Part shown: positions 1-64,000 of the stretch, piece after piece
Layout: each line of letters begins with the position of its first letter
Position numbering within the stretch: the first letter of the stretch is position 1
Assembly (NCBI GenBank): GCA_040218735.1
Contig: JAVJQW010000011.1
Coordinates: forward strand, 448,001-512,000
Direction of reading: 5' to 3'
Source of the DNA: Deltaproteobacteria bacterium
GTDB lineage: Bacteria; Myxococcota; Kuafuiibacteriia; Kuafuiibacteriales; Kuafuiibacteriaceae
Length of the DNA: 64,000 nucleotides
Notes under the pieces: model-generated
What the model was told of the DNA's origin: nothing
The model's input: only the letters and a program-made list of their open reading frames with translations
The model's database searches: none
Made by a program: the position numbers and the translations under genes

Positions 1-465
1 GGCGTCCGCCTGCGCGTCGACGGGCGCATCGAAGCGGACGGCGAGCGCTTCGACTACAGCGGCAGCGAAGTGGTCATCGGCTCCGACGGCCGCATCAGCG
101 TCGACGGCCAGGTCGAGGTCGACGACGGCAACGTCATCGTCGACGACAACAACGACAACAACGACAACAACGACAACAACGACGACGCGCGTTGCCGCGG
201 CACCTACTCGGGCAGCTACCAGGGCGACGCGGTCGGCGTGGTCGAGGCCGAGCTCGAGGGCGATCTCTTCCGCCTCACGTTCATCTCGGACCTGGCCGGC
301 TCGCCGATCACGTACACCTTCCCGGTCGACGGCGAAGGCAACGTTTCCGGGATGAGCTTCGACCTCACCGTCGACGCGGACCTGGACTTCGACAGCTGCG
401 CGATCGCCGGCACGTGGCGCAACGCCGCCGGCAGCACCGGGACCTGGCAATCGCGGCGTGACTGA
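1..465 (+). CDS. hypothetical protein, 5'-truncated, with a (DNN)4 linker and C-terminal beta-rich domain
   Basis: Frame is open from base 1 (GVRLRVDGRIEADG...) to TGA at 463-465; GC-rich third codon positions. Confidence 0.75.
   Translation, partial: GVRLRVDGRIEADGERFDYSGSEVVIGSDGRISVDGQVEVDDGNVIVDDNNDNNDNNDNNDDARCRGTYSGSYQGDAVGVVEAELEGDLFRLTFISDLAGSPITYTFPVDGEGNVSGMSFDLTVDADLDFDSCAIAGTWRNAAGSTGTWQSRRD
145..180 (+). repeat. in-frame 9-bp tandem repeat (GACAACAAC)x4 encoding DNN x4
   Basis: Read directly from the sequence. Confidence 0.9.
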
Positions 466-491
466 CGCGTGATTTGTTAGACTCTTCGTCG

Positions 492-1283
492 ATGTCCCGG
501 CCGAGCCTCGCTGACCTCAAGCGCCGCTACGTCGACGAAGCCCGCCCGCTCCCCGCGCGGATCAAACGTCAGCTCGAAGACGATCCGCGCCGGGGGGCCG
601 AGGCCATCCTCACCGCCGTCGCGCGGCGTCAGCGCGCCAACCGCGCCGAGGGCCAACGCCTCCGCCGCATGCTCCGCTACGAACGCACGCTCTGGGACGA
701 CGGCTGCACCTACGTCGCGGGCGTCGACGAAGCCGGGATGAGCCCGCTCGCGGGGCCGGTCGTCGCCGCCGCCGTCATCCTCGCGCCGGGCACGCGCATC
801 GCGCAGGTGGACGACTCCAAGAAGCTCGACGCCGCCACCCGCGATCGCCTCGCCAACGAGATCAAACAGGTCGCCGTCGCGTGGGGCACCGGCCGCGCCG
901 ACCCGCGCGAGATCGACACGATCAACATCTACCACGCGGGACTCCTCGCGATGCGGCGCGCGGTCGAGGCGCTCGGCGTCGCACCGGGGCACCTGCTGGT
1001 CGACGCACGCAAGGTGCCCGAGGTGACCGCGCCGCAGACCGCGATCATCGGCGGCGACGGCAAGAGCCTCTCGATCGCCGCGGCGTCGATCCTCGCGAAG
1101 ACGACGCGCGACGCGATCATGGATGCGCTGGACGCCGCGCACCCGGAGTACGGCTTCTGCCGGCACAAGGGGTACGGCGTCCCCGAACACCAACGCGCGT
1201 TGGTGCGGTACGGCGCGCTCCCCGAGCACCGACGTTCGTTCGCCGCCGTACAAAAGGTGGTTCAGAAGGTCGTCGAGCGCTGA
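492..1283 (+). CDS. rnhB: ribonuclease HII with N-terminal helical extension
   Basis: AGVDEAG..PLAGPVVAAAVIL, DDSKKL, IAAASILAKTTRD, HKGYG and HRRSF motifs; start placed at ATG 492 downstream of TG-n-TAGACT. Confidence 0.95.
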   Translation: MSRPSLADLKRRYVDEARPLPARIKRQLEDDPRRGAEAILTAVARRQRANRAEGQRLRRMLRYERTLWDDGCTYVAGVDEAGMSPLAGPVVAAAVILAPGTRIAQVDDSKKLDAATRDRLANEIKQVAVAWGTGRADPREIDTINIYHAGLLAMRRAVEALGVAPGHLLVDARKVPEVTAPQTAIIGGDGKSLSIAAASILAKTTRDAIMDALDAAHPEYGFCRHKGYGVPEHQRALVRYGALPEHRRSFAAVQKVVQKVVER

Positions 1284-2510
1284 CTACTCCGCGAGGAGCC
1301 GCTCCAGGAGCGCTTCCTGCTCCTTCACCTGCGCGTCGTACAGCTCGGGGCGCGCGGGCCCGATGAACCCCGAGTGAATGCGGCGAACGCGTCCGTCGCG
1401 CCCGATGAAGACGGTGGTCGGGAACGACACGACGTTGGTGATGTCGGCGAGCAGCTCGTCGGCGTACTCGCCCCCGTCCGCGCTCGCGAGCAGGATCGGG
1501 TACGTGCGTTGGATGCGTTCCTCGAACAGCGCGATCTGCTTCCACGCCCGCACCGGGTCCTCCGTCTCCTCGAACGCGACGCCCACCACGACGAGCCCGC
1601 GCTCGCCGTAGCGGCGCGTCCAGTCGGCGAGCACGTCGGCCTGCTCCCAGCAGTTCGGGCACCACGTGCCGAAGATGTCGACGACGACGACGCGCCCCTC
1701 GAACCGTTCGTCCTTCGCGGTGACGATCGCGCCGCTGCGATCCGGGAACGCGAAGTCGAGGCGGCCGTCGTCGCTCGTGAGGGCGGTGATCGCGTACGGG
1801 TCGGGGAGCGTCGGCGCGGCGCTCTTCTTCATCGTCATCGAGAAGCTGTAGCCGTCGCTCCGCCACAGGATGCCGGCGAGGCTGCCGTCGGGCCGCGCCT
1901 CCATGAACAGGCTCCCCACGTGCGAGCCTTCGAAGCGCGACAGCCGCAGGACGCCGCGGTCGAAGTCACCGACGAGGAGGCGCGTCTCTCCGTAGGGCGT
2001 GAAGAAGATCGCGCGCACCTCACCTTCCTCGATCCGGATCGCGCCGTACGCTTCGAACTTCGTCCCCGCGACGTCGATCGTCGCGGCCCACTCGCCCGTG
2101 ATGTCTTCCACGGTGTCGGCGCCGGAGCGGTCGGGCGAGAGCGGATCGAAGCGCGGACCTTCGTGGCGCGTCGCGACGAACGCGACCCGCTCCCAGCCCT
2201 CCCCCATCGGCTTGGACCACGTGCCGACGAGACGATCGCCGTCGCGCCGCGCGACGAGCTTGGATTCGTACCAGGCGATCTCGAGCTCGAGCGCGTCGCC
2301 CCGCGCGATGACGGCCGACGTCGTCGCGTGCTCGGGACCGTTTTCGAACCAGGCGCGGTCGCCGGCGATGTGCAACGGGACGGGGAGCGGACCGAGCTCG
2401 GTGTCGAACACGACCCGCCATCGACCGTCGTACGACGGCGCGGCGTCCGGGGCGCGGGGGGTCGACGCGCAGGCCGACAGGACGACGAGGAGCCCCGCGT
2501 GACGCAGCAT
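1284..2510 (-). CDS. lipoprotein with C-terminal TlpA/redoxin thioredoxin domain
   Basis: Lipobox LSAC; FGTWCPNC CxxC motif; SFPTTVFIGRDGRV cis-Pro strand. Confidence 0.85.
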   Translation of the reverse strand: MLRHAGLLVVLSACASTPRAPDAAPSYDGRWRVVFDTELGPLPVPLHIAGDRAWFENGPEHATTSAVIARGDALELEIAWYESKLVARRDGDRLVGTWSKPMGEGWERVAFVATRHEGPRFDPLSPDRSGADTVEDITGEWAATIDVAGTKFEAYGAIRIEEGEVRAIFFTPYGETRLLVGDFDRGVLRLSRFEGSHVGSLFMEARPDGSLAGILWRSDGYSFSMTMKKSAAPTLPDPYAITALTSDDGRLDFAFPDRSGAIVTAKDERFEGRVVVVDIFGTWCPNCWEQADVLADWTRRYGERGLVVVGVAFEETEDPVRAWKQIALFEERIQRTYPILLASADGGEYADELLADITNVVSFPTTVFIGRDGRVRRIHSGFIGPARPELYDAQVKEQEALLERLLAE

Positions 2511-2557
2511 CTGGCGGGGATCATACGCAACTTCGGGCCGGTTGACCGATCCCGATC

Positions 2558-2577
2558 AACTGATCACATGTTCAGTT
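2558..2577. promoter_or_regulatory. probable LexA (SOS) box AACTGATCACATGTTCAGTT
   Basis: Palindromic arms AACTGA/TCAGTT; CTG-N10-CAG core with a GTTCAG half-site, close to the Myxococcus xanthus consensus CTRHAMRYBYGTTCAGS (3 mismatches); ends 1 nt before ATG 2579; TTGACC (-35-like) at 2542-2547. Confidence 0.7.
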
Positions 2578-2578
2578 C

Positions 2579-3799
2579 ATGGATCGGCAGAGCAAACTGA
2601 AGGTGCTCGGGCAGGGGAATGACCACGAGCTCGACGGGCCGCCGACGCCGGGGCGGCGCGCGGTGACGAGTCAGTACGGCATCTTCGAGACGAAGACGGC
2701 GAAGTCGAAGCTGCCGGTGATGCGTACGATGATGACGTCGGCCTGCGCGCAGCGGTGTCGCTACTGCACGTTCGGGCTCGACGTCGACTTCAAGCGGGCG
2801 ACCTGGAAGACGGAGGAGCTCGCTCGAACGATGTCGGAGCTGTCCGACGCGGATCTCGCGCGAGGTCTGTTCCTCACGTCGGGCCTCGCGGGGAGCTCGG
2901 TGCGGATGATGGATCGGATGCTCGACGCGGTGCGGATACTCCGCACGAAGTACGCGTTCGACGGGTACGTCCACCTGAAGATCCTCCCCGGCGCGGAGGA
3001 CGCGCAGATCGAGGAGGCGGTGCGCCTCGCGGATCGTGTGTCGTTGAACCTGGAGGCGCCGACGGAGGGCGCGCTCGAGAAGATCGCGCCGGGCAAGTCA
3101 CTGTCGAAGGATCTCGCGCTCCGGCTGAAGGCGGTGCAGGCGCTGAAGGCCCGCGGCATCAAGCCGCGCTCGGGGTTGGTGACGCAGTTCGTGGTCGGGC
3201 CAGGCGGCGAGTCGGATCGCACGCTGCTCACTGCGGTCGACCGCCTCTACCAACGCTACGACGTGCGGCGCGCGTACTACTCCGCGTTCACGCCGGTGCT
3301 CGGGACGCCGATGGAGAACGAGCCGCCCGAGGCCCCCACGCGTGAGCTGCGGCTGTACCAAGCGGACTGGCTGCTTCGCTTCTACGGGTTCGCGCTCGAC
3401 GAGCTCCCGCTCGACGACGACGGCGCCCTCCCCCGCGAACAGGATCCGAAGACCGCGTGGGCGCTCGCCCGCCCCGAGCTGTGGCCGGTCGAGATCAATC
3501 GCGCGGACCGCGAGCTGCTCCTCCGCATCCCGGGGCTCGGCCCGACGAGCGTCGACCGCATCGTCCACACCCGACGGCGGACCACGCTGCGCAGCCCGGA
3601 GGATCTGCGCCGCCTCCGCATCCCGCCCAAGCGCGTGCGCAACTTCGTGCTGTTCGACGGACGTCACTACCCCGGACCGCAGAGCTGGATGATGCCCCCA
3701 CCCATCCAGCTGGAGCTGTTCGACCGCATCCGCGGCTTCGGGCGCCTCCCGGAGGATCGGCGCCGGATCGAGCCCGCGTCCGGAGGCACCTACGTGTGA
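2579..3799 (+). CDS. putative DNA modification/repair radical SAM protein with HhH motif (TIGR03916-like)
   Basis: CAQRCRYC cluster motif; GLFLTSG, GYVHLK, YYSAF and RLYQADWLLRFYGF family motifs; HhH LLRIPGLGP; C-terminal QLELF. Confidence 0.9.
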   Translation: MDRQSKLKVLGQGNDHELDGPPTPGRRAVTSQYGIFETKTAKSKLPVMRTMMTSACAQRCRYCTFGLDVDFKRATWKTEELARTMSELSDADLARGLFLTSGLAGSSVRMMDRMLDAVRILRTKYAFDGYVHLKILPGAEDAQIEEAVRLADRVSLNLEAPTEGALEKIAPGKSLSKDLALRLKAVQALKARGIKPRSGLVTQFVVGPGGESDRTLLTAVDRLYQRYDVRRAYYSAFTPVLGTPMENEPPEAPTRELRLYQADWLLRFYGFALDELPLDDDGALPREQDPKTAWALARPELWPVEINRADRELLLRIPGLGPTSVDRIVHTRRRTTLRSPEDLRRLRIPPKRVRNFVLFDGRHYPGPQSWMMPPPIQLELFDRIRGFGRLPEDRRRIEPASGGTYV

Positions 3800-3849
3800 C
3801 CGCGCTTGCACTTCGCGGCCTCGTCGTTGGGCGGGCTACGCTCGAAGGG

Positions 3850-4944
3850 ATGCGTGCCCCGCTCGTGCTGGTCCTCGCCCTCGCGTCACCGGCCGCCGAA
3901 GCCTCCGACGTCGTCGCGGTCTTCGACCTCGAGGCCCACGGCGTCCGGATCACCGACGCGACGCGACGCGCGCTCACCGACTACGCCGCAACCCGACTTG
4001 CGGCCGACGACCGGTACGCGATCGTCCCGCACCACGAGATCCGCAGCGCGCTGCGCCGCGAGAAGGCCGAGTCCTACAGGGCCTGCTACGACGAGGCCTG
4101 CCAGATCGAGATCGGCAAGGAGATCGCCGCGAACCTCACGCTGTCCACGAAGGTCTCCCGCATCGGGAGCAGCTGCGTGACCACGATGCGCCTCTACGAT
4201 CTGCGGTCCGCCGCGACCGTCCGCGCCGCCACCGCGCGCGGCGGGTGTGCTCGGGACGCGTGGGTCGTCGCCGTGGAGCGCTGCGTGGACGAGCTCCTCG
4301 GTCGCGCCGCCGCAGTGACGCTCGCCTCGCGCTCGGTGCGGATGCCGCCGCAGCCCGTCGAGCGCCCCGCCCGATCGATCGACGCGATGACCCTCGACAG
4401 CGCGCAGCTCCTCGCGCGGGACGGCCGGTGGTCGAAGCGCGATCGTCTCGCAGCGCGCGTGCTCCACCGCCTCGCCGACAAGTCCTCGGACCCGAGCGTG
4501 CACTTCCGCCTCGGGGTGCTCTACACGCAGGGCCCGTCGAAACACGACGACGCGATCACGGTCTTCGAGGGCGTCCTCCAGCGCTGGCCGAACGACGACG
4601 TCGCCCCCCGCGCGCGTTTCGAGCTCGCACGCCTCCTCGTCCTCCGCGGCGAGCTGACCCGCGCGCGCGCCGCGCTCGGCGATACCCAAGATGCACCGGC
4701 GGCGCTGCTCCGCGGGGAGATCAACCGACGCGAGTCGAGGTGGTCCGAGGCGCGCGGGGACTACGAATCGGCGCGCGTCGACCCGCAGCTTCGCGACGCC
4801 GCGGATTACCGGCTCGCGTGGCTCGCGTGGCGCGCGCGACGCGACGACGAAGCGCGCCGCCGTTTGGACGACGTCGTCGCAAACGGTCGCGACGCGCTCC
4901 GCGAGGCGGCGCAGACGGACCGCGCGTACTTCGACGCGAACTGA
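3850..4944 (+). CDS. secreted protein, N-terminal TolB_N/CsgG-like domain plus TPR repeats
   Basis: Signal peptide MRAPLVLVLALASPAAEA; CxDExCQIEIGKE motif shared with 10829-12145; TPR-like helices (VHFRLGVLY, ARFELARL). Confidence 0.7.
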   Translation: MRAPLVLVLALASPAAEASDVVAVFDLEAHGVRITDATRRALTDYAATRLAADDRYAIVPHHEIRSALRREKAESYRACYDEACQIEIGKEIAANLTLSTKVSRIGSSCVTTMRLYDLRSAATVRAATARGGCARDAWVVAVERCVDELLGRAAAVTLASRSVRMPPQPVERPARSIDAMTLDSAQLLARDGRWSKRDRLAARVLHRLADKSSDPSVHFRLGVLYTQGPSKHDDAITVFEGVLQRWPNDDVAPRARFELARLLVLRGELTRARAALGDTQDAPAALLRGEINRRESRWSEARGDYESARVDPQLRDAADYRLAWLAWRARRDDEARRRLDDVVANGRDALREAAQTDRAYFDAN

Positions 4945-4945
4945 C

Positions 4946-6301
4946 TCAGGCGATGCCGGGCAGCGGCCCGGTGCAGCGCTCGTTCCAACCGAAGCAGGTG
5001 GCCGGGTTGCCGAACAGGTTGAGGATCGACGTGAACAGGTCGCCCGTCGTCCGCCCGGGGAACTTGAGGTAGCGCCCGGTCTGCAGGCGCCCGCCGAGCC
5101 CGCCCGCGAGGATGATCGGTAGGTCCATCGTGTTGTGGGCGTCGCCCTCGCCGAAGTCGCTGATCCACAGCACGAGGCTGTTCTCGAGGAGCGAGGCATT
5201 ACCGTCGGTCGTCGTCGCCATCCGCTGGAGCAGGAGCGCGAACATCTGCGTGTACCAGGTCATCGCCGCGACCATCGCGTCGCGCCCGCCGATGTTCCGC
5301 GCCTCGTGGATCATCGTGTGCCAGTTCGACCAGCGCCCCGGGATGTTCACACCGAGCCACGGGAAGCGAGGCCCCTCGGTGTTCGTGAACTGCAGCGTGA
5401 CGACGCGGGTCAGATCACACGACAGCGACATCACCGCTTCCTCGATGAGGATGTCGGCCGAGACGTCGTCGAAGTCCGACGCCTCCGGGTTGTAGTTCCC
5501 GGGGAGCGAGACGGTCGGCGGCGAACACGCACGGCCGCCGCTGTAGATGCGCTGCTCCAGCTCGCGGACCTTGTCGGTGTGCGCTTCGAGCCGCAGGCGA
5601 TCGGCGCGCCCCATGCGGGACGAGAGCCCCTCGTAGCTCTGGCGCACGACGTCGAGGACGCTGCCGCGTTTGTTTCGGATCTTCGCGATCGGCGTCTCGT
5701 TGTTGCCCGCCACCTCCGCGAACAAGCGGTCGAAGAGCTCCCGCGGATCCGCGGTGCCGATCACCGGGTCGTTGCGCCCCGCCGAGAAGATCTGCGCCTG
5801 GCCAATCTCCCGGCCGCCGATCATGAAGTCGATCGTCTTGAAGCGCCGGCTCGCGCTGATGTCGTTCGCGATGACTTGCTCGATCGACGGGCCGCCCGCG
5901 AGGCCGTCGTCGCGCTGCTGCGACTGCGGGAGGAGGCTCCCGTCGGCCGTTAGGTTCTCGTGGTACGGCATACACGTCATCAGCGTGCGCGCCGCGGAGT
6001 TGTGGCCGTCGGAGAGCGCGTTGAGCGGCGCGACGACGTTCGACACGCCGTCGATGATGTTGAGCTGATCGCGGAACGGCTCGAGCGGCGCGAGGATGTC
6101 GTGCAGGACGAAGTCACGCTCGCCGCCCGTGGGCCGCCAGGCGTCCATGATCATCCCCATCGGATGCTGGAACACGACGAGCCGCTGCGGGGCGCCCGCC
6201 TGGGCGTACGCTTCACCTCGGGTCAGCTCCAGAAACGGCAGCGCGAGCGCTGCGCTCCCGAACGATTTCAGCAGGGTGCGCCGATCGATGCCCTTCGCCA
6301 C
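4946..6301 (-). CDS. DUF1552-family Tat-exported protein
   Basis: IDRRTLLK Tat motif; ALPFLE, GGPSIEQVIA, RLEAHTDKVRELE, CDLTRVVTL, LPIILAGG. Confidence 0.85.
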   Translation of the reverse strand: MAKGIDRRTLLKSFGSAALALPFLELTRGEAYAQAGAPQRLVVFQHPMGMIMDAWRPTGGERDFVLHDILAPLEPFRDQLNIIDGVSNVVAPLNALSDGHNSAARTLMTCMPYHENLTADGSLLPQSQQRDDGLAGGPSIEQVIANDISASRRFKTIDFMIGGREIGQAQIFSAGRNDPVIGTADPRELFDRLFAEVAGNNETPIAKIRNKRGSVLDVVRQSYEGLSSRMGRADRLRLEAHTDKVRELEQRIYSGGRACSPPTVSLPGNYNPEASDFDDVSADILIEEAVMSLSCDLTRVVTLQFTNTEGPRFPWLGVNIPGRWSNWHTMIHEARNIGGRDAMVAAMTWYTQMFALLLQRMATTTDGNASLLENSLVLWISDFGEGDAHNTMDLPIILAGGLGGRLQTGRYLKFPGRTTGDLFTSILNLFGNPATCFGWNERCTGPLPGIA

Positions 6302-6349
6302 GATGACGGAATCGACGTTAATTCCATCCTTAGAAGCCTGACAAGGGGC

Positions 6350-8434
6350 TCAGCGCCACCCGCGCCGCCGCCGCTGTCGGTCATAGTCACACACACCTTC
6401 GGCGAAGGTGTTCCGCAGGTCGGCGAGCTGCGCGGGGCTGAACGCGACAGAGCCGTACACGCCGCCCGCGATCGCCTCGTCGACCGTCTGCAGCGCGCAC
6501 TTGAAGACGTCCCCGGCCATGCCGTCGCCCGCCACCGTGCGCGACGAGCCGTTGAGGGGATACGCGGTCGTGCACGGCCCCGCCGGCCCGCCATCGAGGA
6601 TCCCCGACCAGGCCGTGGGACCGAACCCGATCGGCGCGCCGGCCGCGTCGAAACACGCGTCCTGGAACAGCGCGGGGCGCTGGCCGGTCGTGAGGTACTC
6701 GTCGAGGACCTGGATCGCGAGCACCGCCTTCGCGCCGAAGTCGGCCTCGTTCTCCGTGAACCAGATGACCTGATTGTCCGCGTTGCCGTCGTGGTCGAGC
6801 ATCCGCTGCCGCGCCGAGAAGCTCTGCCGCGCGTTGTGCATGTCGAGCACCGGGTCGAGGTACGGGCGCAGGTCGATCACCGGCATGCGCAGCCGCCCCC
6901 GGAAGACGTGGCCCGAGGTGAACGCGCGACGGATCGTGCGGCGGTCGCCGACCGAGCGCGGCGCCGGAACGCCAAAGCGACATGCGACCGGGTCCCGCGT
7001 CATGTTCGCGGAGTCGAACGGGTCGGAGAGGTCGAACGGCCACGGCGTGAACTGGTCCTGTGACTTCCAGCCGCCCACACACCGGTTGATGCGGAGGAAC
7101 TCGTCCGCCGTGATGTCGCCGTCGAGAAGCGCGCCGAGGCCGTACTGAACGCCGACGTTGTCGTACGGCGTCGGCGCGAACCCATCCGGGCCCGTGGTGC
7201 CGTAGATGTTTTCGAGGTCGTTCCAGTGCGTCCACCGGATGTCGTCGATGACCGACGCGGGGTAGCCGTAGAACTGAAGCGCCGCGAAGTACTGCGGGTC
7301 GGCGGTGCGTGGGTTGTGCGCGGTGGGTTCGGCGAAGAACCAACCTTCGATGCACTCCGAGCTCCCGGGGACCCCCGTCAGACTGTTGATCACCGTGTCG
7401 CTGGAGTTGAGCCCCTCGATGAGTCGGTGGTTACTCCACGTCGCCCACATGGACGTCGGGTCGAGCGTGGCTTCCTCGAGGAAGTATTGCTCGAGGAGGT
7501 TGCAGTCGAGGATGTGGATCGTCTGCGTGACCATGTCCGGGTACGCGTAGGCGGGCACGCCGGCGTCGAAGAGCCCGGGGCGGTTCTGACCGAAGACGTA
7601 CTGTTGGATGCCGCCGCCCGAGCCACCGATCGAGATGGTGTAATCAGGCCGACCGTAGGTCGCGGTGAAGTGCCGCTTCACCATCAGCGCGGTCTCCTCC
7701 GCGAGCTCGAGGTTGTAGTGGGTCGCGGTCGTGTTCCCCGACGAAGTCATGATCGCGTAGCCGCCCTGCAGCATCGCCGCGAACAGGCCACGCTCCGCGG
7801 AAGACAGGCCGCCATGCCAGAACGCTTCGCCCTGCCAGTGCCCGATGCCGACGCCACCGCCGAGGTAATAGATGGCCTTTTGGTTCCACGCGGAGTTGTT
7901 CAGCGTGGACGGGCGCGCGAGGGACTCGGGGAACGGCGCGAGCATCGCGATGTTGTAGACGAACCGATTGATCGTCCCCGTCTCGACCCGCACCACGAAG
8001 GGCACGAGTGTCTCCCCGACCGGAAACTGCACGAGGTCCTCGGGTGGGTTGGTCGCGTCGTAGATTCGGAAGCGTCCGTCCGTGGCGAGGTAGAAGTAGT
8101 CGACGCGCGTATCGATGCTGCAGTCGGCGCTGTAACCGACGACCCCGCTGGTGGGTACGCCCTCCACGGCGTAAACCGCGTTGCCGAGCCCGTCTTGGTT
8201 GTCGACGTTCGGCTGACCGAGCCCCGCCTCCGACGTGGAGCAGAGGAATGGGTACTGTTGGGGCCCGGAGAAGAGCGGACCGGTCGGACCTTCATCGCCG
8301 ATCCAGAAGCGGTAGCGCCCTCGCGCCCCCCCGCCGTGCAGCGCGCTCTGTTCGGCGTCGATGTCGGTGACCTCGGGCGCGCACGCCGCGAGTCCGAGCG
8401 TAGTCAGGAGACCGGCTCCACGAATCAAATTCAT
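6350..8434 (-). CDS. DUF6351/tannase-like alpha/beta-fold lipoprotein
   Basis: Lipobox LAAC; RVETGTINRFVY; GGSGGGIQQY nucleophile elbow; YDNVGVQYGL; GDVFKCAL and CDY near the C-terminus. Confidence 0.75.
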   Translation of the reverse strand: MNLIRGAGLLTTLGLAACAPEVTDIDAEQSALHGGGARGRYRFWIGDEGPTGPLFSGPQQYPFLCSTSEAGLGQPNVDNQDGLGNAVYAVEGVPTSGVVGYSADCSIDTRVDYFYLATDGRFRIYDATNPPEDLVQFPVGETLVPFVVRVETGTINRFVYNIAMLAPFPESLARPSTLNNSAWNQKAIYYLGGGVGIGHWQGEAFWHGGLSSAERGLFAAMLQGGYAIMTSSGNTTATHYNLELAEETALMVKRHFTATYGRPDYTISIGGSGGGIQQYVFGQNRPGLFDAGVPAYAYPDMVTQTIHILDCNLLEQYFLEEATLDPTSMWATWSNHRLIEGLNSSDTVINSLTGVPGSSECIEGWFFAEPTAHNPRTADPQYFAALQFYGYPASVIDDIRWTHWNDLENIYGTTGPDGFAPTPYDNVGVQYGLGALLDGDITADEFLRINRCVGGWKSQDQFTPWPFDLSDPFDSANMTRDPVACRFGVPAPRSVGDRRTIRRAFTSGHVFRGRLRMPVIDLRPYLDPVLDMHNARQSFSARQRMLDHDGNADNQVIWFTENEADFGAKAVLAIQVLDEYLTTGQRPALFQDACFDAAGAPIGFGPTAWSGILDGGPAGPCTTAYPLNGSSRTVAGDGMAGDVFKCALQTVDEAIAGGVYGSVAFSPAQLADLRNTFAEGVCDYDRQRRRRGWR

Positions 8435-8501
8435 GCGGGCCTTTTATCTGAGCCCGAATCCGGATCCCACGTCCGCGATGAGTATTCGATTCGAGTACGC
8501 G

Positions 8502-9530
8502 CTACGGCCGCGAATCCGAGTGAGTTTGGAGCCACTCGACGAGCGGGGCGAACACACGTTCGTGACAGGTACGCCCGACGAAGAGATCCGTGTGCGCGTA
8601 CCAGGTGACTTCGTCGCCGACCTCGAGCACGTCCGCGCGCCCGTCGGTCACCTCGCGCACCGAGCGCGCGGCCGACGGCGGGACGATCCCATCCCGGTTC
8701 GCGAGGATGGAGAGGATCGGGACGCGGCTCGCGCGAACACCTTCGGTGACGTTCACACCACCCACCGTGAGATCACGCGACCGCACCCACCTTGCGATCT
8801 GTTCGTTGAGTCGAGCGATCGGATCCTCGACGGTCTGCACGAGACGATCGATCTCCGTGAGATCGACGTGCTCGGTGTTCATGTACACCGACAAGAGCCG
8901 CGGGAACCGCAACGCGATCGGCAGCATCCGTCGCGCCGCCGCGCGGGTCCCCTTCACGCGAACGCGGCCCAGCCAGCCCGGCGCGCCGAGCGCGGCCCTC
9001 AGCACCGGGTGCGGCTTCGCCCAGACGAGCGGCGCGCCGATGCCGACGACCGCGCCGAAGGGAGCGTCGCGGTAGTGCGCCAGGTACGTGTAGAGGAACG
9101 TCCCGCCGAGGCTGCAGCCGATCACGTCGAGCCGCTCGCGACCGGTCGTCGTCCGCGACCGCACGGCGTCGATCGCGGCGTGCAGATCCACGAGCGCGAG
9201 CGCCTCGAACCCCACGTTCCGATCTCCGCCCGTGGAGCGGGTCTCCCCCTGCCCGCGCAGGTTCGCGGTCCACACCTCGAACCCGCGGTTCACGAGGTAC
9301 TCGACGATGGGCTCGCCGCCGGGATGGAACACGAGCGGTGTGGTGTTCATGCAGTAGCCGGGCACGAGCAGCACCGGCCGGCGCACACTCGGCGTCGCAC
9401 CGAGGTACTGGCGCACGTCGAGGAGCCATCCGTCCCCGTTGTTCACGGCGTGTCGGCGGACTTCGATGTCGCGCGGGTAACGCCGCGGCGCGGGGGTGTC
9501 CAGTGAAACGACTTCAGTGATGCAGACCAC
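8502..9530 (-). CDS. alpha/beta hydrolase (lipase/PHA-synthase-like)
   Basis: VLLVPGY, GCSLGG, DGIVP and YAHTDLF catalytic-triad pattern; start uncertain. Confidence 0.85.
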   Translation of the reverse strand: MVCITEVVSLDTPAPRRYPRDIEVRRHAVNNGDGWLLDVRQYLGATPSVRRPVLLVPGYCMNTTPLVFHPGGEPIVEYLVNRGFEVWTANLRGQGETRSTGGDRNVGFEALALVDLHAAIDAVRSRTTTGRERLDVIGCSLGGTFLYTYLAHYRDAPFGAVVGIGAPLVWAKPHPVLRAALGAPGWLGRVRVKGTRAAARRMLPIALRFPRLLSVYMNTEHVDLTEIDRLVQTVEDPIARLNEQIARWVRSRDLTVGGVNVTEGVRASRVPILSILANRDGIVPPSAARSVREVTDGRADVLEVGDEVTWYAHTDLFVGRTCHERVFAPLVEWLQTHSDSRP

Positions 9531-9562
9531 CGGCCGAAGTCCTCCCTGGGCGGTATAGTTCG

Positions 9563-10768
9563 ATGGTGAAGCGCTGGTGGATCGCGGGCCTGATGTTCCT
9601 CACGGCCTGCCCGGGCGAGAGCGGACCGACCTTCCTGGGCACCCCCGGGGAGCCCCAGGCGGCGCGGCTCGACAGCAACCTGTTCTTCATGCCGACGCGC
9701 ATCGACGGCCGCGACGCACCGCACCTCCTCGTCGACACCGGCGCACCGACCGTCGTCGTGGACCCGACGCTCGCGGGCGTGGAGCGCGGGTACCAGGAGG
9801 CCGCGTCGTTCGAGATGCTCGGCCTCGAGTACACCGACTTCGGGTACGTCGCCGACACCCTCATCGCCTCGGACATGGGTGACTACATCGCGGGCGGCGT
9901 CATCGGGTGCACCGCGTTCTGCACGTTCGACACGAGCTTCGACTACCGCGCCGAGACCGTGACACTCGCCGGACCGGGCGCGCCGAGCGACACGATCGAG
10001 TCCCACGTGATCGACGTGTCCCTGGAGGGCGGCGGCCTCACGCGCGACCCCGTCACCGACACGACGTTCGAGGTGCCGACGTCCCGCGTGTTGGTCTCGG
10101 CCATCGTCGAAGGACGCCCGCTCACGCTCCTCGTCGACTCGGGCGCGAGTGTCACCGTGCTGCGCGCTGCACTCGTGGAGGAGCTGCTCGCCGACGGGCG
10201 GCCCACGCTGGAAGCGACCGCGAGCGGGATGTTCGGGATGGACCAGTCGATCCTGTTCCGCCTCCGCTCGATGTCGGTCGGCGGCGCGGACGTCCCCGAC
10301 GTGATCGCCGCGCGGAGCGACGGCTTCGAGGGACTCCTCGACGGTATCTCGGAGGAGACCGGCACGACGATCGACGGCGCGCTCGGCGGGACGGCGCTCC
10401 GTGAGTTCCACGTCACCGTCGCGTACGACGCCGAGCAGCTCTTGCTCGACCGCTACCCGAACCGCGACCACGTGCGCGACGAAGCCACGCGGATCGGCAT
10501 CCTCATCGCACAACCCACCGCGACGAACGTCCCGGTCGGCCAGGTGATCGAAGGCAGCGACGCCGAAGCGCAGGGCGTCGCCGTCGGGGACCGCATCGTC
10601 GCGATCGACGGCGTGTCCGTCGCGGGCCTGAGCGTCGGCGAGATCGCGTACCTCCTCGCCGGCACGAAGGGCGCGACGCGGACGGTGCAGTTCGGCTGCG
10701 ACGGGTGCGGCGGCTTCACGGGCACCCGCACCATCGACGTCGACTACGACGTCCTCGAGCTGCCCTGA
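9563..10768 (+). CDS. lipoprotein aspartyl protease (two retropepsin-like units) with C-terminal PDZ domain
   Basis: Lipobox LTAC; LVDTGA and LVDSGA; IDGALG; PDZ segment GSDAEAQGVAVGDRIVAIDG; true start may be GTG 9566. Confidence 0.85.
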   Translation: MVKRWWIAGLMFLTACPGESGPTFLGTPGEPQAARLDSNLFFMPTRIDGRDAPHLLVDTGAPTVVVDPTLAGVERGYQEAASFEMLGLEYTDFGYVADTLIASDMGDYIAGGVIGCTAFCTFDTSFDYRAETVTLAGPGAPSDTIESHVIDVSLEGGGLTRDPVTDTTFEVPTSRVLVSAIVEGRPLTLLVDSGASVTVLRAALVEELLADGRPTLEATASGMFGMDQSILFRLRSMSVGGADVPDVIAARSDGFEGLLDGISEETGTTIDGALGGTALREFHVTVAYDAEQLLLDRYPNRDHVRDEATRIGILIAQPTATNVPVGQVIEGSDAEAQGVAVGDRIVAIDGVSVAGLSVGEIAYLLAGTKGATRTVQFGCDGCGGFTGTRTIDVDYDVLELP

Positions 10769-10828
10769 CCCCGCCCCGTCCCCGCAGGCAGGTTTGCCCG
10801 GATCGCGGGTTCACGCTAGATCGCGGGG

Positions 10829-12145
10829 ATGCATCGGCTCGTGGTCGGCGCCGCGCTCGCTTCGGTGATGCTCTCCTCCGCGGGGTTCGCCGAGGAGCGC
10901 GCGATCATCGCGGTGTTCCCGATCGAGGATCGCACCGAGACGATCCCCGACAAGGAGGTCTCGCAGCTCACCGACTACTTCGGCGTGAAGATCGCCGAGA
11001 CCGGCCGATTCATCGTCGTCCCGCAGGCGGACCTCGAGAAGGCGCTGAAGGCCGCGAAGGTCGCGTCGTACAAGTCGTGTGTCGACGAGAGCTGCCAGAT
11101 CGAGATCGGCAAGGAGCTCGCCGCGCAGAAGGTGTTGCGCACGCAGATCGTCCAGGTCGGTGATCAGTGCGCCGTGACCGCGACGCTCTACGACCTGCGC
11201 ATCGCCGCCACGGAAAAGGCCGCGTCGGTGAAGGGCGCCTGCAACAGCAACGCGTTCGTCGCGTCGCTGGAGCAGACCACGACGAAGCTCGCGGGAACGG
11301 ATGCCCCCGAACCTGTCGCGAAGGCGGCGCCGCCACCACCCCCCGCGCCGAAGCCCGCGACCTGGTCGCTGCGCGTGGACGCCGCCCCCGAGGGCGCCGA
11401 CGTCCTCGTCTCGGGGCGCCGGGTGGGCAGCGCGCCGCAGACGGTGAAGGTCCCGAAGGACGGCGCCGTCGAGCTCGCGGTCGAGGCCGAGGGGTTCGAG
11501 CCGTACACCGAGACGGTTCGCCTCGACCGGGACGAGCGACGCAACGTCGCGCTGCGCATGACGGCGGCGCGCAAACGCGCACGGACGGAGTGGTTCGGCG
11601 TGTCCCTCGCGGGCGGCCTCGGCCTGTCCGGTGCGATCGATCTCGGGGCGTGGATCCGCCTCTTCAACATGCACTTCGGGAGCCTGACGCTCACGCCGCT
11701 GGACGCGTTCTTCGGCGTCTCGCTCGCGAGCCACACGACCGCGAGCAACTGCCCCGACGCGGGCACATACCTCTGCGAGGAAGGCGTCGGCGCACCGCAC
11801 TTCGTGGTCGGTCCGCGGTTCGGCTACAAGCTCACGTTCGCCGACGACCACAACCTGGAGTTCTCGCTGGGCGCCGCGTTGATGGCCGTCATCGGGAGCG
11901 ACGACGACTACCTCGGCCCCGCGATCGGCCCGTCGATCCGGTACCTGCACATCGGCGACGGTGCGTTCTCCTGGGGCATCGGGATCCGCGGCCTGATCCC
12001 CGTGCTTCCGAAGTCCTGCGACGGCGTCCTCGCGGACGAGGAACAGCTCAGCAACAGCGGCGGCGCTATCGCGGTCTACGCGCAATGCGCGAACGCCCAG
12101 CCGTACTTCATTCAGCTCGAGGTTCCGCTCGGAGGGTACTTCTGA
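10829..12145 (+). CDS. secreted PEGA-domain protein with N-terminal CsgG/TolB_N-like domain and possible C-terminal beta-barrel
   Basis: Signal peptide; PEGA (LRVDAAPEGADVLVSGRRVGSAP); C-terminal aromatic residue. Confidence 0.75.
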   Translation: MHRLVVGAALASVMLSSAGFAEERAIIAVFPIEDRTETIPDKEVSQLTDYFGVKIAETGRFIVVPQADLEKALKAAKVASYKSCVDESCQIEIGKELAAQKVLRTQIVQVGDQCAVTATLYDLRIAATEKAASVKGACNSNAFVASLEQTTTKLAGTDAPEPVAKAAPPPPPAPKPATWSLRVDAAPEGADVLVSGRRVGSAPQTVKVPKDGAVELAVEAEGFEPYTETVRLDRDERRNVALRMTAARKRARTEWFGVSLAGGLGLSGAIDLGAWIRLFNMHFGSLTLTPLDAFFGVSLASHTTASNCPDAGTYLCEEGVGAPHFVVGPRFGYKLTFADDHNLEFSLGAALMAVIGSDDDYLGPAIGPSIRYLHIGDGAFSWGIGIRGLIPVLPKSCDGVLADEEQLSNSGGAIAVYAQCANAQPYFIQLEVPLGGYF

Positions 12146-12633
12146 TGTCGGCCCTGACCCGCACCACCGCCGTCTTCGCCGCGGGGCTCACGTTCGCGTG
12201 CGCGCCGGTCGAGTTCGACTACGTCGACTACGAGCAGACGAACAACCAGCACGACTGGGACTGCCCCAACGACACCTTCAGGTACGAGATGGGCGGCAGC
12301 TCGGTCGTCGGCGAAGAGTATCAGCGGTCACTGACGTGCATGGGCCTCACGACACGTTGCCCGAACCTGAGCATGGGGGAGTTCGAGCCCGGCAGCCCCG
12401 AGTGCGAAGAGGCCGTGAACAACGTCTTCCTCGGGACGTGCGTCGAGGACTTCTTCGCCGCGTTCGACCCGGCGGGCGCGTGCACGTTCGAGGACGGCGT
12501 CACGAGCTGGGCGAACGGAGCGCGCTGGGAGGGCGACCGACCGAACGGCATCGCCTACGACTCGGCCGGGGAGGTCGCGTTCATCGTGACCAGCTCCGGG
12601 ATCCTCGAGTTCCGCTACGCACGACCGCGCTGA
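12145..12633 (+). CDS. hypothetical Cys-containing lipoprotein
   Basis: TGATG overlap with the upstream stop; lipobox TFAC. Confidence 0.7.
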   Translation: MSALTRTTAVFAAGLTFACAPVEFDYVDYEQTNNQHDWDCPNDTFRYEMGGSSVVGEEYQRSLTCMGLTTRCPNLSMGEFEPGSPECEEAVNNVFLGTCVEDFFAAFDPAGACTFEDGVTSWANGARWEGDRPNGIAYDSAGEVAFIVTSSGILEFRYARPR

Positions 12634-12679
12634 CGCGGCCTGCCCCGAGCGCACCTGGACCTGGTAGCCTCCGGGCGCT

Positions 12680-14884
12680 TTGGACGAGACGCCCATCCTC
12701 GGTCGAGACCTTGTGGACTCGACCAACGTCGCGATCGTGCACCTGGATCGCGGCGCCGACCCGGCGGAGCTCGAACGTCTCGTCGCGACGTTCCCCGACG
12801 CAAACGTCGTCGCGTTCGACGGGCGCGCCGAGGCCGTCCTCGCCGCGCGCGCGCTCGACCACGACGTCGTGCTCATGGCGCACGACGCGCGCAAGCTGAC
12901 GCTCCTCGCGTTCCTCGCCGGCGCGCGGAAGGTGCTGCTCTACAAGGGCGGCCGAATCGCCGAGGTCGAGCCCGCGCGCTTCCTCGCCGACCGCGCACCG
13001 TTCGTCGCGGCCGGGCAGCACCTGCGGCGCCTGAAGGCCTCCGCCGGGTACGCGTCGGTGACGCCGAGCCACCCGCAGCGGTTCTACGTCGTGTCCTGCG
13101 CGCGCAACGCAGGCGCCGCGGCCCTGCGCTGCCTCGACTCCGTGCACGCGCAGACCCACCCCGCGGATCGCATCGAGCACGTCTACCTCGACGACGCCTC
13201 GACCGACGACACCCGCGCGCAGATCCGCGGTTGGCTCGGCACGCACCCGAACCATCGTGTCACCTACGTCGAGACGGCCGAGCGTCGCGGCGGGACGAAG
13301 AACACGCTGGAGCTGTTCCGCGCGGCGCCGCTCGGATCGATCGTCGTCGAGCTCAACGGCGACGACTGGTTCTTCGACGAGGGCGTCCTCGCGCACCTCG
13401 ACACCATCTACGCCGACCCCTCGGTGTGGATGACGTACAACTCCAGCACGTTCGCCGATGGACGGCTTCGCCACCTGAACCGCCCCTACCCCGAAGCGAC
13501 CGTGCGCGACGCGAGCTACCGCGAGGACGACTGGTACGCGGGGAGCGTGCGCACCTTCCGCGCCGAGCTGTTCTCCCACGTCGCCGACGACGAGCTGGTC
13601 GATCCCGCCACCGGCACGTGGTGGGAGAGCGCCGACGACATGGTCATCTACCTCGCGCTCCTCGAGCTGTCCGGCGGACACGCGCGACACGTCGAGCGCC
13701 CGACCTACGTCTACAACCACCGCGAGGACTCCGAGGATCGACGCGACCTCTCGGGCGGTCGCAAACGCGGCGAGCGCATCCGCGCGATGCCGCGGCACGA
13801 GCCGCTCGCGCGGTTGTCCTCGCGCCCCCGCGACACTCGCGCCGGGCCGCTCGTGTCGGTGCTGATGCCGGCCTATAACGCGGAGCCGTACGTCGAGGCG
13901 GCGATCGGGAGCATCCTCGACCAGACCTACGATCACCTTCAGCTCGTGTTCGTCGACGACGGCTCGACCGACGACACCCACGCGATCGCGCGGCGCCTCG
14001 CGGACGCGGACGGGCGCATCACGATCGTGCAGAAGGAGAACGCGGGCCTCGTCGCCGCGCTCAACCGCGGCCTCGAACACACCGAGGGCGAGCTGATCGC
14101 ACGCATGGACGCCGACGACGTCTGCGCGCCCGACCGCCTCGCGCGACAGGTCGAGTTCCTCGGCCGACACCCGGAGGTCGGCGTCGTGGGGAGCTGGGTC
14201 GAGCGCATCGACGGCGCCGGGCACCCCCTCGAAGAGACCTGGGAGACGCCGCTCACCGGCGGGGTCATCGGGTGGCACCTGTTCTTCGAGAGCCCGCTCG
14301 CGCACGGCGCGGTGACGATGCGGCGCCACCTCATCGATCGGATCGGCGGCTACGATCCCGACGCTCCACACGTCGAGGACTTCGCGCTGTGGATGCGGCT
14401 CGACACGATCACCGAGCTCGCGAACCTCCCGGAGCGTCTCCTGTCGTTGCGCATCCACGGCGCGCGGGTCGGCGTACGTCACCGCGAGGACCAGCTGCGA
14501 ACGGCCGCGCTCCTGATCGAGCGCCGCGCCGCGGACTACCTGCGTCGGCCCGTCCCACGGGCGATCGCGAGTGACCTGCTCCGACTTCACCGCTGCATCT
14601 TCGACGCCCCCCCGTCGGACGCAACGGCGCTCCTCGACACCCTCCTCGATCTCTTCCACGCCTACGCGGCGGATCGTGGTTTGCTGCCGAGCGAGCGGAA
14701 CGCCGTGCGCTACGACGTCGCGCGCAAGCTGGCTTTCCTCGCGCGGTGGTGTGCGACCTCCCACGCGGCCGTCGCGGCGCGCGCGGCGGCGGAGGCGCTC
14801 CGCATCGACGCCCGCGCGCTCACCGAGCGCTCCGCGCGACGCGCCCTCCGCGAGGCGCGGCACCGCCTCCCTCGAATGTTGTGA
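12680..14884 (+). CDS. glycosyltransferase with two tandem GT2 (GT-A) domains
   Basis: YLDDASTD and ELNGDDW in domain 1; VSVLMPAYNAE, VDDGSTD, RMDADD and VEDFALW in domain 2. Confidence 0.9.
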   Translation: MDETPILGRDLVDSTNVAIVHLDRGADPAELERLVATFPDANVVAFDGRAEAVLAARALDHDVVLMAHDARKLTLLAFLAGARKVLLYKGGRIAEVEPARFLADRAPFVAAGQHLRRLKASAGYASVTPSHPQRFYVVSCARNAGAAALRCLDSVHAQTHPADRIEHVYLDDASTDDTRAQIRGWLGTHPNHRVTYVETAERRGGTKNTLELFRAAPLGSIVVELNGDDWFFDEGVLAHLDTIYADPSVWMTYNSSTFADGRLRHLNRPYPEATVRDASYREDDWYAGSVRTFRAELFSHVADDELVDPATGTWWESADDMVIYLALLELSGGHARHVERPTYVYNHREDSEDRRDLSGGRKRGERIRAMPRHEPLARLSSRPRDTRAGPLVSVLMPAYNAEPYVEAAIGSILDQTYDHLQLVFVDDGSTDDTHAIARRLADADGRITIVQKENAGLVAALNRGLEHTEGELIARMDADDVCAPDRLARQVEFLGRHPEVGVVGSWVERIDGAGHPLEETWETPLTGGVIGWHLFFESPLAHGAVTMRRHLIDRIGGYDPDAPHVEDFALWMRLDTITELANLPERLLSLRIHGARVGVRHREDQLRTAALLIERRAADYLRRPVPRAIASDLLRLHRCIFDAPPSDATALLDTLLDLFHAYAADRGLLPSERNAVRYDVARKLAFLARWCATSHAAVAARAAAEALRIDARALTERSARRALREARHRLPRML

Positions 14885-14918
14885 GCGTGGATTCGGATCG
14901 CATAGAGTCGGCGCCGTC

Positions 14919-15410
14919 GTGACGGGTGGCTACACCGAGATGTACTGCGCGTGGTTCGAGTCGCTCCCGCCGGAGATCGGGCGGGAGCTGGCGCTGAGCC
15001 TCATGCGCCTCGCGCCCGGCGGGATGCTGGAGTCCGCGATCCTGACCGCGGATCCGCTCGATGGGTTCGTCCCGCGCCTGAAGCGCCTCGCGTCGGATCC
15101 GCTCCGCGACGCGGGCACCGCGCTGACGCTCGCGACCCTCACCGACTTCACGTTCTTCGAGCGCGGCGATCCCGACACGTGGGACAAAAACGAAGAGATC
15201 CTCGAGCTCCTCGACGAGGCGCAGCAGGCGCTCTACTCCGAAGACGACGCCGTCGCCGGGGACCTGTCGGAGTGGATCGCACAGAACAAGCTGCGCCACC
15301 CGCTCCGCGCGCGGCAGTGGATGAAGGAGCAGAAGTCCTGGCGTGAGCTCCGCGCGGGCGACCTCGCGCCCGAGGCGATTCACCGGGCGCTCAATCGTCC
15401 AACCGAGTGA
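14919..15410 (+). CDS. hypothetical protein
   Basis: Coding-like codon usage; GTG start 10 nt after TAGAGT (ATG 14940 also possible). Confidence 0.6.
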   Translation: MTGGYTEMYCAWFESLPPEIGRELALSLMRLAPGGMLESAILTADPLDGFVPRLKRLASDPLRDAGTALTLATLTDFTFFERGDPDTWDKNEEILELLDEAQQALYSEDDAVAGDLSEWIAQNKLRHPLRARQWMKEQKSWRELRAGDLAPEAIHRALNRPTE

Positions 15411-15819
15411 CCGCGTCGCGCTGCCATTGCGCGAGCAGCCGGGTCCAAACCCGACCGAAGGAGCGCGGGTCGATGCGCGACAGATCGATCGGCCCGACCT
15501 CCTGCACGAGCGGAAGGCCGGCGACACCGCGAAACGTGGTGGCGAAGTCGAGGGTCGCGCGGCGGCGACGCCCGCGGATGCCGACGCGAACCACGACGTC
15601 GCAGTCGGGTAGACGCGCCTGCGCGTGGGCCGCCGGGATCCAGATCAGCTTGGTCGGGGCCTCGTGTTTGTCGAGGGACGAAGCCAGCGCCGCCTTCAGG
15701 CGGGCGCGATCGAGGTGCACGACCCGCGCGGGCTCCGTGATGCAGACACCGGGCGGCTCGGCGGCGAAGGCGTCGGACGCGCCGAGGAGCAGGACGGCGG
15801 AGGCGAGGAGGAGGCGCAC
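15391..15819 (-). CDS. hypothetical secreted protein
   Basis: Signal peptide MRLLLASAVLLLGASDAFA; GAGGA upstream. Confidence 0.6.
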   Translation of the reverse strand: MRLLLASAVLLLGASDAFAAEPPGVCITEPARVVHLDRARLKAALASSLDKHEAPTKLIWIPAAHAQARLPDCDVVVRVGIRGRRRRATLDFATTFRGVAGLPLVQEVGPIDLSRIDPRSFGRVWTRLLAQWQRDAVTRLDD

Positions 15820-15965
15820 GTCCTCACCATTCGGCGGGTGCGGCGCGGGGATGAGCCCGGCGACTCGGGTCGAAACGCTCGCGCGGCGTCGGATTTCGAC
15901 CGTCGGGGCGGGAATCTCCGCAGGATCGGTTGCAGTCCGATGAAATTCAGGGTTTCAAGACCCCG

Positions 15966-17768
15966 ATGTACGACAGCATTCCGGCCCGGCTGCAGAAGCG
16001 GGGCGAGACCCACGGCCACGAAGTCGCGCACTACACGAAGTCCGGATCCTCGTGGGAACCGACGACCTACAAGGAGTTCGCGGACGACGTGAAGCAGGCC
16101 GCGAAGGCGCTCATCCACCTCGGGCTCGAGTCGCAGCACACCGTGTGCATCCTCGGGTTCAACCGGTCGGAGTGGGTCGTGTTCGACGTCGCCGCGATGT
16201 CCGCCGGCGGGGCCCCCGCGGGGATCTACACCACGTGCTCGCCGCCGGAGGTGCAGTACATCATCGACCACGCCGAGGCGCGCATCGTCCTGCTCGAGAA
16301 CGAGGACCAGTGGGCGAAAGTCGAGGCCGAGCTCGCGAACCTCCCGAAGCTCGAACACGTCGTGATGATGAAGGGCGCGAAGGTCGAGCACGACAAGGTG
16401 ATGTCGTGGGAGGAGTTCCTCACGAAGGGTGACGAGGTCGAGGACGCCGTCTTCGACGAGCGCCTCGGCGCGATCGATCCGAACCAGCTCGCGACGCTGA
16501 TCTACACGTCGGGCACTACCGGCCCGCCGAAGGGAGTCATGCTCTCCTTCTCCAACCTGACCGAGACGAGCAACCTCGTCGGCAAGGTCGTGCAGGTCGG
16601 CTCCGACGACTCGACGCTGTCGTACCTGCCGCTGTCGCACATCGCCGAGCAGATGTTCACGATCCACCTGCCGATCACCTACGGCGTTCAGGTCTACTTC
16701 GCGGAGTCGATCGACAAGGTCGCGGACAACATCAAGGAGGTGCAGCCCACCGTCGTCTTCGGCGTGCCGCGCATCTGGGAGAAGTTCTACGCGGGGGTCA
16801 CCGCGAAGATGAAGGAAGCGACCGGCATGAAGAAGCGCATCGCGGACTGGGCGCAGCGCGTCGGCCGCGAAGCCAACGCGATCAAGAACCAGGGCAAGCA
16901 GCCGTCCGGCTTCCTCGCGTGGCAGTACAACACCGCCAACAAACTCGTGTACTCGAAGGTGAAGCCGGCGCTCGGCCTCGGGCGCGCGCGCTACTGCATC
17001 AGCGGCGCGGCGCCGATCGCGAAGGAGGTGCTCGAGTTCTTCAGCGGCCTCGACGTCATCATCCTCGAGGTCTACGGCCAGAGCGAGGACAGCGGTCCGA
17101 CGACCTTCAACCAGCCGGGCAACGCCAAGTTCGGGTCGGTCGGCCCGGCGGTCCCCACCGTCGAGGTGAAGATCGCTGACGACGGCGAAATCGTCGTGAA
17201 GGGGCCGAACGTGTTCCTCGGCTACTACAAGGACGAGGCCGCCACGAACGACGCGTTGATCGACGGGTGGCTGCACTCCGGTGACCTCGGCAAGTTCGAC
17301 GAGCAGGGCTTCCTCAACATTACCGGCCGCAAGAAGGACATCATCATCACGGCGGGCGGGAAGAACATCGCGCCGAAGAACATCGAGGCGGCGCTCAAGA
17401 ACACGCCGTTCATCGAGGAGGCGGTGGTCATCGGCGACCGCCGAAAGTTCCTCTCCGCCCTGCTCTTCCTCGACCAGGAGGCGGCGAAGAAGTGGGCGTC
17501 CGAAAACGGCGAACCCACGACCGACCTGAGGAACAACGCCAAGCTGAAGGCGCTCATCCAGGCGGACGTCGACGGCGTGAACAAGCTGTTCGCGCGCGTC
17601 GAGCACGTCCGCAAGTGGACGGTCCCGGCCAAACCCCTCTCCATCGAGGGCGGCGAGCTCACGCCGACGCTGAAGGTCAAGCGCGCTAAGGTGAACGCCC
17701 ACTACGAAGAGGACATCGAGTCGATGTACGCAGAGGGCGACGCGAAGCAGGCCGAATCCGCCGCCTGA
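15966..17768 (+). CDS. long-chain fatty acid-CoA ligase (AMP-dependent synthetase)
   Basis: IYTSGTTGPPKG, YLPLSHIAE, EVYGQSE, GWLHSGDLG, GRKKDIIITAGGKNIAP, ELTPTLKVKR. Confidence 0.95.
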   Translation: MYDSIPARLQKRGETHGHEVAHYTKSGSSWEPTTYKEFADDVKQAAKALIHLGLESQHTVCILGFNRSEWVVFDVAAMSAGGAPAGIYTTCSPPEVQYIIDHAEARIVLLENEDQWAKVEAELANLPKLEHVVMMKGAKVEHDKVMSWEEFLTKGDEVEDAVFDERLGAIDPNQLATLIYTSGTTGPPKGVMLSFSNLTETSNLVGKVVQVGSDDSTLSYLPLSHIAEQMFTIHLPITYGVQVYFAESIDKVADNIKEVQPTVVFGVPRIWEKFYAGVTAKMKEATGMKKRIADWAQRVGREANAIKNQGKQPSGFLAWQYNTANKLVYSKVKPALGLGRARYCISGAAPIAKEVLEFFSGLDVIILEVYGQSEDSGPTTFNQPGNAKFGSVGPAVPTVEVKIADDGEIVVKGPNVFLGYYKDEAATNDALIDGWLHSGDLGKFDEQGFLNITGRKKDIIITAGGKNIAPKNIEAALKNTPFIEEAVVIGDRRKFLSALLFLDQEAAKKWASENGEPTTDLRNNAKLKALIQADVDGVNKLFARVEHVRKWTVPAKPLSIEGGELTPTLKVKRAKVNAHYEEDIESMYAEGDAKQAESAA

Positions 17769-17787
17769 TCTTTGCGCGCCGATCGCC

Positions 17788-18771
17788 GTGTCCACCGCCG
17801 CCTGCACCGTCGCGCTCCTCGCCACGATCGCGGGCACGACCCCCGACCTGCGCCTGAAGCCGACGCTCGCCGCGCCCGGGGCCGAGGATCCGGCGGAGCG
17901 CGTGGTGCGTTTCGAGGACGCGGACGACGACGTCGACACCTCCCACCCGGCGGTGGTCATCGGCATCACCGCGGGCGTCACCGCGCTCATCGGCGCGTGG
18001 GCCGTCGACGCGTGGTGGTCGGACGGCCTCGAGCCCTTCTCCTTCCGCGACGCGGGTGCGTTCGGGCAGGACACCTACGCCGGCGGCGCGGACAAGATGG
18101 GACATGCGTACTCGATGTACGTCGTCACCCACTCCGTCTACAGCCTCTACCGGTGGCTCGGCATGACGAAGGTCAACGCGGCGCTGTGGACCGGCGCGAT
18201 CGCGTTCACGGTGTCGAACTGGGTGGAGCTGATCGACGGGTTCACGCAGTACGGGTTCGAGGGTGGCGACGTCATCGCGAACAGCCTCGGCATCGGGCTC
18301 GGCCTCCTCACGAAGCTGTCGCCGCGGGCGGAGTCACTCGTCGGGTTTCGGTTGAGCTACGTCCCGAGCCCCGATTTCCTGCAGAACGAAAAATCGGTGC
18401 TCAAGTGGATCAACGACTACACGGGCATGACGTATTACCTGGACGTGAAGGGTAAGGGCGTCCTCGAGCTCATGGACCGCGACCCGGGGCTGTTTAGGTA
18501 CGTCCAGGCGGGCATCGCGTTCAACACGGACCAGTACTCCCCGGTGAAGCGGTGGGAGGAGCGTCGCAGGAATCTCGGCGTTCACGTCGGCGTCTCGATG
18601 TCCGAGGTGCTGCGCGCCTGGGGCGACGGGGACGAGGGGGTCGAACCGATCGCCACGTTCTTCGACTACTACGCCGTCCCGTTCCTGAACTTCGCATTGA
18701 TGAAGGACCTCAACGACGGTGGGTGGTTCATCAACTTCGGAGTGGCGAACCAGTTCGAAAGCCCGCTGTGA
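17788..18771 (+). CDS. DUF2279/YfiM-like protein
   Basis: GGADKMGH, ELIDGF, GDVIANSLG and NDYTGMTYYL motifs. Confidence 0.75.
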   Translation: MSTAACTVALLATIAGTTPDLRLKPTLAAPGAEDPAERVVRFEDADDDVDTSHPAVVIGITAGVTALIGAWAVDAWWSDGLEPFSFRDAGAFGQDTYAGGADKMGHAYSMYVVTHSVYSLYRWLGMTKVNAALWTGAIAFTVSNWVELIDGFTQYGFEGGDVIANSLGIGLGLLTKLSPRAESLVGFRLSYVPSPDFLQNEKSVLKWINDYTGMTYYLDVKGKGVLELMDRDPGLFRYVQAGIAFNTDQYSPVKRWEERRRNLGVHVGVSMSEVLRAWGDGDEGVEPIATFFDYYAVPFLNFALMKDLNDGGWFINFGVANQFESPL

Positions 18772-20543
18772 AGCGACTCGCCTGGTTGCTGCTGCTCGTC
18801 GCGTGCAAGGGCACGTCGTCGACTTCGTCCGAAGCACCCGACGCGATCCGCTACGTCGCCGTCGTGGAGCTCGACGACGCGGGTGATGTCGTCGCGAGCG
18901 GACCGCTCACCTCGTGGGCGCCGACGGACCCGCTGTTCGTCGCGGCCCGCGGCTCGAACGTCCGGCTGGTGGGGTACGACGAAGCGACGTTGGCGGCGGT
19001 CGGCATCCTCGACGTCGCCGCGGAGGGGCCGCTGTTCCTCTCCGCCGCGGAGGGCTGCGACCCGCGGCTCCCGGACGCGACGTGGATCGCGGCGTGGTCC
19101 CCGAGCGCGGTGCAGACGCTGGACGACGCCCCGACGCCAGCGCTGACCGCACCGCGCCTGGAGTCGATCTGCCCCGACCTGTCCCCCGACATCTCGGTCG
19201 ACGTCGCGTGCGCCGAGCCCAGGTGCACGCCGAACGTCGTGGCGCGCGACGCGTGCGCGCGCACGGTCGAGTTGGACTGCGCACCAGGCACCCAGATGAC
19301 GATCCACGTGGATCCGGCGGGGCGTGTTTGCTCCGAGCTTTCGTCGTCGTTCGGCGCGTGCACGTCGATGGCTTCGACGATCGGCTACGCGTCGAACGTG
19401 TGTGGGTCGTGCCGCATCGACACCTACGCGCCGACCGCCGCCGCCACCTCGGGCCTCGCGACGCAGGTGGTGAAGATCGTGCCCGGAGAGTTGAGGCAAC
19501 CGCGCAACGTCGGGATGAATCGGCAGCCGTTCCGCCAAGAGTTCTACGAGGGCTACGTCCTCGACATGATCGCGCTGCCGGACCGCATCATCGTGCTCGG
19601 CCCCGAAGGCGGGTACGGGAAGCGCTGCAACGTCCCGCCCGACACCGCGAACCCGATGCGCTTGTTCTTCCTCGACCCGGACACGCTGACCGTGACCTCG
19701 TCCCGGGCCACCGAGGTGTGTCTCACCGCGATCGAAGCCGATGTGCACTCCGACGGGTTCGTGGGCGTGTTTGGCATCTTCAAACAGTGGCACCTCGGCC
19801 GCTTCGACCCCGACGGCAACCTCGTGGACCGCGCTGACTTCGACCCCGCAGCCTTTAGCGCCGACGGGGAAGACGGCGGCATCCACGAGCTGCACTTCGT
19901 CAACGATGACGCGACGATCGTGGTCATGGCGAACATCCGCCCCACCAACCCCCCGATCCTCGGAGGCGTTCGGACCTTCGACGCCCGGACCCTCGCGCCG
20001 ATCGACCGCTTCGGCTTCCCGTCGCGCCGCATCGAGTACGCGGCGCCGGGCGAAGGCACGACACTCTACGGCTTCGAGTCACGCGAGCTCGACCGCGACT
20101 GGTACGCCATCGACCTGGAGACCGGGACCCTCAATGGCGTCCGCTCGCTCCCGGTGGACCAGCAGTTCCGCTCCTCGTCCTTCGCCGTGCTCCAAAAGGA
20201 TGGGTATCTGTTCACCGGCGGACGCGGTCACGACGCCGTCTACGCGCTCGACCCCACGACAGATGAAGTCTGGAGCGCGAGCGCCCACGTCTTCGACCTT
20301 CACATCTTCACAATGCAAACGTGGCCCGCGGACCCGAGCCTGATCGTCGTGGCGGGGGGCACGGAGACGTTCTACGCCGGCGGGGCGATGCTCTTCGACC
20401 CGGCCGACCGGCGCTTCCGCTACGCCCACGCGGTGGGTTTCTCGGAGTCGGCCGTCACGAACCTCACCGACGACCTGCGCGGCGGCGTCCTCGGCGTCCT
20501 GCCCTGGACCGGGGAGATCGTGCGCATCACCGCGGATCCCTGA
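18768..20543 (+). CDS. hypothetical lipoprotein, Cys-rich middle and beta-propeller-like C-terminus
   Basis: GTGA overlap with upstream stop; MKRLAWLLLLVAC lipobox. Confidence 0.7.
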   Translation: MKRLAWLLLLVACKGTSSTSSEAPDAIRYVAVVELDDAGDVVASGPLTSWAPTDPLFVAARGSNVRLVGYDEATLAAVGILDVAAEGPLFLSAAEGCDPRLPDATWIAAWSPSAVQTLDDAPTPALTAPRLESICPDLSPDISVDVACAEPRCTPNVVARDACARTVELDCAPGTQMTIHVDPAGRVCSELSSSFGACTSMASTIGYASNVCGSCRIDTYAPTAAATSGLATQVVKIVPGELRQPRNVGMNRQPFRQEFYEGYVLDMIALPDRIIVLGPEGGYGKRCNVPPDTANPMRLFFLDPDTLTVTSSRATEVCLTAIEADVHSDGFVGVFGIFKQWHLGRFDPDGNLVDRADFDPAAFSADGEDGGIHELHFVNDDATIVVMANIRPTNPPILGGVRTFDARTLAPIDRFGFPSRRIEYAAPGEGTTLYGFESRELDRDWYAIDLETGTLNGVRSLPVDQQFRSSSFAVLQKDGYLFTGGRGHDAVYALDPTTDEVWSASAHVFDLHIFTMQTWPADPSLIVVAGGTETFYAGGAMLFDPADRRFRYAHAVGFSESAVTNLTDDLRGGVLGVLPWTGEIVRITADP

Positions 20544-20545
20544 GA

Positions 20546-21460
20546 TCAGAGCTCGGTGATTTCGAAGCGCGGCACGCCGAAGCGGCGCTGGCCGCGCCGC
20601 GACTCGACGATCCCCGCGGAGCCCTCGATCCCCGCCTTCGCGAACTGCTGGCGGGCGCGGTGGATCATCACGTCGATCATGTTGCGACCGACCTTCAGCA
20701 TGTCGCAGAGGTCGTCGACCTTGCGCCAGCCGCGGTCGGAGAGCGCGACGTCGTTGGCCTCGTCCTCGGCGTACGCGCGCGCGAGGGTGAGCAACAGGTA
20801 GCTGTGCTCGCGCGCCTCGAGATCGGATTCGATGCCGTGGAAGATCGCGGTCGCCACGACCGTCTCCTCGTCGCGGCTCACGGCGAGGCGTAGCGACAGG
20901 TTCGACAGCGTCCGGGCTACCGCGTACATCGGGGTCTCTTCCGCCGCGGCGGGGAGCTCCAGCTTGAAGCTCTTGCCCTCGACCACGATCACCTGACCGT
21001 CGTCGACCGGCGTGGTGTCGCCGTCGGCGTCCTCCATCACCCAACCGACGCCGTCCTTCGACGGGTGCACGGAGACCCGCGGGGCCTCTTCGGTCGGGAG
21101 GACGAGGTAGTCCCCCTCCGCGATGCGCGGCGCCTGGGACTCCTGGTCGACCGCCATGAGGCGCGGCCCCTCGACGTCGATGACGCGCCAGCCGCCGTTC
21201 GAGTCGCCGAAGCCGACGGTCGCGCCGACCTCCAACGCCACCGGCTCGCCGGGCTTCAGACGTTGGCCGTCGACGAAGGTGCCGTTGCGCGATCCGAGAT
21301 CGCGGATCTCCCACGCGGTCCCCATCCAGGTGACACGCGCGTGCTCACCCGAGGCGTAGGCCTCCTCGAGGCGAACGTTGCACCCCGGCGATCGCCCCAA
21401 GAGGCAACGCGAGGACAGGGGGAGCTCGACTCCGTCCGATAGCCGCCGAAACCGCGCCAA
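20546..21460 (-). CDS. FHA-domain protein with C-terminal winged-helix-like DNA-binding domain
   Basis: LGR..C....SGEHA and DLGSRNGTFVDG FHA motifs; C-terminal IDVMIHRARQQF...IVESRRGQRRFG. Confidence 0.85.
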   Translation of the reverse strand: MARFRRLSDGVELPLSSRCLLGRSPGCNVRLEEAYASGEHARVTWMGTAWEIRDLGSRNGTFVDGQRLKPGEPVALEVGATVGFGDSNGGWRVIDVEGPRLMAVDQESQAPRIAEGDYLVLPTEEAPRVSVHPSKDGVGWVMEDADGDTTPVDDGQVIVVEGKSFKLELPAAAEETPMYAVARTLSNLSLRLAVSRDEETVVATAIFHGIESDLEAREHSYLLLTLARAYAEDEANDVALSDRGWRKVDDLCDMLKVGRNMIDVMIHRARQQFAKAGIEGSAGIVESRRGQRRFGVPRFEITEL

Positions 21461-21486
21461 CGCGCGGCGAGTCTACCATGCGATGG

Positions 21487-22653
21487 CTACTGCGCGAGGA
21501 TGTGACCCGCGCCGAACGCCGTGACCCCCGCCGCACCGCCGACGAGCAGCGCCCACCACGGCGGCGCGTCCCGCTCGCCCCACCACAGCGCGCCGAGCGC
21601 CCACGTCAGACCGGCCGTGAGGAGGCCACCCGCGAGCGCGCCCGTGACGACCCCCGAGGGGTTCACGTCCGCCGCGATGGTGGTCGGCGCCGCGCCCGCG
21701 TCGTAACCCAACGTGAGGCCCCCACGAACCGCACAGTCGGTCGAGGACCCCGAGCGCGACACGCAGCTGAAGTCGACGTCGTCGTTCGCGCGAACGAGGG
21801 ACCACACGCCGAACGCGACGCCGGTCGCGGCGACGATCCCGCCGCCCACGAGCGTCGCCGTGCGCAAGGGATGTTGCGCAATGGGCGGCGGGAGGAAGAC
21901 GACCTGGGCGGTGCTCCCGCGCTCGACGTCGACCTCGTGCGCGGAGACAAACGCGCCCGCGCGTCCTTCGATCCGGTGCGACCCCGGGAGCACGCCGGTC
22001 ACCGTCACCTGGCCACGCGGCACCGGGCCGACGATGGCTTCGTCGACGACGAGATCGAACCCCTCTGAGGGGACGGCGACCTCGACCGTCCCGTAGGGCC
22101 TCCACTGACCGTCGGCTTCGAGCTTCGCCCGGAGCGTCTGTTCGACCGTCGCGACGAAGTAGGCCTCGAGCGCCGCGGCGTCCGACGTATCCAACGTCTG
22201 CGGGGCTCCCACGACCGACGACGAGAAGATCTCGGCCTCCGCTTTGTCGCGCCACGACGGATCGCCCCCGTCGAGCCAACGCCGGTAAATCTCGTGCGAC
22301 GCCTTCACATCGACGAAGAACGTGATCAACCGATCGCGCCCGTCCGGGAGCGGCTGAACCGCGAGCGCCCAGAAGTAACGCACCGGCCCCGCCCGCATCG
22401 TCTTCGTCCAACAGCTCAAGCGCGACTCGACCGGACAACGATCGATCGCATCCGGGGCCACGCCGGCGCGCTCCATCGACCACACCTCGAGGCCGGTCCG
22501 CTCCACCAACGCATCCGCCGCCGCCGCGTAGACCGCGGCGCTCGGCGCCTTCGACGTCACGTCCGGCGGCGACACGAGGTACATCGCGGCCGGCACGCGG
22601 TCCGCGACGGAGACGACGTGCGCCGCCACGAGCGCCGCCCACAGCGCGTTCAC
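21487..22653 (-). CDS. hypothetical exported/membrane protein with PEGA-like domain
   Basis: GTGA overlap with the kinase stop; signal-like N-terminus; VLPGSHRIEG; Gly-rich C-terminal hydrophobic helices. Confidence 0.65.
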   Translation of the reverse strand: MNALWAALVAAHVVSVADRVPAAMYLVSPPDVTSKAPSAAVYAAAADALVERTGLEVWSMERAGVAPDAIDRCPVESRLSCWTKTMRAGPVRYFWALAVQPLPDGRDRLITFFVDVKASHEIYRRWLDGGDPSWRDKAEAEIFSSSVVGAPQTLDTSDAAALEAYFVATVEQTLRAKLEADGQWRPYGTVEVAVPSEGFDLVVDEAIVGPVPRGQVTVTGVLPGSHRIEGRAGAFVSAHEVDVERGSTAQVVFLPPPIAQHPLRTATLVGGGIVAATGVAFGVWSLVRANDDVDFSCVSRSGSSTDCAVRGGLTLGYDAGAAPTTIAADVNPSGVVTGALAGGLLTAGLTWALGALWWGERDAPPWWALLVGGAAGVTAFGAGHILAQ

Positions 22654-24593
22654 GACGACGCGCGCTCCAACGCACGCAGCGCGCGCTCCAACCCCGCGAC
22701 GTCCGCCATCACTCGGCTCGTCTCCACCATCCGGATGATCCGATCTCGCGCCCGCTCGTCGGAGAGGCGCTTGGCCGCACCGACGAGCCCATCCGCGAGC
22801 GCCTCGAGCGCGTCCGCATCGGACGGCGACGACTTCACCCGCGCGAGCATCGAACGCAAGCGGCCCGACGCAGGCTTCGGCGCTTCCTCGACAGGCGGAG
22901 GCGGCGGTGGCGTACGTGGGGCGACCGGAGTCTCACGCGCGCGGCGACGACGACGCTTCGTCGATCGCGCGGGTTCGATCGGCGGCGGCGCCTCCTCGAC
23001 GGACTTCGCCGTGACCTGCACCGACGGCGCGGCGGTCGCTCCGGGGACCGCCGAGGCCTGAGGCGTCCGCTCCGAGAACGGCACGCCAAACACGGCGATC
23101 ACCACCAGCGCCACCGCGATCCCGACGACCGCCGCGACGATCGGCGCCGCGCGGCTGGGCGAAGAGCGCACCGCCGTGCGGGTACGATCGTCGAAGACCG
23201 CGGTCGTGTCGGGCGACGCGCCGTCGAAGGCCACCGACGCCTGCCCCAGCGGGGCGCGCCCGTCGAGCGGCGTGGGATCGAGGGGAGGCTCCTCTTGCGG
23301 GACGATGACGGGCGTGGGCGCGGGGGCCTCCACCTCGAGCTCTTGCGTCACACCGACGATGGGCGCCGGGACGTCGGAGCGCGACACCACCGCGACCGCA
23401 TCGGTCGGCGCCGCCGTAGGATCGACGACCTCGATCGTCTGCGTGTTCACCTGCGCGGCCCGCGGAACGTCGGGCACGGCATTCTCGGCCGTGGGGAGCG
23501 TCGCCGGATCGAGGACAGACTCCCCGCTCACATCCTCGGACGCGACGATCAAGGAAGACGCACGCCGCGGAACGACGCCGGTGGTGTCTTGCGCCTCGCC
23601 GGGCGGAGCGATCGTGCTGCCGCGGCGGCGTCCGCGCTCCACGACGTACGTCGCGTCGACCTCCGCGAGCACCACGCCGTCGAGCGCGTCGCGCGTCGCT
23701 TCACCGAGCTCGGCGACGGACGTGAACCGCTCCTCGGCGTCGGCCGCGAGTGCGCGCTTCACGACCTCGGCGATCGCGCTCGGCAGCTCGGGACGAACCT
23801 CCCGCACGTCCGGCCGCGCCGCGGTGCAGATCCGACGGAACAACCCCAGCGGGCGGTTCTCGATGATCTGCGGGATGGGTCCATCGTACGCGTGCTGATG
23901 CCCGCCCTGCCCGTCCAGCACCCACGCGCGACGCAGCGTGAGCATCTCGAACAACAACACCCCGAGCGAGTATTGATCCGCGCGGTGATCGATCTCCTCC
24001 CCCGCCGCCATCTCCGGCGCGAGCGACGCGGGGGTGCCGATGATGCGACCGAGCGTCGTCGCGTGGGAGCGGTCGGCGTCCATCAACTTCGCGACACCGA
24101 AGTCCACGACGCGCGCGGACACCTCGTCGCCCGTTGTGTCGAGCAAGACGTTCGCCGCGGAGAGATCTCGGTGCAGCACGTTCTTCGAGTGCGCGTAGTC
24201 GACCGCCGACGTGAGCTCGGTGAAGAGACGAATGAGCAGGTCGGTCGTGAAGTGCCGGTCCGTCGGCGCGCGCCGACCGAGCTCCTCCTTGAGGCTGTGC
24301 CCCGCGACGAAGTCCATCGCGATGTACGGCGCGACGGTGTCCATCCGGAACGCGTGACAGCGGGCGATGTTCGGGTGGTCGAACTCGAGGAGCACCGTCG
24401 CCTCGCGCGCGAAGCGCTCCAGCGCCCGGATCTGTTTACGGAGGTGAGCGTGGACGAGCTTGAGCGCGACCTCGGTCTGCGTGCGCGTGTCCTGAGCGAG
24501 CCACACGGTCGCCCCGCCGCCCTGGCCGAGGCGCCGGAGCAACACGAACCGGTCGTCGACGACCGATCCCGAGCTCGTGTTCTCCTCGGTCAT
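22650..24593 (-). CDS. membrane-anchored Hanks-type Ser/Thr protein kinase
   Basis: LGQGGGATV, VALK, HPNI, HRDLSAAN, DFG, GTPASLAPE, DQYSLG; one TM segment followed by Pro-rich linker. Confidence 0.93.
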   Translation of the reverse strand: MTEENTSSGSVVDDRFVLLRRLGQGGGATVWLAQDTRTQTEVALKLVHAHLRKQIRALERFAREATVLLEFDHPNIARCHAFRMDTVAPYIAMDFVAGHSLKEELGRRAPTDRHFTTDLLIRLFTELTSAVDYAHSKNVLHRDLSAANVLLDTTGDEVSARVVDFGVAKLMDADRSHATTLGRIIGTPASLAPEMAAGEEIDHRADQYSLGVLLFEMLTLRRAWVLDGQGGHQHAYDGPIPQIIENRPLGLFRRICTAARPDVREVRPELPSAIAEVVKRALAADAEERFTSVAELGEATRDALDGVVLAEVDATYVVERGRRRGSTIAPPGEAQDTTGVVPRRASSLIVASEDVSGESVLDPATLPTAENAVPDVPRAAQVNTQTIEVVDPTAAPTDAVAVVSRSDVPAPIVGVTQELEVEAPAPTPVIVPQEEPPLDPTPLDGRAPLGQASVAFDGASPDTTAVFDDRTRTAVRSSPSRAAPIVAAVVGIAVALVVIAVFGVPFSERTPQASAVPGATAAPSVQVTAKSVEEAPPPIEPARSTKRRRRRARETPVAPRTPPPPPPVEEAPKPASGRLRSMLARVKSSPSDADALEALADGLVGAAKRLSDERARDRIIRMVETSRVMADVAGLERALRALERASS

Positions 24594-24624
24594 CTCCCCT
24601 GATGCTATAGGACCCGCGGACGCG

Positions 24625-25281
24625 ATGCTGCCCCCCGACTTCTTCGATCGCGACGCCCGGACCGTCGCCCAGGCCCTGTTGGGGAAGGTCCTGCGTCGCC
24701 GCTACGGTGACCTCTGGCTCTCGGCCGCGATCGTCGAGACGGAAGCGTACTACCGACGCGAGAAGGGCAGCCACGCGTCGTTGGGGCGCACCCCGAGCCG
24801 CGAAGCCCTCTTCATGCCCGCCGGGACGATCTACATGTACTACGCGCGCGGCGGAGATTCCTTGAACGTCAGCTGTCGCGGCCCCGGCAACGCGGTGCTC
24901 TTCAAAGCCGGGCGCCCCTTCCTGGACGAACGGTCTGGCGCGGAAGCACGCGCGGCGATGCACCGCCTCAACCCGCTGAAGGATCGGCAGCGCCCCGACC
25001 ACCGGCTCTGCGCGGGCCAGACGCTTCTGTGCCGAGCCCTCGACCTGCGCGTGCCGGACTGGACCACGAAGTCGTTCAACACGGAGCTTCACCTCGAGGA
25101 CGTCGGCGCCCGGCCGTCGAGGATCGTCGTCGCGCGGAGGCTCGGCATCCCGAAGGGTCGCGACGAGCACTTGATGTACCGCTTCGTCGACTACGATCAT
25201 CTGCGCAGCGCGACGCAGAACCCGATGCCGCGCAGCGCGGTGGAGGGGGTCGACTACCTGGTGCGAAAGGCCCGCGGATGA
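24625..25281 (+). CDS. DNA-3-methyladenine glycosylase (MPG/AAG family)
   Basis: FFDRDARTVAQALLGK, IVETEAY, SHAS, GTIYMYY, LCAGQTLLCRAL, RLGI. Confidence 0.9.
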   Translation: MLPPDFFDRDARTVAQALLGKVLRRRYGDLWLSAAIVETEAYYRREKGSHASLGRTPSREALFMPAGTIYMYYARGGDSLNVSCRGPGNAVLFKAGRPFLDERSGAEARAAMHRLNPLKDRQRPDHRLCAGQTLLCRALDLRVPDWTTKSFNTELHLEDVGARPSRIVVARRLGIPKGRDEHLMYRFVDYDHLRSATQNPMPRSAVEGVDYLVRKARG

Positions 25282-25763
25282 GTGACCCGACGAAGCAGAT
25301 GAAGACCATGTCGATGGTCTGTCTGATCCTCGGGCCGATGATGATCATCCTCGCGCTCGTCACCCACGGCGCGTTGCGCCTGTACGACTACGCGGTCGAA
25401 CAGCAGTTGCCGATGGAGACATTGGGCGGCACGACCGACCTCCTCTTCGGCTTCGCGCGCAGCTCCTTCCCCTGGATGCTCGGCCTCGGCGTGACCTTCG
25501 GCGTGACCGGGTTCATCGGACGCGGCGGCGGCCAGCGCGGGCGCAAGTCCCTCGTGGTCGCGGGGTGGATCGGCACGGTCGGGATGGTCGCGCTGACGTT
25601 GCTGTGGGTGCTGGAGGTCCACCGCCTCGACATGCACTGGCTCTGGCACGTCATCGGCGTGGTGCTGCACGGGGTTCAGCTCGTCGCGATGATCCGCGGC
25701 CTCCTCTACCTCATGAGCGAGAAGGCGATCCGCGCGGCGGACGGCGTCGCACCGCAGCCTTGA
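25278..25763 (+). CDS. hypothetical four-TM membrane protein
   Basis: ATGA overlap with the MPG stop; four hydrophobic segments. Confidence 0.7.
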   Translation: MSDPTKQMKTMSMVCLILGPMMIILALVTHGALRLYDYAVEQQLPMETLGGTTDLLFGFARSSFPWMLGLGVTFGVTGFIGRGGGQRGRKSLVVAGWIGTVGMVALTLLWVLEVHRLDMHWLWHVIGVVLHGVQLVAMIRGLLYLMSEKAIRAADGVAPQP

Positions 25764-28248
25764 TCACCCGTTTGTGATCGAACGCGAGGCGCGGGAGCGC
25801 GTCGAGCGCGTACCACTTCGCGTCGCGGGCATCGTCACCGCCGACGATCGGGCGGTCGGCGTACGCGTCGGGGAGCTCGACCGAGAACGCCGTCGATCGG
25901 CTCCACGCGACGGGGGTGTCACGCGTGTCGCGCGCGTGGCCCTCGAACACACCGACCTCCATGAGCGCGTCCGCAATCGCCGACAGGTCGAGGCCGGTCT
26001 CCTCGTGTAGCTCGCGGACCGCAGCGCTGCGCGCGTCTTCGGAGGCGACGAACGGCGCACCGAGCTCGGCGTCGGTCTCGCGGAAGCCGCCGGGGAGCGC
26101 CCACGCGAGCGGCTCCGACGCAGCGTCGGCGTCGCGCTGGATCAGGAGCACCTCGTCGCCGCGGAAGACGACGCAGTCGACGACCTCGTTGGCGCCGCGG
26201 TGCCAGAACGGCGCGGACGGCCCCATGCGATCCAGCGCGGCGAACACCTGCGCGGCGGAGTCGACGACGCGCCCCGGATCCACCGCGGCGTGCTCGCGAG
26301 CGGCGCCGGGCACCGCGGCGAACAGCGCGCGCCGAAGGCGGAGGTTGGCGGCGGTCTGGATCTCGTCGTTCACGATCGGGCCACCGCCCACGAACACCGC
26401 GACGCCGTCCGTCGCCGCGACGTGGGTGTAGAGCGCCGACGCCTTGTCGTAGAAGGAGTCGCCGACGCACAGGAACGCCGTGACGCGATCGTCGAGCGCG
26501 TCGGGTGTCACGGAGGTACCCACGACGCCGACGACCTCGGCGGGCGCGAGCCCGTGGAGCACGCCCTCGACGCCGTGGCAGGTGCCGCCGGTGAACAGGA
26601 CGTGCCGCTCCGGATCCAGCCGCGCGACCAGCTCGGCGAGGAACGCTTCGGCGACCTCGCGCTCCTGCTCCGACCACTTCGCGTAGCTGTGTTTCCAGGC
26701 GCCCGCGACGGAGACGATGCGGCGGCCCGCGAGGTAGCCGTCGACGTCGTCGATCGTCGGCCGTCCCGTCGCGGTGAGCGCGGCAGCGAAGCGTTCTTCA
26801 TGCTCCGCTCGCTCCGCGCGCTTGGCCGCCGCGACCTCGGGGGTGAAGTGCACGAGCGGCGGGTCGGGGTCGACTTCGATCTCGGCCAGACGGCTTGCTT
26901 CGTCGTTCGCGCGCCGCGCGAGGAGCCGCGCCTCGGTGCGAGCGACGTGTTCCAGATGCACGTCCTCCAGCCCTGCGAGGCGGGCGGTCTCGAGCGCGTC
27001 GGGGATCGAGGTGCGGTACAGCCCGGGGCCGTCGGTGCCGATCACGATCGGCACCCCGGCGTCCGCGTACCGAGCGATAGGTGCCTCCGGACAGCGCTTC
27101 AGGTTGTTGAGCGCGTAGTTGGAGTCGAGGTTGAACTCGACGATCACGTCGCGCGCGCGCAGCGTGGCGAGCGTCGCGTCGTCCACGCCGTACAGACCGT
27201 GACCGATGCGCAGCTCGACGTCGTAGGGCCCGACGATCTCCAACGCGCGACGCACGTTGTTCGGGTGCGCCGGGTTCTCGCCCGCGTGTACGCGCACCAC
27301 GAAGCCGGGGCGGTTTGCGTCGGCCCACTTCGCGACGGCCTCGAGCTGGGCAGCGAACGCATCGGTCGGGTTCGTCTCGTGGCCCATGAAGTCGACGCCC
27401 GCGAGGTAGAGGCTCTCCTTCTTGCGATCGATCCGCGCGAGCATGTCGAGGTCCCACTCCAGATCGTCTTGGCGATGGAACGCGACGAGGAAGCGGAGCG
27501 CGACGCCGGTGTCGGCCTCGATCGCGGGGAGGCAGCGCTGCGCAACCTCGAACCACTCCGCGCGCACGACGTCGAACAACGACAGCTCCGCGTACCTCAC
27601 GCCCGTCGCGGCGTAGTCCTCCGCGATGCGACGCAGCTGCGCCGGCAACAGCGGGAGGTGTTTCGTGATCGGCGAACGCCGCCGGTACACGTCGCTCATC
27701 GCCGCGAACGGGACCTGCCGGTCCGCGGGGATCGCGAGGCGCTCCGCGAGTGTCCGCCGCACCGAAGACGAGAGCCGGTCGACGCGGCCGTCCGTCTGGC
27801 GAATGCCCAACGCGTCGAGGTCCGGGTAGACGAGCTCCGCCTCGACCGCGACCTCGACGAGCGCTTCCGCGGTGAGGCACCCCGCGAAGTGGGTGTGCAG
27901 ATCCGTCCGCAGCGCAACGTTCGCCGTGCCCCGTCGCCGCGGGTGCACGGTGCCGGTCTCGGCCATGAACCGCGCCTCGTACGGCGTGAGGCGGCGAACC
28001 TCGAAGAGCGCGCCGCCCTCGACCCTCGCGACCGGATCCCCCAGGAGCACCGTCGCGTCGTCCTCCGTCGGCGCCGAGAACGTCGCCGGATCCAACCGCC
28101 GCGTCCCGCGCGCGTCACGGATCTCGAGGGCCCCCAGCAACGCTTCGTGCAGCGGCGACCGCCGATCGTTCGGAGGCGGCGGGAGGTGAAGCCGACCCGC
28201 GTCGAGGACGAGCACGTGCTCGCCCGCCGGATCCAGCGCGACGGTCAC
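25711..28248 (-). CDS. adenosine/AMP deaminase-fold + SLOG + Nudix (ADP-ribose pyrophosphatase-like) fusion protein
   Basis: DLHTH (H118/H120), YAELS, VHAGE (H321/E324), RIGHG, SNYAL, GTDG (D406); SLOG-like IVSVAG..FTGGT..GV..VFVGGGPIVNDE; Nudix WALPGGF..E-X7-RELHEETGL, RDTR, GGDDA..W, LAFDH. Confidence 0.85.
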   Translation of the reverse strand: MTVALDPAGEHVLVLDAGRLHLPPPPNDRRSPLHEALLGALEIRDARGTRRLDPATFSAPTEDDATVLLGDPVARVEGGALFEVRRLTPYEARFMAETGTVHPRRRGTANVALRTDLHTHFAGCLTAEALVEVAVEAELVYPDLDALGIRQTDGRVDRLSSSVRRTLAERLAIPADRQVPFAAMSDVYRRRSPITKHLPLLPAQLRRIAEDYAATGVRYAELSLFDVVRAEWFEVAQRCLPAIEADTGVALRFLVAFHRQDDLEWDLDMLARIDRKKESLYLAGVDFMGHETNPTDAFAAQLEAVAKWADANRPGFVVRVHAGENPAHPNNVRRALEIVGPYDVELRIGHGLYGVDDATLATLRARDVIVEFNLDSNYALNNLKRCPEAPIARYADAGVPIVIGTDGPGLYRTSIPDALETARLAGLEDVHLEHVARTEARLLARRANDEASRLAEIEVDPDPPLVHFTPEVAAAKRAERAEHEERFAAALTATGRPTIDDVDGYLAGRRIVSVAGAWKHSYAKWSEQEREVAEAFLAELVARLDPERHVLFTGGTCHGVEGVLHGLAPAEVVGVVGTSVTPDALDDRVTAFLCVGDSFYDKASALYTHVAATDGVAVFVGGGPIVNDEIQTAANLRLRRALFAAVPGAAREHAAVDPGRVVDSAAQVFAALDRMGPSAPFWHRGANEVVDCVVFRGDEVLLIQRDADAASEPLAWALPGGFRETDAELGAPFVASEDARSAAVRELHEETGLDLSAIADALMEVGVFEGHARDTRDTPVAWSRSTAFSVELPDAYADRPIVGGDDARDAKWYALDALPRLAFDHKRVIKAAVRRRPPRGSPSRS

Positions 28249-29531
28249 GGACCGCCGATCGCGAGGCGCGCACCCTGGGTCACGGCCGCCGACGAGTTGA
28301 GCTCACCGATCACGAACAGGCCGTCACCGAGGCGCGAGAGGAGCCCGCGGAACCCGAGCACCGGGAGCACGCCCTGCGCTTCGCAGAGCCCCTGCGGATC
28401 GTGGAACCGTCCGACGCGGCCGCTCGCGAGGAGGAAGTACAGGCCGCCATCGGCGTCGATGATGTCGAGGACGAACGCGGAGGGCTGACGACCGACGGTC
28501 GACCATTCGTCGGCCTCGAAGCGTGTGATGGTCCCGTTCCCGAGGCCGACCATCGTGCCGAGCGCCGTCTGCGCGATCGAATGGACGACCTCCTCCGGGC
28601 CTGCGATGCGGCGGATCCTCCCGCCCCGCACCACGGCGACGTTCGTGGTCTCGTTCTCGACGATCAGGGCCTCACCCGGCGCGTGCCACGCGATGTGTTG
28701 CTCGCCGAACTCGACGCTCCCGTCCACCGCGGTGAAGCCGTTGCCGTCGAAGTGCGCGACGTCGCCGTAGTCCGTCACCGCGAACAGCTCGATGTTGCGT
28801 GCCGCGTCGAGGTGCCCGTCGATGCGCACGTCGGTGAAGGACGAAGGGAACGCGTACTGCTCGGTGATGTCGACGATGCCGTCGCGCGTGAGCCGACCGC
28901 GGTACACCCGCCCGTTCGTCGCGCCGTACCAGACCGAGTCGTTCGCCGCGCGCCACACCGAGAACGGCGCGGCGCGACGCTCGAACGGGTTCGCGAGCAT
29001 GACCGGCGCGCCCCCGTCGGTTCGGTACATCGTGATCTCGCCGGCGGTCTCCATCGCAAACACCACCTCGTCGCCGATCGGCTCCGCCCACTGCGGAAAC
29101 CCCGGCACATCCCAGCTCGCGGTGACCGCGGTGATCGGCGCGCAGAGCCGACGCAGGAACGACGACGACAACGCAGCGCTCGACGCCGGCTCCCAGCTCG
29201 CGAGCTCGCCGTCGACCACCAGGGTGAAGACGTCGTCCGGGTTGGGGAGCGACAGGCCGATCTCCCCCGCGGGCGCTGCGACGAGCGGGCCCACCGGGAG
29301 CGCTTCGTCGTCGTAGGCCAACACCTCGACCGCGGGGGCGCCCTCGGAGACGTCGAGCCGAAGCGCGAAGTCCCCCGGGTCCGCCGGGTCCAGCACCACC
29401 GGATCGGCACCCGCGACGTCGAAGACGAACCGGCTCGCGTCCGGCGCCGGGGGCAGCGCGAGGAAGAGGTCGACGTCGGCCGGCGCGCATCCCGCCCCGG
29501 CGACGGCCAAGACCCACCACACCCCACGCAC
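28245..29531 (-). CDS. hypothetical lipoprotein with beta-propeller-like region
   Basis: GTG start 7 nt after TAAGCT; VRGVWWVLAVAGAGC lipobox; GTGA overlap with the deaminase fusion start. Confidence 0.7.
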   Translation of the reverse strand: MRGVWWVLAVAGAGCAPADVDLFLALPPAPDASRFVFDVAGADPVVLDPADPGDFALRLDVSEGAPAVEVLAYDDEALPVGPLVAAPAGEIGLSLPNPDDVFTLVVDGELASWEPASSAALSSSFLRRLCAPITAVTASWDVPGFPQWAEPIGDEVVFAMETAGEITMYRTDGGAPVMLANPFERRAAPFSVWRAANDSVWYGATNGRVYRGRLTRDGIVDITEQYAFPSSFTDVRIDGHLDAARNIELFAVTDYGDVAHFDGNGFTAVDGSVEFGEQHIAWHAPGEALIVENETTNVAVVRGGRIRRIAGPEEVVHSIAQTALGTMVGLGNGTITRFEADEWSTVGRQPSAFVLDIIDADGGLYFLLASGRVGRFHDPQGLCEAQGVLPVLGFRGLLSRLGDGLFVIGELNSSAAVTQGARLAIGGP

Positions 29532-29601
29532 GCCGCCCAGCTTAGGCGACGGCCCCCCTTTGCGAAAGCACACCGCGTCCGTCTACGCTGAAGATCCGCC
29601 G

Positions 29602-30813
29602 ATGGAGCTCGTCACGCTGGCTGTCTTGATCGCGACGATCGCCACCCTGCACCGGGTCGCGACCCACGCGAACGATTCGATGCGCGCGCTCCTCCCCTCA
29701 CTCGACGATCCGCTCACCGGCGTCCTCCTCGCGGAAGGTTTCGTCGCGAAGAACCACCGCGCGGTCGAGCTCGCGCCACGCGTCACGAACATCCTCCCGC
29801 TGTCATTCGTGAAAGAAGTCGACGGCCGAACGATCATCGTCGAGCGCGAAGTCGACGCACGTGCGCAGACGATCGTCGTGCGCACCGTCGTCCACACCGC
29901 GTGGCCGGACACCGACGCCGTCGTGAACTGGACGCTCGAACCCGACGGCCTCGTCGTCGCGGGGCTCCTCTCCGGCGGCATCTCGCAGTGGGTGCACGAG
30001 GGAGCGACGGTGACGTTCGACGGCGCCGCACTCACCATGAGCTACCCGTTCACCTACGCGCGCCCCGGGAGCGTGCGGCGCGCCGTCGACGCCGTCCTCG
30101 CGTGTGCGGGCAAGCTCGACCGCGGCCCCGCGACGCTGCACGACTGGGCGTTCGAGGTGGCGACGAGTGACTCCCTCCCCTACGCGCGGCGGATCGCGAC
30201 GACGAACCTGCTCGCGAGTGACCTCGCGGAGGACAAGAAGGCGCGCCTCGTCGAGATCGGCCGGACGGACCCGGACGTCGGCGTGCGCCTCGCGGTCGCG
30301 GCGCACACGGGGGAGGACGTCGTCGAGTTTCTCCGCCTCCTCGCGACCTCGGTAGAGGAGCCCGCGCGTGTCCGCCGTGACGCACTCGAACAGCTCGTCA
30401 CGCAGACCGACGACACCCGCGCGCGCGACGCGCTCCTGCGCGCCCTCACCTGCGAAGACGGTCGCCGCGCGGATGCGCTCTCGACGTTGACCGAGCTCGT
30501 CGCGGAGTCCGACGAACACGCCGCGCGGGTGTTCGCGTTGATCGACGACGCCGCGTTGCTGAAGCCGGCGCGCCCGGTGCTGTGGGCGATCATCGTCGCC
30601 GCGGACGAGCCGCTCGCCATCCAGGCCGTCGACCGCCTGGGGCGGGTCGGTAACGGCAACGACGTCCGCGACCTCGAACGCCTCAACGCGGGTGCTCGCC
30701 TCGTCGCCTGCGCGGACCTCACCGCCGCGCGCATTCGGGAGCGCATCGGTCGGCACGGGTTGTCGATCGTGCAGTCCGAGCCGGAGGGCCGGCTCAGCGT
30801 CGTCGGCGAGTGA
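29602..30813 (+). CDS. membrane-anchored HEAT-repeat protein
   Basis: N-terminal hydrophobic helix; DPDVGVRLAVA, VRRDALEQL, AVDRLGRVG. Confidence 0.65.
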   Translation: MELVTLAVLIATIATLHRVATHANDSMRALLPSLDDPLTGVLLAEGFVAKNHRAVELAPRVTNILPLSFVKEVDGRTIIVEREVDARAQTIVVRTVVHTAWPDTDAVVNWTLEPDGLVVAGLLSGGISQWVHEGATVTFDGAALTMSYPFTYARPGSVRRAVDAVLACAGKLDRGPATLHDWAFEVATSDSLPYARRIATTNLLASDLAEDKKARLVEIGRTDPDVGVRLAVAAHTGEDVVEFLRLLATSVEEPARVRRDALEQLVTQTDDTRARDALLRALTCEDGRRADALSTLTELVAESDEHAARVFALIDDAALLKPARPVLWAIIVAADEPLAIQAVDRLGRVGNGNDVRDLERLNAGARLVACADLTAARIRERIGRHGLSIVQSEPEGRLSVVGE

Positions 30814-30817
30814 TCGT

Positions 30818-31984
30818 CTACGGGATGAAGCAGTGGTTCGGGAACATGCCCGGCGGCAACCCACCGACCCACGGCGAGGGCTGCCCGCGCGTGTGGTTGT
30901 AGTAGAACGGCAGGTACGCGCTCGGCGGCGGGTCGAACGGGAGCTGGTGCCCGAAGTCACCCACGCAGTGCATGACGAAGCTGCCCTGGCTCCGTAGCGC
31001 GCTCGACAGCGCGAGCGACGCCGACTCGAAGCTGAAGTTGCCGTAGGTGTCGGTCGGCCCGCCCCAGAGCAACAGGCCGTTGATCGGCCACGAGGGTGTG
31101 GTGTTCGGTGTGTTGTCGCCGCCCGACATCGCGACGAACCCGGCGATGTACTGCGCGCGGAACTGGATGAGCTGGCTGATGAACAGCGCGCCCATGCTGT
31201 GCCCCGTCACGAAGATCCGGTTCGGGTCGATGCTGAAGTTCTCGTACATGCAGGCGAGCACGTCGTCGAAGAGCTGCACGTCCTCGTTCACCCACTGACC
31301 GCCCGCGCCGGGCGCGGTGACCATCGAGACCACGTAGGAGTTGTTCGCGGTGACCTCGCCGAGGCCCATCCAGTCCATCGCGTGGTCGGCCTGCCCCTGC
31401 CACCAGTGCCACACGAACACGATGCCGGAGTTCTGCGGGTTCACGCCGGTCGGCTGCTGCATCAGGAACTGACGCGACTGCCCGCTCGACTGGATGGTGT
31501 TGAAGTTCCAGTTGTTCGGGTTGCCGCCGCGGTCGACGAACGACGGGCAGGTCCCGTTATAGACCGGCACACCGGTCGGCGGCGGGCCGGCGTCGCGGCG
31601 CGGCGCGGTTCCGCCGTCGCGGGGCGGCGGGTTGTTGCCGCCGTCGCGCGGGGGTTGGTTCACGCCGCCGTCGCGCGGGGGTTGGTTCTGGCCACCGTCG
31701 CGGAAGCCGGCGTCGACGACCTCGCCGATGCACTGGCAACCGGTCGCCCAGGCGCCACAGGTCTGGCCGGGGCCGCACATGCAGGTCTGGAGGTTGTCGA
31801 ACGAGCTGCAGATCTCGCCGCCTCCGGAGCCGCCGTCACGGGTGCTGGACGTACCGCCGTCCCGGGCGGTGCGATTCCCGCCGTCCCAGGCCACGGGGTT
31901 GAAGTCGTCGCGGTCCGTCGTCCCGCAGGCCACGAGCGTGGCGATCATGGCGAATCCCAGTACGAATCGCATCGGCGGCGTCAT
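30818..31984 (-). CDS. PHB-depolymerase-like esterase lipoprotein with Pro-rich RDGG-repeat linker
   Basis: Lipobox LVAC; IDPNRIFVTGHSMGA; WGGPTD; FGH. Confidence 0.8.
   Translation of the reverse strand: MTPPMRFVLGFAMIATLVACGTTDRDDFNPVAWDGGNRTARDGGTSSTRDGGSGGGEICSSFDNLQTCMCGPGQTCGAWATGCQCIGEVVDAGFRDGGQNQPPRDGGVNQPPRDGGNNPPPRDGGTAPRRDAGPPPTGVPVYNGTCPSFVDRGGNPNNWNFNTIQSSGQSRQFLMQQPTGVNPQNSGIVFVWHWWQGQADHAMDWMGLGEVTANNSYVVSMVTAPGAGGQWVNEDVQLFDDVLACMYENFSIDPNRIFVTGHSMGALFISQLIQFRAQYIAGFVAMSGGDNTPNTTPSWPINGLLLWGGPTDTYGNFSFESASLALSSALRSQGSFVMHCVGDFGHQLPFDPPPSAYLPFYYNHTRGQPSPWVGGLPPGMFPNHCFIP
31611..31703 (-). repeat. 27-bp in-frame tandem repeat encoding xN(Q/P)PPRDGG (about 3.5 copies)
   Basis: CCRCCGTCGC recurs at 31611, 31638, 31665 and 31692. 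Confidence 0.85.
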
Positions 31985-32068
31985 CCTGCGCAGATAAGTC
32001 CACCTTGTAAACGTACAAGACGTGGACGGACCCACGACCGATACGGGCCTCGGGCCGGATTGGGTCCC

Positions 32069-34327
32069 TCAAATCGGTCGCGCGAGCAGCTCGAGCAGCT
32101 CGACCGCGCGCACCATCAACCACACGCCAACGCCGCACAGGAGGAACAGCCGGCACATCAACCAGGAGACACTCACCAGCTCCCCGGCCCAGGCCACGGC
32201 GAGGGAATGCTCGCGGCGGGTCTCGAAGCGCGACCGCTTCGCCGCGAAGCGCTCGCCGAAGCGGCCCCAGACCCCGCGTGCGTTCTCGATGACGGCGCCC
32301 CGCGCCGCCGCCAGGCGGGCGCGAACGTCCCGCGCTGCGATCCCCAGCCCGAGCGCGGCGAGGACGCCCGCCCACGCGGTCGACACGTCCATCCACCAGG
32401 CCGCTTGGACGGAAACCGCCGCGAGCGCGAGCGCGGCGAGGAAGGAGCGGCGCCGGAGCCGCCACGCGAAGGCGAGCGCCACCGCGATCCCGATCACACC
32501 GAGCAGATTCCCCAGCAGCTCGATCGGCGCGCGGACGAAGGTGAAGCGCACCGACGTCGCCTCCCCCGCGTCGACCCAGTAGCGCCGGTACACGCGGTGC
32601 TGCCCGCGCTTCGGGATGCGGACCTGCACGGCCATCGCGCCGCTGCCCGCGTCGGTGACGAAGCCCTCCGTCGAGGCGGCCTCGAGCGCGTCCGCCTCCG
32701 CGTCCTCCGTGGTCTGGATGAACGGGATCGAAAGACCGGCGTCGTGCCACTGGGCGTTCTGCGCGAACCGCTGCGCGCGCACCGGTCCGTCCAGCTCGGT
32801 CGCCGCGTAGCCGCCCGGGACGTAGACGTTCCATTCGAGCGAAGACACCGGCACGTCGAGCTTCGGAAGCATGAGCTCGCGTCGCCCGACGAGGGACATC
32901 GCGTCGACGTCGAAGCGATAGACGACCTGCGCCTCGAACGGGACCAGCTGACCGTTCTCGCGCTTCGAGCGGACGAGCGGGAGGAGCACCCGGCCCGAGT
33001 CGTCGCGGCTCGGCTTGACGGGGCGGCCGTCGATCGTGGCGCTCTCGACGGTCGCCCGCGCGTCGATGTGCAGCGCGAGGTACTGCTCGAGGACGTTGCG
33101 CAGCTTCAACCGCGCGTCGGTCATGATGCGACCGTCCTTCGTGACCACCGAGGTCGCGACGAGCTGATCCACGCCTCCCGTCGCCAGCGCTCGCTCGGGG
33201 TAGCGGGCGACGCGCAGCCACACGGGGCTTCGACGGTCCGCGTAGCGGAACGCGCGAACCACCGGCGAGACCGCGCTCATCACGATCTTCTCCGGGAGCT
33301 CGCGGACGTCGAGCGGCACGAGGCCGTCGCCCTCCACGCCTTCGACGGAGAGTTTGCCGGGGATCTCGATCGCGACGAAGCCGGTGTCGCGTTCGACGTC
33401 GAGGAGCTCGAGCACCGGCATCTGCACGCGTGCCTCGTCGACGGCGAGCGTTCTCTTCAAACGAAGCGAGATCTCGTAGTGGTCGCGCATTCCGAACGCG
33501 GTCTCGCCTATGAGCACCGGCTTGTGATCGATGACCTCGATGCGGTGGTGGAAGGCGCCCTGCCCATCCGCGCTCACCACGTCGTAACCCGCGGGGAGCT
33601 CGACGCGGAACGTCTTCTGGGGCGCGTAGAGGATCGTGTAGTCGATCACCGAGAACAGCTCGATGCTCTCCCGCGACAGCGACACGAGGTTGTGTGTCTG
33701 GCCGTAGACCTTCGCGGGTCGCCCGGCGCTCGCGCGGACGTCGTGCAGGCCGACGATGTGGATCTCACTCGTCGGTTTCAACACCGCTTCGAGGCGGGTC
33801 CCGGTGTCCGTCGAGCGGACCTGCTTCGAGACCGCGGAGGCGATGCGGGGGGAGAGGTCCGGCGTGTCGAAGGTGACGTCGAGGCGCGTGACCGGGCTCG
33901 GGGCGACGGCGAACCGATACTCGATCGAGCCGCGCGGGCCACGCGGCGGGACGACGAGCTCGACGACGAGCTGCCTGCGCCCGGGGCGCTCCGACGACCA
34001 CGCCCAGCGGTCGTGCTCCGCGACGAGCGCGACCGGTTGTCCGTCTTCCTCGGCGGAGAGGACGACGACGTCGGAGCCGAGCACCGCGAGCTTCTGACCG
34101 GGCGCGGAGAACTGCGCGACCACGCGGAGCGAAAAGCGCAGGTTCCGGCCGTCGGAGCGGCCGGAGAAGATCGTCTCCTGGATGACCGGCGCGCGCGCGG
34201 CGGTTTGCGACTTCACCTTCTCGCGGAGCGCTTCGAGGTGCGCCTGGCGTTCGGTGAAGACGTCGAGCGGGACGCGGACCTCGGGGCCGGCGGCGACGAG
34301 CGCGAGGGCGATGGCGGGCGCGAACAT
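32069..34327 (-). CDS. large exported/membrane protein of unknown function, paralog of 34327-36771
   Basis: TGATG overlap; signal peptide MFAPAIALALVAA; beta-rich ectodomain; several C-terminal TM helices. Confidence 0.75.
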   Translation of the reverse strand: MFAPAIALALVAAGPEVRVPLDVFTERQAHLEALREKVKSQTAARAPVIQETIFSGRSDGRNLRFSLRVVAQFSAPGQKLAVLGSDVVVLSAEEDGQPVALVAEHDRWAWSSERPGRRQLVVELVVPPRGPRGSIEYRFAVAPSPVTRLDVTFDTPDLSPRIASAVSKQVRSTDTGTRLEAVLKPTSEIHIVGLHDVRASAGRPAKVYGQTHNLVSLSRESIELFSVIDYTILYAPQKTFRVELPAGYDVVSADGQGAFHHRIEVIDHKPVLIGETAFGMRDHYEISLRLKRTLAVDEARVQMPVLELLDVERDTGFVAIEIPGKLSVEGVEGDGLVPLDVRELPEKIVMSAVSPVVRAFRYADRRSPVWLRVARYPERALATGGVDQLVATSVVTKDGRIMTDARLKLRNVLEQYLALHIDARATVESATIDGRPVKPSRDDSGRVLLPLVRSKRENGQLVPFEAQVVYRFDVDAMSLVGRRELMLPKLDVPVSSLEWNVYVPGGYAATELDGPVRAQRFAQNAQWHDAGLSIPFIQTTEDAEADALEAASTEGFVTDAGSGAMAVQVRIPKRGQHRVYRRYWVDAGEATSVRFTFVRAPIELLGNLLGVIGIAVALAFAWRLRRRSFLAALALAAVSVQAAWWMDVSTAWAGVLAALGLGIAARDVRARLAAARGAVIENARGVWGRFGERFAAKRSRFETRREHSLAVAWAGELVSVSWLMCRLFLLCGVGVWLMVRAVELLELLARPI

Positions 34328-36771
34328 CAGCGGACCTCCTTGGCGGTCACGAGGAGCAGGACGAGCCCGAACAGGCTCGCGGTGCTGAGGAGGAGTGGAT
34401 AGGCGAGGAGCACCGAGAGCACGGTCGCCACGACGGCGATCTTCACGATGCGACGCGGGCGCCACCACGCCTCGACCTGGAGCGACCGGGTCCGCACGGC
34501 GTCGCGCGCGGCGGTGAGCCAGCGCGACATGAGCGGCGGGAGCACGACGAGCGCGAGGCCGACGTCGGCGCCGAGGACGGCGTGGCGGTGTACGCCGAGC
34601 ACGTAGTGACCGACGAAGACGGCGAGCGCCGCGGCCGCGAGGAACGTGAGCGACACACTCGACAGCAGCGCCGGCACGAGGCCTTCGCGGCGCACGTGCG
34701 ACGCGAGCCGGAACGCCACGAAGACGAAGAGGGCGAAGAACGCAAAGCGGAGCCACGGCAGGAGGCTGCGTTCGACGTAGACGACGTCGACGACCGCCGG
34801 CTCGTGCTCGAGCAACACCCGCTCGAATCGATAGCGACGTCCGACCAGCGGGAACGCGGCGAGCGCCTCCGTGACGCGGGTCTTCTGCTCGCGCTGGAAG
34901 ATGATCTTCCGCGACTCGAGGATGTTCTCGTAGAGGTGACCGCCGCCGGCCCAAGCGTGGTCGATGACCTCGACGTGCTCGAAGAACTGCTTCAGCCGGC
35001 GCAGCGGGTCGTAGCGGATGTTGCTGAGCTGCTGGAGGTTCGAGTCGAAGCGCAGCGGCTCGAACGCCTGCGGGAAGTAGTAGTGCCAGGTCGCGGACAT
35101 CACGGGGATGTCGAGCGTCGGCAGGCGCGTGGTACGTGCGCCCGCGCGCGTAAGGGCGCCGGTCTCGACCTTGTAGGCGAGCTCGACGACGAAGTTGCTC
35201 TCCTCGAAGGTCACGTCGCCCGCGCGGTTCGGGATGTCGACGACCTCGCCGACGACGAGATCTTCGGGGCCGTACACACTCGGGTTTGCGTCGATGATCG
35301 CGTCCCAGCGATCACTCGTGCCGAAGTATCTGAGGGAGAGGCCGCCGAGGGTGTCACCCGGTCGAATTCGGTGACGTCGCTGCCCGCCGGTGATGCGCTC
35401 GGACTGACGCAGCGGAACGAGCAGGCGTTCGTCGTCGGCTTCGCGGGTGACGGCGGGGAGGAACGGCGCGCCGTCGATCATCGCGTGGGTGACCTGCGCG
35501 CCCTCCGGGAGGCGCATCGACAGGTACTGCCGCGTGTTGTTGCGGACGTAGAGGCGCATCTTCGTCACCTCCAGGCCCTGCTCCACGAGCACCGTCGAGA
35601 CCCAGAGGTCGTCGATCACCGCCTGCGTCAGATCGATCTCGTGGTTGGCGGTGCGCACGAGCCCGAGTGACGGCCACGCGGTGCGCGCGCGGTACGCGAA
35701 CAGGAGCGGTTTGTCGGTGAGGTTGGCGAGCTGCTCGGGGACCTCGCGCGGGCGGACGGCTTCGGCGCCCTCCATCTTCGACACCTCGAGGTGGAAGCCG
35801 GCGCGGCCTTCGACGGCGACCCAGGCGTCGCGGAGCGTCGCGTCGGCGGGGGTGACGAACCGAACCTCGGCGGCGGTCGGCGAAGTGAGCGGCGCCTGGG
35901 CGCCGACGACGATCTGCACCTTGTCGTCGACGAGGTGTTTGAGGAGCACGACGAGGTGTCGCTTCGCGCCGCGCTCCTCCGTGTACCACTGCAGGATCGC
36001 GGGGCCCTCGACCGCCGTGACCTCGACGCCGTCCGGGATGTGGGCTTCGACGCGGTCCGTCTCGCCAGCGACCATCGTGTAGGTGAGCACCGCCTGCGTG
36101 TGGACGAGCTCGGGCTCGAGCCGGACGAGCCCCAGCGCGGCGGCCTCCATCTCTCTTGCCCGCGCGACGTCGTGTGTCGCGCGCCGGCGCCAGCGGACCC
36201 GGAGCCCGTCGCCGCCCGTGAAGTGCAGGCGGGCGCGGGTCTTCTTGCCGTCGGTGCGCAGCTCGTCGACGACGCCCCGCTCGACGTCGACGTCGACGTC
36301 GCGCTCGGGGAGGACGAGGTTCACGCGAGAGACGGGCGCCCGCGGGAGCGCGAGCGCGAGCGCCCGTTCGAAGCGGGCCTGCTCGCGGCCGGCCTGGAAC
36401 CGGACCTCGACGCGGTGCCGTCCCGGCTTGGCGATCGTGCCCTCGTAGAAGGAAGGGCCGCGGACGAGAACGCCCGGTGCGCCGTCGATGGTGACCGACT
36501 CGAGGGAGGCGGCGCGGTCGAGGAGCGGGAGGACGGCGTCCTTCGTGTGGGTGTCGACGTCGAGCGTGACGGTCCCGAAGAGCACGCCGCGGACGAACTC
36601 GACGTCGAGCGTCCGGCGCCGCACCGCGTGGGGGAGCACGTCGGGCGCGTAGGCCTCCAGGCGAGTGATCTCCTTTTCGACCTCCAGCCACTGCTCGAGC
36701 GGGAGCACGACCTCCCCGGCCGAGGCCTGGGCGACGAGGAGCGTGAGGACGGAGAGCGGCGCGGGACCCAT
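34327..36771 (-). CDS. large exported/membrane protein with inserted LysM domain
   Basis: Signal peptide; LysM HRIRPGDTLGGLSLRYFG..WDAIIDANP..DLVVGEVVDIP; C-terminal TM helices. Confidence 0.8.
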   Translation of the reverse strand: MGPAPLSVLTLLVAQASAGEVVLPLEQWLEVEKEITRLEAYAPDVLPHAVRRRTLDVEFVRGVLFGTVTLDVDTHTKDAVLPLLDRAASLESVTIDGAPGVLVRGPSFYEGTIAKPGRHRVEVRFQAGREQARFERALALALPRAPVSRVNLVLPERDVDVDVERGVVDELRTDGKKTRARLHFTGGDGLRVRWRRRATHDVARAREMEAAALGLVRLEPELVHTQAVLTYTMVAGETDRVEAHIPDGVEVTAVEGPAILQWYTEERGAKRHLVVLLKHLVDDKVQIVVGAQAPLTSPTAAEVRFVTPADATLRDAWVAVEGRAGFHLEVSKMEGAEAVRPREVPEQLANLTDKPLLFAYRARTAWPSLGLVRTANHEIDLTQAVIDDLWVSTVLVEQGLEVTKMRLYVRNNTRQYLSMRLPEGAQVTHAMIDGAPFLPAVTREADDERLLVPLRQSERITGGQRRHRIRPGDTLGGLSLRYFGTSDRWDAIIDANPSVYGPEDLVVGEVVDIPNRAGDVTFEESNFVVELAYKVETGALTRAGARTTRLPTLDIPVMSATWHYYFPQAFEPLRFDSNLQQLSNIRYDPLRRLKQFFEHVEVIDHAWAGGGHLYENILESRKIIFQREQKTRVTEALAAFPLVGRRYRFERVLLEHEPAVVDVVYVERSLLPWLRFAFFALFVFVAFRLASHVRREGLVPALLSSVSLTFLAAAALAVFVGHYVLGVHRHAVLGADVGLALVVLPPLMSRWLTAARDAVRTRSLQVEAWWRPRRIVKIAVVATVLSVLLAYPLLLSTASLFGLVLLLVTAKEVR

Positions 36772-36828
36772 GTGGACGGGCGAACCCCGGCCCGATCCAC
36801 GACCATTCCGTTAGGGTTCGTTTGTCGA

Positions 36829-37527
36829 TCAGGGCTCGGCGTCGAGCGCGGCGAGCCGAGCCTCGAGCGCAGCGGCGCGCGCCTCGGCGGCCGCAGCGCG
36901 AGCTTCCGCGGCCCCCGCGTGCTCCTCCGCCGCGTCGGCGCGAGCTTCCGCCTGCCGGCGCGCGTCGATCTGCTCCGCGAACGTCCTGAACGCGGCGCCG
37001 TCCGGCCCGAAGATCCGCAGCGTCTCCTTCAGTTCGAACCGAATCCGCAGACGCGGGCTCACGAAGCCGTCCATCGAGTCGACGTCCACGAAGCGCTCGC
37101 CCTCACGCACCCAGCCGGAGAGCGTCTCCCGCTCGGGGTCGTAGTAGTACAGCTCCTCGACGCCGTACTGCTCGTAGAACCGCAGCTTCTTGATCAGCTC
37201 CGCGGTGGTGTTCGACGGCGAGATGATCTCGAAGACCACCTGCGGCGCGACGTCACCCTCCATCCACTGGATGTACGAAGGCCGAATCGCCTTGGGCCGC
37301 CCCAGCACGACGAACACGTCCGGCGCCATGCAGAGCTTCGGATCGCCTCGCACGGGGTACCAGAACATGTCGGCCCCGACGAAGTCCTCGAGCATCGCAT
37401 CCAGGTTCCCCTGAATGGTCACGAGCCATTCGTACTGAGCGCCCCCCTCCGCCATCGGTTTGCCGTCGCTGGATGGATAGACGATGTCGTCTTCTACGTA
37501 CGGCGCGCTGGCATGCATGTGGCGCAT
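36829..37527 (-). CDS. Uma2/DUF820 family endonuclease-like protein with C-terminal coiled coil
   Basis: YPSSDGKPMAE, APDVFVV, PQVVFEIISPSN, KLRFYEQYGVEELYYYDP; AEARA repeats. Confidence 0.9.
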   Translation of the reverse strand: MRHMHASAPYVEDDIVYPSSDGKPMAEGGAQYEWLVTIQGNLDAMLEDFVGADMFWYPVRGDPKLCMAPDVFVVLGRPKAIRPSYIQWMEGDVAPQVVFEIISPSNTTAELIKKLRFYEQYGVEELYYYDPERETLSGWVREGERFVDVDSMDGFVSPRLRIRFELKETLRIFGPDGAAFRTFAEQIDARRQAEARADAAEEHAGAAEARAAAAEARAAALEARLAALDAEP

Positions 37528-37605
37528 CTCGCGTTGAACTCTAACATGCGCCCTCCAAGATCACGTCCCGTGCCACGCGGGAGGTCGCCACGGCTCGCGC
37601 GCCGC

Positions 37606-37674
37606 GTTCGATAATCGAACTTTCGTCCGGATATCGAACTTCTCGTCGAACAAACCTCCGGATAAAGATCGAAG
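37606..37674. promoter_or_regulatory. palindrome plus direct-repeat cluster between the divergent Uma2 and greA-like genes
   Basis: Perfect GTTCGAT-A-ATCGAAC at 37606-37620; (A/G)TCGAA(C/G) at 37614, 37633, 37645 and 37668; TCCGGATA twice. Confidence 0.5.
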
Positions 37675-37677
37675 CGC

Positions 37678-38172
37678 ATGGACCTCGCCGGTATCGACAA
37701 GGCGGCGCTGATCGCCGCGATCGTCGCGCAGCTCGCCGCCGAGCTCGATGGGGTGCGCGAGGCCGCGAGCTCGGCGCGCGAGGGCGCGACGCACGAGGAC
37801 GCGCAGCCCGAGAACCAGTACGACACACGCGCGCTCGAGGCCTCGTACCTCGCCGGCGCGCAGACGGCGCGCGCCGAGGTGATCGAGGCCGCCATCTCCG
37901 TCCTCGAGCGCATGCAGCTCCGTGACTTCGACGAGGACACGCCGATCGCGTTCGGCGCGCTCGTGCAGGTCGAGCACGACGACGGCGACGAGATCTACTT
38001 CGTCGCCCCGGAGGGCGGCGGCGCCAAGGTCCGCTACGCGGACCTCACCATCCGCGTCGTCACCCTCGCCTCGCCCGTCGGCCGCGCGCTCTCGAAGAAA
38101 CGCGTCGGCGACGGCTTCGAGCTGACGCTCAAGCGCGTCCGCCGTGAATACGAGATCGTCGCCGTGGCGTGA
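37678..38172 (+). CDS. GreA/GreB-family transcription elongation factor
   Basis: ATHEDAQPENQYDTRALEASYLA; FGALVQV; VVTLASPVGRALSKKRVGD. Confidence 0.85.
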   Translation: MDLAGIDKAALIAAIVAQLAAELDGVREAASSAREGATHEDAQPENQYDTRALEASYLAGAQTARAEVIEAAISVLERMQLRDFDEDTPIAFGALVQVEHDDGDEIYFVAPEGGGAKVRYADLTIRVVTLASPVGRALSKKRVGDGFELTLKRVRREYEIVAVA

Positions 38173-38200
38173 CCTCCGCGTTCGGCGTTACGATCCCCCC

Positions 38201-39475
38201 GTGCACCCCCTCGCCGCCGAAGCCGCCGCCGCCGAGGCGGCGGGCGACCTCGACCGCGCGCTCGCGCTCTACCAACGCCTGGAGACCGAAGCGCCCGACG
38301 CGCCGATGTGGAGCAAGAAGCTCGCTGGCGTTCATCGTCAGCGTAATGATCTCGACGCCCGCATCGAAGCGCTCGTCCGCGCCGCCGACAAACACAACGC
38401 GCGCGGCGAGCTGATGAAGGGCATCGCGACGCTCAAGAGCGCGCAAAACATCGCGCCCAAGCACCCCGCGCTCCTCACCGCGATGGACCGCCTCCGCCGC
38501 GCACGCCCGAGCACCCCCGCCGCATCGCCCGCGCTCCCGCAGGTCGGCGATCAGGCGCTCGCGGTCATCCCGTTGATTCGACGCGCGCGCGCCGCGTCCG
38601 GGATCACACCGCCGATCGTCGAGGTCCAGTCGCGCGACCTCGACCCGCGCGCAGAGCCGAACGACCCGATCCCCCTCGACATCCTCCCGCCCATACCGCT
38701 GTTCTCCTCGCTCGACGGCGACACGTTCGCGCGCCTCCTCGACCGCAGCACGCAGCGCCCCGTCGCGGACGGCGCCACGATCTTCGAAAAGGGCACCCGC
38801 GGCGACGCGCTGTTCGTCGTCGTCGACGGCGCCGTGGACGTGTTCCTCGCGCCCGACGCCCCGCCCGTCGCGCGCCTCACCGAAGGCACCTTCTTCGGCG
38901 AGATGAGCCTGTTCACCGGACGCCCGCGCAACGCCACCGTGCGTGCGTCCGGCCCCGGCGAGCTCCTGGTGATCGACCACGACGAGATCCACGCGCTGAT
39001 CGGTGAGGCCCCCGAGATCCTCTCCAACCTCCTCGAGTTCTTCCGCGAGCGCCTCGCCACGAACGTGCTCATGCGCCTCGGCGGCGCCGACCTGTCCGAG
39101 GCCTCACGCCGGGAGCTGCGCGCGTGTTTCACGCTCCTCGATGTCGCCGCCGACCACGCGATCATCGAGCAGGGGCGCCCCTCGCCCGGCCTGTTCGTTG
39201 TGGTCGACGGCACGCTCTCCGTCGACCACGTCTCCGCGTTCGGCAACCCCGCGGAGATCGCGACCCTCGAACCCGGCGCCATCTGCGGCGAGATCTCTAC
39301 CATGACGGAGGTCCCCGCCACCGCGACGGTCATCGCCAAGACCGACGCGATCGTCCTCGGCCTCCCCCGCGAAAACCTCGGCGCCGTCGCCGCACGTCAC
39401 CCGGTGCTCCTCGACTACGCAAGACAACTTGCGGCCGAGCGCCTCGAAGCGCTGAACGGCCCGCTCTGGACCTGA
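38201..39475 (+). CDS. TPR protein with two cyclic-nucleotide-binding domains
   Basis: FFGEMSLFTGRPRNATV (intact phosphate-binding cassette) and ICGEISTMTEVPATATV (Arg missing); N-terminal TPR-like helices. Confidence 0.85.
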   Translation: MHPLAAEAAAAEAAGDLDRALALYQRLETEAPDAPMWSKKLAGVHRQRNDLDARIEALVRAADKHNARGELMKGIATLKSAQNIAPKHPALLTAMDRLRRARPSTPAASPALPQVGDQALAVIPLIRRARAASGITPPIVEVQSRDLDPRAEPNDPIPLDILPPIPLFSSLDGDTFARLLDRSTQRPVADGATIFEKGTRGDALFVVVDGAVDVFLAPDAPPVARLTEGTFFGEMSLFTGRPRNATVRASGPGELLVIDHDEIHALIGEAPEILSNLLEFFRERLATNVLMRLGGADLSEASRRELRACFTLLDVAADHAIIEQGRPSPGLFVVVDGTLSVDHVSAFGNPAEIATLEPGAICGEISTMTEVPATATVIAKTDAIVLGLPRENLGAVAARHPVLLDYARQLAAERLEALNGPLWT

Positions 39476-39477
39476 CC

Positions 39478-41181
39478 TCAGCGCGGGCAGTGCGGCACGT
39501 AGGTCACCGTGATCTCGGATCCCGGCGGCGGGATGCGACGTTCGCTGAACGTGATCCATCGCCCGTCCGGATCGTACGCGTAGCCATCGAACGCGTCGCG
39601 CGGGACGAACGCGCCATCGACGCGGACGTCGAGCGTCAGCTCGTCGGCGTGGTGCTTCAACCCGAAGCGGCTACGCGGCCGAAACACGTCGAGGCCAAGC
39701 GACGTCAGCAACGGCGACCAGTCGTCCGCGCAGATCCCGAAGAACATGCCCCCCGTCGCGTCGACCATCTGGGAGTAGCGCAACGCTCGGTTGGCGAACG
39801 GGCACCCCATCGGGAGCGGACCGGCGATCGCGTGGAAGCGCACGCGACTTCGGTCGAAGTCCTTCGCCGCGAACATCGCGTCGAGGAGGACGTCGTCCGG
39901 CAGCAGTGACTGATCGTCCTCGTCGCTGATCGCGACGATCGCGAGGTCCGCGTGCGGACGCAGGAACCCGGCGTTCGGGTTGCTCGACGTCTGGTCGTCC
40001 GACTGCGCGCGCTCCAGCGCGATGCGCGTCGCACCGGCCGCCGTCTCCGTCGCGAACCCCATCGTCCCCACCTCGACCATGCAGGAGAACGCTTCGTTGC
40101 GCGCGTCGTTGTCCAGGTACGACGCACCGACCACCGGCGGATGCGGCGCACACGTCCTGAAGACACCGGCCCCACTCTCGAGCTCCTGCGCCTCGATCAC
40201 CGCCATCTGGTAGTCGGCCCCGAGCCCCTCGGCGTAGTCGACGAACTGACCGAGGTTCGCGACGAGCCGCGCCTGCTCCTCCTCCATCGAACCGCTGGAG
40301 TCGATCGCCCACAGGATGTCGACCGCCACCTCCGTGCCCTGGTGGAACGTCTCGACGATCGGCGACGCGTCGATCCCACGCCCCGCCAGGTTGACCTCGG
40401 AGACCCCCTCGGGGGCGTCGTGGAGCAACCTCAGCACATCCCGCTGCTCGCCGTAGGCGGTGGGCGTGTAGCGGAACGCCACCTCGGCGCGCTGGTTGCG
40501 CTCCAGAACGAAGGGCCCCCGCTGCTGAATCGTCCCGCCGACCTCGATGTACTCGACCTCGAACGGCGACGGCGGGACGACGGTGCCCACGTGCAAGAGC
40601 CCGTACCCCACGTTCTTCACGCGCAGGTACGCGAGCTCCGACGCACAGAACGATGGCGAGCCCGGACCGTCCGTCGACTCGTAGACGACGTCGCCGAACT
40701 CGAGGAGCGTCCGGTCCAACTCGATGCGCGGAGCAACCACGTCACCGCGCATCGTCAGGCGCAAGTGAGCTTGCGCTTGGTCGTCGAACGCAAACTGCAC
40801 CGAGCCCGACTCCTCGGGCCAAGTGTCGGAGCCGACGTAGACGACCGTGAGCGTGTACGTGTCGCGCGCGCGCAGCGTCGTCGGTGGCGACGCGTAGCCC
40901 TCCATCGAGAAACCGCCGCTGTCGCTGTCGAGCGTCATCGACGTGAGCTGCACGTCCCAGTCGCAGTGGCTCCGAATGATCGCCTCGCGTTCGTGTCGCT
41001 CGCCCGCCTGCTGATTCACGAACCGAAGGAAGTCCTCGTCGAGCTCGATGCACGCGTACCGCGCGGACTCACCGATCCCCGGCAACGCCGGCCCGCCGTC
41101 GCGACCCTCGAGGTCCACCGAGCCGGCGACACACCCGGTCGCGAGCGCGCAGACCGGAAGGAAGCTCCACGCGACGTGCAT
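39478..41181 (-). CDS. lipoprotein with Ig-like (choice-of-anchor D/ASH-like) domains and vWA domain
   Basis: Lipobox ATGC; LEFGDV..VKNVG; VDILWAIDSSGSM MIDAS; ISDEDDQS. Confidence 0.8.
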   Translation of the reverse strand: MHVAWSFLPVCALATGCVAGSVDLEGRDGGPALPGIGESARYACIELDEDFLRFVNQQAGERHEREAIIRSHCDWDVQLTSMTLDSDSGGFSMEGYASPPTTLRARDTYTLTVVYVGSDTWPEESGSVQFAFDDQAQAHLRLTMRGDVVAPRIELDRTLLEFGDVVYESTDGPGSPSFCASELAYLRVKNVGYGLLHVGTVVPPSPFEVEYIEVGGTIQQRGPFVLERNQRAEVAFRYTPTAYGEQRDVLRLLHDAPEGVSEVNLAGRGIDASPIVETFHQGTEVAVDILWAIDSSGSMEEEQARLVANLGQFVDYAEGLGADYQMAVIEAQELESGAGVFRTCAPHPPVVGASYLDNDARNEAFSCMVEVGTMGFATETAAGATRIALERAQSDDQTSSNPNAGFLRPHADLAIVAISDEDDQSLLPDDVLLDAMFAAKDFDRSRVRFHAIAGPLPMGCPFANRALRYSQMVDATGGMFFGICADDWSPLLTSLGLDVFRPRSRFGLKHHADELTLDVRVDGAFVPRDAFDGYAYDPDGRWITFSERRIPPPGSEITVTYVPHCPR

Positions 41182-41255
41182 TCCACCATTGTGTACCGAG
41201 ATGGAGCCGCGGTTGGAGCGCAAGACCGCGCGCACACGGTAGAACTACATCCCCC

Positions 41256-43541
41256 TCAGAGCGCACACCCAGGCATGTACGTCACCACGATCTGCGATCC
41301 GGGCGGAGGCACCGCGTTCGGCGCGAACACGACGAGCCGTCGCGACGGCACGTAGATCCACCCGTCCGCGGGGTCGTTCGCGACCGGGACCCCGTCGACC
41401 GTGACGACCAGCGTCGACTCCACGGCGGGCCGCGACAGGTACCACTGATCCTCGGGCGTGAAGACGTCGAGCCCGAGGTTCTGGAGCAGCGGCTGCCAGT
41501 CGTCCTCGCAGATGCTGTAGAACTGCCCGTTCGTCTGGCGCGCGAGCGTCGAGTAACGATGCCCGGCCGACGCCGTCGCGCACCCGGTCGGCAACGGGCC
41601 CGCGATTGCGTGGACCGACACACGATTCCGTTGCCCGTTCTTCACGCCGTAGAAGAAGTCACGCAGCACGATGTCCGGGCTCGACGACTGGTCGTCCTCG
41701 TCGCTGATCGCCACGATGACCAGCTCCGCGTCCTCGCGTACGAACCCCGCGTTCGGGTTCGTCAGCGGATTCTGATCGGGGTCCGTCGCCCGCCGCAACG
41801 CCTCGCGCGCGCCCCCGAGACCGGACTCCAACCCCACACCGTTGACGCCGAGCGCGAACATACACGCGAAGACCTGATCGCGAACGGCGCTCGTCATGTA
41901 GTTGGAGTCGATGATCGGGGGGTGCCCGTCGCACTGCTCGAACGTCCCCGCGAGCGAGGAGACCTCTTCAGCCTCCGTGACCGCCATCTGGTAGTCCACG
42001 CCGTTCGCGTCCGCGTACGCGACGAACTGCGACAGGTTCGCGATCAGCTCCTCCTGCTCCTCGCCCATCGAACAGCTCGCATCGATCGCCCACAGGATGT
42101 CGACGGCGAGCGTGGCCGGCTGGTTGAACACCTCGGTGATCTGCGACCGCGGCTCGCCCTGTCCGATCAGCGCGGTGATCTGCGTCCGCTCTTCACCGTC
42201 GTGTCGGATCCGAAGCTGCCCTCGATGCTCCGCCGCCGCGGTCGGGCGATACCGCAACACGAACCGCGCCACCGCATCGACGGGGATCTCGATCGGGAGA
42301 TTCAGCTCCGTCTCGATCGTCCCACCGACGTCCACGTACGCGAGCTCGAACTCACCCGCGCTGTCGAGCTCGACCTCCCGCACCGGCAACGGCGTACGCC
42401 CGGTGTTGATCACCAGAGCCTCCATCTCCTCCGACGCACACGTCGAAGGGGAGCCCGGCCCCGCCGTCGGCTCGTAGATGACCGGCTCGAACCGGAGGAT
42501 GAACGGGTGCAACGTCCCGCGCGGCCGCACGACGAACCCCTCCAGCGCGACCGGTAGGATCGCGTCGTAGTAGTCGTCGGTCTGGATGTTGAGCAGCCCC
42601 TGCGCGAAGAAGCTGGGGCCCGGCACCGGCGAGAACCTCGCGTCCACCCGCGCGCGCGAGCTCGGCGCAATGACGATCGGGAGGTCCCGTTCGTCGACCG
42701 TGAAGCCGCCGTCGGCGCTGATGATCGACAGGTCCGTGATCGACACGATGTGGTCGCACTCGCTGACCACGTTCACGAACGACGACGCCGTGTCCCCGGG
42801 GAGGATGGTGTTGAAACGAATCACCTCGCGGTCGACCGACAGACAGCGCGATCGCTCCTGCCCCGCGAGCGTCGCGGTCGCCCGGGCACCGCCCTCCGCG
42901 CGCGCCGTGAGCTGACGAACGGGGCGCCCGCGGAACGCCGAGCCGGTGTGGCGGACGTCGACCGGGCGCGTCGCACCGGCTTCGAGGGTCAACGGGAGCT
43001 CGGGCGGGTTGGTGATCTCGAAGAACGTCTCGTCCGTCGACAGCTCCAGGAGTCTGCAGTCGGAGGTGCTCGTGTTCTCCAACCTCAGCGTCACCACTTC
43101 GTCGATCGCGAAGCTGGCGCTCGACGGCGCGAACAACAGCGCGCACGGCGCGCGGACGTCCGCGCGGATCCGGAGGCGGGCCTCTGGACGCTCCGGGTCG
43201 TTGCTCTCGAGGACGAGGGCGTCGTCGATGACACCCGGCACGGCGGGCGCGAGGCGAAGCTCGAGGCTCGCGCTGCTGTCGGGGGTGATCTGCGTCGGCG
43301 CGCCGATGACGCTGAGTTGACCGGACTCGACGAAGACCCGTGAGAAGACCAGCGCCGCGTTGCCCTCGTTCTTCACGAGGACACGGAAGCCGTCGACCGG
43401 GTCGCCGATCGTCACCGCGCCGAAGTCGACGACGGTGTCCGTCTCCGGCACGAGCACCAGCTTCGGCGCCTGCCGGGCGACCTGGTCCCCCTCACACGCC
43501 AACGCGCCGACGGCGACGAGGAGCACGAGCCACGACCGCAT
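41256..43541 (-). CDS. lipoprotein with multiple Ig-like domains and vWA domain (paralog of 39478-41181)
   Basis: Lipobox ALAC; VDFGAV..VKNEGNAAL; SNDPERP; VDILWAIDASCSM; ISDEDDQS. Confidence 0.85.
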   Translation of the reverse strand: MRSWLVLLVAVGALACEGDQVARQAPKLVLVPETDTVVDFGAVTIGDPVDGFRVLVKNEGNAALVFSRVFVESGQLSVIGAPTQITPDSSASLELRLAPAVPGVIDDALVLESNDPERPEARLRIRADVRAPCALLFAPSSASFAIDEVVTLRLENTSTSDCRLLELSTDETFFEITNPPELPLTLEAGATRPVDVRHTGSAFRGRPVRQLTARAEGGARATATLAGQERSRCLSVDREVIRFNTILPGDTASSFVNVVSECDHIVSITDLSIISADGGFTVDERDLPIVIAPSSRARVDARFSPVPGPSFFAQGLLNIQTDDYYDAILPVALEGFVVRPRGTLHPFILRFEPVIYEPTAGPGSPSTCASEEMEALVINTGRTPLPVREVELDSAGEFELAYVDVGGTIETELNLPIEIPVDAVARFVLRYRPTAAAEHRGQLRIRHDGEERTQITALIGQGEPRSQITEVFNQPATLAVDILWAIDASCSMGEEQEELIANLSQFVAYADANGVDYQMAVTEAEEVSSLAGTFEQCDGHPPIIDSNYMTSAVRDQVFACMFALGVNGVGLESGLGGAREALRRATDPDQNPLTNPNAGFVREDAELVIVAISDEDDQSSSPDIVLRDFFYGVKNGQRNRVSVHAIAGPLPTGCATASAGHRYSTLARQTNGQFYSICEDDWQPLLQNLGLDVFTPEDQWYLSRPAVESTLVVTVDGVPVANDPADGWIYVPSRRLVVFAPNAVPPPGSQIVVTYMPGCAL

Positions 43542-43589
43542 ACCCGCATTCTTACTCGAAACGCGGGCGTTTGGGTCCGTCCAGGTGAC

Positions 43590-44411
43590 CTACAGCTGAA
43601 TCTCGTAGAGGACGTCCGTCTCGGCGTCGACGACCAACGCGTGGTCGCCGTCGACCGCGAGGCCGCCGATCGCGCCGATACCGTGCCCGGAGAGGTCCGT
43701 TACGCGGTCGAACCGCTCGGTCTCGAGGTCCAGGCGGTACAGGCGGTCCCCCTCACCGAGGAGCATTCGGCCCGCACCGTCGATCGCGATGCCTCCGGCC
43801 GAGAACGCCGGGTCGTCGAGGTCGATCCAGCCGTAGCCCTCGCCGCCCTCGATGTCGAACTGACCGACCTGCGAGATCTCCGGGGCTGCATCCGCGGAGT
43901 TCTGGAAGGTCTGCGGCTGCGCGAACAGCTTGTTGCGCTGGGCGTCGTAGGTGACCGAGCGGGTGAGCTGCACGATCGGGGTGGGCGCGAACTCGTCCTC
44001 GATGAAGCCGGGCACGTAGCAGAAGTACCGGCTGAAGGTGTCCGTGTTGGTGTCGTAGAGGAAGCCGTCGTTCAGCGCCGTCAGCGCGAACTTGCCGCCG
44101 CCGAGCGCGGCGACGTCCGTGATGTCCGACTGGGGCCAGGCGTCGTCGGCGATGAGGTCGGAGGTCCTGAAGACCAGCTCGGCGCCGTCCGCGTCGAGGC
44201 GGTACAGGCCGGCGAGCGCGTCGAAGACGTAGCGCTTGCCGTCGATCGGGTCGACCGTGACGCCGACCACATCGACGTCGCTCCCGCCGAGCTCCGCCCT
44301 CAGGGCCGTCTTCGCGACGACGCGGTTGTCGTCGTCGGGGTCGAGGTCGCGGACGGTGCCGCCACACGCGACGAGGAGAGAGGGGACGAGCAGGAGGCCG
44401 AAGCGGTTCAT
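43590..44411 (-). CDS. hypothetical lipoprotein, beta-propeller-like
   Basis: Lipobox LVAC; repeated G(V/I)(T/A)(V/I)D strands; YFCYVPG. Confidence 0.7.
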   Translation of the reverse strand: MNRFGLLLVPSLLVACGGTVRDLDPDDDNRVVAKTALRAELGGSDVDVVGVTVDPIDGKRYVFDALAGLYRLDADGAELVFRTSDLIADDAWPQSDITDVAALGGGKFALTALNDGFLYDTNTDTFSRYFCYVPGFIEDEFAPTPIVQLTRSVTYDAQRNKLFAQPQTFQNSADAAPEISQVGQFDIEGGEGYGWIDLDDPAFSAGGIAIDGAGRMLLGEGDRLYRLDLETERFDRVTDLSGHGIGAIGGLAVDGDHALVVDAETDVLYEIQL

Positions 44412-44424
44412 GCCTCGCCAGCTT

Positions 44425-44440
44425 TACAAGCGCCGTGCCG
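44425..44440 (-). promoter_or_regulatory. candidate sigma54 promoter CGGCACG-GCGC-TTGTA for 43590-44411
   Basis: Correct -24/-12 spacing against TGGCACG-N4-TTGC, with GT in place of GC; 13 nt before the ATG. Confidence 0.45.
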
Positions 44441-44562
44441 ACCCGCCGCGCCACCTTGGAGGCGCGGCGCACCTCAGATGTCTGACGTTCGAGAACCGAC
44501 GGTCGACTTGTTTTCTTGGTCGCCGCCGCGCGCTTCGGGTATCAGCCGCACGAGCACCGTCC

Positions 44563-46263
44563 ATGACGAAGCTTCGCCGGTACCTCGCGCCCGCCGCGTT
44601 CGTCGCGCTCCTGCTCGTGCTCCACGTGCGCGCGCTGCTCGCCCACATGGAGAAGGCCTCCGACCCGTACTTCTTCAACGACGACGCCCGCATCCAGATC
44701 TTCCCGTTCTTCCGCTACTCGGAGCCGGCGGCCTTCGCGAACGACTACCTCGGCGACTACGCGCTCGCGCTCCTCCCGACCGGCTACCGGGCGCTGTACT
44801 GGCTCGGGGCGCACACCGTCGACGCGTTCACGTTGTCGAAGATCCTCCCCTACCCGATGTTTCTGTTCACGGTCGTGCTGGTCACGCTCGTGGCCTACCG
44901 CATCGGTCGCTACCCGGCCGCGTTCGTCGCCGCGACGATCGTGCTCGGCTCGAACCTCTACATCGAGCGCATCACCGGCGGCCTGCCTCGCTCCTTCGGC
45001 TACCCGCTCGCCGCCGCCGCGCTGTTCGCGCTGGCGTGGGGTCGGTGGCGCTGGCTCGCCGCGACCACGGTGATCGGCGCCGCGTTCTACCCGACGCTCG
45101 GGCTGTTCTCCGGATTGCTGCTCACGCTGTGGATGTTGGTCGCGCCCGCCGAGGATCGCGGCGACGCCAAGGACCTCACGCTGAAGCAACGCTTCGTCGT
45201 GCTCGCGTCGACGGCCGCGGTGTCGGCCGTGCTCCTCATCCCCCCCTCGCTGGGCTCCGCGGAGTTCGGCCCGCGCATCACGGGACGCCACTTCAAGATC
45301 TACCCCGAGGCCGGCCCGGGTGGGCTTTCGAGCGCCGAGGATCGTCCGCCCTTCTCCGCGGTGTTGCCGTCCGTCTCCAGCTTCATGGAGCGCGCGGTCG
45401 TCGGGTCCGGCGCTGCGTGGTGGCCGTGGCTCTCCGACAAGCTCACCGGGCTGAAGATGATCGTCGTCGACACGTTCCTCCTCGTGGGGTTCTTCGGCGC
45501 GTTCGTCCTCGCGCGCCGGCGCGACGACGTGCGGCGGCTCGCCCTCTTCCCGATCGCCGGAATCATCGGCCACCTCTTCGCGCGTGGCTTCGCCCCGTAC
45601 TTGTACGGGCCGAACCGCTTCGTGCTCTACACCGTGCCGCTCCTGTTCGCCGTGGTGTGTGGCATCGGACTCGTCGGGTTCGTGGAGCGATTCCTCCCCC
45701 GCCTCGACGACCTGCGAAAGGCGGCCGCCGCCGGCGGGCTGGCGCTGTTGTTCATGCTGATGATCGGCGGTCACGGGCACAAGAGCGCAGGCCTGTCCTT
45801 CGGGCTCGGACCGGCGCAGCAAAAGCTCGCCAACGCCGTCGCCGAGCTGCCGGAGGATGCGCTCGTCGGCGGGTGGCCCGATGACCCGATGAGCAACGTC
45901 CCGCTCGTGTCGCGGCGGCGCGCGCTGATCACCGGCGAGATGCACATCGCCTTCCACGTCGCGTACCTCGAACAGATGCGTGTCCGCATGCGCGCGCTGA
46001 TCGCCGCGTACTACGCGCGCTCCGCGGAACCGATCGAGAAGCTCCGCGACGAGCTGGGCGTCACGCACCTCATCGTGAACAAGGGCCACCTCACCGGGCC
46101 CGCCCCCGGCTACGCGACGCCGTACGGCGGCTGGATCCAGGCCGCGGTCGCCCGCGACAAAGGCAAACCTTACTACCTGCTCACGCACCTCGGTGCGCTG
46201 GCCGTGTACCAAGATCCGCAGTTCGCGATCCTCGACCTCTCCCGCATCCCCGCGACGCCATGA
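44563..46263 (+). CDS. polytopic membrane protein, GT-C-like glycosyltransferase architecture
   Basis: First TM followed by a DD-containing loop (FNDDARIQ); about 10-12 TMs; GGLPRSF; soluble C-terminal domain ending LGVTHLIV. Confidence 0.55.
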   Translation: MTKLRRYLAPAAFVALLLVLHVRALLAHMEKASDPYFFNDDARIQIFPFFRYSEPAAFANDYLGDYALALLPTGYRALYWLGAHTVDAFTLSKILPYPMFLFTVVLVTLVAYRIGRYPAAFVAATIVLGSNLYIERITGGLPRSFGYPLAAAALFALAWGRWRWLAATTVIGAAFYPTLGLFSGLLLTLWMLVAPAEDRGDAKDLTLKQRFVVLASTAAVSAVLLIPPSLGSAEFGPRITGRHFKIYPEAGPGGLSSAEDRPPFSAVLPSVSSFMERAVVGSGAAWWPWLSDKLTGLKMIVVDTFLLVGFFGAFVLARRRDDVRRLALFPIAGIIGHLFARGFAPYLYGPNRFVLYTVPLLFAVVCGIGLVGFVERFLPRLDDLRKAAAAGGLALLFMLMIGGHGHKSAGLSFGLGPAQQKLANAVAELPEDALVGGWPDDPMSNVPLVSRRRALITGEMHIAFHVAYLEQMRVRMRALIAAYYARSAEPIEKLRDELGVTHLIVNKGHLTGPAPGYATPYGGWIQAAVARDKGKPYYLLTHLGALAVYQDPQFAILDLSRIPATP

Positions 46264-48011
46264 GGACCACCGGCCTCGGGTGCATGCGACTGTCGAACGT
46301 CGACCGCGCGCAGGCGATCGAAACGATTCACGCCGCGCTCGACGCCGGCGTTCGGTGGCTCGACACCGCCGACGTCTACGGCCCCACCGCGCGCGACGTC
46401 GGCCACAACGAACGACGCGTTCGCGAAGCGCTCGACACCTACGGCGGCGACACCTCCAACGTCATCGTCTCGACCAAGGGCGGACTCACGCGCACCGGCG
46501 CCCGCTGGATCCCGAACGGCCAGAAGAAACACCTGGAGGCCGCGTGCGCGCGGAGCCTCGCGACCCTCGGGCACATCGACGTCTACTTCCTCCACGTCGT
46601 CGATCCCAAGACCCCGCTCGCGACGAGCGTCCGCGCGCTCGAGCGACTCCGCCGCGACGGCCACGTGAAGGCGCTGGGCCTCAGTAACGTGACGGTCGAG
46701 CAGCTGGAGGCGGCGCTCGAGATCGCGCCGATCACCTACGTGCAGATGGAGCTGGGCGTCACGTCGCCCCAAGGTTTCGAGTCCGGAGTCCCCGAGACCT
46801 GCCGCCGCCTCGGCGTACACCTCGTCGCGTCGCGTCCTTTCGGGGAAGTGAAGGGCCTGAAGAAGATCCGACGCCACGAAGTGCTCCGCACGATCGCCGA
46901 TCGGCATGACGTCACCCCGGAGGCCATCGCGCTGTCGTGGCTCTACGCGCTCGACGACGACCTGGTCGCGCTCCCCGGCGCGACCCGCCCCGAGACCGGC
47001 GCGGCGGCGGCGCGGATCGTCGCGCTCGAAGACGATGATCGTGACGCCCTCGACGACGCCTTCCCCACCGGCGTGCAGCTGTCGACGCCACGCGCCGAGC
47101 GGCGCCCTCAGGACACCGACGGCGACGTCGTAATCGTGATGGGCATGCCGGGCGCGGGCAAGACGACGCGCGCCGAAGCGTACGCAAACGACGGCTACGT
47201 TCGCATCAACCGCGACGAACGCGGCGGCACCCTCGCCAAGCTCATCCCGGAGCTGGAGCGTCACCTCGCCGCGGGTGACCGACGCATCGTCCTCGACAAC
47301 ACCTACGCCACCCGCGCGACCCGGAACCGCGTCATCGAGGCCTCGTGGCGCCACGGCGCTCCGGCGCGCTGCGACTGGGTCGCGACCTCACTGGAGGACG
47401 CGCAGATCAACGCCATCCAGCGGATGATTCAGCGACACGGGCGCCTCCTCGACGACGCGGAGGTCCGTGCGCTGAAGAAGTCCGAGCCGAACACGTTCCT
47501 CCCGCGGGTGCAGTATCGCTACCGCGAGCAGCTCGAGGCGCCGCGCGAGGACGAAGGTTTCGCGAAGGTCGAGGTCGTCCCGTTCGAACGTGCGCCGTAC
47601 GGCGAGGGCCGCGCGGTCTTCGTCGACGCCGACGCGTTCCTGTGGGGCGACGGGGGTGTCGCCATCGACGACGCGGTCGCGGACGCGCTCACGGCCTGGC
47701 ACCGCGCGGGGTTCGCGGTGTTCGGTTTGGCGTGGCTCCCGCAGCTCGCGGCGACGCCCGATCGCGTCGACGCGTGGGAGCGACAGGTCCGCGAACGGCT
47801 CGGCTTCGAGCTCCGCGCTCGCTGGTGTCCGCACCCGGCGGGCCCCGTCGCGTGCTGGTGCCGTCCCCCGCTCCCGGGGCTGGTGATCGCACACGCGTTG
47901 GAGGCCGGCGTCGACCTCGGTCGGTCACGGCTGCTCGCGACCTCGGCCGCCTACACGACGCTCGCCGCCCGCGTCGGCCTGACGCGGGTCGACGTCGACG
48001 ACCGCCCCTGA
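46260..48011 (+). CDS. aldo/keto reductase + AAA_33/PNKP-like kinase + HAD-like domain fusion
   Basis: GLGCM, LDTADVYG, STKGG, DVYFLH, LGLSN (AKR); GMPGAGKT (aa 295-302), INRD, IVLDNT (kinase); FVDADA (D456/D458), CPH..CWCRPP (HAD IIIA-like). Confidence 0.85.
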   Translation: MRTTGLGCMRLSNVDRAQAIETIHAALDAGVRWLDTADVYGPTARDVGHNERRVREALDTYGGDTSNVIVSTKGGLTRTGARWIPNGQKKHLEAACARSLATLGHIDVYFLHVVDPKTPLATSVRALERLRRDGHVKALGLSNVTVEQLEAALEIAPITYVQMELGVTSPQGFESGVPETCRRLGVHLVASRPFGEVKGLKKIRRHEVLRTIADRHDVTPEAIALSWLYALDDDLVALPGATRPETGAAAARIVALEDDDRDALDDAFPTGVQLSTPRAERRPQDTDGDVVIVMGMPGAGKTTRAEAYANDGYVRINRDERGGTLAKLIPELERHLAAGDRRIVLDNTYATRATRNRVIEASWRHGAPARCDWVATSLEDAQINAIQRMIQRHGRLLDDAEVRALKKSEPNTFLPRVQYRYREQLEAPREDEGFAKVEVVPFERAPYGEGRAVFVDADAFLWGDGGVAIDDAVADALTAWHRAGFAVFGLAWLPQLAATPDRVDAWERQVRERLGFELRARWCPHPAGPVACWCRPPLPGLVIAHALEAGVDLGRSRLLATSAAYTTLAARVGLTRVDVDDRP

Positions 48012-49591
48012 CCCGCGGGGGGGCAGTCGGCCACGGGTCGTTCGGGCTGCGCCGGCGGTTCCGGCTGCGACGGCGCACCGAGATCGGCCGTGTCGAGCTG
48101 GGCCTCGAAAGGGAGGATCAGATCGACGCGGGTCCCGCGGCCGACCTCCGAGTCGATGATCACGCGCCCACCGTGTTTACGCAGCGTCTCCAGCGCGAGT
48201 GACAGCCCGAGCCCCCGCGCGCCCTCGTGCTCGCGGGTGGTGAAGAACGGCTCGAAGATCCGCTTGTCGTGCTTCGGGTCGATGCCACACCCGTTGTCCT
48301 CGATCGATACACACACCCCCTCGTCGGTGGTGCGGGTGGTGATCGAGATTTCGTTCTCGCGTGCGTCGCGGTCGATTTGATCGACGGCCCACACCGCGTT
48401 GAGGAGCACGTTGACGATCGCCTGGACCATCTTGGTCGCATCGACGGGGAGCTCCGGCGTGGACTCCAGCTTCTGCTCGAGCCGGGCGCGGCCGACGATC
48501 GAGCTCCGCAGCAGATCACACGCCTGCTCCGCGAGCCGCGCGACATCCATGGGCAACACATCGGTCGGCTGTAGTCGCGCGAAGGCACCGAGGTCGCGGA
48601 CGATGCCCGCGATGCGCTGGATGCCGGCGATCGTGTCCTCGGCCATCTCGCGCATCCCCTGGAACCGGTCCGGTAGGTCCTCGTTGTCCAGCATCGCCTG
48701 GATGTCGCCCGGGTCGCGCTCGGCCTTGAGCGCCGCACCGAGCATCTTGAACGTCTCTTCCAACGCGACGATCTCTTCGAGCATCAGCGTGCTGTTGGCT
48801 TGGATGAAGCTCGCGGGGTTGTTGATGAGGTGCGCGACGCCCGCCGCGAGCTGGCCGATCGACGCGAGCCGATCCGCTTCGAGGAGGCGACGTTCGAGCT
48901 CGGCCGAACGCTGCCGGTCCGAGATGTCACGAATGGAGACGAGGACCGCGAGTTGCCCGTCCCACGTGATGCGAGAGGTGCGGAGCTCCGCGGAGCGGCT
49001 CTCGCCGCTGGGGCGGGTCACCTCGATCTTGGCCCCCGCCTCCGCGTCGAGCGGTAGGCCGAGCTCGACGCCGATGAGCTCCTTCGCGGGCCGGCCGAGG
49101 ATCTCGACGGTCGCGTTGTTCACGTACAGGACGACGCCGTGTTCATCGACGACGACCGCGCCGTCCGCGTTGCGCTCGACGATCGCGCGCAGCTGGCCGG
49201 CGACGCGAGAGCGCTGGGCGGCGAACATGATTCCGCTCGCTAGCGAGATCGTGTGGACGCCATCCTTCGAGACAAAATCGTCCGCACCGTTCGCGAGCAC
49301 GTTCAGTCGGAGCCGATCGTCGCTCGATGAGGTGAGCACGACGACCGGCGTCTCCGGAGCCGCTGCGCGGACGCGCTTCACGGTCTCGATGCCGTCCGAG
49401 TCCGGCAGCGCAAGATCGGTGAGGATGATGTCGAAAGTGTCAGCCGCGAGCGTGTCGACGGCGCTCGCGAGGTCGAGCACGTGCACGACCTCGAAGTCGG
49501 CGATTTCGGCGCGGTCGAGCGAACGCCGGACGATGACTGCGTCCGCGTCGAGGTCCTCGATCAGCAGAACGCGGTAGCGACCGTCGCGCAC
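47951..49591 (-). CDS. hybrid sensor histidine kinase (REC-PAS-HisKA-HATPase)
   Basis: VLLIED, TDLALPD, DFVSK; PAS; [10 protein letters not shown]; [23 protein letters not shown]. Confidence 0.93.
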
Positions 49592-49622
49592 TGCCTTTTT
49601 TCAGCACGGGAGCCGGGCACCG

Positions 49623-50597
49623 TCAATCAATCGGCCCCGCTTCGGTCCGGTCCGTCTGCCCGACCCGCAAGAAACGCAGGTAGTGCAGCGCCGCCTCTTC
49701 CGGCCGCTCGACCATCGGAAGGTGCCCGCAACCGTCCATGATGACCACCACGGCGTGGGGGACGCGCGGCTGCATGACCTCGATGGACGACACGTCCAGG
49801 ACGCGGTCCGAGTCGCCCCACAGCACCAGCACCGGGACGTCGATGTCCTCGAGTACGGGTTCGAGGGGGAACGGGCGTTCCGCGAGGTCCCCGGAGATCT
49901 TGGCGTTGAACGCCCGGGTCTCGACCGCGCGACGGGCGAAATGCTCCAAGACGGGGCCCGGCAGGAAGGGGCGCTCGACGAACACGAGATCCACGATGCG
50001 CTCGTAGTCTTCGACGCTCGACGCGAGCAACGGCGTCTCACCGCGGTGCCGCGCCTGCATGACCTCGCTCTCGTTGGTCGGCGTCACGCCGGAGTTGGCG
50101 AAGAACGCGACGCTCGTCACGTGGTCGCGGTGTTTGACGGCGTACGCCCCGACGAGGTTGCCGCCCATGGAGTTGCCGACGACGTGGTGGGGCTCGAGGC
50201 CGAGCGCGTCGGCGAAGGCCGCCAACCGATCCGCCTGCGAGGCGATGTCGTAGGTCGCGGCTTCGTCGCGGGTGCTCTCGCCGAAGCCCGGGAGGTCCGG
50301 GATGACCACGTGGTAGTCGCCGAAGTGGCGGGCGAAGCGCGTCCAGTTGTCCTTGTCGGCGGAGAAGCCGTGGACCATGAGGATCGTCGGTGACGCTTCA
50401 GCGTTGGCTTCGAGGTAGACGATGCGGTGCCCGTCGACCTCGACGACCTTCTGCTCGAGGCCAGCGCGCCCACGCTCGAGGCGCATCGTCGCGTCCAGGG
50501 CGAGGCCCGGCGACAGCCACACGGCGAGGCCGCCGACCACCGCGACGAGCACGAGCGCGAGGGCGATCCAGCGGAGGATGCGGGCGGTGCGTGCCAT
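49623..50597 (-). CDS. exported alpha/beta hydrolase (lipase family)
   Basis: N-terminal TM/signal; HGFS, PDLPGFG, GNSMGG, WGDSD, CGHLP. Confidence 0.9.
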   Translation of the reverse strand: MARTARILRWIALALVLVAVVGGLAVWLSPGLALDATMRLERGRAGLEQKVVEVDGHRIVYLEANAEASPTILMVHGFSADKDNWTRFARHFGDYHVVIPDLPGFGESTRDEAATYDIASQADRLAAFADALGLEPHHVVGNSMGGNLVGAYAVKHRDHVTSVAFFANSGVTPTNESEVMQARHRGETPLLASSVEDYERIVDLVFVERPFLPGPVLEHFARRAVETRAFNAKISGDLAERPFPLEPVLEDIDVPVLVLWGDSDRVLDVSSIEVMQPRVPHAVVVIMDGCGHLPMVERPEEAALHYLRFLRVGQTDRTEAGPID

Positions 50598-50678
50598 GGT
50601 CTGGAGGGGTCAGTTAGCCCGCTCGAACGCCGTTCGTCCAATTGCGCTGCGACCGGGGACCGCACTAGATCACGCGAC

Positions 50679-52592
50679 ATGCGGAAGGGGTTGATCGCGT
50701 CGTTGGCCGGGCTGGTGTTTGCGTGCGCCCCTGGCTCGGACGAGCCGGCGAACCACGAGCCGCACGACGAGATGCCGGAGGCGATGGCGCCGCTGACGCA
50801 GTCCGCGGAGGACGGTCCGGTCGCGGAGGGGGTCTATCGAGCACCGGACCTCGCGGCCTTTGCGAGAGCCGACGGGTTCGCGCTGGGGCCCAAGATCCCG
50901 CTGCCGTCCGTCGCCTCGCGCGCGACGATCTGGGTGACGCTCTCGGACGCGACCGACGCGACGCCGATCGTCTTCGCGCAGGCGGGCTGGTCCAACGGCC
51001 AGAGCGGACCCTTCGTTCCTCTGGCGGAGATCGGCGCGGTCGGCGCCGAGCGGGTGCTCGCCGTGGACCTCGAGACCGCGGCGACTTCGCTCACGCTGCG
51101 CGTCGCCGAGAACGCAATCGCGCGCGTGAAGACGATGCGGTGGGCGGCGTCGGTCCCGCTCGAGGCGAGCCTGCTCGGCGCGCTCGCCGACGCGGAGCCG
51201 GTTCAGGACTCGGTCGTCGCGGCGCGGTCCACGTGGTCGGCGCTGCCGGCGCGCTGCGGTCCGAACGACGTCGCGCCGACGACGATCGTCCTGCGGGCCG
51301 AGGAGACGCCGACCGACGAGGTGGCCGCCCTGCGCGCGCTGCAGCTGCGCGATCGGGACGGGCTCGGGTGGTGTGACGTTCGACCGTCCTACGTGGTGGG
51401 CGCGACGCAGGTGTTCATGGGCCGCGGCACGCGACGGGCGGCGGCCGAGGCGACGGCAGAGGCCAACGCGGGTCGCGTGGCGGTCTCGGTGCTCGGCTGC
51501 ACGCCGTCCGGCGCGACGGAGGCGAACCTCTTCGCGGCGCTCGACGAGCTGGTGCGTCGCTTCTCGATCACGTCGGCGGACGACGTCGTGGTGATGGCGT
51601 CGCCGGTCTGCGCGGACGTCGCGGGGCTGGAGGAAGCCAAGGCGCGCTGGGTCGCGACGGATCCCTTCGACACGATGCCGCCGCCTCCACCCCCACCTCC
51701 TCCGCCGCCGCCGCCTCCGACGATGGGGACGATCGAGGGCGTGGTCGAGGACGGGTCGATGCCCGGCGTGCCGATCGAGGGCGCTCGGGTGATGTGTGCG
51801 TGTGGTGCGTCGACGACGACCGGCGTCGACGGGCGCTTCACGCTCGAGACACCCGTCGGTGCGCAGGCCTTGGTCGTCACGAAGATGGGGTTCGACGACG
51901 GGAGCGCGGCGGTGGACGTGATGGGCGGCGCGACGTCGAACGTGACAGTGACGCTGACACCCGAGGTGATGATGAACCCGGGCGTGAGCGTGATCGACCA
52001 CGCTTACCTGATCGATCGGTGGGGCGGCGTGAATGCGGACCCGACGATGTTCCCCGAGACGCAGGACGGCTTTCAGGCCTACCTCGACGCGGTCGGCGTG
52101 ACGTACTTCGCGGCGTGGGAGTACGTGGTGCCGAACAACGCGAGCGTGGCGGCGAGCTGCGGGTACACGATTCTTCTTCCGGACCGTTCGATGTGGCCGC
52201 GCGCGGCGGCGCTCGGGTTGTTGGCGGATCAGCTGCGGTCGCTCGTGAACGAACCGGTGACGCTGCGGAACTGGTGGCGACCGCCCTGCTACAACGAGGG
52301 CGTGGGCGGGGCGGCGAACGGCGACCACCCGGACGGCGACGCGCTGGACCTCGACTTTCGAAGCGCCACGAGCCGCGCCGCGGCGCAGCAGTACCTGTGC
52401 AACAACTACTGGAGCCAGGACTTGGTCGCGCCGGAGGACATCGCGCCGGGAAGCGGGTTGAATCCGCGGCTGAACATGTCGGTCGGGCTCGGGGGCGTGA
52501 CGATCCACCTTGGGCTGCTGTCGCAGAACGGGCGGCGCTTCTGGAAGTACGCGTCGTACACGCAGGAGCCGAGCTCGGGGAGCTGCTGGTAG
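50679..52592 (+). CDS. lipoprotein: degenerate PGRP/amidase_2-like + poly-Pro + carboxypeptidase-regulatory-like + peptidase M15A domain
   Basis: Lipobox VFAC; ARSTWSA..GWCDV..VFMGRG; GTIEGVVED..PIEGARV..TGVDGRF; WWRPPCYNEGVGG..HPDGDALD..TIHLG. Confidence 0.75.
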   Translation: MRKGLIASLAGLVFACAPGSDEPANHEPHDEMPEAMAPLTQSAEDGPVAEGVYRAPDLAAFARADGFALGPKIPLPSVASRATIWVTLSDATDATPIVFAQAGWSNGQSGPFVPLAEIGAVGAERVLAVDLETAATSLTLRVAENAIARVKTMRWAASVPLEASLLGALADAEPVQDSVVAARSTWSALPARCGPNDVAPTTIVLRAEETPTDEVAALRALQLRDRDGLGWCDVRPSYVVGATQVFMGRGTRRAAAEATAEANAGRVAVSVLGCTPSGATEANLFAALDELVRRFSITSADDVVVMASPVCADVAGLEEAKARWVATDPFDTMPPPPPPPPPPPPPPTMGTIEGVVEDGSMPGVPIEGARVMCACGASTTTGVDGRFTLETPVGAQALVVTKMGFDDGSAAVDVMGGATSNVTVTLTPEVMMNPGVSVIDHAYLIDRWGGVNADPTMFPETQDGFQAYLDAVGVTYFAAWEYVVPNNASVAASCGYTILLPDRSMWPRAAALGLLADQLRSLVNEPVTLRNWWRPPCYNEGVGGAANGDHPDGDALDLDFRSATSRAAAQQYLCNNYWSQDLVAPEDIAPGSGLNPRLNMSVGLGGVTIHLGLLSQNGRRFWKYASYTQEPSSGSCW

Positions 52593-52593
52593 T

Positions 52594-55320
<2,727 letters not shown>

Positions 55321-55334
55321 GGCGCGACCGCACC

Positions 55335-55568
55335 TCACCGTTCGAGCATCCGAATGCGCCCGCGCACCCGGTGGCGGCGCCCGGACGCCTCCGTCGTCAC
55401 CGACCCGCGCGCCGCCCCCTGCACCACGTGCAACGCGGAAGTCGCGCGCCCGGCCGCGGCGGCGAGGTCCGCCTCTTGTTTCGCCGCGCCCGTCGCCGTG
55501 GGCTTCGCGTCGCCGCAGCCCGACACGACGACGGCGAGGAAAGCCCAAGCGCATACGTGTATTCGCAC
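55335..55568 (-). CDS. small lipoprotein upstream of the collagen gene
   Basis: [18 protein letters not shown] lipobox; stop 14 nt before the collagen ATG. Confidence 0.6.
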
Positions 55569-55665
55569 GGTCCTCGAATCGGCCGCACCGCCTCCGCGCG
55601 ACAGTCATCGACGTCCGACGTTTCGGATTGAAACACCGAGTGGGTGTTGAACCCGCGGCGGCGAC

Positions 55666-56982
55666 GTGTTGCCTTCCGTCGCGGTGCGCCGACTCCTCGC
55701 ATGCGGGCTCGCGATCCTCGGCGCCTGTGTCCCGACCGCACCGCGGGATCGCGCCTACGTCTCGGACGCCATCCAGGAACGCACCGGCGCAGCGACCGGC
55801 GACGCGTCGCGCGTCGAACCCACCGCCGCACCCAACGTCCGCGTCGACGACGGCGTCACCGAAGACGAGGCCGTGCGCATGGCGCTGTGGAACAACGCCG
55901 AGCTCCACGCCACGCTCGAAGACCTCGGGTTCGCACGCGCCGAGCTCTACCGCGCGGGGGCCCTCCCCAACCCGACGCTCTCGACGTTCCTCCCGCTCGG
56001 CCCCAAACAGTGGGAGTTCACGATCGCTTGGGCGATCGACTGGCTCTGGGGTCGCCCCTACCGCGTCGCCGCCGCGAGCCTCGACATGGAGCGCGTCGCG
56101 GAGGAGCTCGTCGCACGCGGCGTGGAGGTCGCCCGCGACGCGCGCATCGCCCACGCCAACGTCGTGCTCGCCGAGCGGCAGGACGTCCTCGCCCGCGAAG
56201 CGGCGAAGGCCTGGGATGCCATCGCGCACCTCGCACGCGTCCGGCGCGCCGCCGGGGCCGCGTCGCTCCTCGAGGTGAACGCCGTCGAGACCGACGCGCG
56301 CGCCGCGAAGATCGAGGCGGACCGACGCACCCTGCTCGTCCGCGCCGCGCACGCGCGCCTGCGCGAGGTGCTCGGCGCCGAAGACGTCGTCGACGTCATC
56401 CCCCCGACCGGCGCCGCCACCGTGACCGCCTCGCTCGAAGACCTCGAAAAGGTCGCCCTCGCCGCGCGCCCCGAAGTGCGTGCGGCCGAGCTCGCGGTCG
56501 AAGCGGCCGGCGAGCGCGCCGGCTGGGAGGTCGCGCGCATCTTCCAGCTCATCGGGCAGCTCGACTTCAACGCCCAAGGATTCGCCGGCGGCCCCGAGGC
56601 CGGCCCCGGCCTCATCCTCACGATCCCGCTCTTCGATCAGAACCAGGCCGGCCGCACGCGCGTCGACGCCGAGCTGCGCGCCGCGTCCTGGCGCTACATC
56701 GGCGTGCGTCAACGTATCTTGCGCGAGGTCGCCGAGGCCTACGCCGCGCTCACGATCGCCAAGACCACACGCGAGCGCTGGCCGGCGGACGTGCTCGAAC
56801 CGTTGGAGCGCAACGTCCAGCTCGCGACACACGCGTACGAAGCCGGCGGCGCGTCGTACCTCGCCGTGCTCGACGCCAACCGCCGACGCATCGAAGCCAA
56901 ACAACGCGAGGCCGAGCTGTTCGCCGAGGAACGCCGCGCGCTCGCCGAGCTCGCACGCAGCGTGGGGAGGATGCCCGAATGA
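55666..56982 (+). CDS. TolC/OprM-family outer-membrane efflux lipoprotein
   Basis: Lipobox LGAC; [39 protein letters not shown]. Confidence 0.9.
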
Positions 56983-58124
56983 CCATCACGAACGCCGCGT
57001 TCGTTTGTTTCGCCCTCGTGACGGGCGGCGCACCGGCGCCGAAGAACCCACCCGCGAAGGTCGAACACGCCGCGAACGGCGGGACGATCACGCTGAAACC
57101 CGAGGCCGAGAAGCGCCTCGCGATCACCCTCGGCAAGATCGAGAAGCGCTCCGTACGCGACGTCCTCGTTCGCTCGGGGCGCATCGACACCGCCCCCGGC
57201 GGACGCGGCCCGATCGTCGCGCCCGTCGCTGGCACCATCCTGCCGCCGCCGGGGAAGAGCGCCCTCCTCCTCCCGGGCGCCAACGTCACCGATGGTCAGA
57301 TCGTGATGCGGCTCCTCCCCCTCGTCGCGCCGGACCGGAACCTGGAGGTCGAAGCCAAACGCGACTACGAGCTCGCGCGCGCCCGCCTCGACATGGCGGA
57401 GAAACGCGCCGTGCGCATGAAGACACTCCTGAAGGAAGGCGCCGTCGACGTGGCCGCGCTCGAACAAGCGCAAACCGAGCACGACGTCGCGAAGGCGGAG
57501 CTGGAAGCCGCGAAGAAACGCGTCGCGCGCGCCGCACGCAACCCGATGGCCGCCGACGTCTCCCTCTCCTTGCGCGCGCCGCACGCCGGGGTGTTGATGT
57601 CCTCAGACGTCGCGAACGGTCAGGCCGTCACGCAGGGCTCCGTGTTGTTCGAGGTCGTCGCGGCCGACGCGCTGTGGGTTCAGGTCCCGGTCTTCGTCGG
57701 CGCGCTCACGAAGATTGACGAGGACGCCAAAGCCACGGTGCGAGTCCTCGGCACCGACGTTCGCCGCAGCGCCACGCGCATCAAGCGGCCCCCCGTCGCC
57801 GGGGCCGGCTCGGCGGTCGCGGTGTTCTACGCGCTCGACGACACCGACGGCCTGAGCCCCGGGCTCCGCGCGACCGTCGAGCTCCCGCTGCACGACGCAG
57901 GCGAGCGCCTCGTCGCGCCGTGGTCCTCGATCGTCTGGGACGAAAACGGCGGCACCTGGGTGTACGCGCGGACGGCGGAGCTCACGTACACGCGAAAGCG
58001 CGTGCAGGTCGCGCGCATCGTCGGTGAGCACGCGGTGCTCGACGCCGGCCCCGACGTCGGCACCGAAGTCGCGACCGCCGGCGTCATGGAGCTCTACGGG
58101 ACGGAGACGGGTATCGGAAAATGA
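56979..58124 (+). CDS. RND efflux periplasmic adaptor (MFP)
   Basis: ATGA overlap; [30 protein letters not shown]. Confidence 0.9.
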
Positions 58125-61100
58125 TGCGCTGGCTGGTCCGCTCGAGCCTCGAGCTCCGCGTCGCGATCGTCGCGCTCGCGGCGATCCTGATGGCGTTCGG
58201 TTTCTCGATCGCGCGGGACACACCGATCGACGTCTTCCCGGAGTTCGCGCCGCCGCGGGTCGAGATCCAGACGGAGGCGCCCGGCCTGTCGAGCTCGGAG
58301 GTCGAAGCGCTCATCACGGTGCCGCTCGAGAACGCGCTGTCGGGGACGGCGTGGGTCGACACCCTCCGATCGAAGTCGGTCCCCGGGCTGTCCTCGGTCC
58401 TGCTGATCTTCGAGCCCGGCACGGATCTGATGCGCGCGCGCCAGCTCGTGCAGGAGCGCGTCGCGATCGTCATCCCGCAGCTCCCCGACGTCGCACCGCC
58501 GCCGGTGATCCTCGCGCCGCTCTCCTCGACGAGCCGCGCCATGAAGATCGGCCTGCAGTCCGAGGAGCTGTCGCTGATCGAGCTGTCCACGCTCGCGCGC
58601 TGGACGATACGCCCGCGCCTCACCGCCATCCCCGGGGTGGCGAACGTCGCGATCTGGGGGCAGCGCGATCGGCAGCTCCAGGTCCTCGTGGATCCCGCGC
58701 GCCTCGAAGCCAACGACCTCTCGATCGACGAGGTCATGCGCGCCGCCGGTGACGCGACGCGCCCCGCCGCCGGCGGGTTCCTCGACATGCCGCTGCAGCG
58801 GCTCAACGTCACCCACCTCTCCCCGATCGAGGACGCCGAGGACCTCGCGCAGGTCGTCGTCCGCACGAACGCCGAAGGCGTGCTCACGCTCGGTGACGTC
58901 GCCGATGTCGTCGAAGGTCACCAACCGCTGATCGGCGACGGCGTGATCAACGACGAGCTCGGCATCCTGCTGATCGTCGAGAAGCAGCCGTGGGGCAACA
59001 CGCTCGAGGTCTCGCTCGAGGTCGAGAAGGCGCTGGAGGCGATGAAGCCGGGCCTGAAGGGCGTGCACGTCGACTCGACGATCTTCCGCCCCGCCACGTT
59101 CATCGAGCGCTCGATCGACAACCTCACCAGCGCGCTCTTCATCGGCTGCATCCTCGTCATCCTCGTCCTCGGCGCGTTCCTCTACGAGTGGCGCACGGCG
59201 CTGATCAGCGTGCTCGCGATCCCGCTGTCGCTGGTCGCCGCGGGCATCGTGCTCCACTACCTGGGCGGCACGATCAACACGATGGTCCTCGCGGGCCTCG
59301 TCATCGCGCTCGGCGAGGTCGTCGACGACGCGATCATCGACGTCGAGAACATCGTCCGCCGCCTCCGCATCGAGCGCACCGTCGACAGCCCGCGCTCCGC
59401 GTTCCAGGTGGTGCTGGAGGCATCGCTCGAGATGCGCTCCGCGATCGTCTACGCGACGATGATCGTCATCCTCGCCCTCCTCCCGGTGTTCCTGCTGGAG
59501 GGCCTCTCCGGCGCCTTCTTCCGCCCGCTCGCCGCGGCCTACGCGCTCGCGGTGCTCGCGTCGATGTTCGTCGCGCTCACCGTGACGCCGGCGCTGTCGC
59601 TGCTCCTCCTCCCGCACGCGCCGCTGGAGGAGCGCGAGTCACCGATCACCACGAAGCTCAAGGACCGCTACGCCGCGTGGCTCCCGACCATGTTCGGGAA
59701 GCACCGCTTCGCAATGGGGGTCCTCGGCGTCCTGTTCGTCGTGGCGGCGGCGATCTACCCGTTCCTCGCGGAGGAGTTCCTGCCGCGCTTCAAGGAGCGC
59801 GACTTCCTGATGCACTGGGTGACGAAGCCCGGCACGTCGCTCCCCGCGATGAACCGCGTGACGATCGCCGCGAGCAAGGAGCTGCGCGCCATCCCCGGCG
59901 TGCGGAACTTCGGCGCACACGTCGGCCGCGCCGAGGTCGCCGACGAGGTCGTCGGCATCAACTTCACCGAGCTGTGGATCTCGATCGACGAGGAGGCCGA
60001 CTACGACGAGACCCTCGCGAAGGTGCAGGAGGTCGTCGACGGCTACCCTGGCCTGTACCGCGACGTGCTCACGTATCTGAAGGAGCGCATCAAGGAGGTC
60101 CTCACCGGTTCGAGCGCTTCGGTGGTCGTGCGCATCTACGGCCCCGACCTCGACGTCCTGCGCGACCAGGCGGCGCAGGTGGGCGCGGCGATCTCCAAGG
60201 TCGAAGGCGTCGTCGACCTCAAGGTCGAGCCGCAGGTGAACATCCCGCAGCTCGAAGTGAAGGTGGACCTCGCGAAGGCGCAGCAACACGGGTTGACGCC
60301 GGGCGAGGTGCGCCGCGCCGCGCAGACCATGGTGCTCGGCACGAAGGTCGGCGAGATCTACGAGCAGCAGAAGATCTTCGACGTCGTCGTCTGGGGCGCG
60401 CCGCACATCCGCCGCGACCCGACCTCCATGCGCCGCATGGAAGTGCAGACGCCGCGCGGCGATCTCATCCCGCTCGAAGCCGTCGCCGACGTCCGCATCG
60501 GTCCGGCGCCCAACTCGATCAAACGCGAGGGCGCCTCCCGCCGCATCGACGTCGGCTTCCACGTGAAGGGGCGCGCGCTGGGCGACGTCGTCACGGACGC
60601 GAAAGCCGCGCTCGCCAAGGTCGAGTTCCCGACCGGCTTCCACCCCGAGGTGCTCGGCGAGTACGCCGAGCGCGAGGCCGCGTCGGCGCGCATCAACACC
60701 CTCGGCCTACTCTCGGTGATCGGCATCGTGCTGATCCTCTTCACCGCGTTCGGCTCCACGCGCCTCACGGTGCTGATGTTCCTGACGCTCCCGTTTGCGC
60801 TGGTCGGCGGCGTGCTCGCGGCGCTCCTCACCGGCGGCGTGCTGTCGCTCGGTTCACTCGTCGGGTTCGTGACCGTGCTCGGCATCGCGGCGCGAAACGG
60901 GATCATGTTGATGTCGCACTACCAACACCTCGAGGACGAGGAAGGCATGACCTTCGGCCCCGAGCTGGTGCTGCGCGGCTCCGTCGAACGCCTCGCACCG
61001 ATCCTCATGACGGTGCTGACCACGTCGCTCGCGCTCATCCCCCTCGTCATCGCGGGGGAGCGCCCCGGGCACGAGATCGAGCACCCGATGGCGGTGGTGA

Positions 61101-61183
61101 TCCTCGGCGGCCTGGTCACCTCGACGGTGCTGAACCTCGTCTTCGTCCCGGCGCTCTACCTCGCCTTCGGCAAGAAGCGCTGA
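58121..61183 (+). CDS. CusA/CzcA-family heavy-metal-type RND permease
   Basis: [17 protein letters not shown]; TM4 [15 protein letters not shown]; GIAARNGI; ERLAPILMT; GGLVTST. Confidence 0.93.
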
Positions 61184-61189
61184 CCCGAT

Positions 61190-62749
61190 TCAGTCCGGGA
61201 CGTAGATCGCGCCCGTGTTCGTGACGAGGTCCGCGAGCCCGCCCCACACGAACATCCCGTGGTCGGTCCATGCGGCGTCGTGCCAGTAGCGCGCGGCCGG
61301 CGCGTTCTCCATCTCGACCGGCGTCCAGACGTCGCGCACCGGATCGTAGCGCGCGCCGTCGCCGAACACGACGCCATCGAAGACACGACCGCCCCACACG
61401 ATGACCTCCGTGCCCGACCACACCACGGTGTCGCTGACGCGCCCCGAAGGCGACCCCACCTGCGTCGTCAGACGCCAAGTCCGTGACGCGGGATCGAAGA
61501 GCTGCGCCTGGGTCTCGTCGCCGCGGCTCACCATCGAGAACACCTCGCTGCCGGTCCACACGATCGGGCTCCGCGTCCCGATGTCGAACGGCCGCTCGGG
61601 GACGCTCTCCCACTCACCGGTCGTCGGGTCGAACAACACCGGCGGTGCAAACGACCCCTCCAGGTACACGTGGGTCCCGGTCCACACCGCCTGGCGCGCA
61701 TCGGGCGCGACGGTCGTCGTCGGGATGGGGCGCCACGTGTCGGCGAGTGGGTCGTACAGCCCGCCGTCGTAGAACGTGTCGCCGTCGGCGCCGCCGAAGA
61801 CGAACATCTCGGTGCCGGTCCACACCAGGACGGGGTTCACGCGCGGCGCGGGCGCGCCGTTCGTCGTCATCGGCGACCACGCGTCGCCCGCGAGGTCGTA
61901 ACGCCACCCTGCGTTGGTCGTCCCGGCCGGCGTGCTGCCGCCCCACAGCAGAATTGCGTCCCCGGTGAAGACCTCGCTCCCCGTTCCGTAGTGATCGTCG
62001 GTGCGTTCGAGGCCGAACGGCGTCCACGTGCGCGCGATCGGGTCGTAGCGACCGCCGTCGAACAGCGCTCCCGTTCGCCCGAAGCCGCCGAACACGATCA
62101 CCTCGGTGCCCGTCCAGAAAGTGCGGTGGAGCCGCCGCGACGACGGCGCGCCGAAGCTTCGAACCTCGAACCAACCCGTGCATCGCCCGCAGTCGATCGT
62201 CGCGCCGCACCCGTCGTCGACGTCGCCGCACTCCAGGCCCAGGCACTCGGACTTCGCGACACACGTGGATTCACACTGCGAGGGCTCGCCGCTGCAGGTG
62301 AAGTCGGCCTCTACGGTGCACGTCGCGCTGCAGCCATCGCCGTCGCCGGTGTTCTGATCGTCGCAGGCCTCGTCACCGATGATTCGGCCGTCGCCGCACA
62401 GCGGCGTGCACGCGGCGGTTGGACAGGTCCAGCCGGTCTCGACCGCGCACGCGGAGCAGCCGTCGCCCGACTCGGCGTTGCCGTCGTCGCAGCCCTCGTC
62501 GCCGACCGTCAGTGCGTCACCGCAGACCGGCGTGCAGACGCTCGGCGCGCCTTCGCAGGCGTAGCCCGCCTCGATGGCGCAGAGCGCGCACCCCGCGCCG
62601 CCGTTCACACCGTTCGGGCCGACGTCGCAGGCCTCACCGACCTCGACGCGACCGTCGCCGCAGATCGGGTCGTCGGCGCACCCCGTCGTCGATGCGACGA
62701 TCGCTGCTGCGATCGCCGCGAGTGTCGTTCGTCCCCCAACCCCACGCAT
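61190..62749 (-). CDS. lipoprotein with myxobacterial cysteine-rich repeats (DUF4215-like) and Kelch-like propeller
   Basis: Three CGDG/CGDA..E.CD repeats, two ending GDGCS; repeated WTG.E..VFGG..G..YDP..W blades. Confidence 0.85.
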   Translation of the reverse strand: MRGVGGRTTLAAIAAAIVASTTGCADDPICGDGRVEVGEACDVGPNGVNGGAGCALCAIEAGYACEGAPSVCTPVCGDALTVGDEGCDDGNAESGDGCSACAVETGWTCPTAACTPLCGDGRIIGDEACDDQNTGDGDGCSATCTVEADFTCSGEPSQCESTCVAKSECLGLECGDVDDGCGATIDCGRCTGWFEVRSFGAPSSRRLHRTFWTGTEVIVFGGFGRTGALFDGGRYDPIARTWTPFGLERTDDHYGTGSEVFTGDAILLWGGSTPAGTTNAGWRYDLAGDAWSPMTTNGAPAPRVNPVLVWTGTEMFVFGGADGDTFYDGGLYDPLADTWRPIPTTTVAPDARQAVWTGTHVYLEGSFAPPVLFDPTTGEWESVPERPFDIGTRSPIVWTGSEVFSMVSRGDETQAQLFDPASRTWRLTTQVGSPSGRVSDTVVWSGTEVIVWGGRVFDGVVFGDGARYDPVRDVWTPVEMENAPAARYWHDAAWTDHGMFVWGGLADLVTNTGAIYVPD

Positions 62750-62785
62750 CTGCGGTTCGTATACTCGCCGCCCGCACGTTTGGGC

Positions 62786-63808
62786 TCAGCCGGGACACAT
62801 CTCGGCCTGGCACGTCCCCTCGTTGCAGTCGAAGGACGCGCACTCGTCCGAGAACGTGCACGTCTGCCCGACCGCCTTGCGCATCGCGCAGACGCCGCCG
62901 CTGCAGAAGCCGGTCGTGCAGTGGGCCGCCTCGGGCCCGTCGTCGTTGCAGGCCTCACCGAGCGCGGGCGGGAAGGTGCAAGTCCCGGCCATCGCGCAGA
63001 AGCCGATGACACACTCCTCGTCCCCGACGGTGCACGCGTCGCCGACCTTCTTGGCCGTGCGACACGCACGCGCGCCCTGCGGCCCGGCGCAGACGAGCTC
63101 GTCGGCGCACTGACGGAACGACGAGGTGCACACGGCGCCGGCGGCGAGCGGCTGCGCGCAGACCCCGTCGTCGTTGCACCACAGGGGCTCGGAACATTCG
63201 AAGGTCGAGTCACACGTCGCGCCGGCTTGTCCGTAGGCGCGGCAGATCGGATCGCCCGTGCCGTTGTACTGGCAGAACAGCCCGTCCGCGCACGAGGCCT
63301 CGGCACAGGACGCGCCGGGGCCGGCCTCGTTCACGAGGGTGCAGCTCCCGGAGCAGGCGTCCGGAGCGATCATGCAGCGCGTCCCCGCGATGCAGTGTTG
63401 TTGCTCGGTGCAGCTCTCCCCCGCGGCGATCGCGCCGACGAACGTCTCGTCACACGCTGCGATGTCGAGCGCCGTCCCGCCGCACGACGCCGACCCGACC
63501 GCAGTGTTACACGCCGAGCCCTTGGCGGCGCTGAACGACAGGCGCGCCGCGCGGACGTCGTCCTCGATCTCGGTGCAGAACGCGTCGTCGACGAGGCGCG
63601 ACCAGTCGGCCGCCGTCCCCCCGAAGCAGCGCGCGTAGTACGTGCGCAGGTTGCCGTAGACGCGCGTGCACCACGCCTTCGCCGACAGCGCCGCCGCGTC
63701 CCCCGTTCCGCTGACGTCGGTCATGCCGGGGTCCTTGATGTCGGTCGTGCGCTCGGTGCCGGAGCACGCCACGGCGAAGGTGAGCAGGAAGAGGATACGC
63801 GTCCGCAT
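62786..63808 (-). CDS. cysteine-rich lipoprotein
   Basis: Lipobox AVAC; repeated GxxC..C..GLxC..C units. Confidence 0.8.
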   Translation of the reverse strand: MRTRILFLLTFAVACSGTERTTDIKDPGMTDVSGTGDAAALSAKAWCTRVYGNLRTYYARCFGGTAADWSRLVDDAFCTEIEDDVRAARLSFSAAKGSACNTAVGSASCGGTALDIAACDETFVGAIAAGESCTEQQHCIAGTRCMIAPDACSGSCTLVNEAGPGASCAEASCADGLFCQYNGTGDPICRAYGQAGATCDSTFECSEPLWCNDDGVCAQPLAAGAVCTSSFRQCADELVCAGPQGARACRTAKKVGDACTVGDEECVIGFCAMAGTCTFPPALGEACNDDGPEAAHCTTGFCSGGVCAMRKAVGQTCTFSDECASFDCNEGTCQAEMCPG

Positions 63809-63878
63809 GCCGCGCTCATCCCTCGACTGAGGGCGAACGACAAGCACGAACGCGCGTGTGATCGCGAAAACGTCGCTC

Positions 63879-64000
63879 TCAGTTGCAGCTCATCGGCGGC
63901 ATCGCGTCGATCCACGCCCGCACGACGCGCGCGCCGAGGTCGTGTTTCAGGCTTCGGCCGAGCAGCGGCATCATCTCTCCGACGTTCTCGGTCTCGGTCC
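63879..64000 (-). CDS. C-terminal fragment of a probable SO2930-family diheme cytochrome c
   Basis: Reverse frame reads TETENVGEMMPLLGRSLKHDLGARVVRAWIDAMPPMSCN*, matching the MPxLGRSxxHxxG..WI ending; only 39 aa visible. Confidence 0.55.
   Translation of the reverse strand, partial: TETENVGEMMPLLGRSLKHDLGARVVRAWIDAMPPMSCN

Follow-up and report, generated by a model that had tools for sequence, protein, structure and literature searches.

An aldo-keto reductase fused to a polynucleotide kinase-type domain and a degenerate HAD domain: a candidate 5'-end healing enzyme

Five kinds of described protein resemble parts of the fusion analyzed here. Bifunctional mammalian polynucleotide kinase/phosphatase (PNKP) has the order HAD-kinase, with an FHA domain, and an active HAD carrying DxD, Ser/Thr, Lys and motif-IV Asp residues, whereas T4 polynucleotide kinase/3'-phosphatase (PseT) and the phage PNK-HAD proteins have the order kinase-HAD. 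In mouse PNK, a general-base Asp and the surface-1 Arg/Thr residues have been defined, and the position of this Asp is occupied by Gly in PFK2 and in UMP/CMP kinase (PMC2764422). The HAD phosphatases GmhB and HisB-N are defined in part by a CxH/CxC zinc-cap motif (PMC9798254). The RNA 5'-OH kinase of Mucorales (PDB 9d8a, 9drz; PMC11571804) is a stand-alone, single-domain, GTP-specific enzyme of tRNA splicing. Lastly, AKR13B2, perakine reductase (AKR13D1) and the pyridoxal reductase PdxI are stand-alone, small-molecule aldo-keto reductases (AKRs). AKR active sites sit within a pocket, and no AKR is known to act on a polynucleotide.

The gene under study occupies positions 46260..48011 (forward strand) of the window, i.e., the 64,000-nucleotide stretch of DNA that was analyzed. 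The reading frame is open and encodes 583 amino acids, in which an AKR is followed by a PNKP-type kinase and then by a pseudo-HAD domain. The fusion gene is present once in the genome, and its GC3 (0.90) is similar to that of the neighboring genes. An AF2 model of the whole protein is a single compact fold (pLDDT 91.9, pTM 0.87). Since 115 of the 120 best homologues contain both AKR and AAA_33 domains, the fusion cannot be put down to chance. A promoter scan gave no signal exceeding that of shuffled sequences, and 0 families of PADLOC-DB 2.0 were matched when 4/4 proteins were searched at E 0.01, so that none of them matches a known anti-phage defense protein. We found no paper on the fusion in a search of largely open-access literature; the phage reviews consulted do not mention 'aldo', nor does the DNA-ends review mention 'reductase'.

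The AKR domain is a TIM barrel spanning residues 5-265 (46272..47054, forward strand; Pfam Aldo_ket_red, E 4e-43), with a PF00248 score of 147.9 bits against a cut-off of 24, and every top Foldseek match to it is an AKR. A preliminary description of this DNA had noted an intact D-Y-K-H tetrad, and all four residues are indeed in place: D35 (46362) and Y40 (46377) in DTADVY, K73 (46476) in TKGG, and H112 (46593) in FLH. The tetrad is complete in 105/105 full-length homologues, and its residues are kept in 223-225 of 225 dead-HAD fusions and in 42/42 intact-HAD fusions; that is, it is retained even where HAD catalysis has been lost. Perakine reductase and AKR13B2 are the nearest PDB structures, and PdxI is also among the nearest solved AKRs. 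Like these three, whose tetrads are also intact, the fusion AKR has the cofactor-side residues N143, Q162, P193 and G240; identity to them is about 27-28%, and their substrates cannot be transferred to it. The active-site loops are common to ordinary stand-alone AKRs from metabolic contexts, which are 37-41% identical and have the same motifs. No fusion-specific basic patch is seen in the alignment, and five further AKR-like matches occur in the same genome. The predicted activity of this domain is NAD(P)H-dependent carbonyl reduction. A role in vitamin B6 salvage, considered because of the resemblance to PdxI, was ruled out, since pyridoxal kinases of that pathway have the ribokinase fold and the kinase here does not.

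The predicted P-loop 5'-OH kinase domain (residues 288-443; 47121..47588, forward strand) bears the motifs ascribed earlier to an AAA_33/PNKP-like kinase. These are a P-loop (GMPGAGKT, 295-302), NRD (317-319, with R318-D319), DNT (D346-N347-T348) and R352/R355. The domain also has a lid with N384 and R388, and a C-terminal PxxxEGF. Pfam AAA_33 covers residues 290-406 (E 5e-11), and the best PDB sequence match is mouse PNKP (E 8e-13), followed by the Mucorales RNA 5'-OH kinase (1e-5), while small-molecule kinases appear only at E >= 0.26. Comparison of folds gives the same ranking: PNKP (mouse fragment; PDB 1yj5, 3zvl, 3u7e) is 31% identical by structure, with Z 17.2 for 3zvl, and is followed by the Lichtheimia RNA kinase (17.1) and the bacterial Pnkp kinase (16.1), and T4 Pnkp is also matched (12.9). 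PFK2 reaches 13.8 and gluconate kinase 13.6; by sequence and fold together, uridine, gluconate and PFK2 kinases score below the polynucleotide kinases. In contrast to the fold, the sequence match to T4 PseT is confined to the P-loop region (E 0.27; PHROG 505, E 4e-5).

Alongside the P-loop lysine K301, the equivalents of mouse Arg395, Asp396 and Thr423 are R318, D319 and T348, and the catalytic Asp, essential in the Mucorales kinase, is at the same position. The general-base Asp and surface-1 Arg/Thr are invariant in three groups of the family (273/273 dead-HAD, 44/44, and 137/137 stand-alone), and R355 and R388 are likewise invariant in the 273 dead-HAD fusions. We also compared the basic surfaces that contact duplex DNA in PNKP (Arg403/Arg432 and Arg482/Lys483). 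These contact residues appear to be kept in the stand-alone members. The Lys483 equivalent is K in 132/137 stand-alone and R in 236/273 dead-HAD proteins; in the present protein it is E423, with R422 beside it, although most family members have K or R. The Arg432 equivalent is variable within the family. As judged from sequence and modeled fold, the domain falls among the polynucleotide kinases and not among the small-molecule kinases; clustering with the latter would have counted against the preliminary description. Its close homology to PNKP makes 5'-OH DNA/RNA phosphorylation the predicted activity.

The C-terminal domain (47607..48008, forward strand) is a HAD-IIIA domain of the GmhB/HisB-N type. 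From the single sequence this assignment is weak (NCBIfam GmhB E 0.046; PDB without a relevant match), whereas with a family profile it is firm (GmhB E 8e-16), and the fold agrees with GmhB (Z 15.4, rmsd 2.6, 135 aligned) and HisB-N (Z 13.7). The zinc cap, CxH-x6-CxC, with the six-residue spacing known from these enzymes, is encoded at 47826..47861 (forward strand) and consists of C523, H525, C532 and C534, in CPH (523-525) and CWCR (532-535). Four of six catalytic residues are nonetheless missing. D456-A-D458 is kept; the Ser/Thr-Asn of motif II is replaced by A491-W492, the Lys by P536, GD by AT, and the last motif-IV Asp by Y565. The loss of the Lys and motif IV had been recognized previously, while the changes at motif II and at position 565 had been missed. 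Scores against curated models of the intact enzymes are low, both for NCBIfam PRK08942 (13.2 against 178 bits) and for the whole protein against the PNKP family TIGR01663 (55.5 against a cut-off of 502.8 bits). Thus, by residue loss, the HAD domain is predicted to be catalytically dead, in this protein and across its clade. The GmhB and histidinol phosphatase functions implied by database labels were ruled out for the same reason; a fused kinase and the lack of a heptose or histidine context further distinguish the protein from GmhB and HisB-N. It differs from PNKP in its kinase-HAD order, its N-terminal AKR, its GmhB-type cap and the absence of FHA, and from T4 PseT in HAD subtype and the AKR.

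In the wider family, stand-alone kinase-HAD members, often from huge phages, keep all HAD residues in 118/118 cases. The same holds for longer fusions that carry an additional domain at the N-terminus (36/36). Among AKR-only fusions these residues are intact in just 8/281, and the dead-HAD forms are one clade spanning at least four phyla. Each zinc-cap residue is nevertheless present in 280 of these 281 proteins, while it is rarer in the intact long forms (29-32/36), and Trp fills motif II in 244/281. Since intact-HAD relatives exist, and match Pfam PNK3P, the earlier reading of a PNKP-like kinase plus phosphatase has a real basis. The N-terminal domain of the long forms has no match in Pfam, PDB or PHROG; it may be a helix-turn-helix domain, Atlas hits of this type (scores 0.80-0.84) being no more than leads. 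In one lineage a further domain, with weak similarity to phage primases (E 6e-5), follows at the C-terminus. A search for shorter forms (split, or stand-alone dead-HAD) gave 518 matches; 18 were inspected, and the majority appear to be fragments that begin at the Met within the P-loop strand. The kinase-HAD had no match among plasmids, and phage AKRs gave 12 weak matches. The fusion is retained in hundreds of genomes across phyla, with a patchy distribution (4/40 relatives; 32/301 and 8/201 sampled genomes). The AKR-kinase-HAD combination, with its predicted joint activity, is widespread.

The neighborhood of the gene is less informative. Its start overlaps (ATGA) an upstream hydrophobic, membrane-like gene (44563..46263, forward strand; start codon estimated) that has no Pfam family and is shared only with a genome of the same genus, and its 3' end is overlapped by 61 nt by a convergent hybrid histidine kinase (47951..49591, reverse strand); neither is a conserved partner. 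Across 190 bacterial loci there is no conserved operon partner, and the largest neighbor clusters are common paralogue families. A Pfam scan covered 129, part of 62, and 89 among 322 adjacent genes. The preliminary description had named a repair-gene neighborhood in advance as a test, and it proved no better than the control: repair families of any kind account for 7/255 adjacent and 3/150 distal genes (p 0.75), and base-excision repair (BER) or NHEJ families for 6/255 and 1/150 (p 0.27). An apparent enrichment (6/255 against 2/556, p 0.014) was rejected because its six families had been picked post hoc from the adjacent matches; the pre-specified control removed it. A BER/NHEJ gene does adjoin the fusion at six independent loci, co-oriented at five; at one locus it codes for an ATP-dependent DNA ligase and overlaps by GTGA. 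At phage-type loci, a NAD+/ADP-ribose gene lies within about 6 kb in 18/21 cases (near-duplicates included; no control), with NAPRTase, CinA, NADAR or OGFr directly abutting in 12/21 (no control), and an Rnl2-type ligase accompanies the stand-alone form in 7/10 phage records (no control).

When a hydrogen is abstracted from C5', the DNA or RNA strand breaks, and a nucleoside 5'-aldehyde then faces a 3'-phosphate across the break. We propose, with a probability of roughly 40%, that the fusion is a self-contained 5'-end healing enzyme for such oxidative breaks: the AKR would use NADPH to reduce the 5'-aldehyde to a 5'-OH, with the nucleotide kept, and the kinase would phosphorylate this 5'-OH, D319 serving as general base. 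Intact-HAD fusions would also remove the 3'-phosphate with the same chain, whereas here the dead HAD, with its zinc cap, may have been kept for a structural or end-binding role, 3'-phosphate removal being left to other 3'-phosphatases (ExoIII family, LigD), before a ligase seals the nick. DNA is a likelier target than RNA, because LigD and RtcB are encoded in this genome, whereas an RNA ligase of the Rnl2 type is absent. Borohydride is known to convert 5'-aldehyde ends to 5'-OH in both DNA and RNA (PMC4227780). The 5'-aldehyde is a major, abundant product of radical attack on both, it lasts for days, and the sole repair route described for it is non-specific long-patch BER (PMC12564780). The proposal is supported by the PNKP likeness of the kinase, the PNK3P matches, the retained AKR tetrad, the phage Rnl2-type ligases, the six BER/NHEJ-adjacent loci and the primase-like domain. 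Against it stand the unenriched repair neighborhood, the ordinary-looking AKR, the pocket-bound active site of AKRs in general, the phage NAD+ context, E423, the variable Arg432 position and the patchy distribution.

This evidence can be read differently. The protein may join a true polynucleotide kinase to a general aldehyde-detoxifying AKR for co-expression, so that the two activities meet different products of the same damage (5'-OH ends on the one hand; methylglyoxal, base propenals and furfural on the other) rather than perform consecutive steps. All the kinase evidence is compatible with this, as are the similarity to stand-alone AKRs and the recurrence nearby of glyoxalase, GFA, peroxiredoxin and aldehyde dehydrogenase (without control). 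Yet the fusion has been kept across phyla and is modeled as one compact unit, and a generic AKR would add little in a genome with five others; we consider this doubtful. It is unlikely that the substrates are instead small molecules, namely NAD+ precursors or ADP-ribose derivatives, with the AKR reducing the aldehyde form of a nucleoside or sugar phosphate that kinase and phosphatase interconvert. The phage NAD+ loci, and GmhB, a sugar bisphosphate phosphatase, as nearest solved HAD relative, would suit such metabolite repair; the kinase, however, is nearest to polynucleotide kinases, stand-alone members appear to keep the duplex contacts, and bacterial fusions have no NAD gene linkage. In addition, large phages mix NAD+ and RNA-repair genes in the same islands (PMC7824862, PMC9503650).

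It appears highly improbable that the main role of the AKR, through NADP(H), and of the dead HAD with its zinc cap is to sense redox state or ligands and switch the kinase on under stress: the better-kept cap and the Trp at motif II in AKR-only fusions point that way, whereas near-invariance of all four AKR catalytic residues argues for turnover. Least probable of all is AKR action on the aldehydes of abasic sites or 3'-PUA, which would keep these from cross-linking while the kinase acts separately. SRAP, UDG-family and AlkZ-like glycosylase genes are found adjacent to the fusion, and ExoIII two genes away, but such neighbors are not enriched over the control. Moreover, on chemical grounds, an AP site or 3'-PUA would yield no 5'-OH when reduced, and the block would stay, so that the fused kinase would go unexplained. 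The AP site, 3'-PUA and methylglyoxal were the substrates named in the preliminary description; none would provide the kinase with a substrate upon reduction, whereas the 5'-aldehyde would, and hence fits better. Of that earlier interpretation, then, the kinase grouping, the dead HAD and the PNKP-like basis stand, and the repair neighborhood and the substrates do not.

Taken as a whole, the family might tentatively be viewed as a direct, loss-free means of reversing 5'-aldehyde breaks. A strand-end AKR and a kinase, joined in the long forms by a 3'-phosphatase and a putative helix-turn-helix domain, would in one chain make breaks from C5' oxidation or enediynes into ligatable nicks. If true, enzymatic reduction of the 5'-aldehyde would add a new chemistry to the known repair reactions, and the enzyme could serve as a useful reagent with which to map or rescue oxidized ends. 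The family also allows stand-alone forms to be compared side by side with fusions that are fully intact and with those whose phosphatase is dead, and it illustrates how a phosphatase has turned into a pseudoenzyme with a zinc cap in the course of its spread through soil phyla.

The fusion gene (window positions 46260-48011, + strand) is an open reading frame of 583 aa with normal codon bias (GC3 0.90), present in a single copy in a genome of 11.6 Mb. Pfam assigns an aldo-keto reductase (AKR) to residues 5-265 of its product and AAA_33 to residues 290-406. An AlphaFold2 model of the three-domain chain, built with 24 sequences, reached a pLDDT of 91.9 and a pTM of 0.87. All motifs quoted in the preliminary description were recovered in the translated frame. 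Upstream, with an ATGA overlap, lies a membrane-like hydrophobic gene of no known Pfam family (44563-46263, +); this translational coupling is confined to the window and a same-genus genome. A convergent histidine kinase gene overlaps the fusion gene by 61 nt. Elsewhere, the window encodes a putative Uma2-family endonuclease (36829-37527, -), adjacent paralogues with a common C-terminal domain (39478-41235 and 41256-43541, -), the second with ASH/Ig-like domains, a protein that looks secreted, has a poly-proline linker and weakly matches peptidase M15 (50427-52592, +), and a collagen-like protein with a very long Gly-X-Y repeat (52594-56904, -).

The AKR residues D35, Y40, K73 and H112 are invariant in 105/105 full-length homologues. 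In a wider set, the tetrad is retained by 223-225 of 225 fusions whose HAD-IIIA phosphatase-type domain (HAD) is dead, and by 42/42 fusions in which it is intact. Judging from these residues, the AKR domain is probably active. Among solved structures, it lies closest to perakine reductase, AKR13B2 and pyridoxal reductase.

The likeness of the kinase domain to polynucleotide kinases, proposed earlier, held by sequence and by fold. Searched alone against the PDB, this domain matched mouse PNKP best (E 8e-13), followed by the Rhizopus RNA 5'-OH kinase (1e-5); the remaining matches had E values of at least 0.26. A model of the kinase-HAD portion (pLDDT 94.7) was likewise closest to mouse PNKP (Z 17.2, rmsd 2.5, 144 aligned), near the Lichtheimia kinase (Z 17.1) and bacterial polynucleotide kinase (16.1), with Kti12 (14.9), PSTK (14.5), PFK2 (13.8) and gluconate kinase (13.6) ranking lower. 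The best viral matches were mostly polynucleotide kinases. In the description of mouse PNKP in PMC2764422, Asp396 serves as the general base, one DNA-binding surface includes Arg395 and Thr423, and another includes Arg482/Lys483; PFK2 and UMP/CMP kinase are said there to have Gly at the Asp396 position. In numbering derived from the kinase-domain search alignment, through which the mouse residues were mapped, the counterparts of Arg395, Asp396 and Thr423 (R318, D319 and T348) are invariant in every family group. The Lys483 position is K in 132/137 stand-alone proteins, R in 236/273 dead-HAD proteins and E in the window's fusion protein; the Arg432 position is not conserved across the family alignment.

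In a family-profile search, the HAD domain matched GmhB (E 8e-16) and HisB-N (7e-6), with a weak match to the PNKP phosphatase (0.02). Relative to the four HAD motifs and CxH/CxC zinc cap defined in PMC9798254, it retains D456-x-D458 and the cap. The suspected loss of the Lys and of motif IV was borne out, with both motif-IV Asp residues absent, and the Ser/Thr-Asn is gone as well. The fusion protein falls outside both the bifunctional PNKPs and the GmhB/HisB-N phosphatases, but by homology it appears to resemble a PNKP-type end-healing kinase in its working. We scored six catalytic HAD positions in 607 distinct sequences, the groups having been found with different queries, so that their sizes are not natural frequencies. 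All six were intact in 118/118 stand-alone proteins, 19/21 stand-alone proteins taken from loci and 36/36 long forms (fusions with an extra N-terminal domain), and in 8/281 AKR-only fusions. We tallied separately 118 likely fragments, none of them intact, and 33 short or unclassified proteins, of which 8 were intact. Zinc ligands are retained in 280/281 AKR-only fusions versus 29-32 of 36 long forms. At L084, a locus in a genome (G010) of the same family as the window's, a close relative carries an AKR fusion with intact HAD; thus, both HAD types occur within one taxonomic family.

The AKR-kinase-HAD fusion family is real and widespread, and no published account of it was found in the literature searched. 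The kinase-HAD query found 1920 proteins, with 8000 candidates scored, and 115 of its 120 best homologues (~590 aa) combine AKR and AAA_33. A genome scan confirmed at least 626 of at least 658 pattern matches. The 78 loci kept came from Acidobacteriota (27), Actinomycetota (23), Myxococcota (13), Gemmatimonadota (11) and four other phyla. Distribution is patchy: among genomes of which many are incomplete, the gene had strong matches in 4/40 relatives, in 32/301 genomes from the phylum of one myxobacterial carrier and in 8/201 from the class of one actinobacterial carrier. At L006, L029, L056, L066 and L078 it appears in two frames, perhaps through assembly errors or because the gene is genuinely split.

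Two other architectures were found. Two huge-phage genomes without annotation, of 595 and 462 kb, encode stand-alone kinase-HAD proteins with intact HAD; one of these proteins has 956 relatives, of which those listed are ~311 aa long and mostly carry Pfam PNK3P. Intact kinase-HAD proteins of an unannotated family occur in large phages at L089:5965-6933, L090:5989-6945 and L101-L119, next to NAPRTase, CinA, NADAR, OGFr, Prs, PARP, NadE, RlaP and Tpt1, and two giant-virus-like contigs (L091:4977-6002, L093:1841-2845) encode the kinase-HAD order with intact HAD motifs and no zinc cap. A representative search yielded forms of 740-850 aa, with genome copies from the myxobacterial phylum sample, in which a new N-terminal domain precedes AKR, kinase and intact HAD. 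This domain (first ~150 aa; L151, L154-L159, L161-L164, L166, L169; proteins P0375, P0407, P0444) is conserved in 36/36 scored long forms, every one with intact HAD, and had no match in Pfam, PDB or PHROG; its pattern and weak, lead-level Atlas matches suggest a helix-turn-helix. P0407 (L158:4877-5776, -) has an extra C-terminal domain with weak phage primase/VirE likeness (E 6e-5, 55-70 aa). A FastTree built from 108 sampled sequences, with a long root on two giant-virus-like proteins, placed 47/48 dead-HAD proteins, including the window's, in one clade (support 1.0), nested within AKR fusions (0.76) and these within stand-alone forms. A kinase-only tree gave supports of 0.78 for the dead-HAD clade and 0.64 for the fusion group, with one intruder. 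The likely order is therefore stand-alone form, intact fusion, dead HAD.

The repair-gene neighbourhood expected for an end-healing enzyme did not emerge. Bacterial fusions had no conserved partner at the loci examined. BER/NHEJ genes were 6 of 255 independent adjacent genes, five co-oriented with the fusion: LigD primase-polymerase (two lineages), an ATP-dependent DNA ligase (L174:2228-3772) whose stop overlaps the fusion start (GTGA), SRAP, and UDG-family and AlkZ-like glycosylases. A probable AddAB-type gene adjoining a UvrD helicase makes a seventh repair neighbour. Against a control set of 150 genes drawn from 490 distal ones, which included Fpg, RecO and Lhr, there was no enrichment (any repair, p 0.75; BER/NHEJ, p 0.27). 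RtcB is present twice in the window's genome, as is the LigD primase-polymerase domain, alongside three ExoIII-like matches; PF09414 had no match there. Among five other carriers, three have a PF09414 match (one strong) and three have Ku.

At phage-type loci, an NAD+/ADP-ribose gene (NAPRTase/NAMPT, Prs, NadE, CinA, NADAR, OGFr, PARP, ARH, Tpt1) lies near the stand-alone gene at 18/21 and directly adjacent at 12, and RNA ligase, RlaP, Tpt1 or Swiss-army-knife HAD at 5/21; these are raw counts from 140 ORFs without a control set, and several loci are near-duplicates. An Rnl2-type ligase is encoded in 7/10 phage records; kinase-HAD proteins are described as partners of such ligases (PMC7824862), and NAD+ genes as intermixed with RNA repair genes (PMC9503650). 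An enzyme of NAD+/ADP-ribose metabolites is an unlikely reading. The AKR domain carries no sequence mark of a nucleic-acid enzyme. Four stand-alone AKRs with named records share 37-41% identity and loop motifs with it, and the two that carry annotation have ordinary metabolic surroundings. An AKR fused to, but uncoupled from, a true polynucleotide kinase is a doubtful reading. A sensor role is improbable, and AKR reduction of AP-site or 3'-PUA aldehydes, raised in the preliminary description, very improbable; the nucleoside 5'-aldehyde is the sole lesion giving a kinase substrate on reduction. C5' is described as the position attacked most, and its 5'-aldehyde, produced by neocarzinostatin, as persisting for days, with non-specific long-patch BER as the described repair (PMC12564780). 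In RNA, it is reported as the main hydroxyl-radical product, convertible by borohydride to 5'-OH (PMC4227780).

Beyond the domains, residue states and family structure observed here, we infer every activity and substrate of the fusion. The best explanation, at a probability of about 0.40, is that the AKR would reduce the nucleoside 5'-aldehyde to 5'-OH, which the kinase would then phosphorylate. The opposite side of a 5'-aldehyde break carries a 3'-phosphate, and such phosphates are removed by ExoIII and LigD. In the long forms, the intact HAD would add 3'-phosphate removal, so that one chain would hold the three activities needed for a ligatable nick; the dead-HAD forms would retain the two for which no other enzyme stands in.
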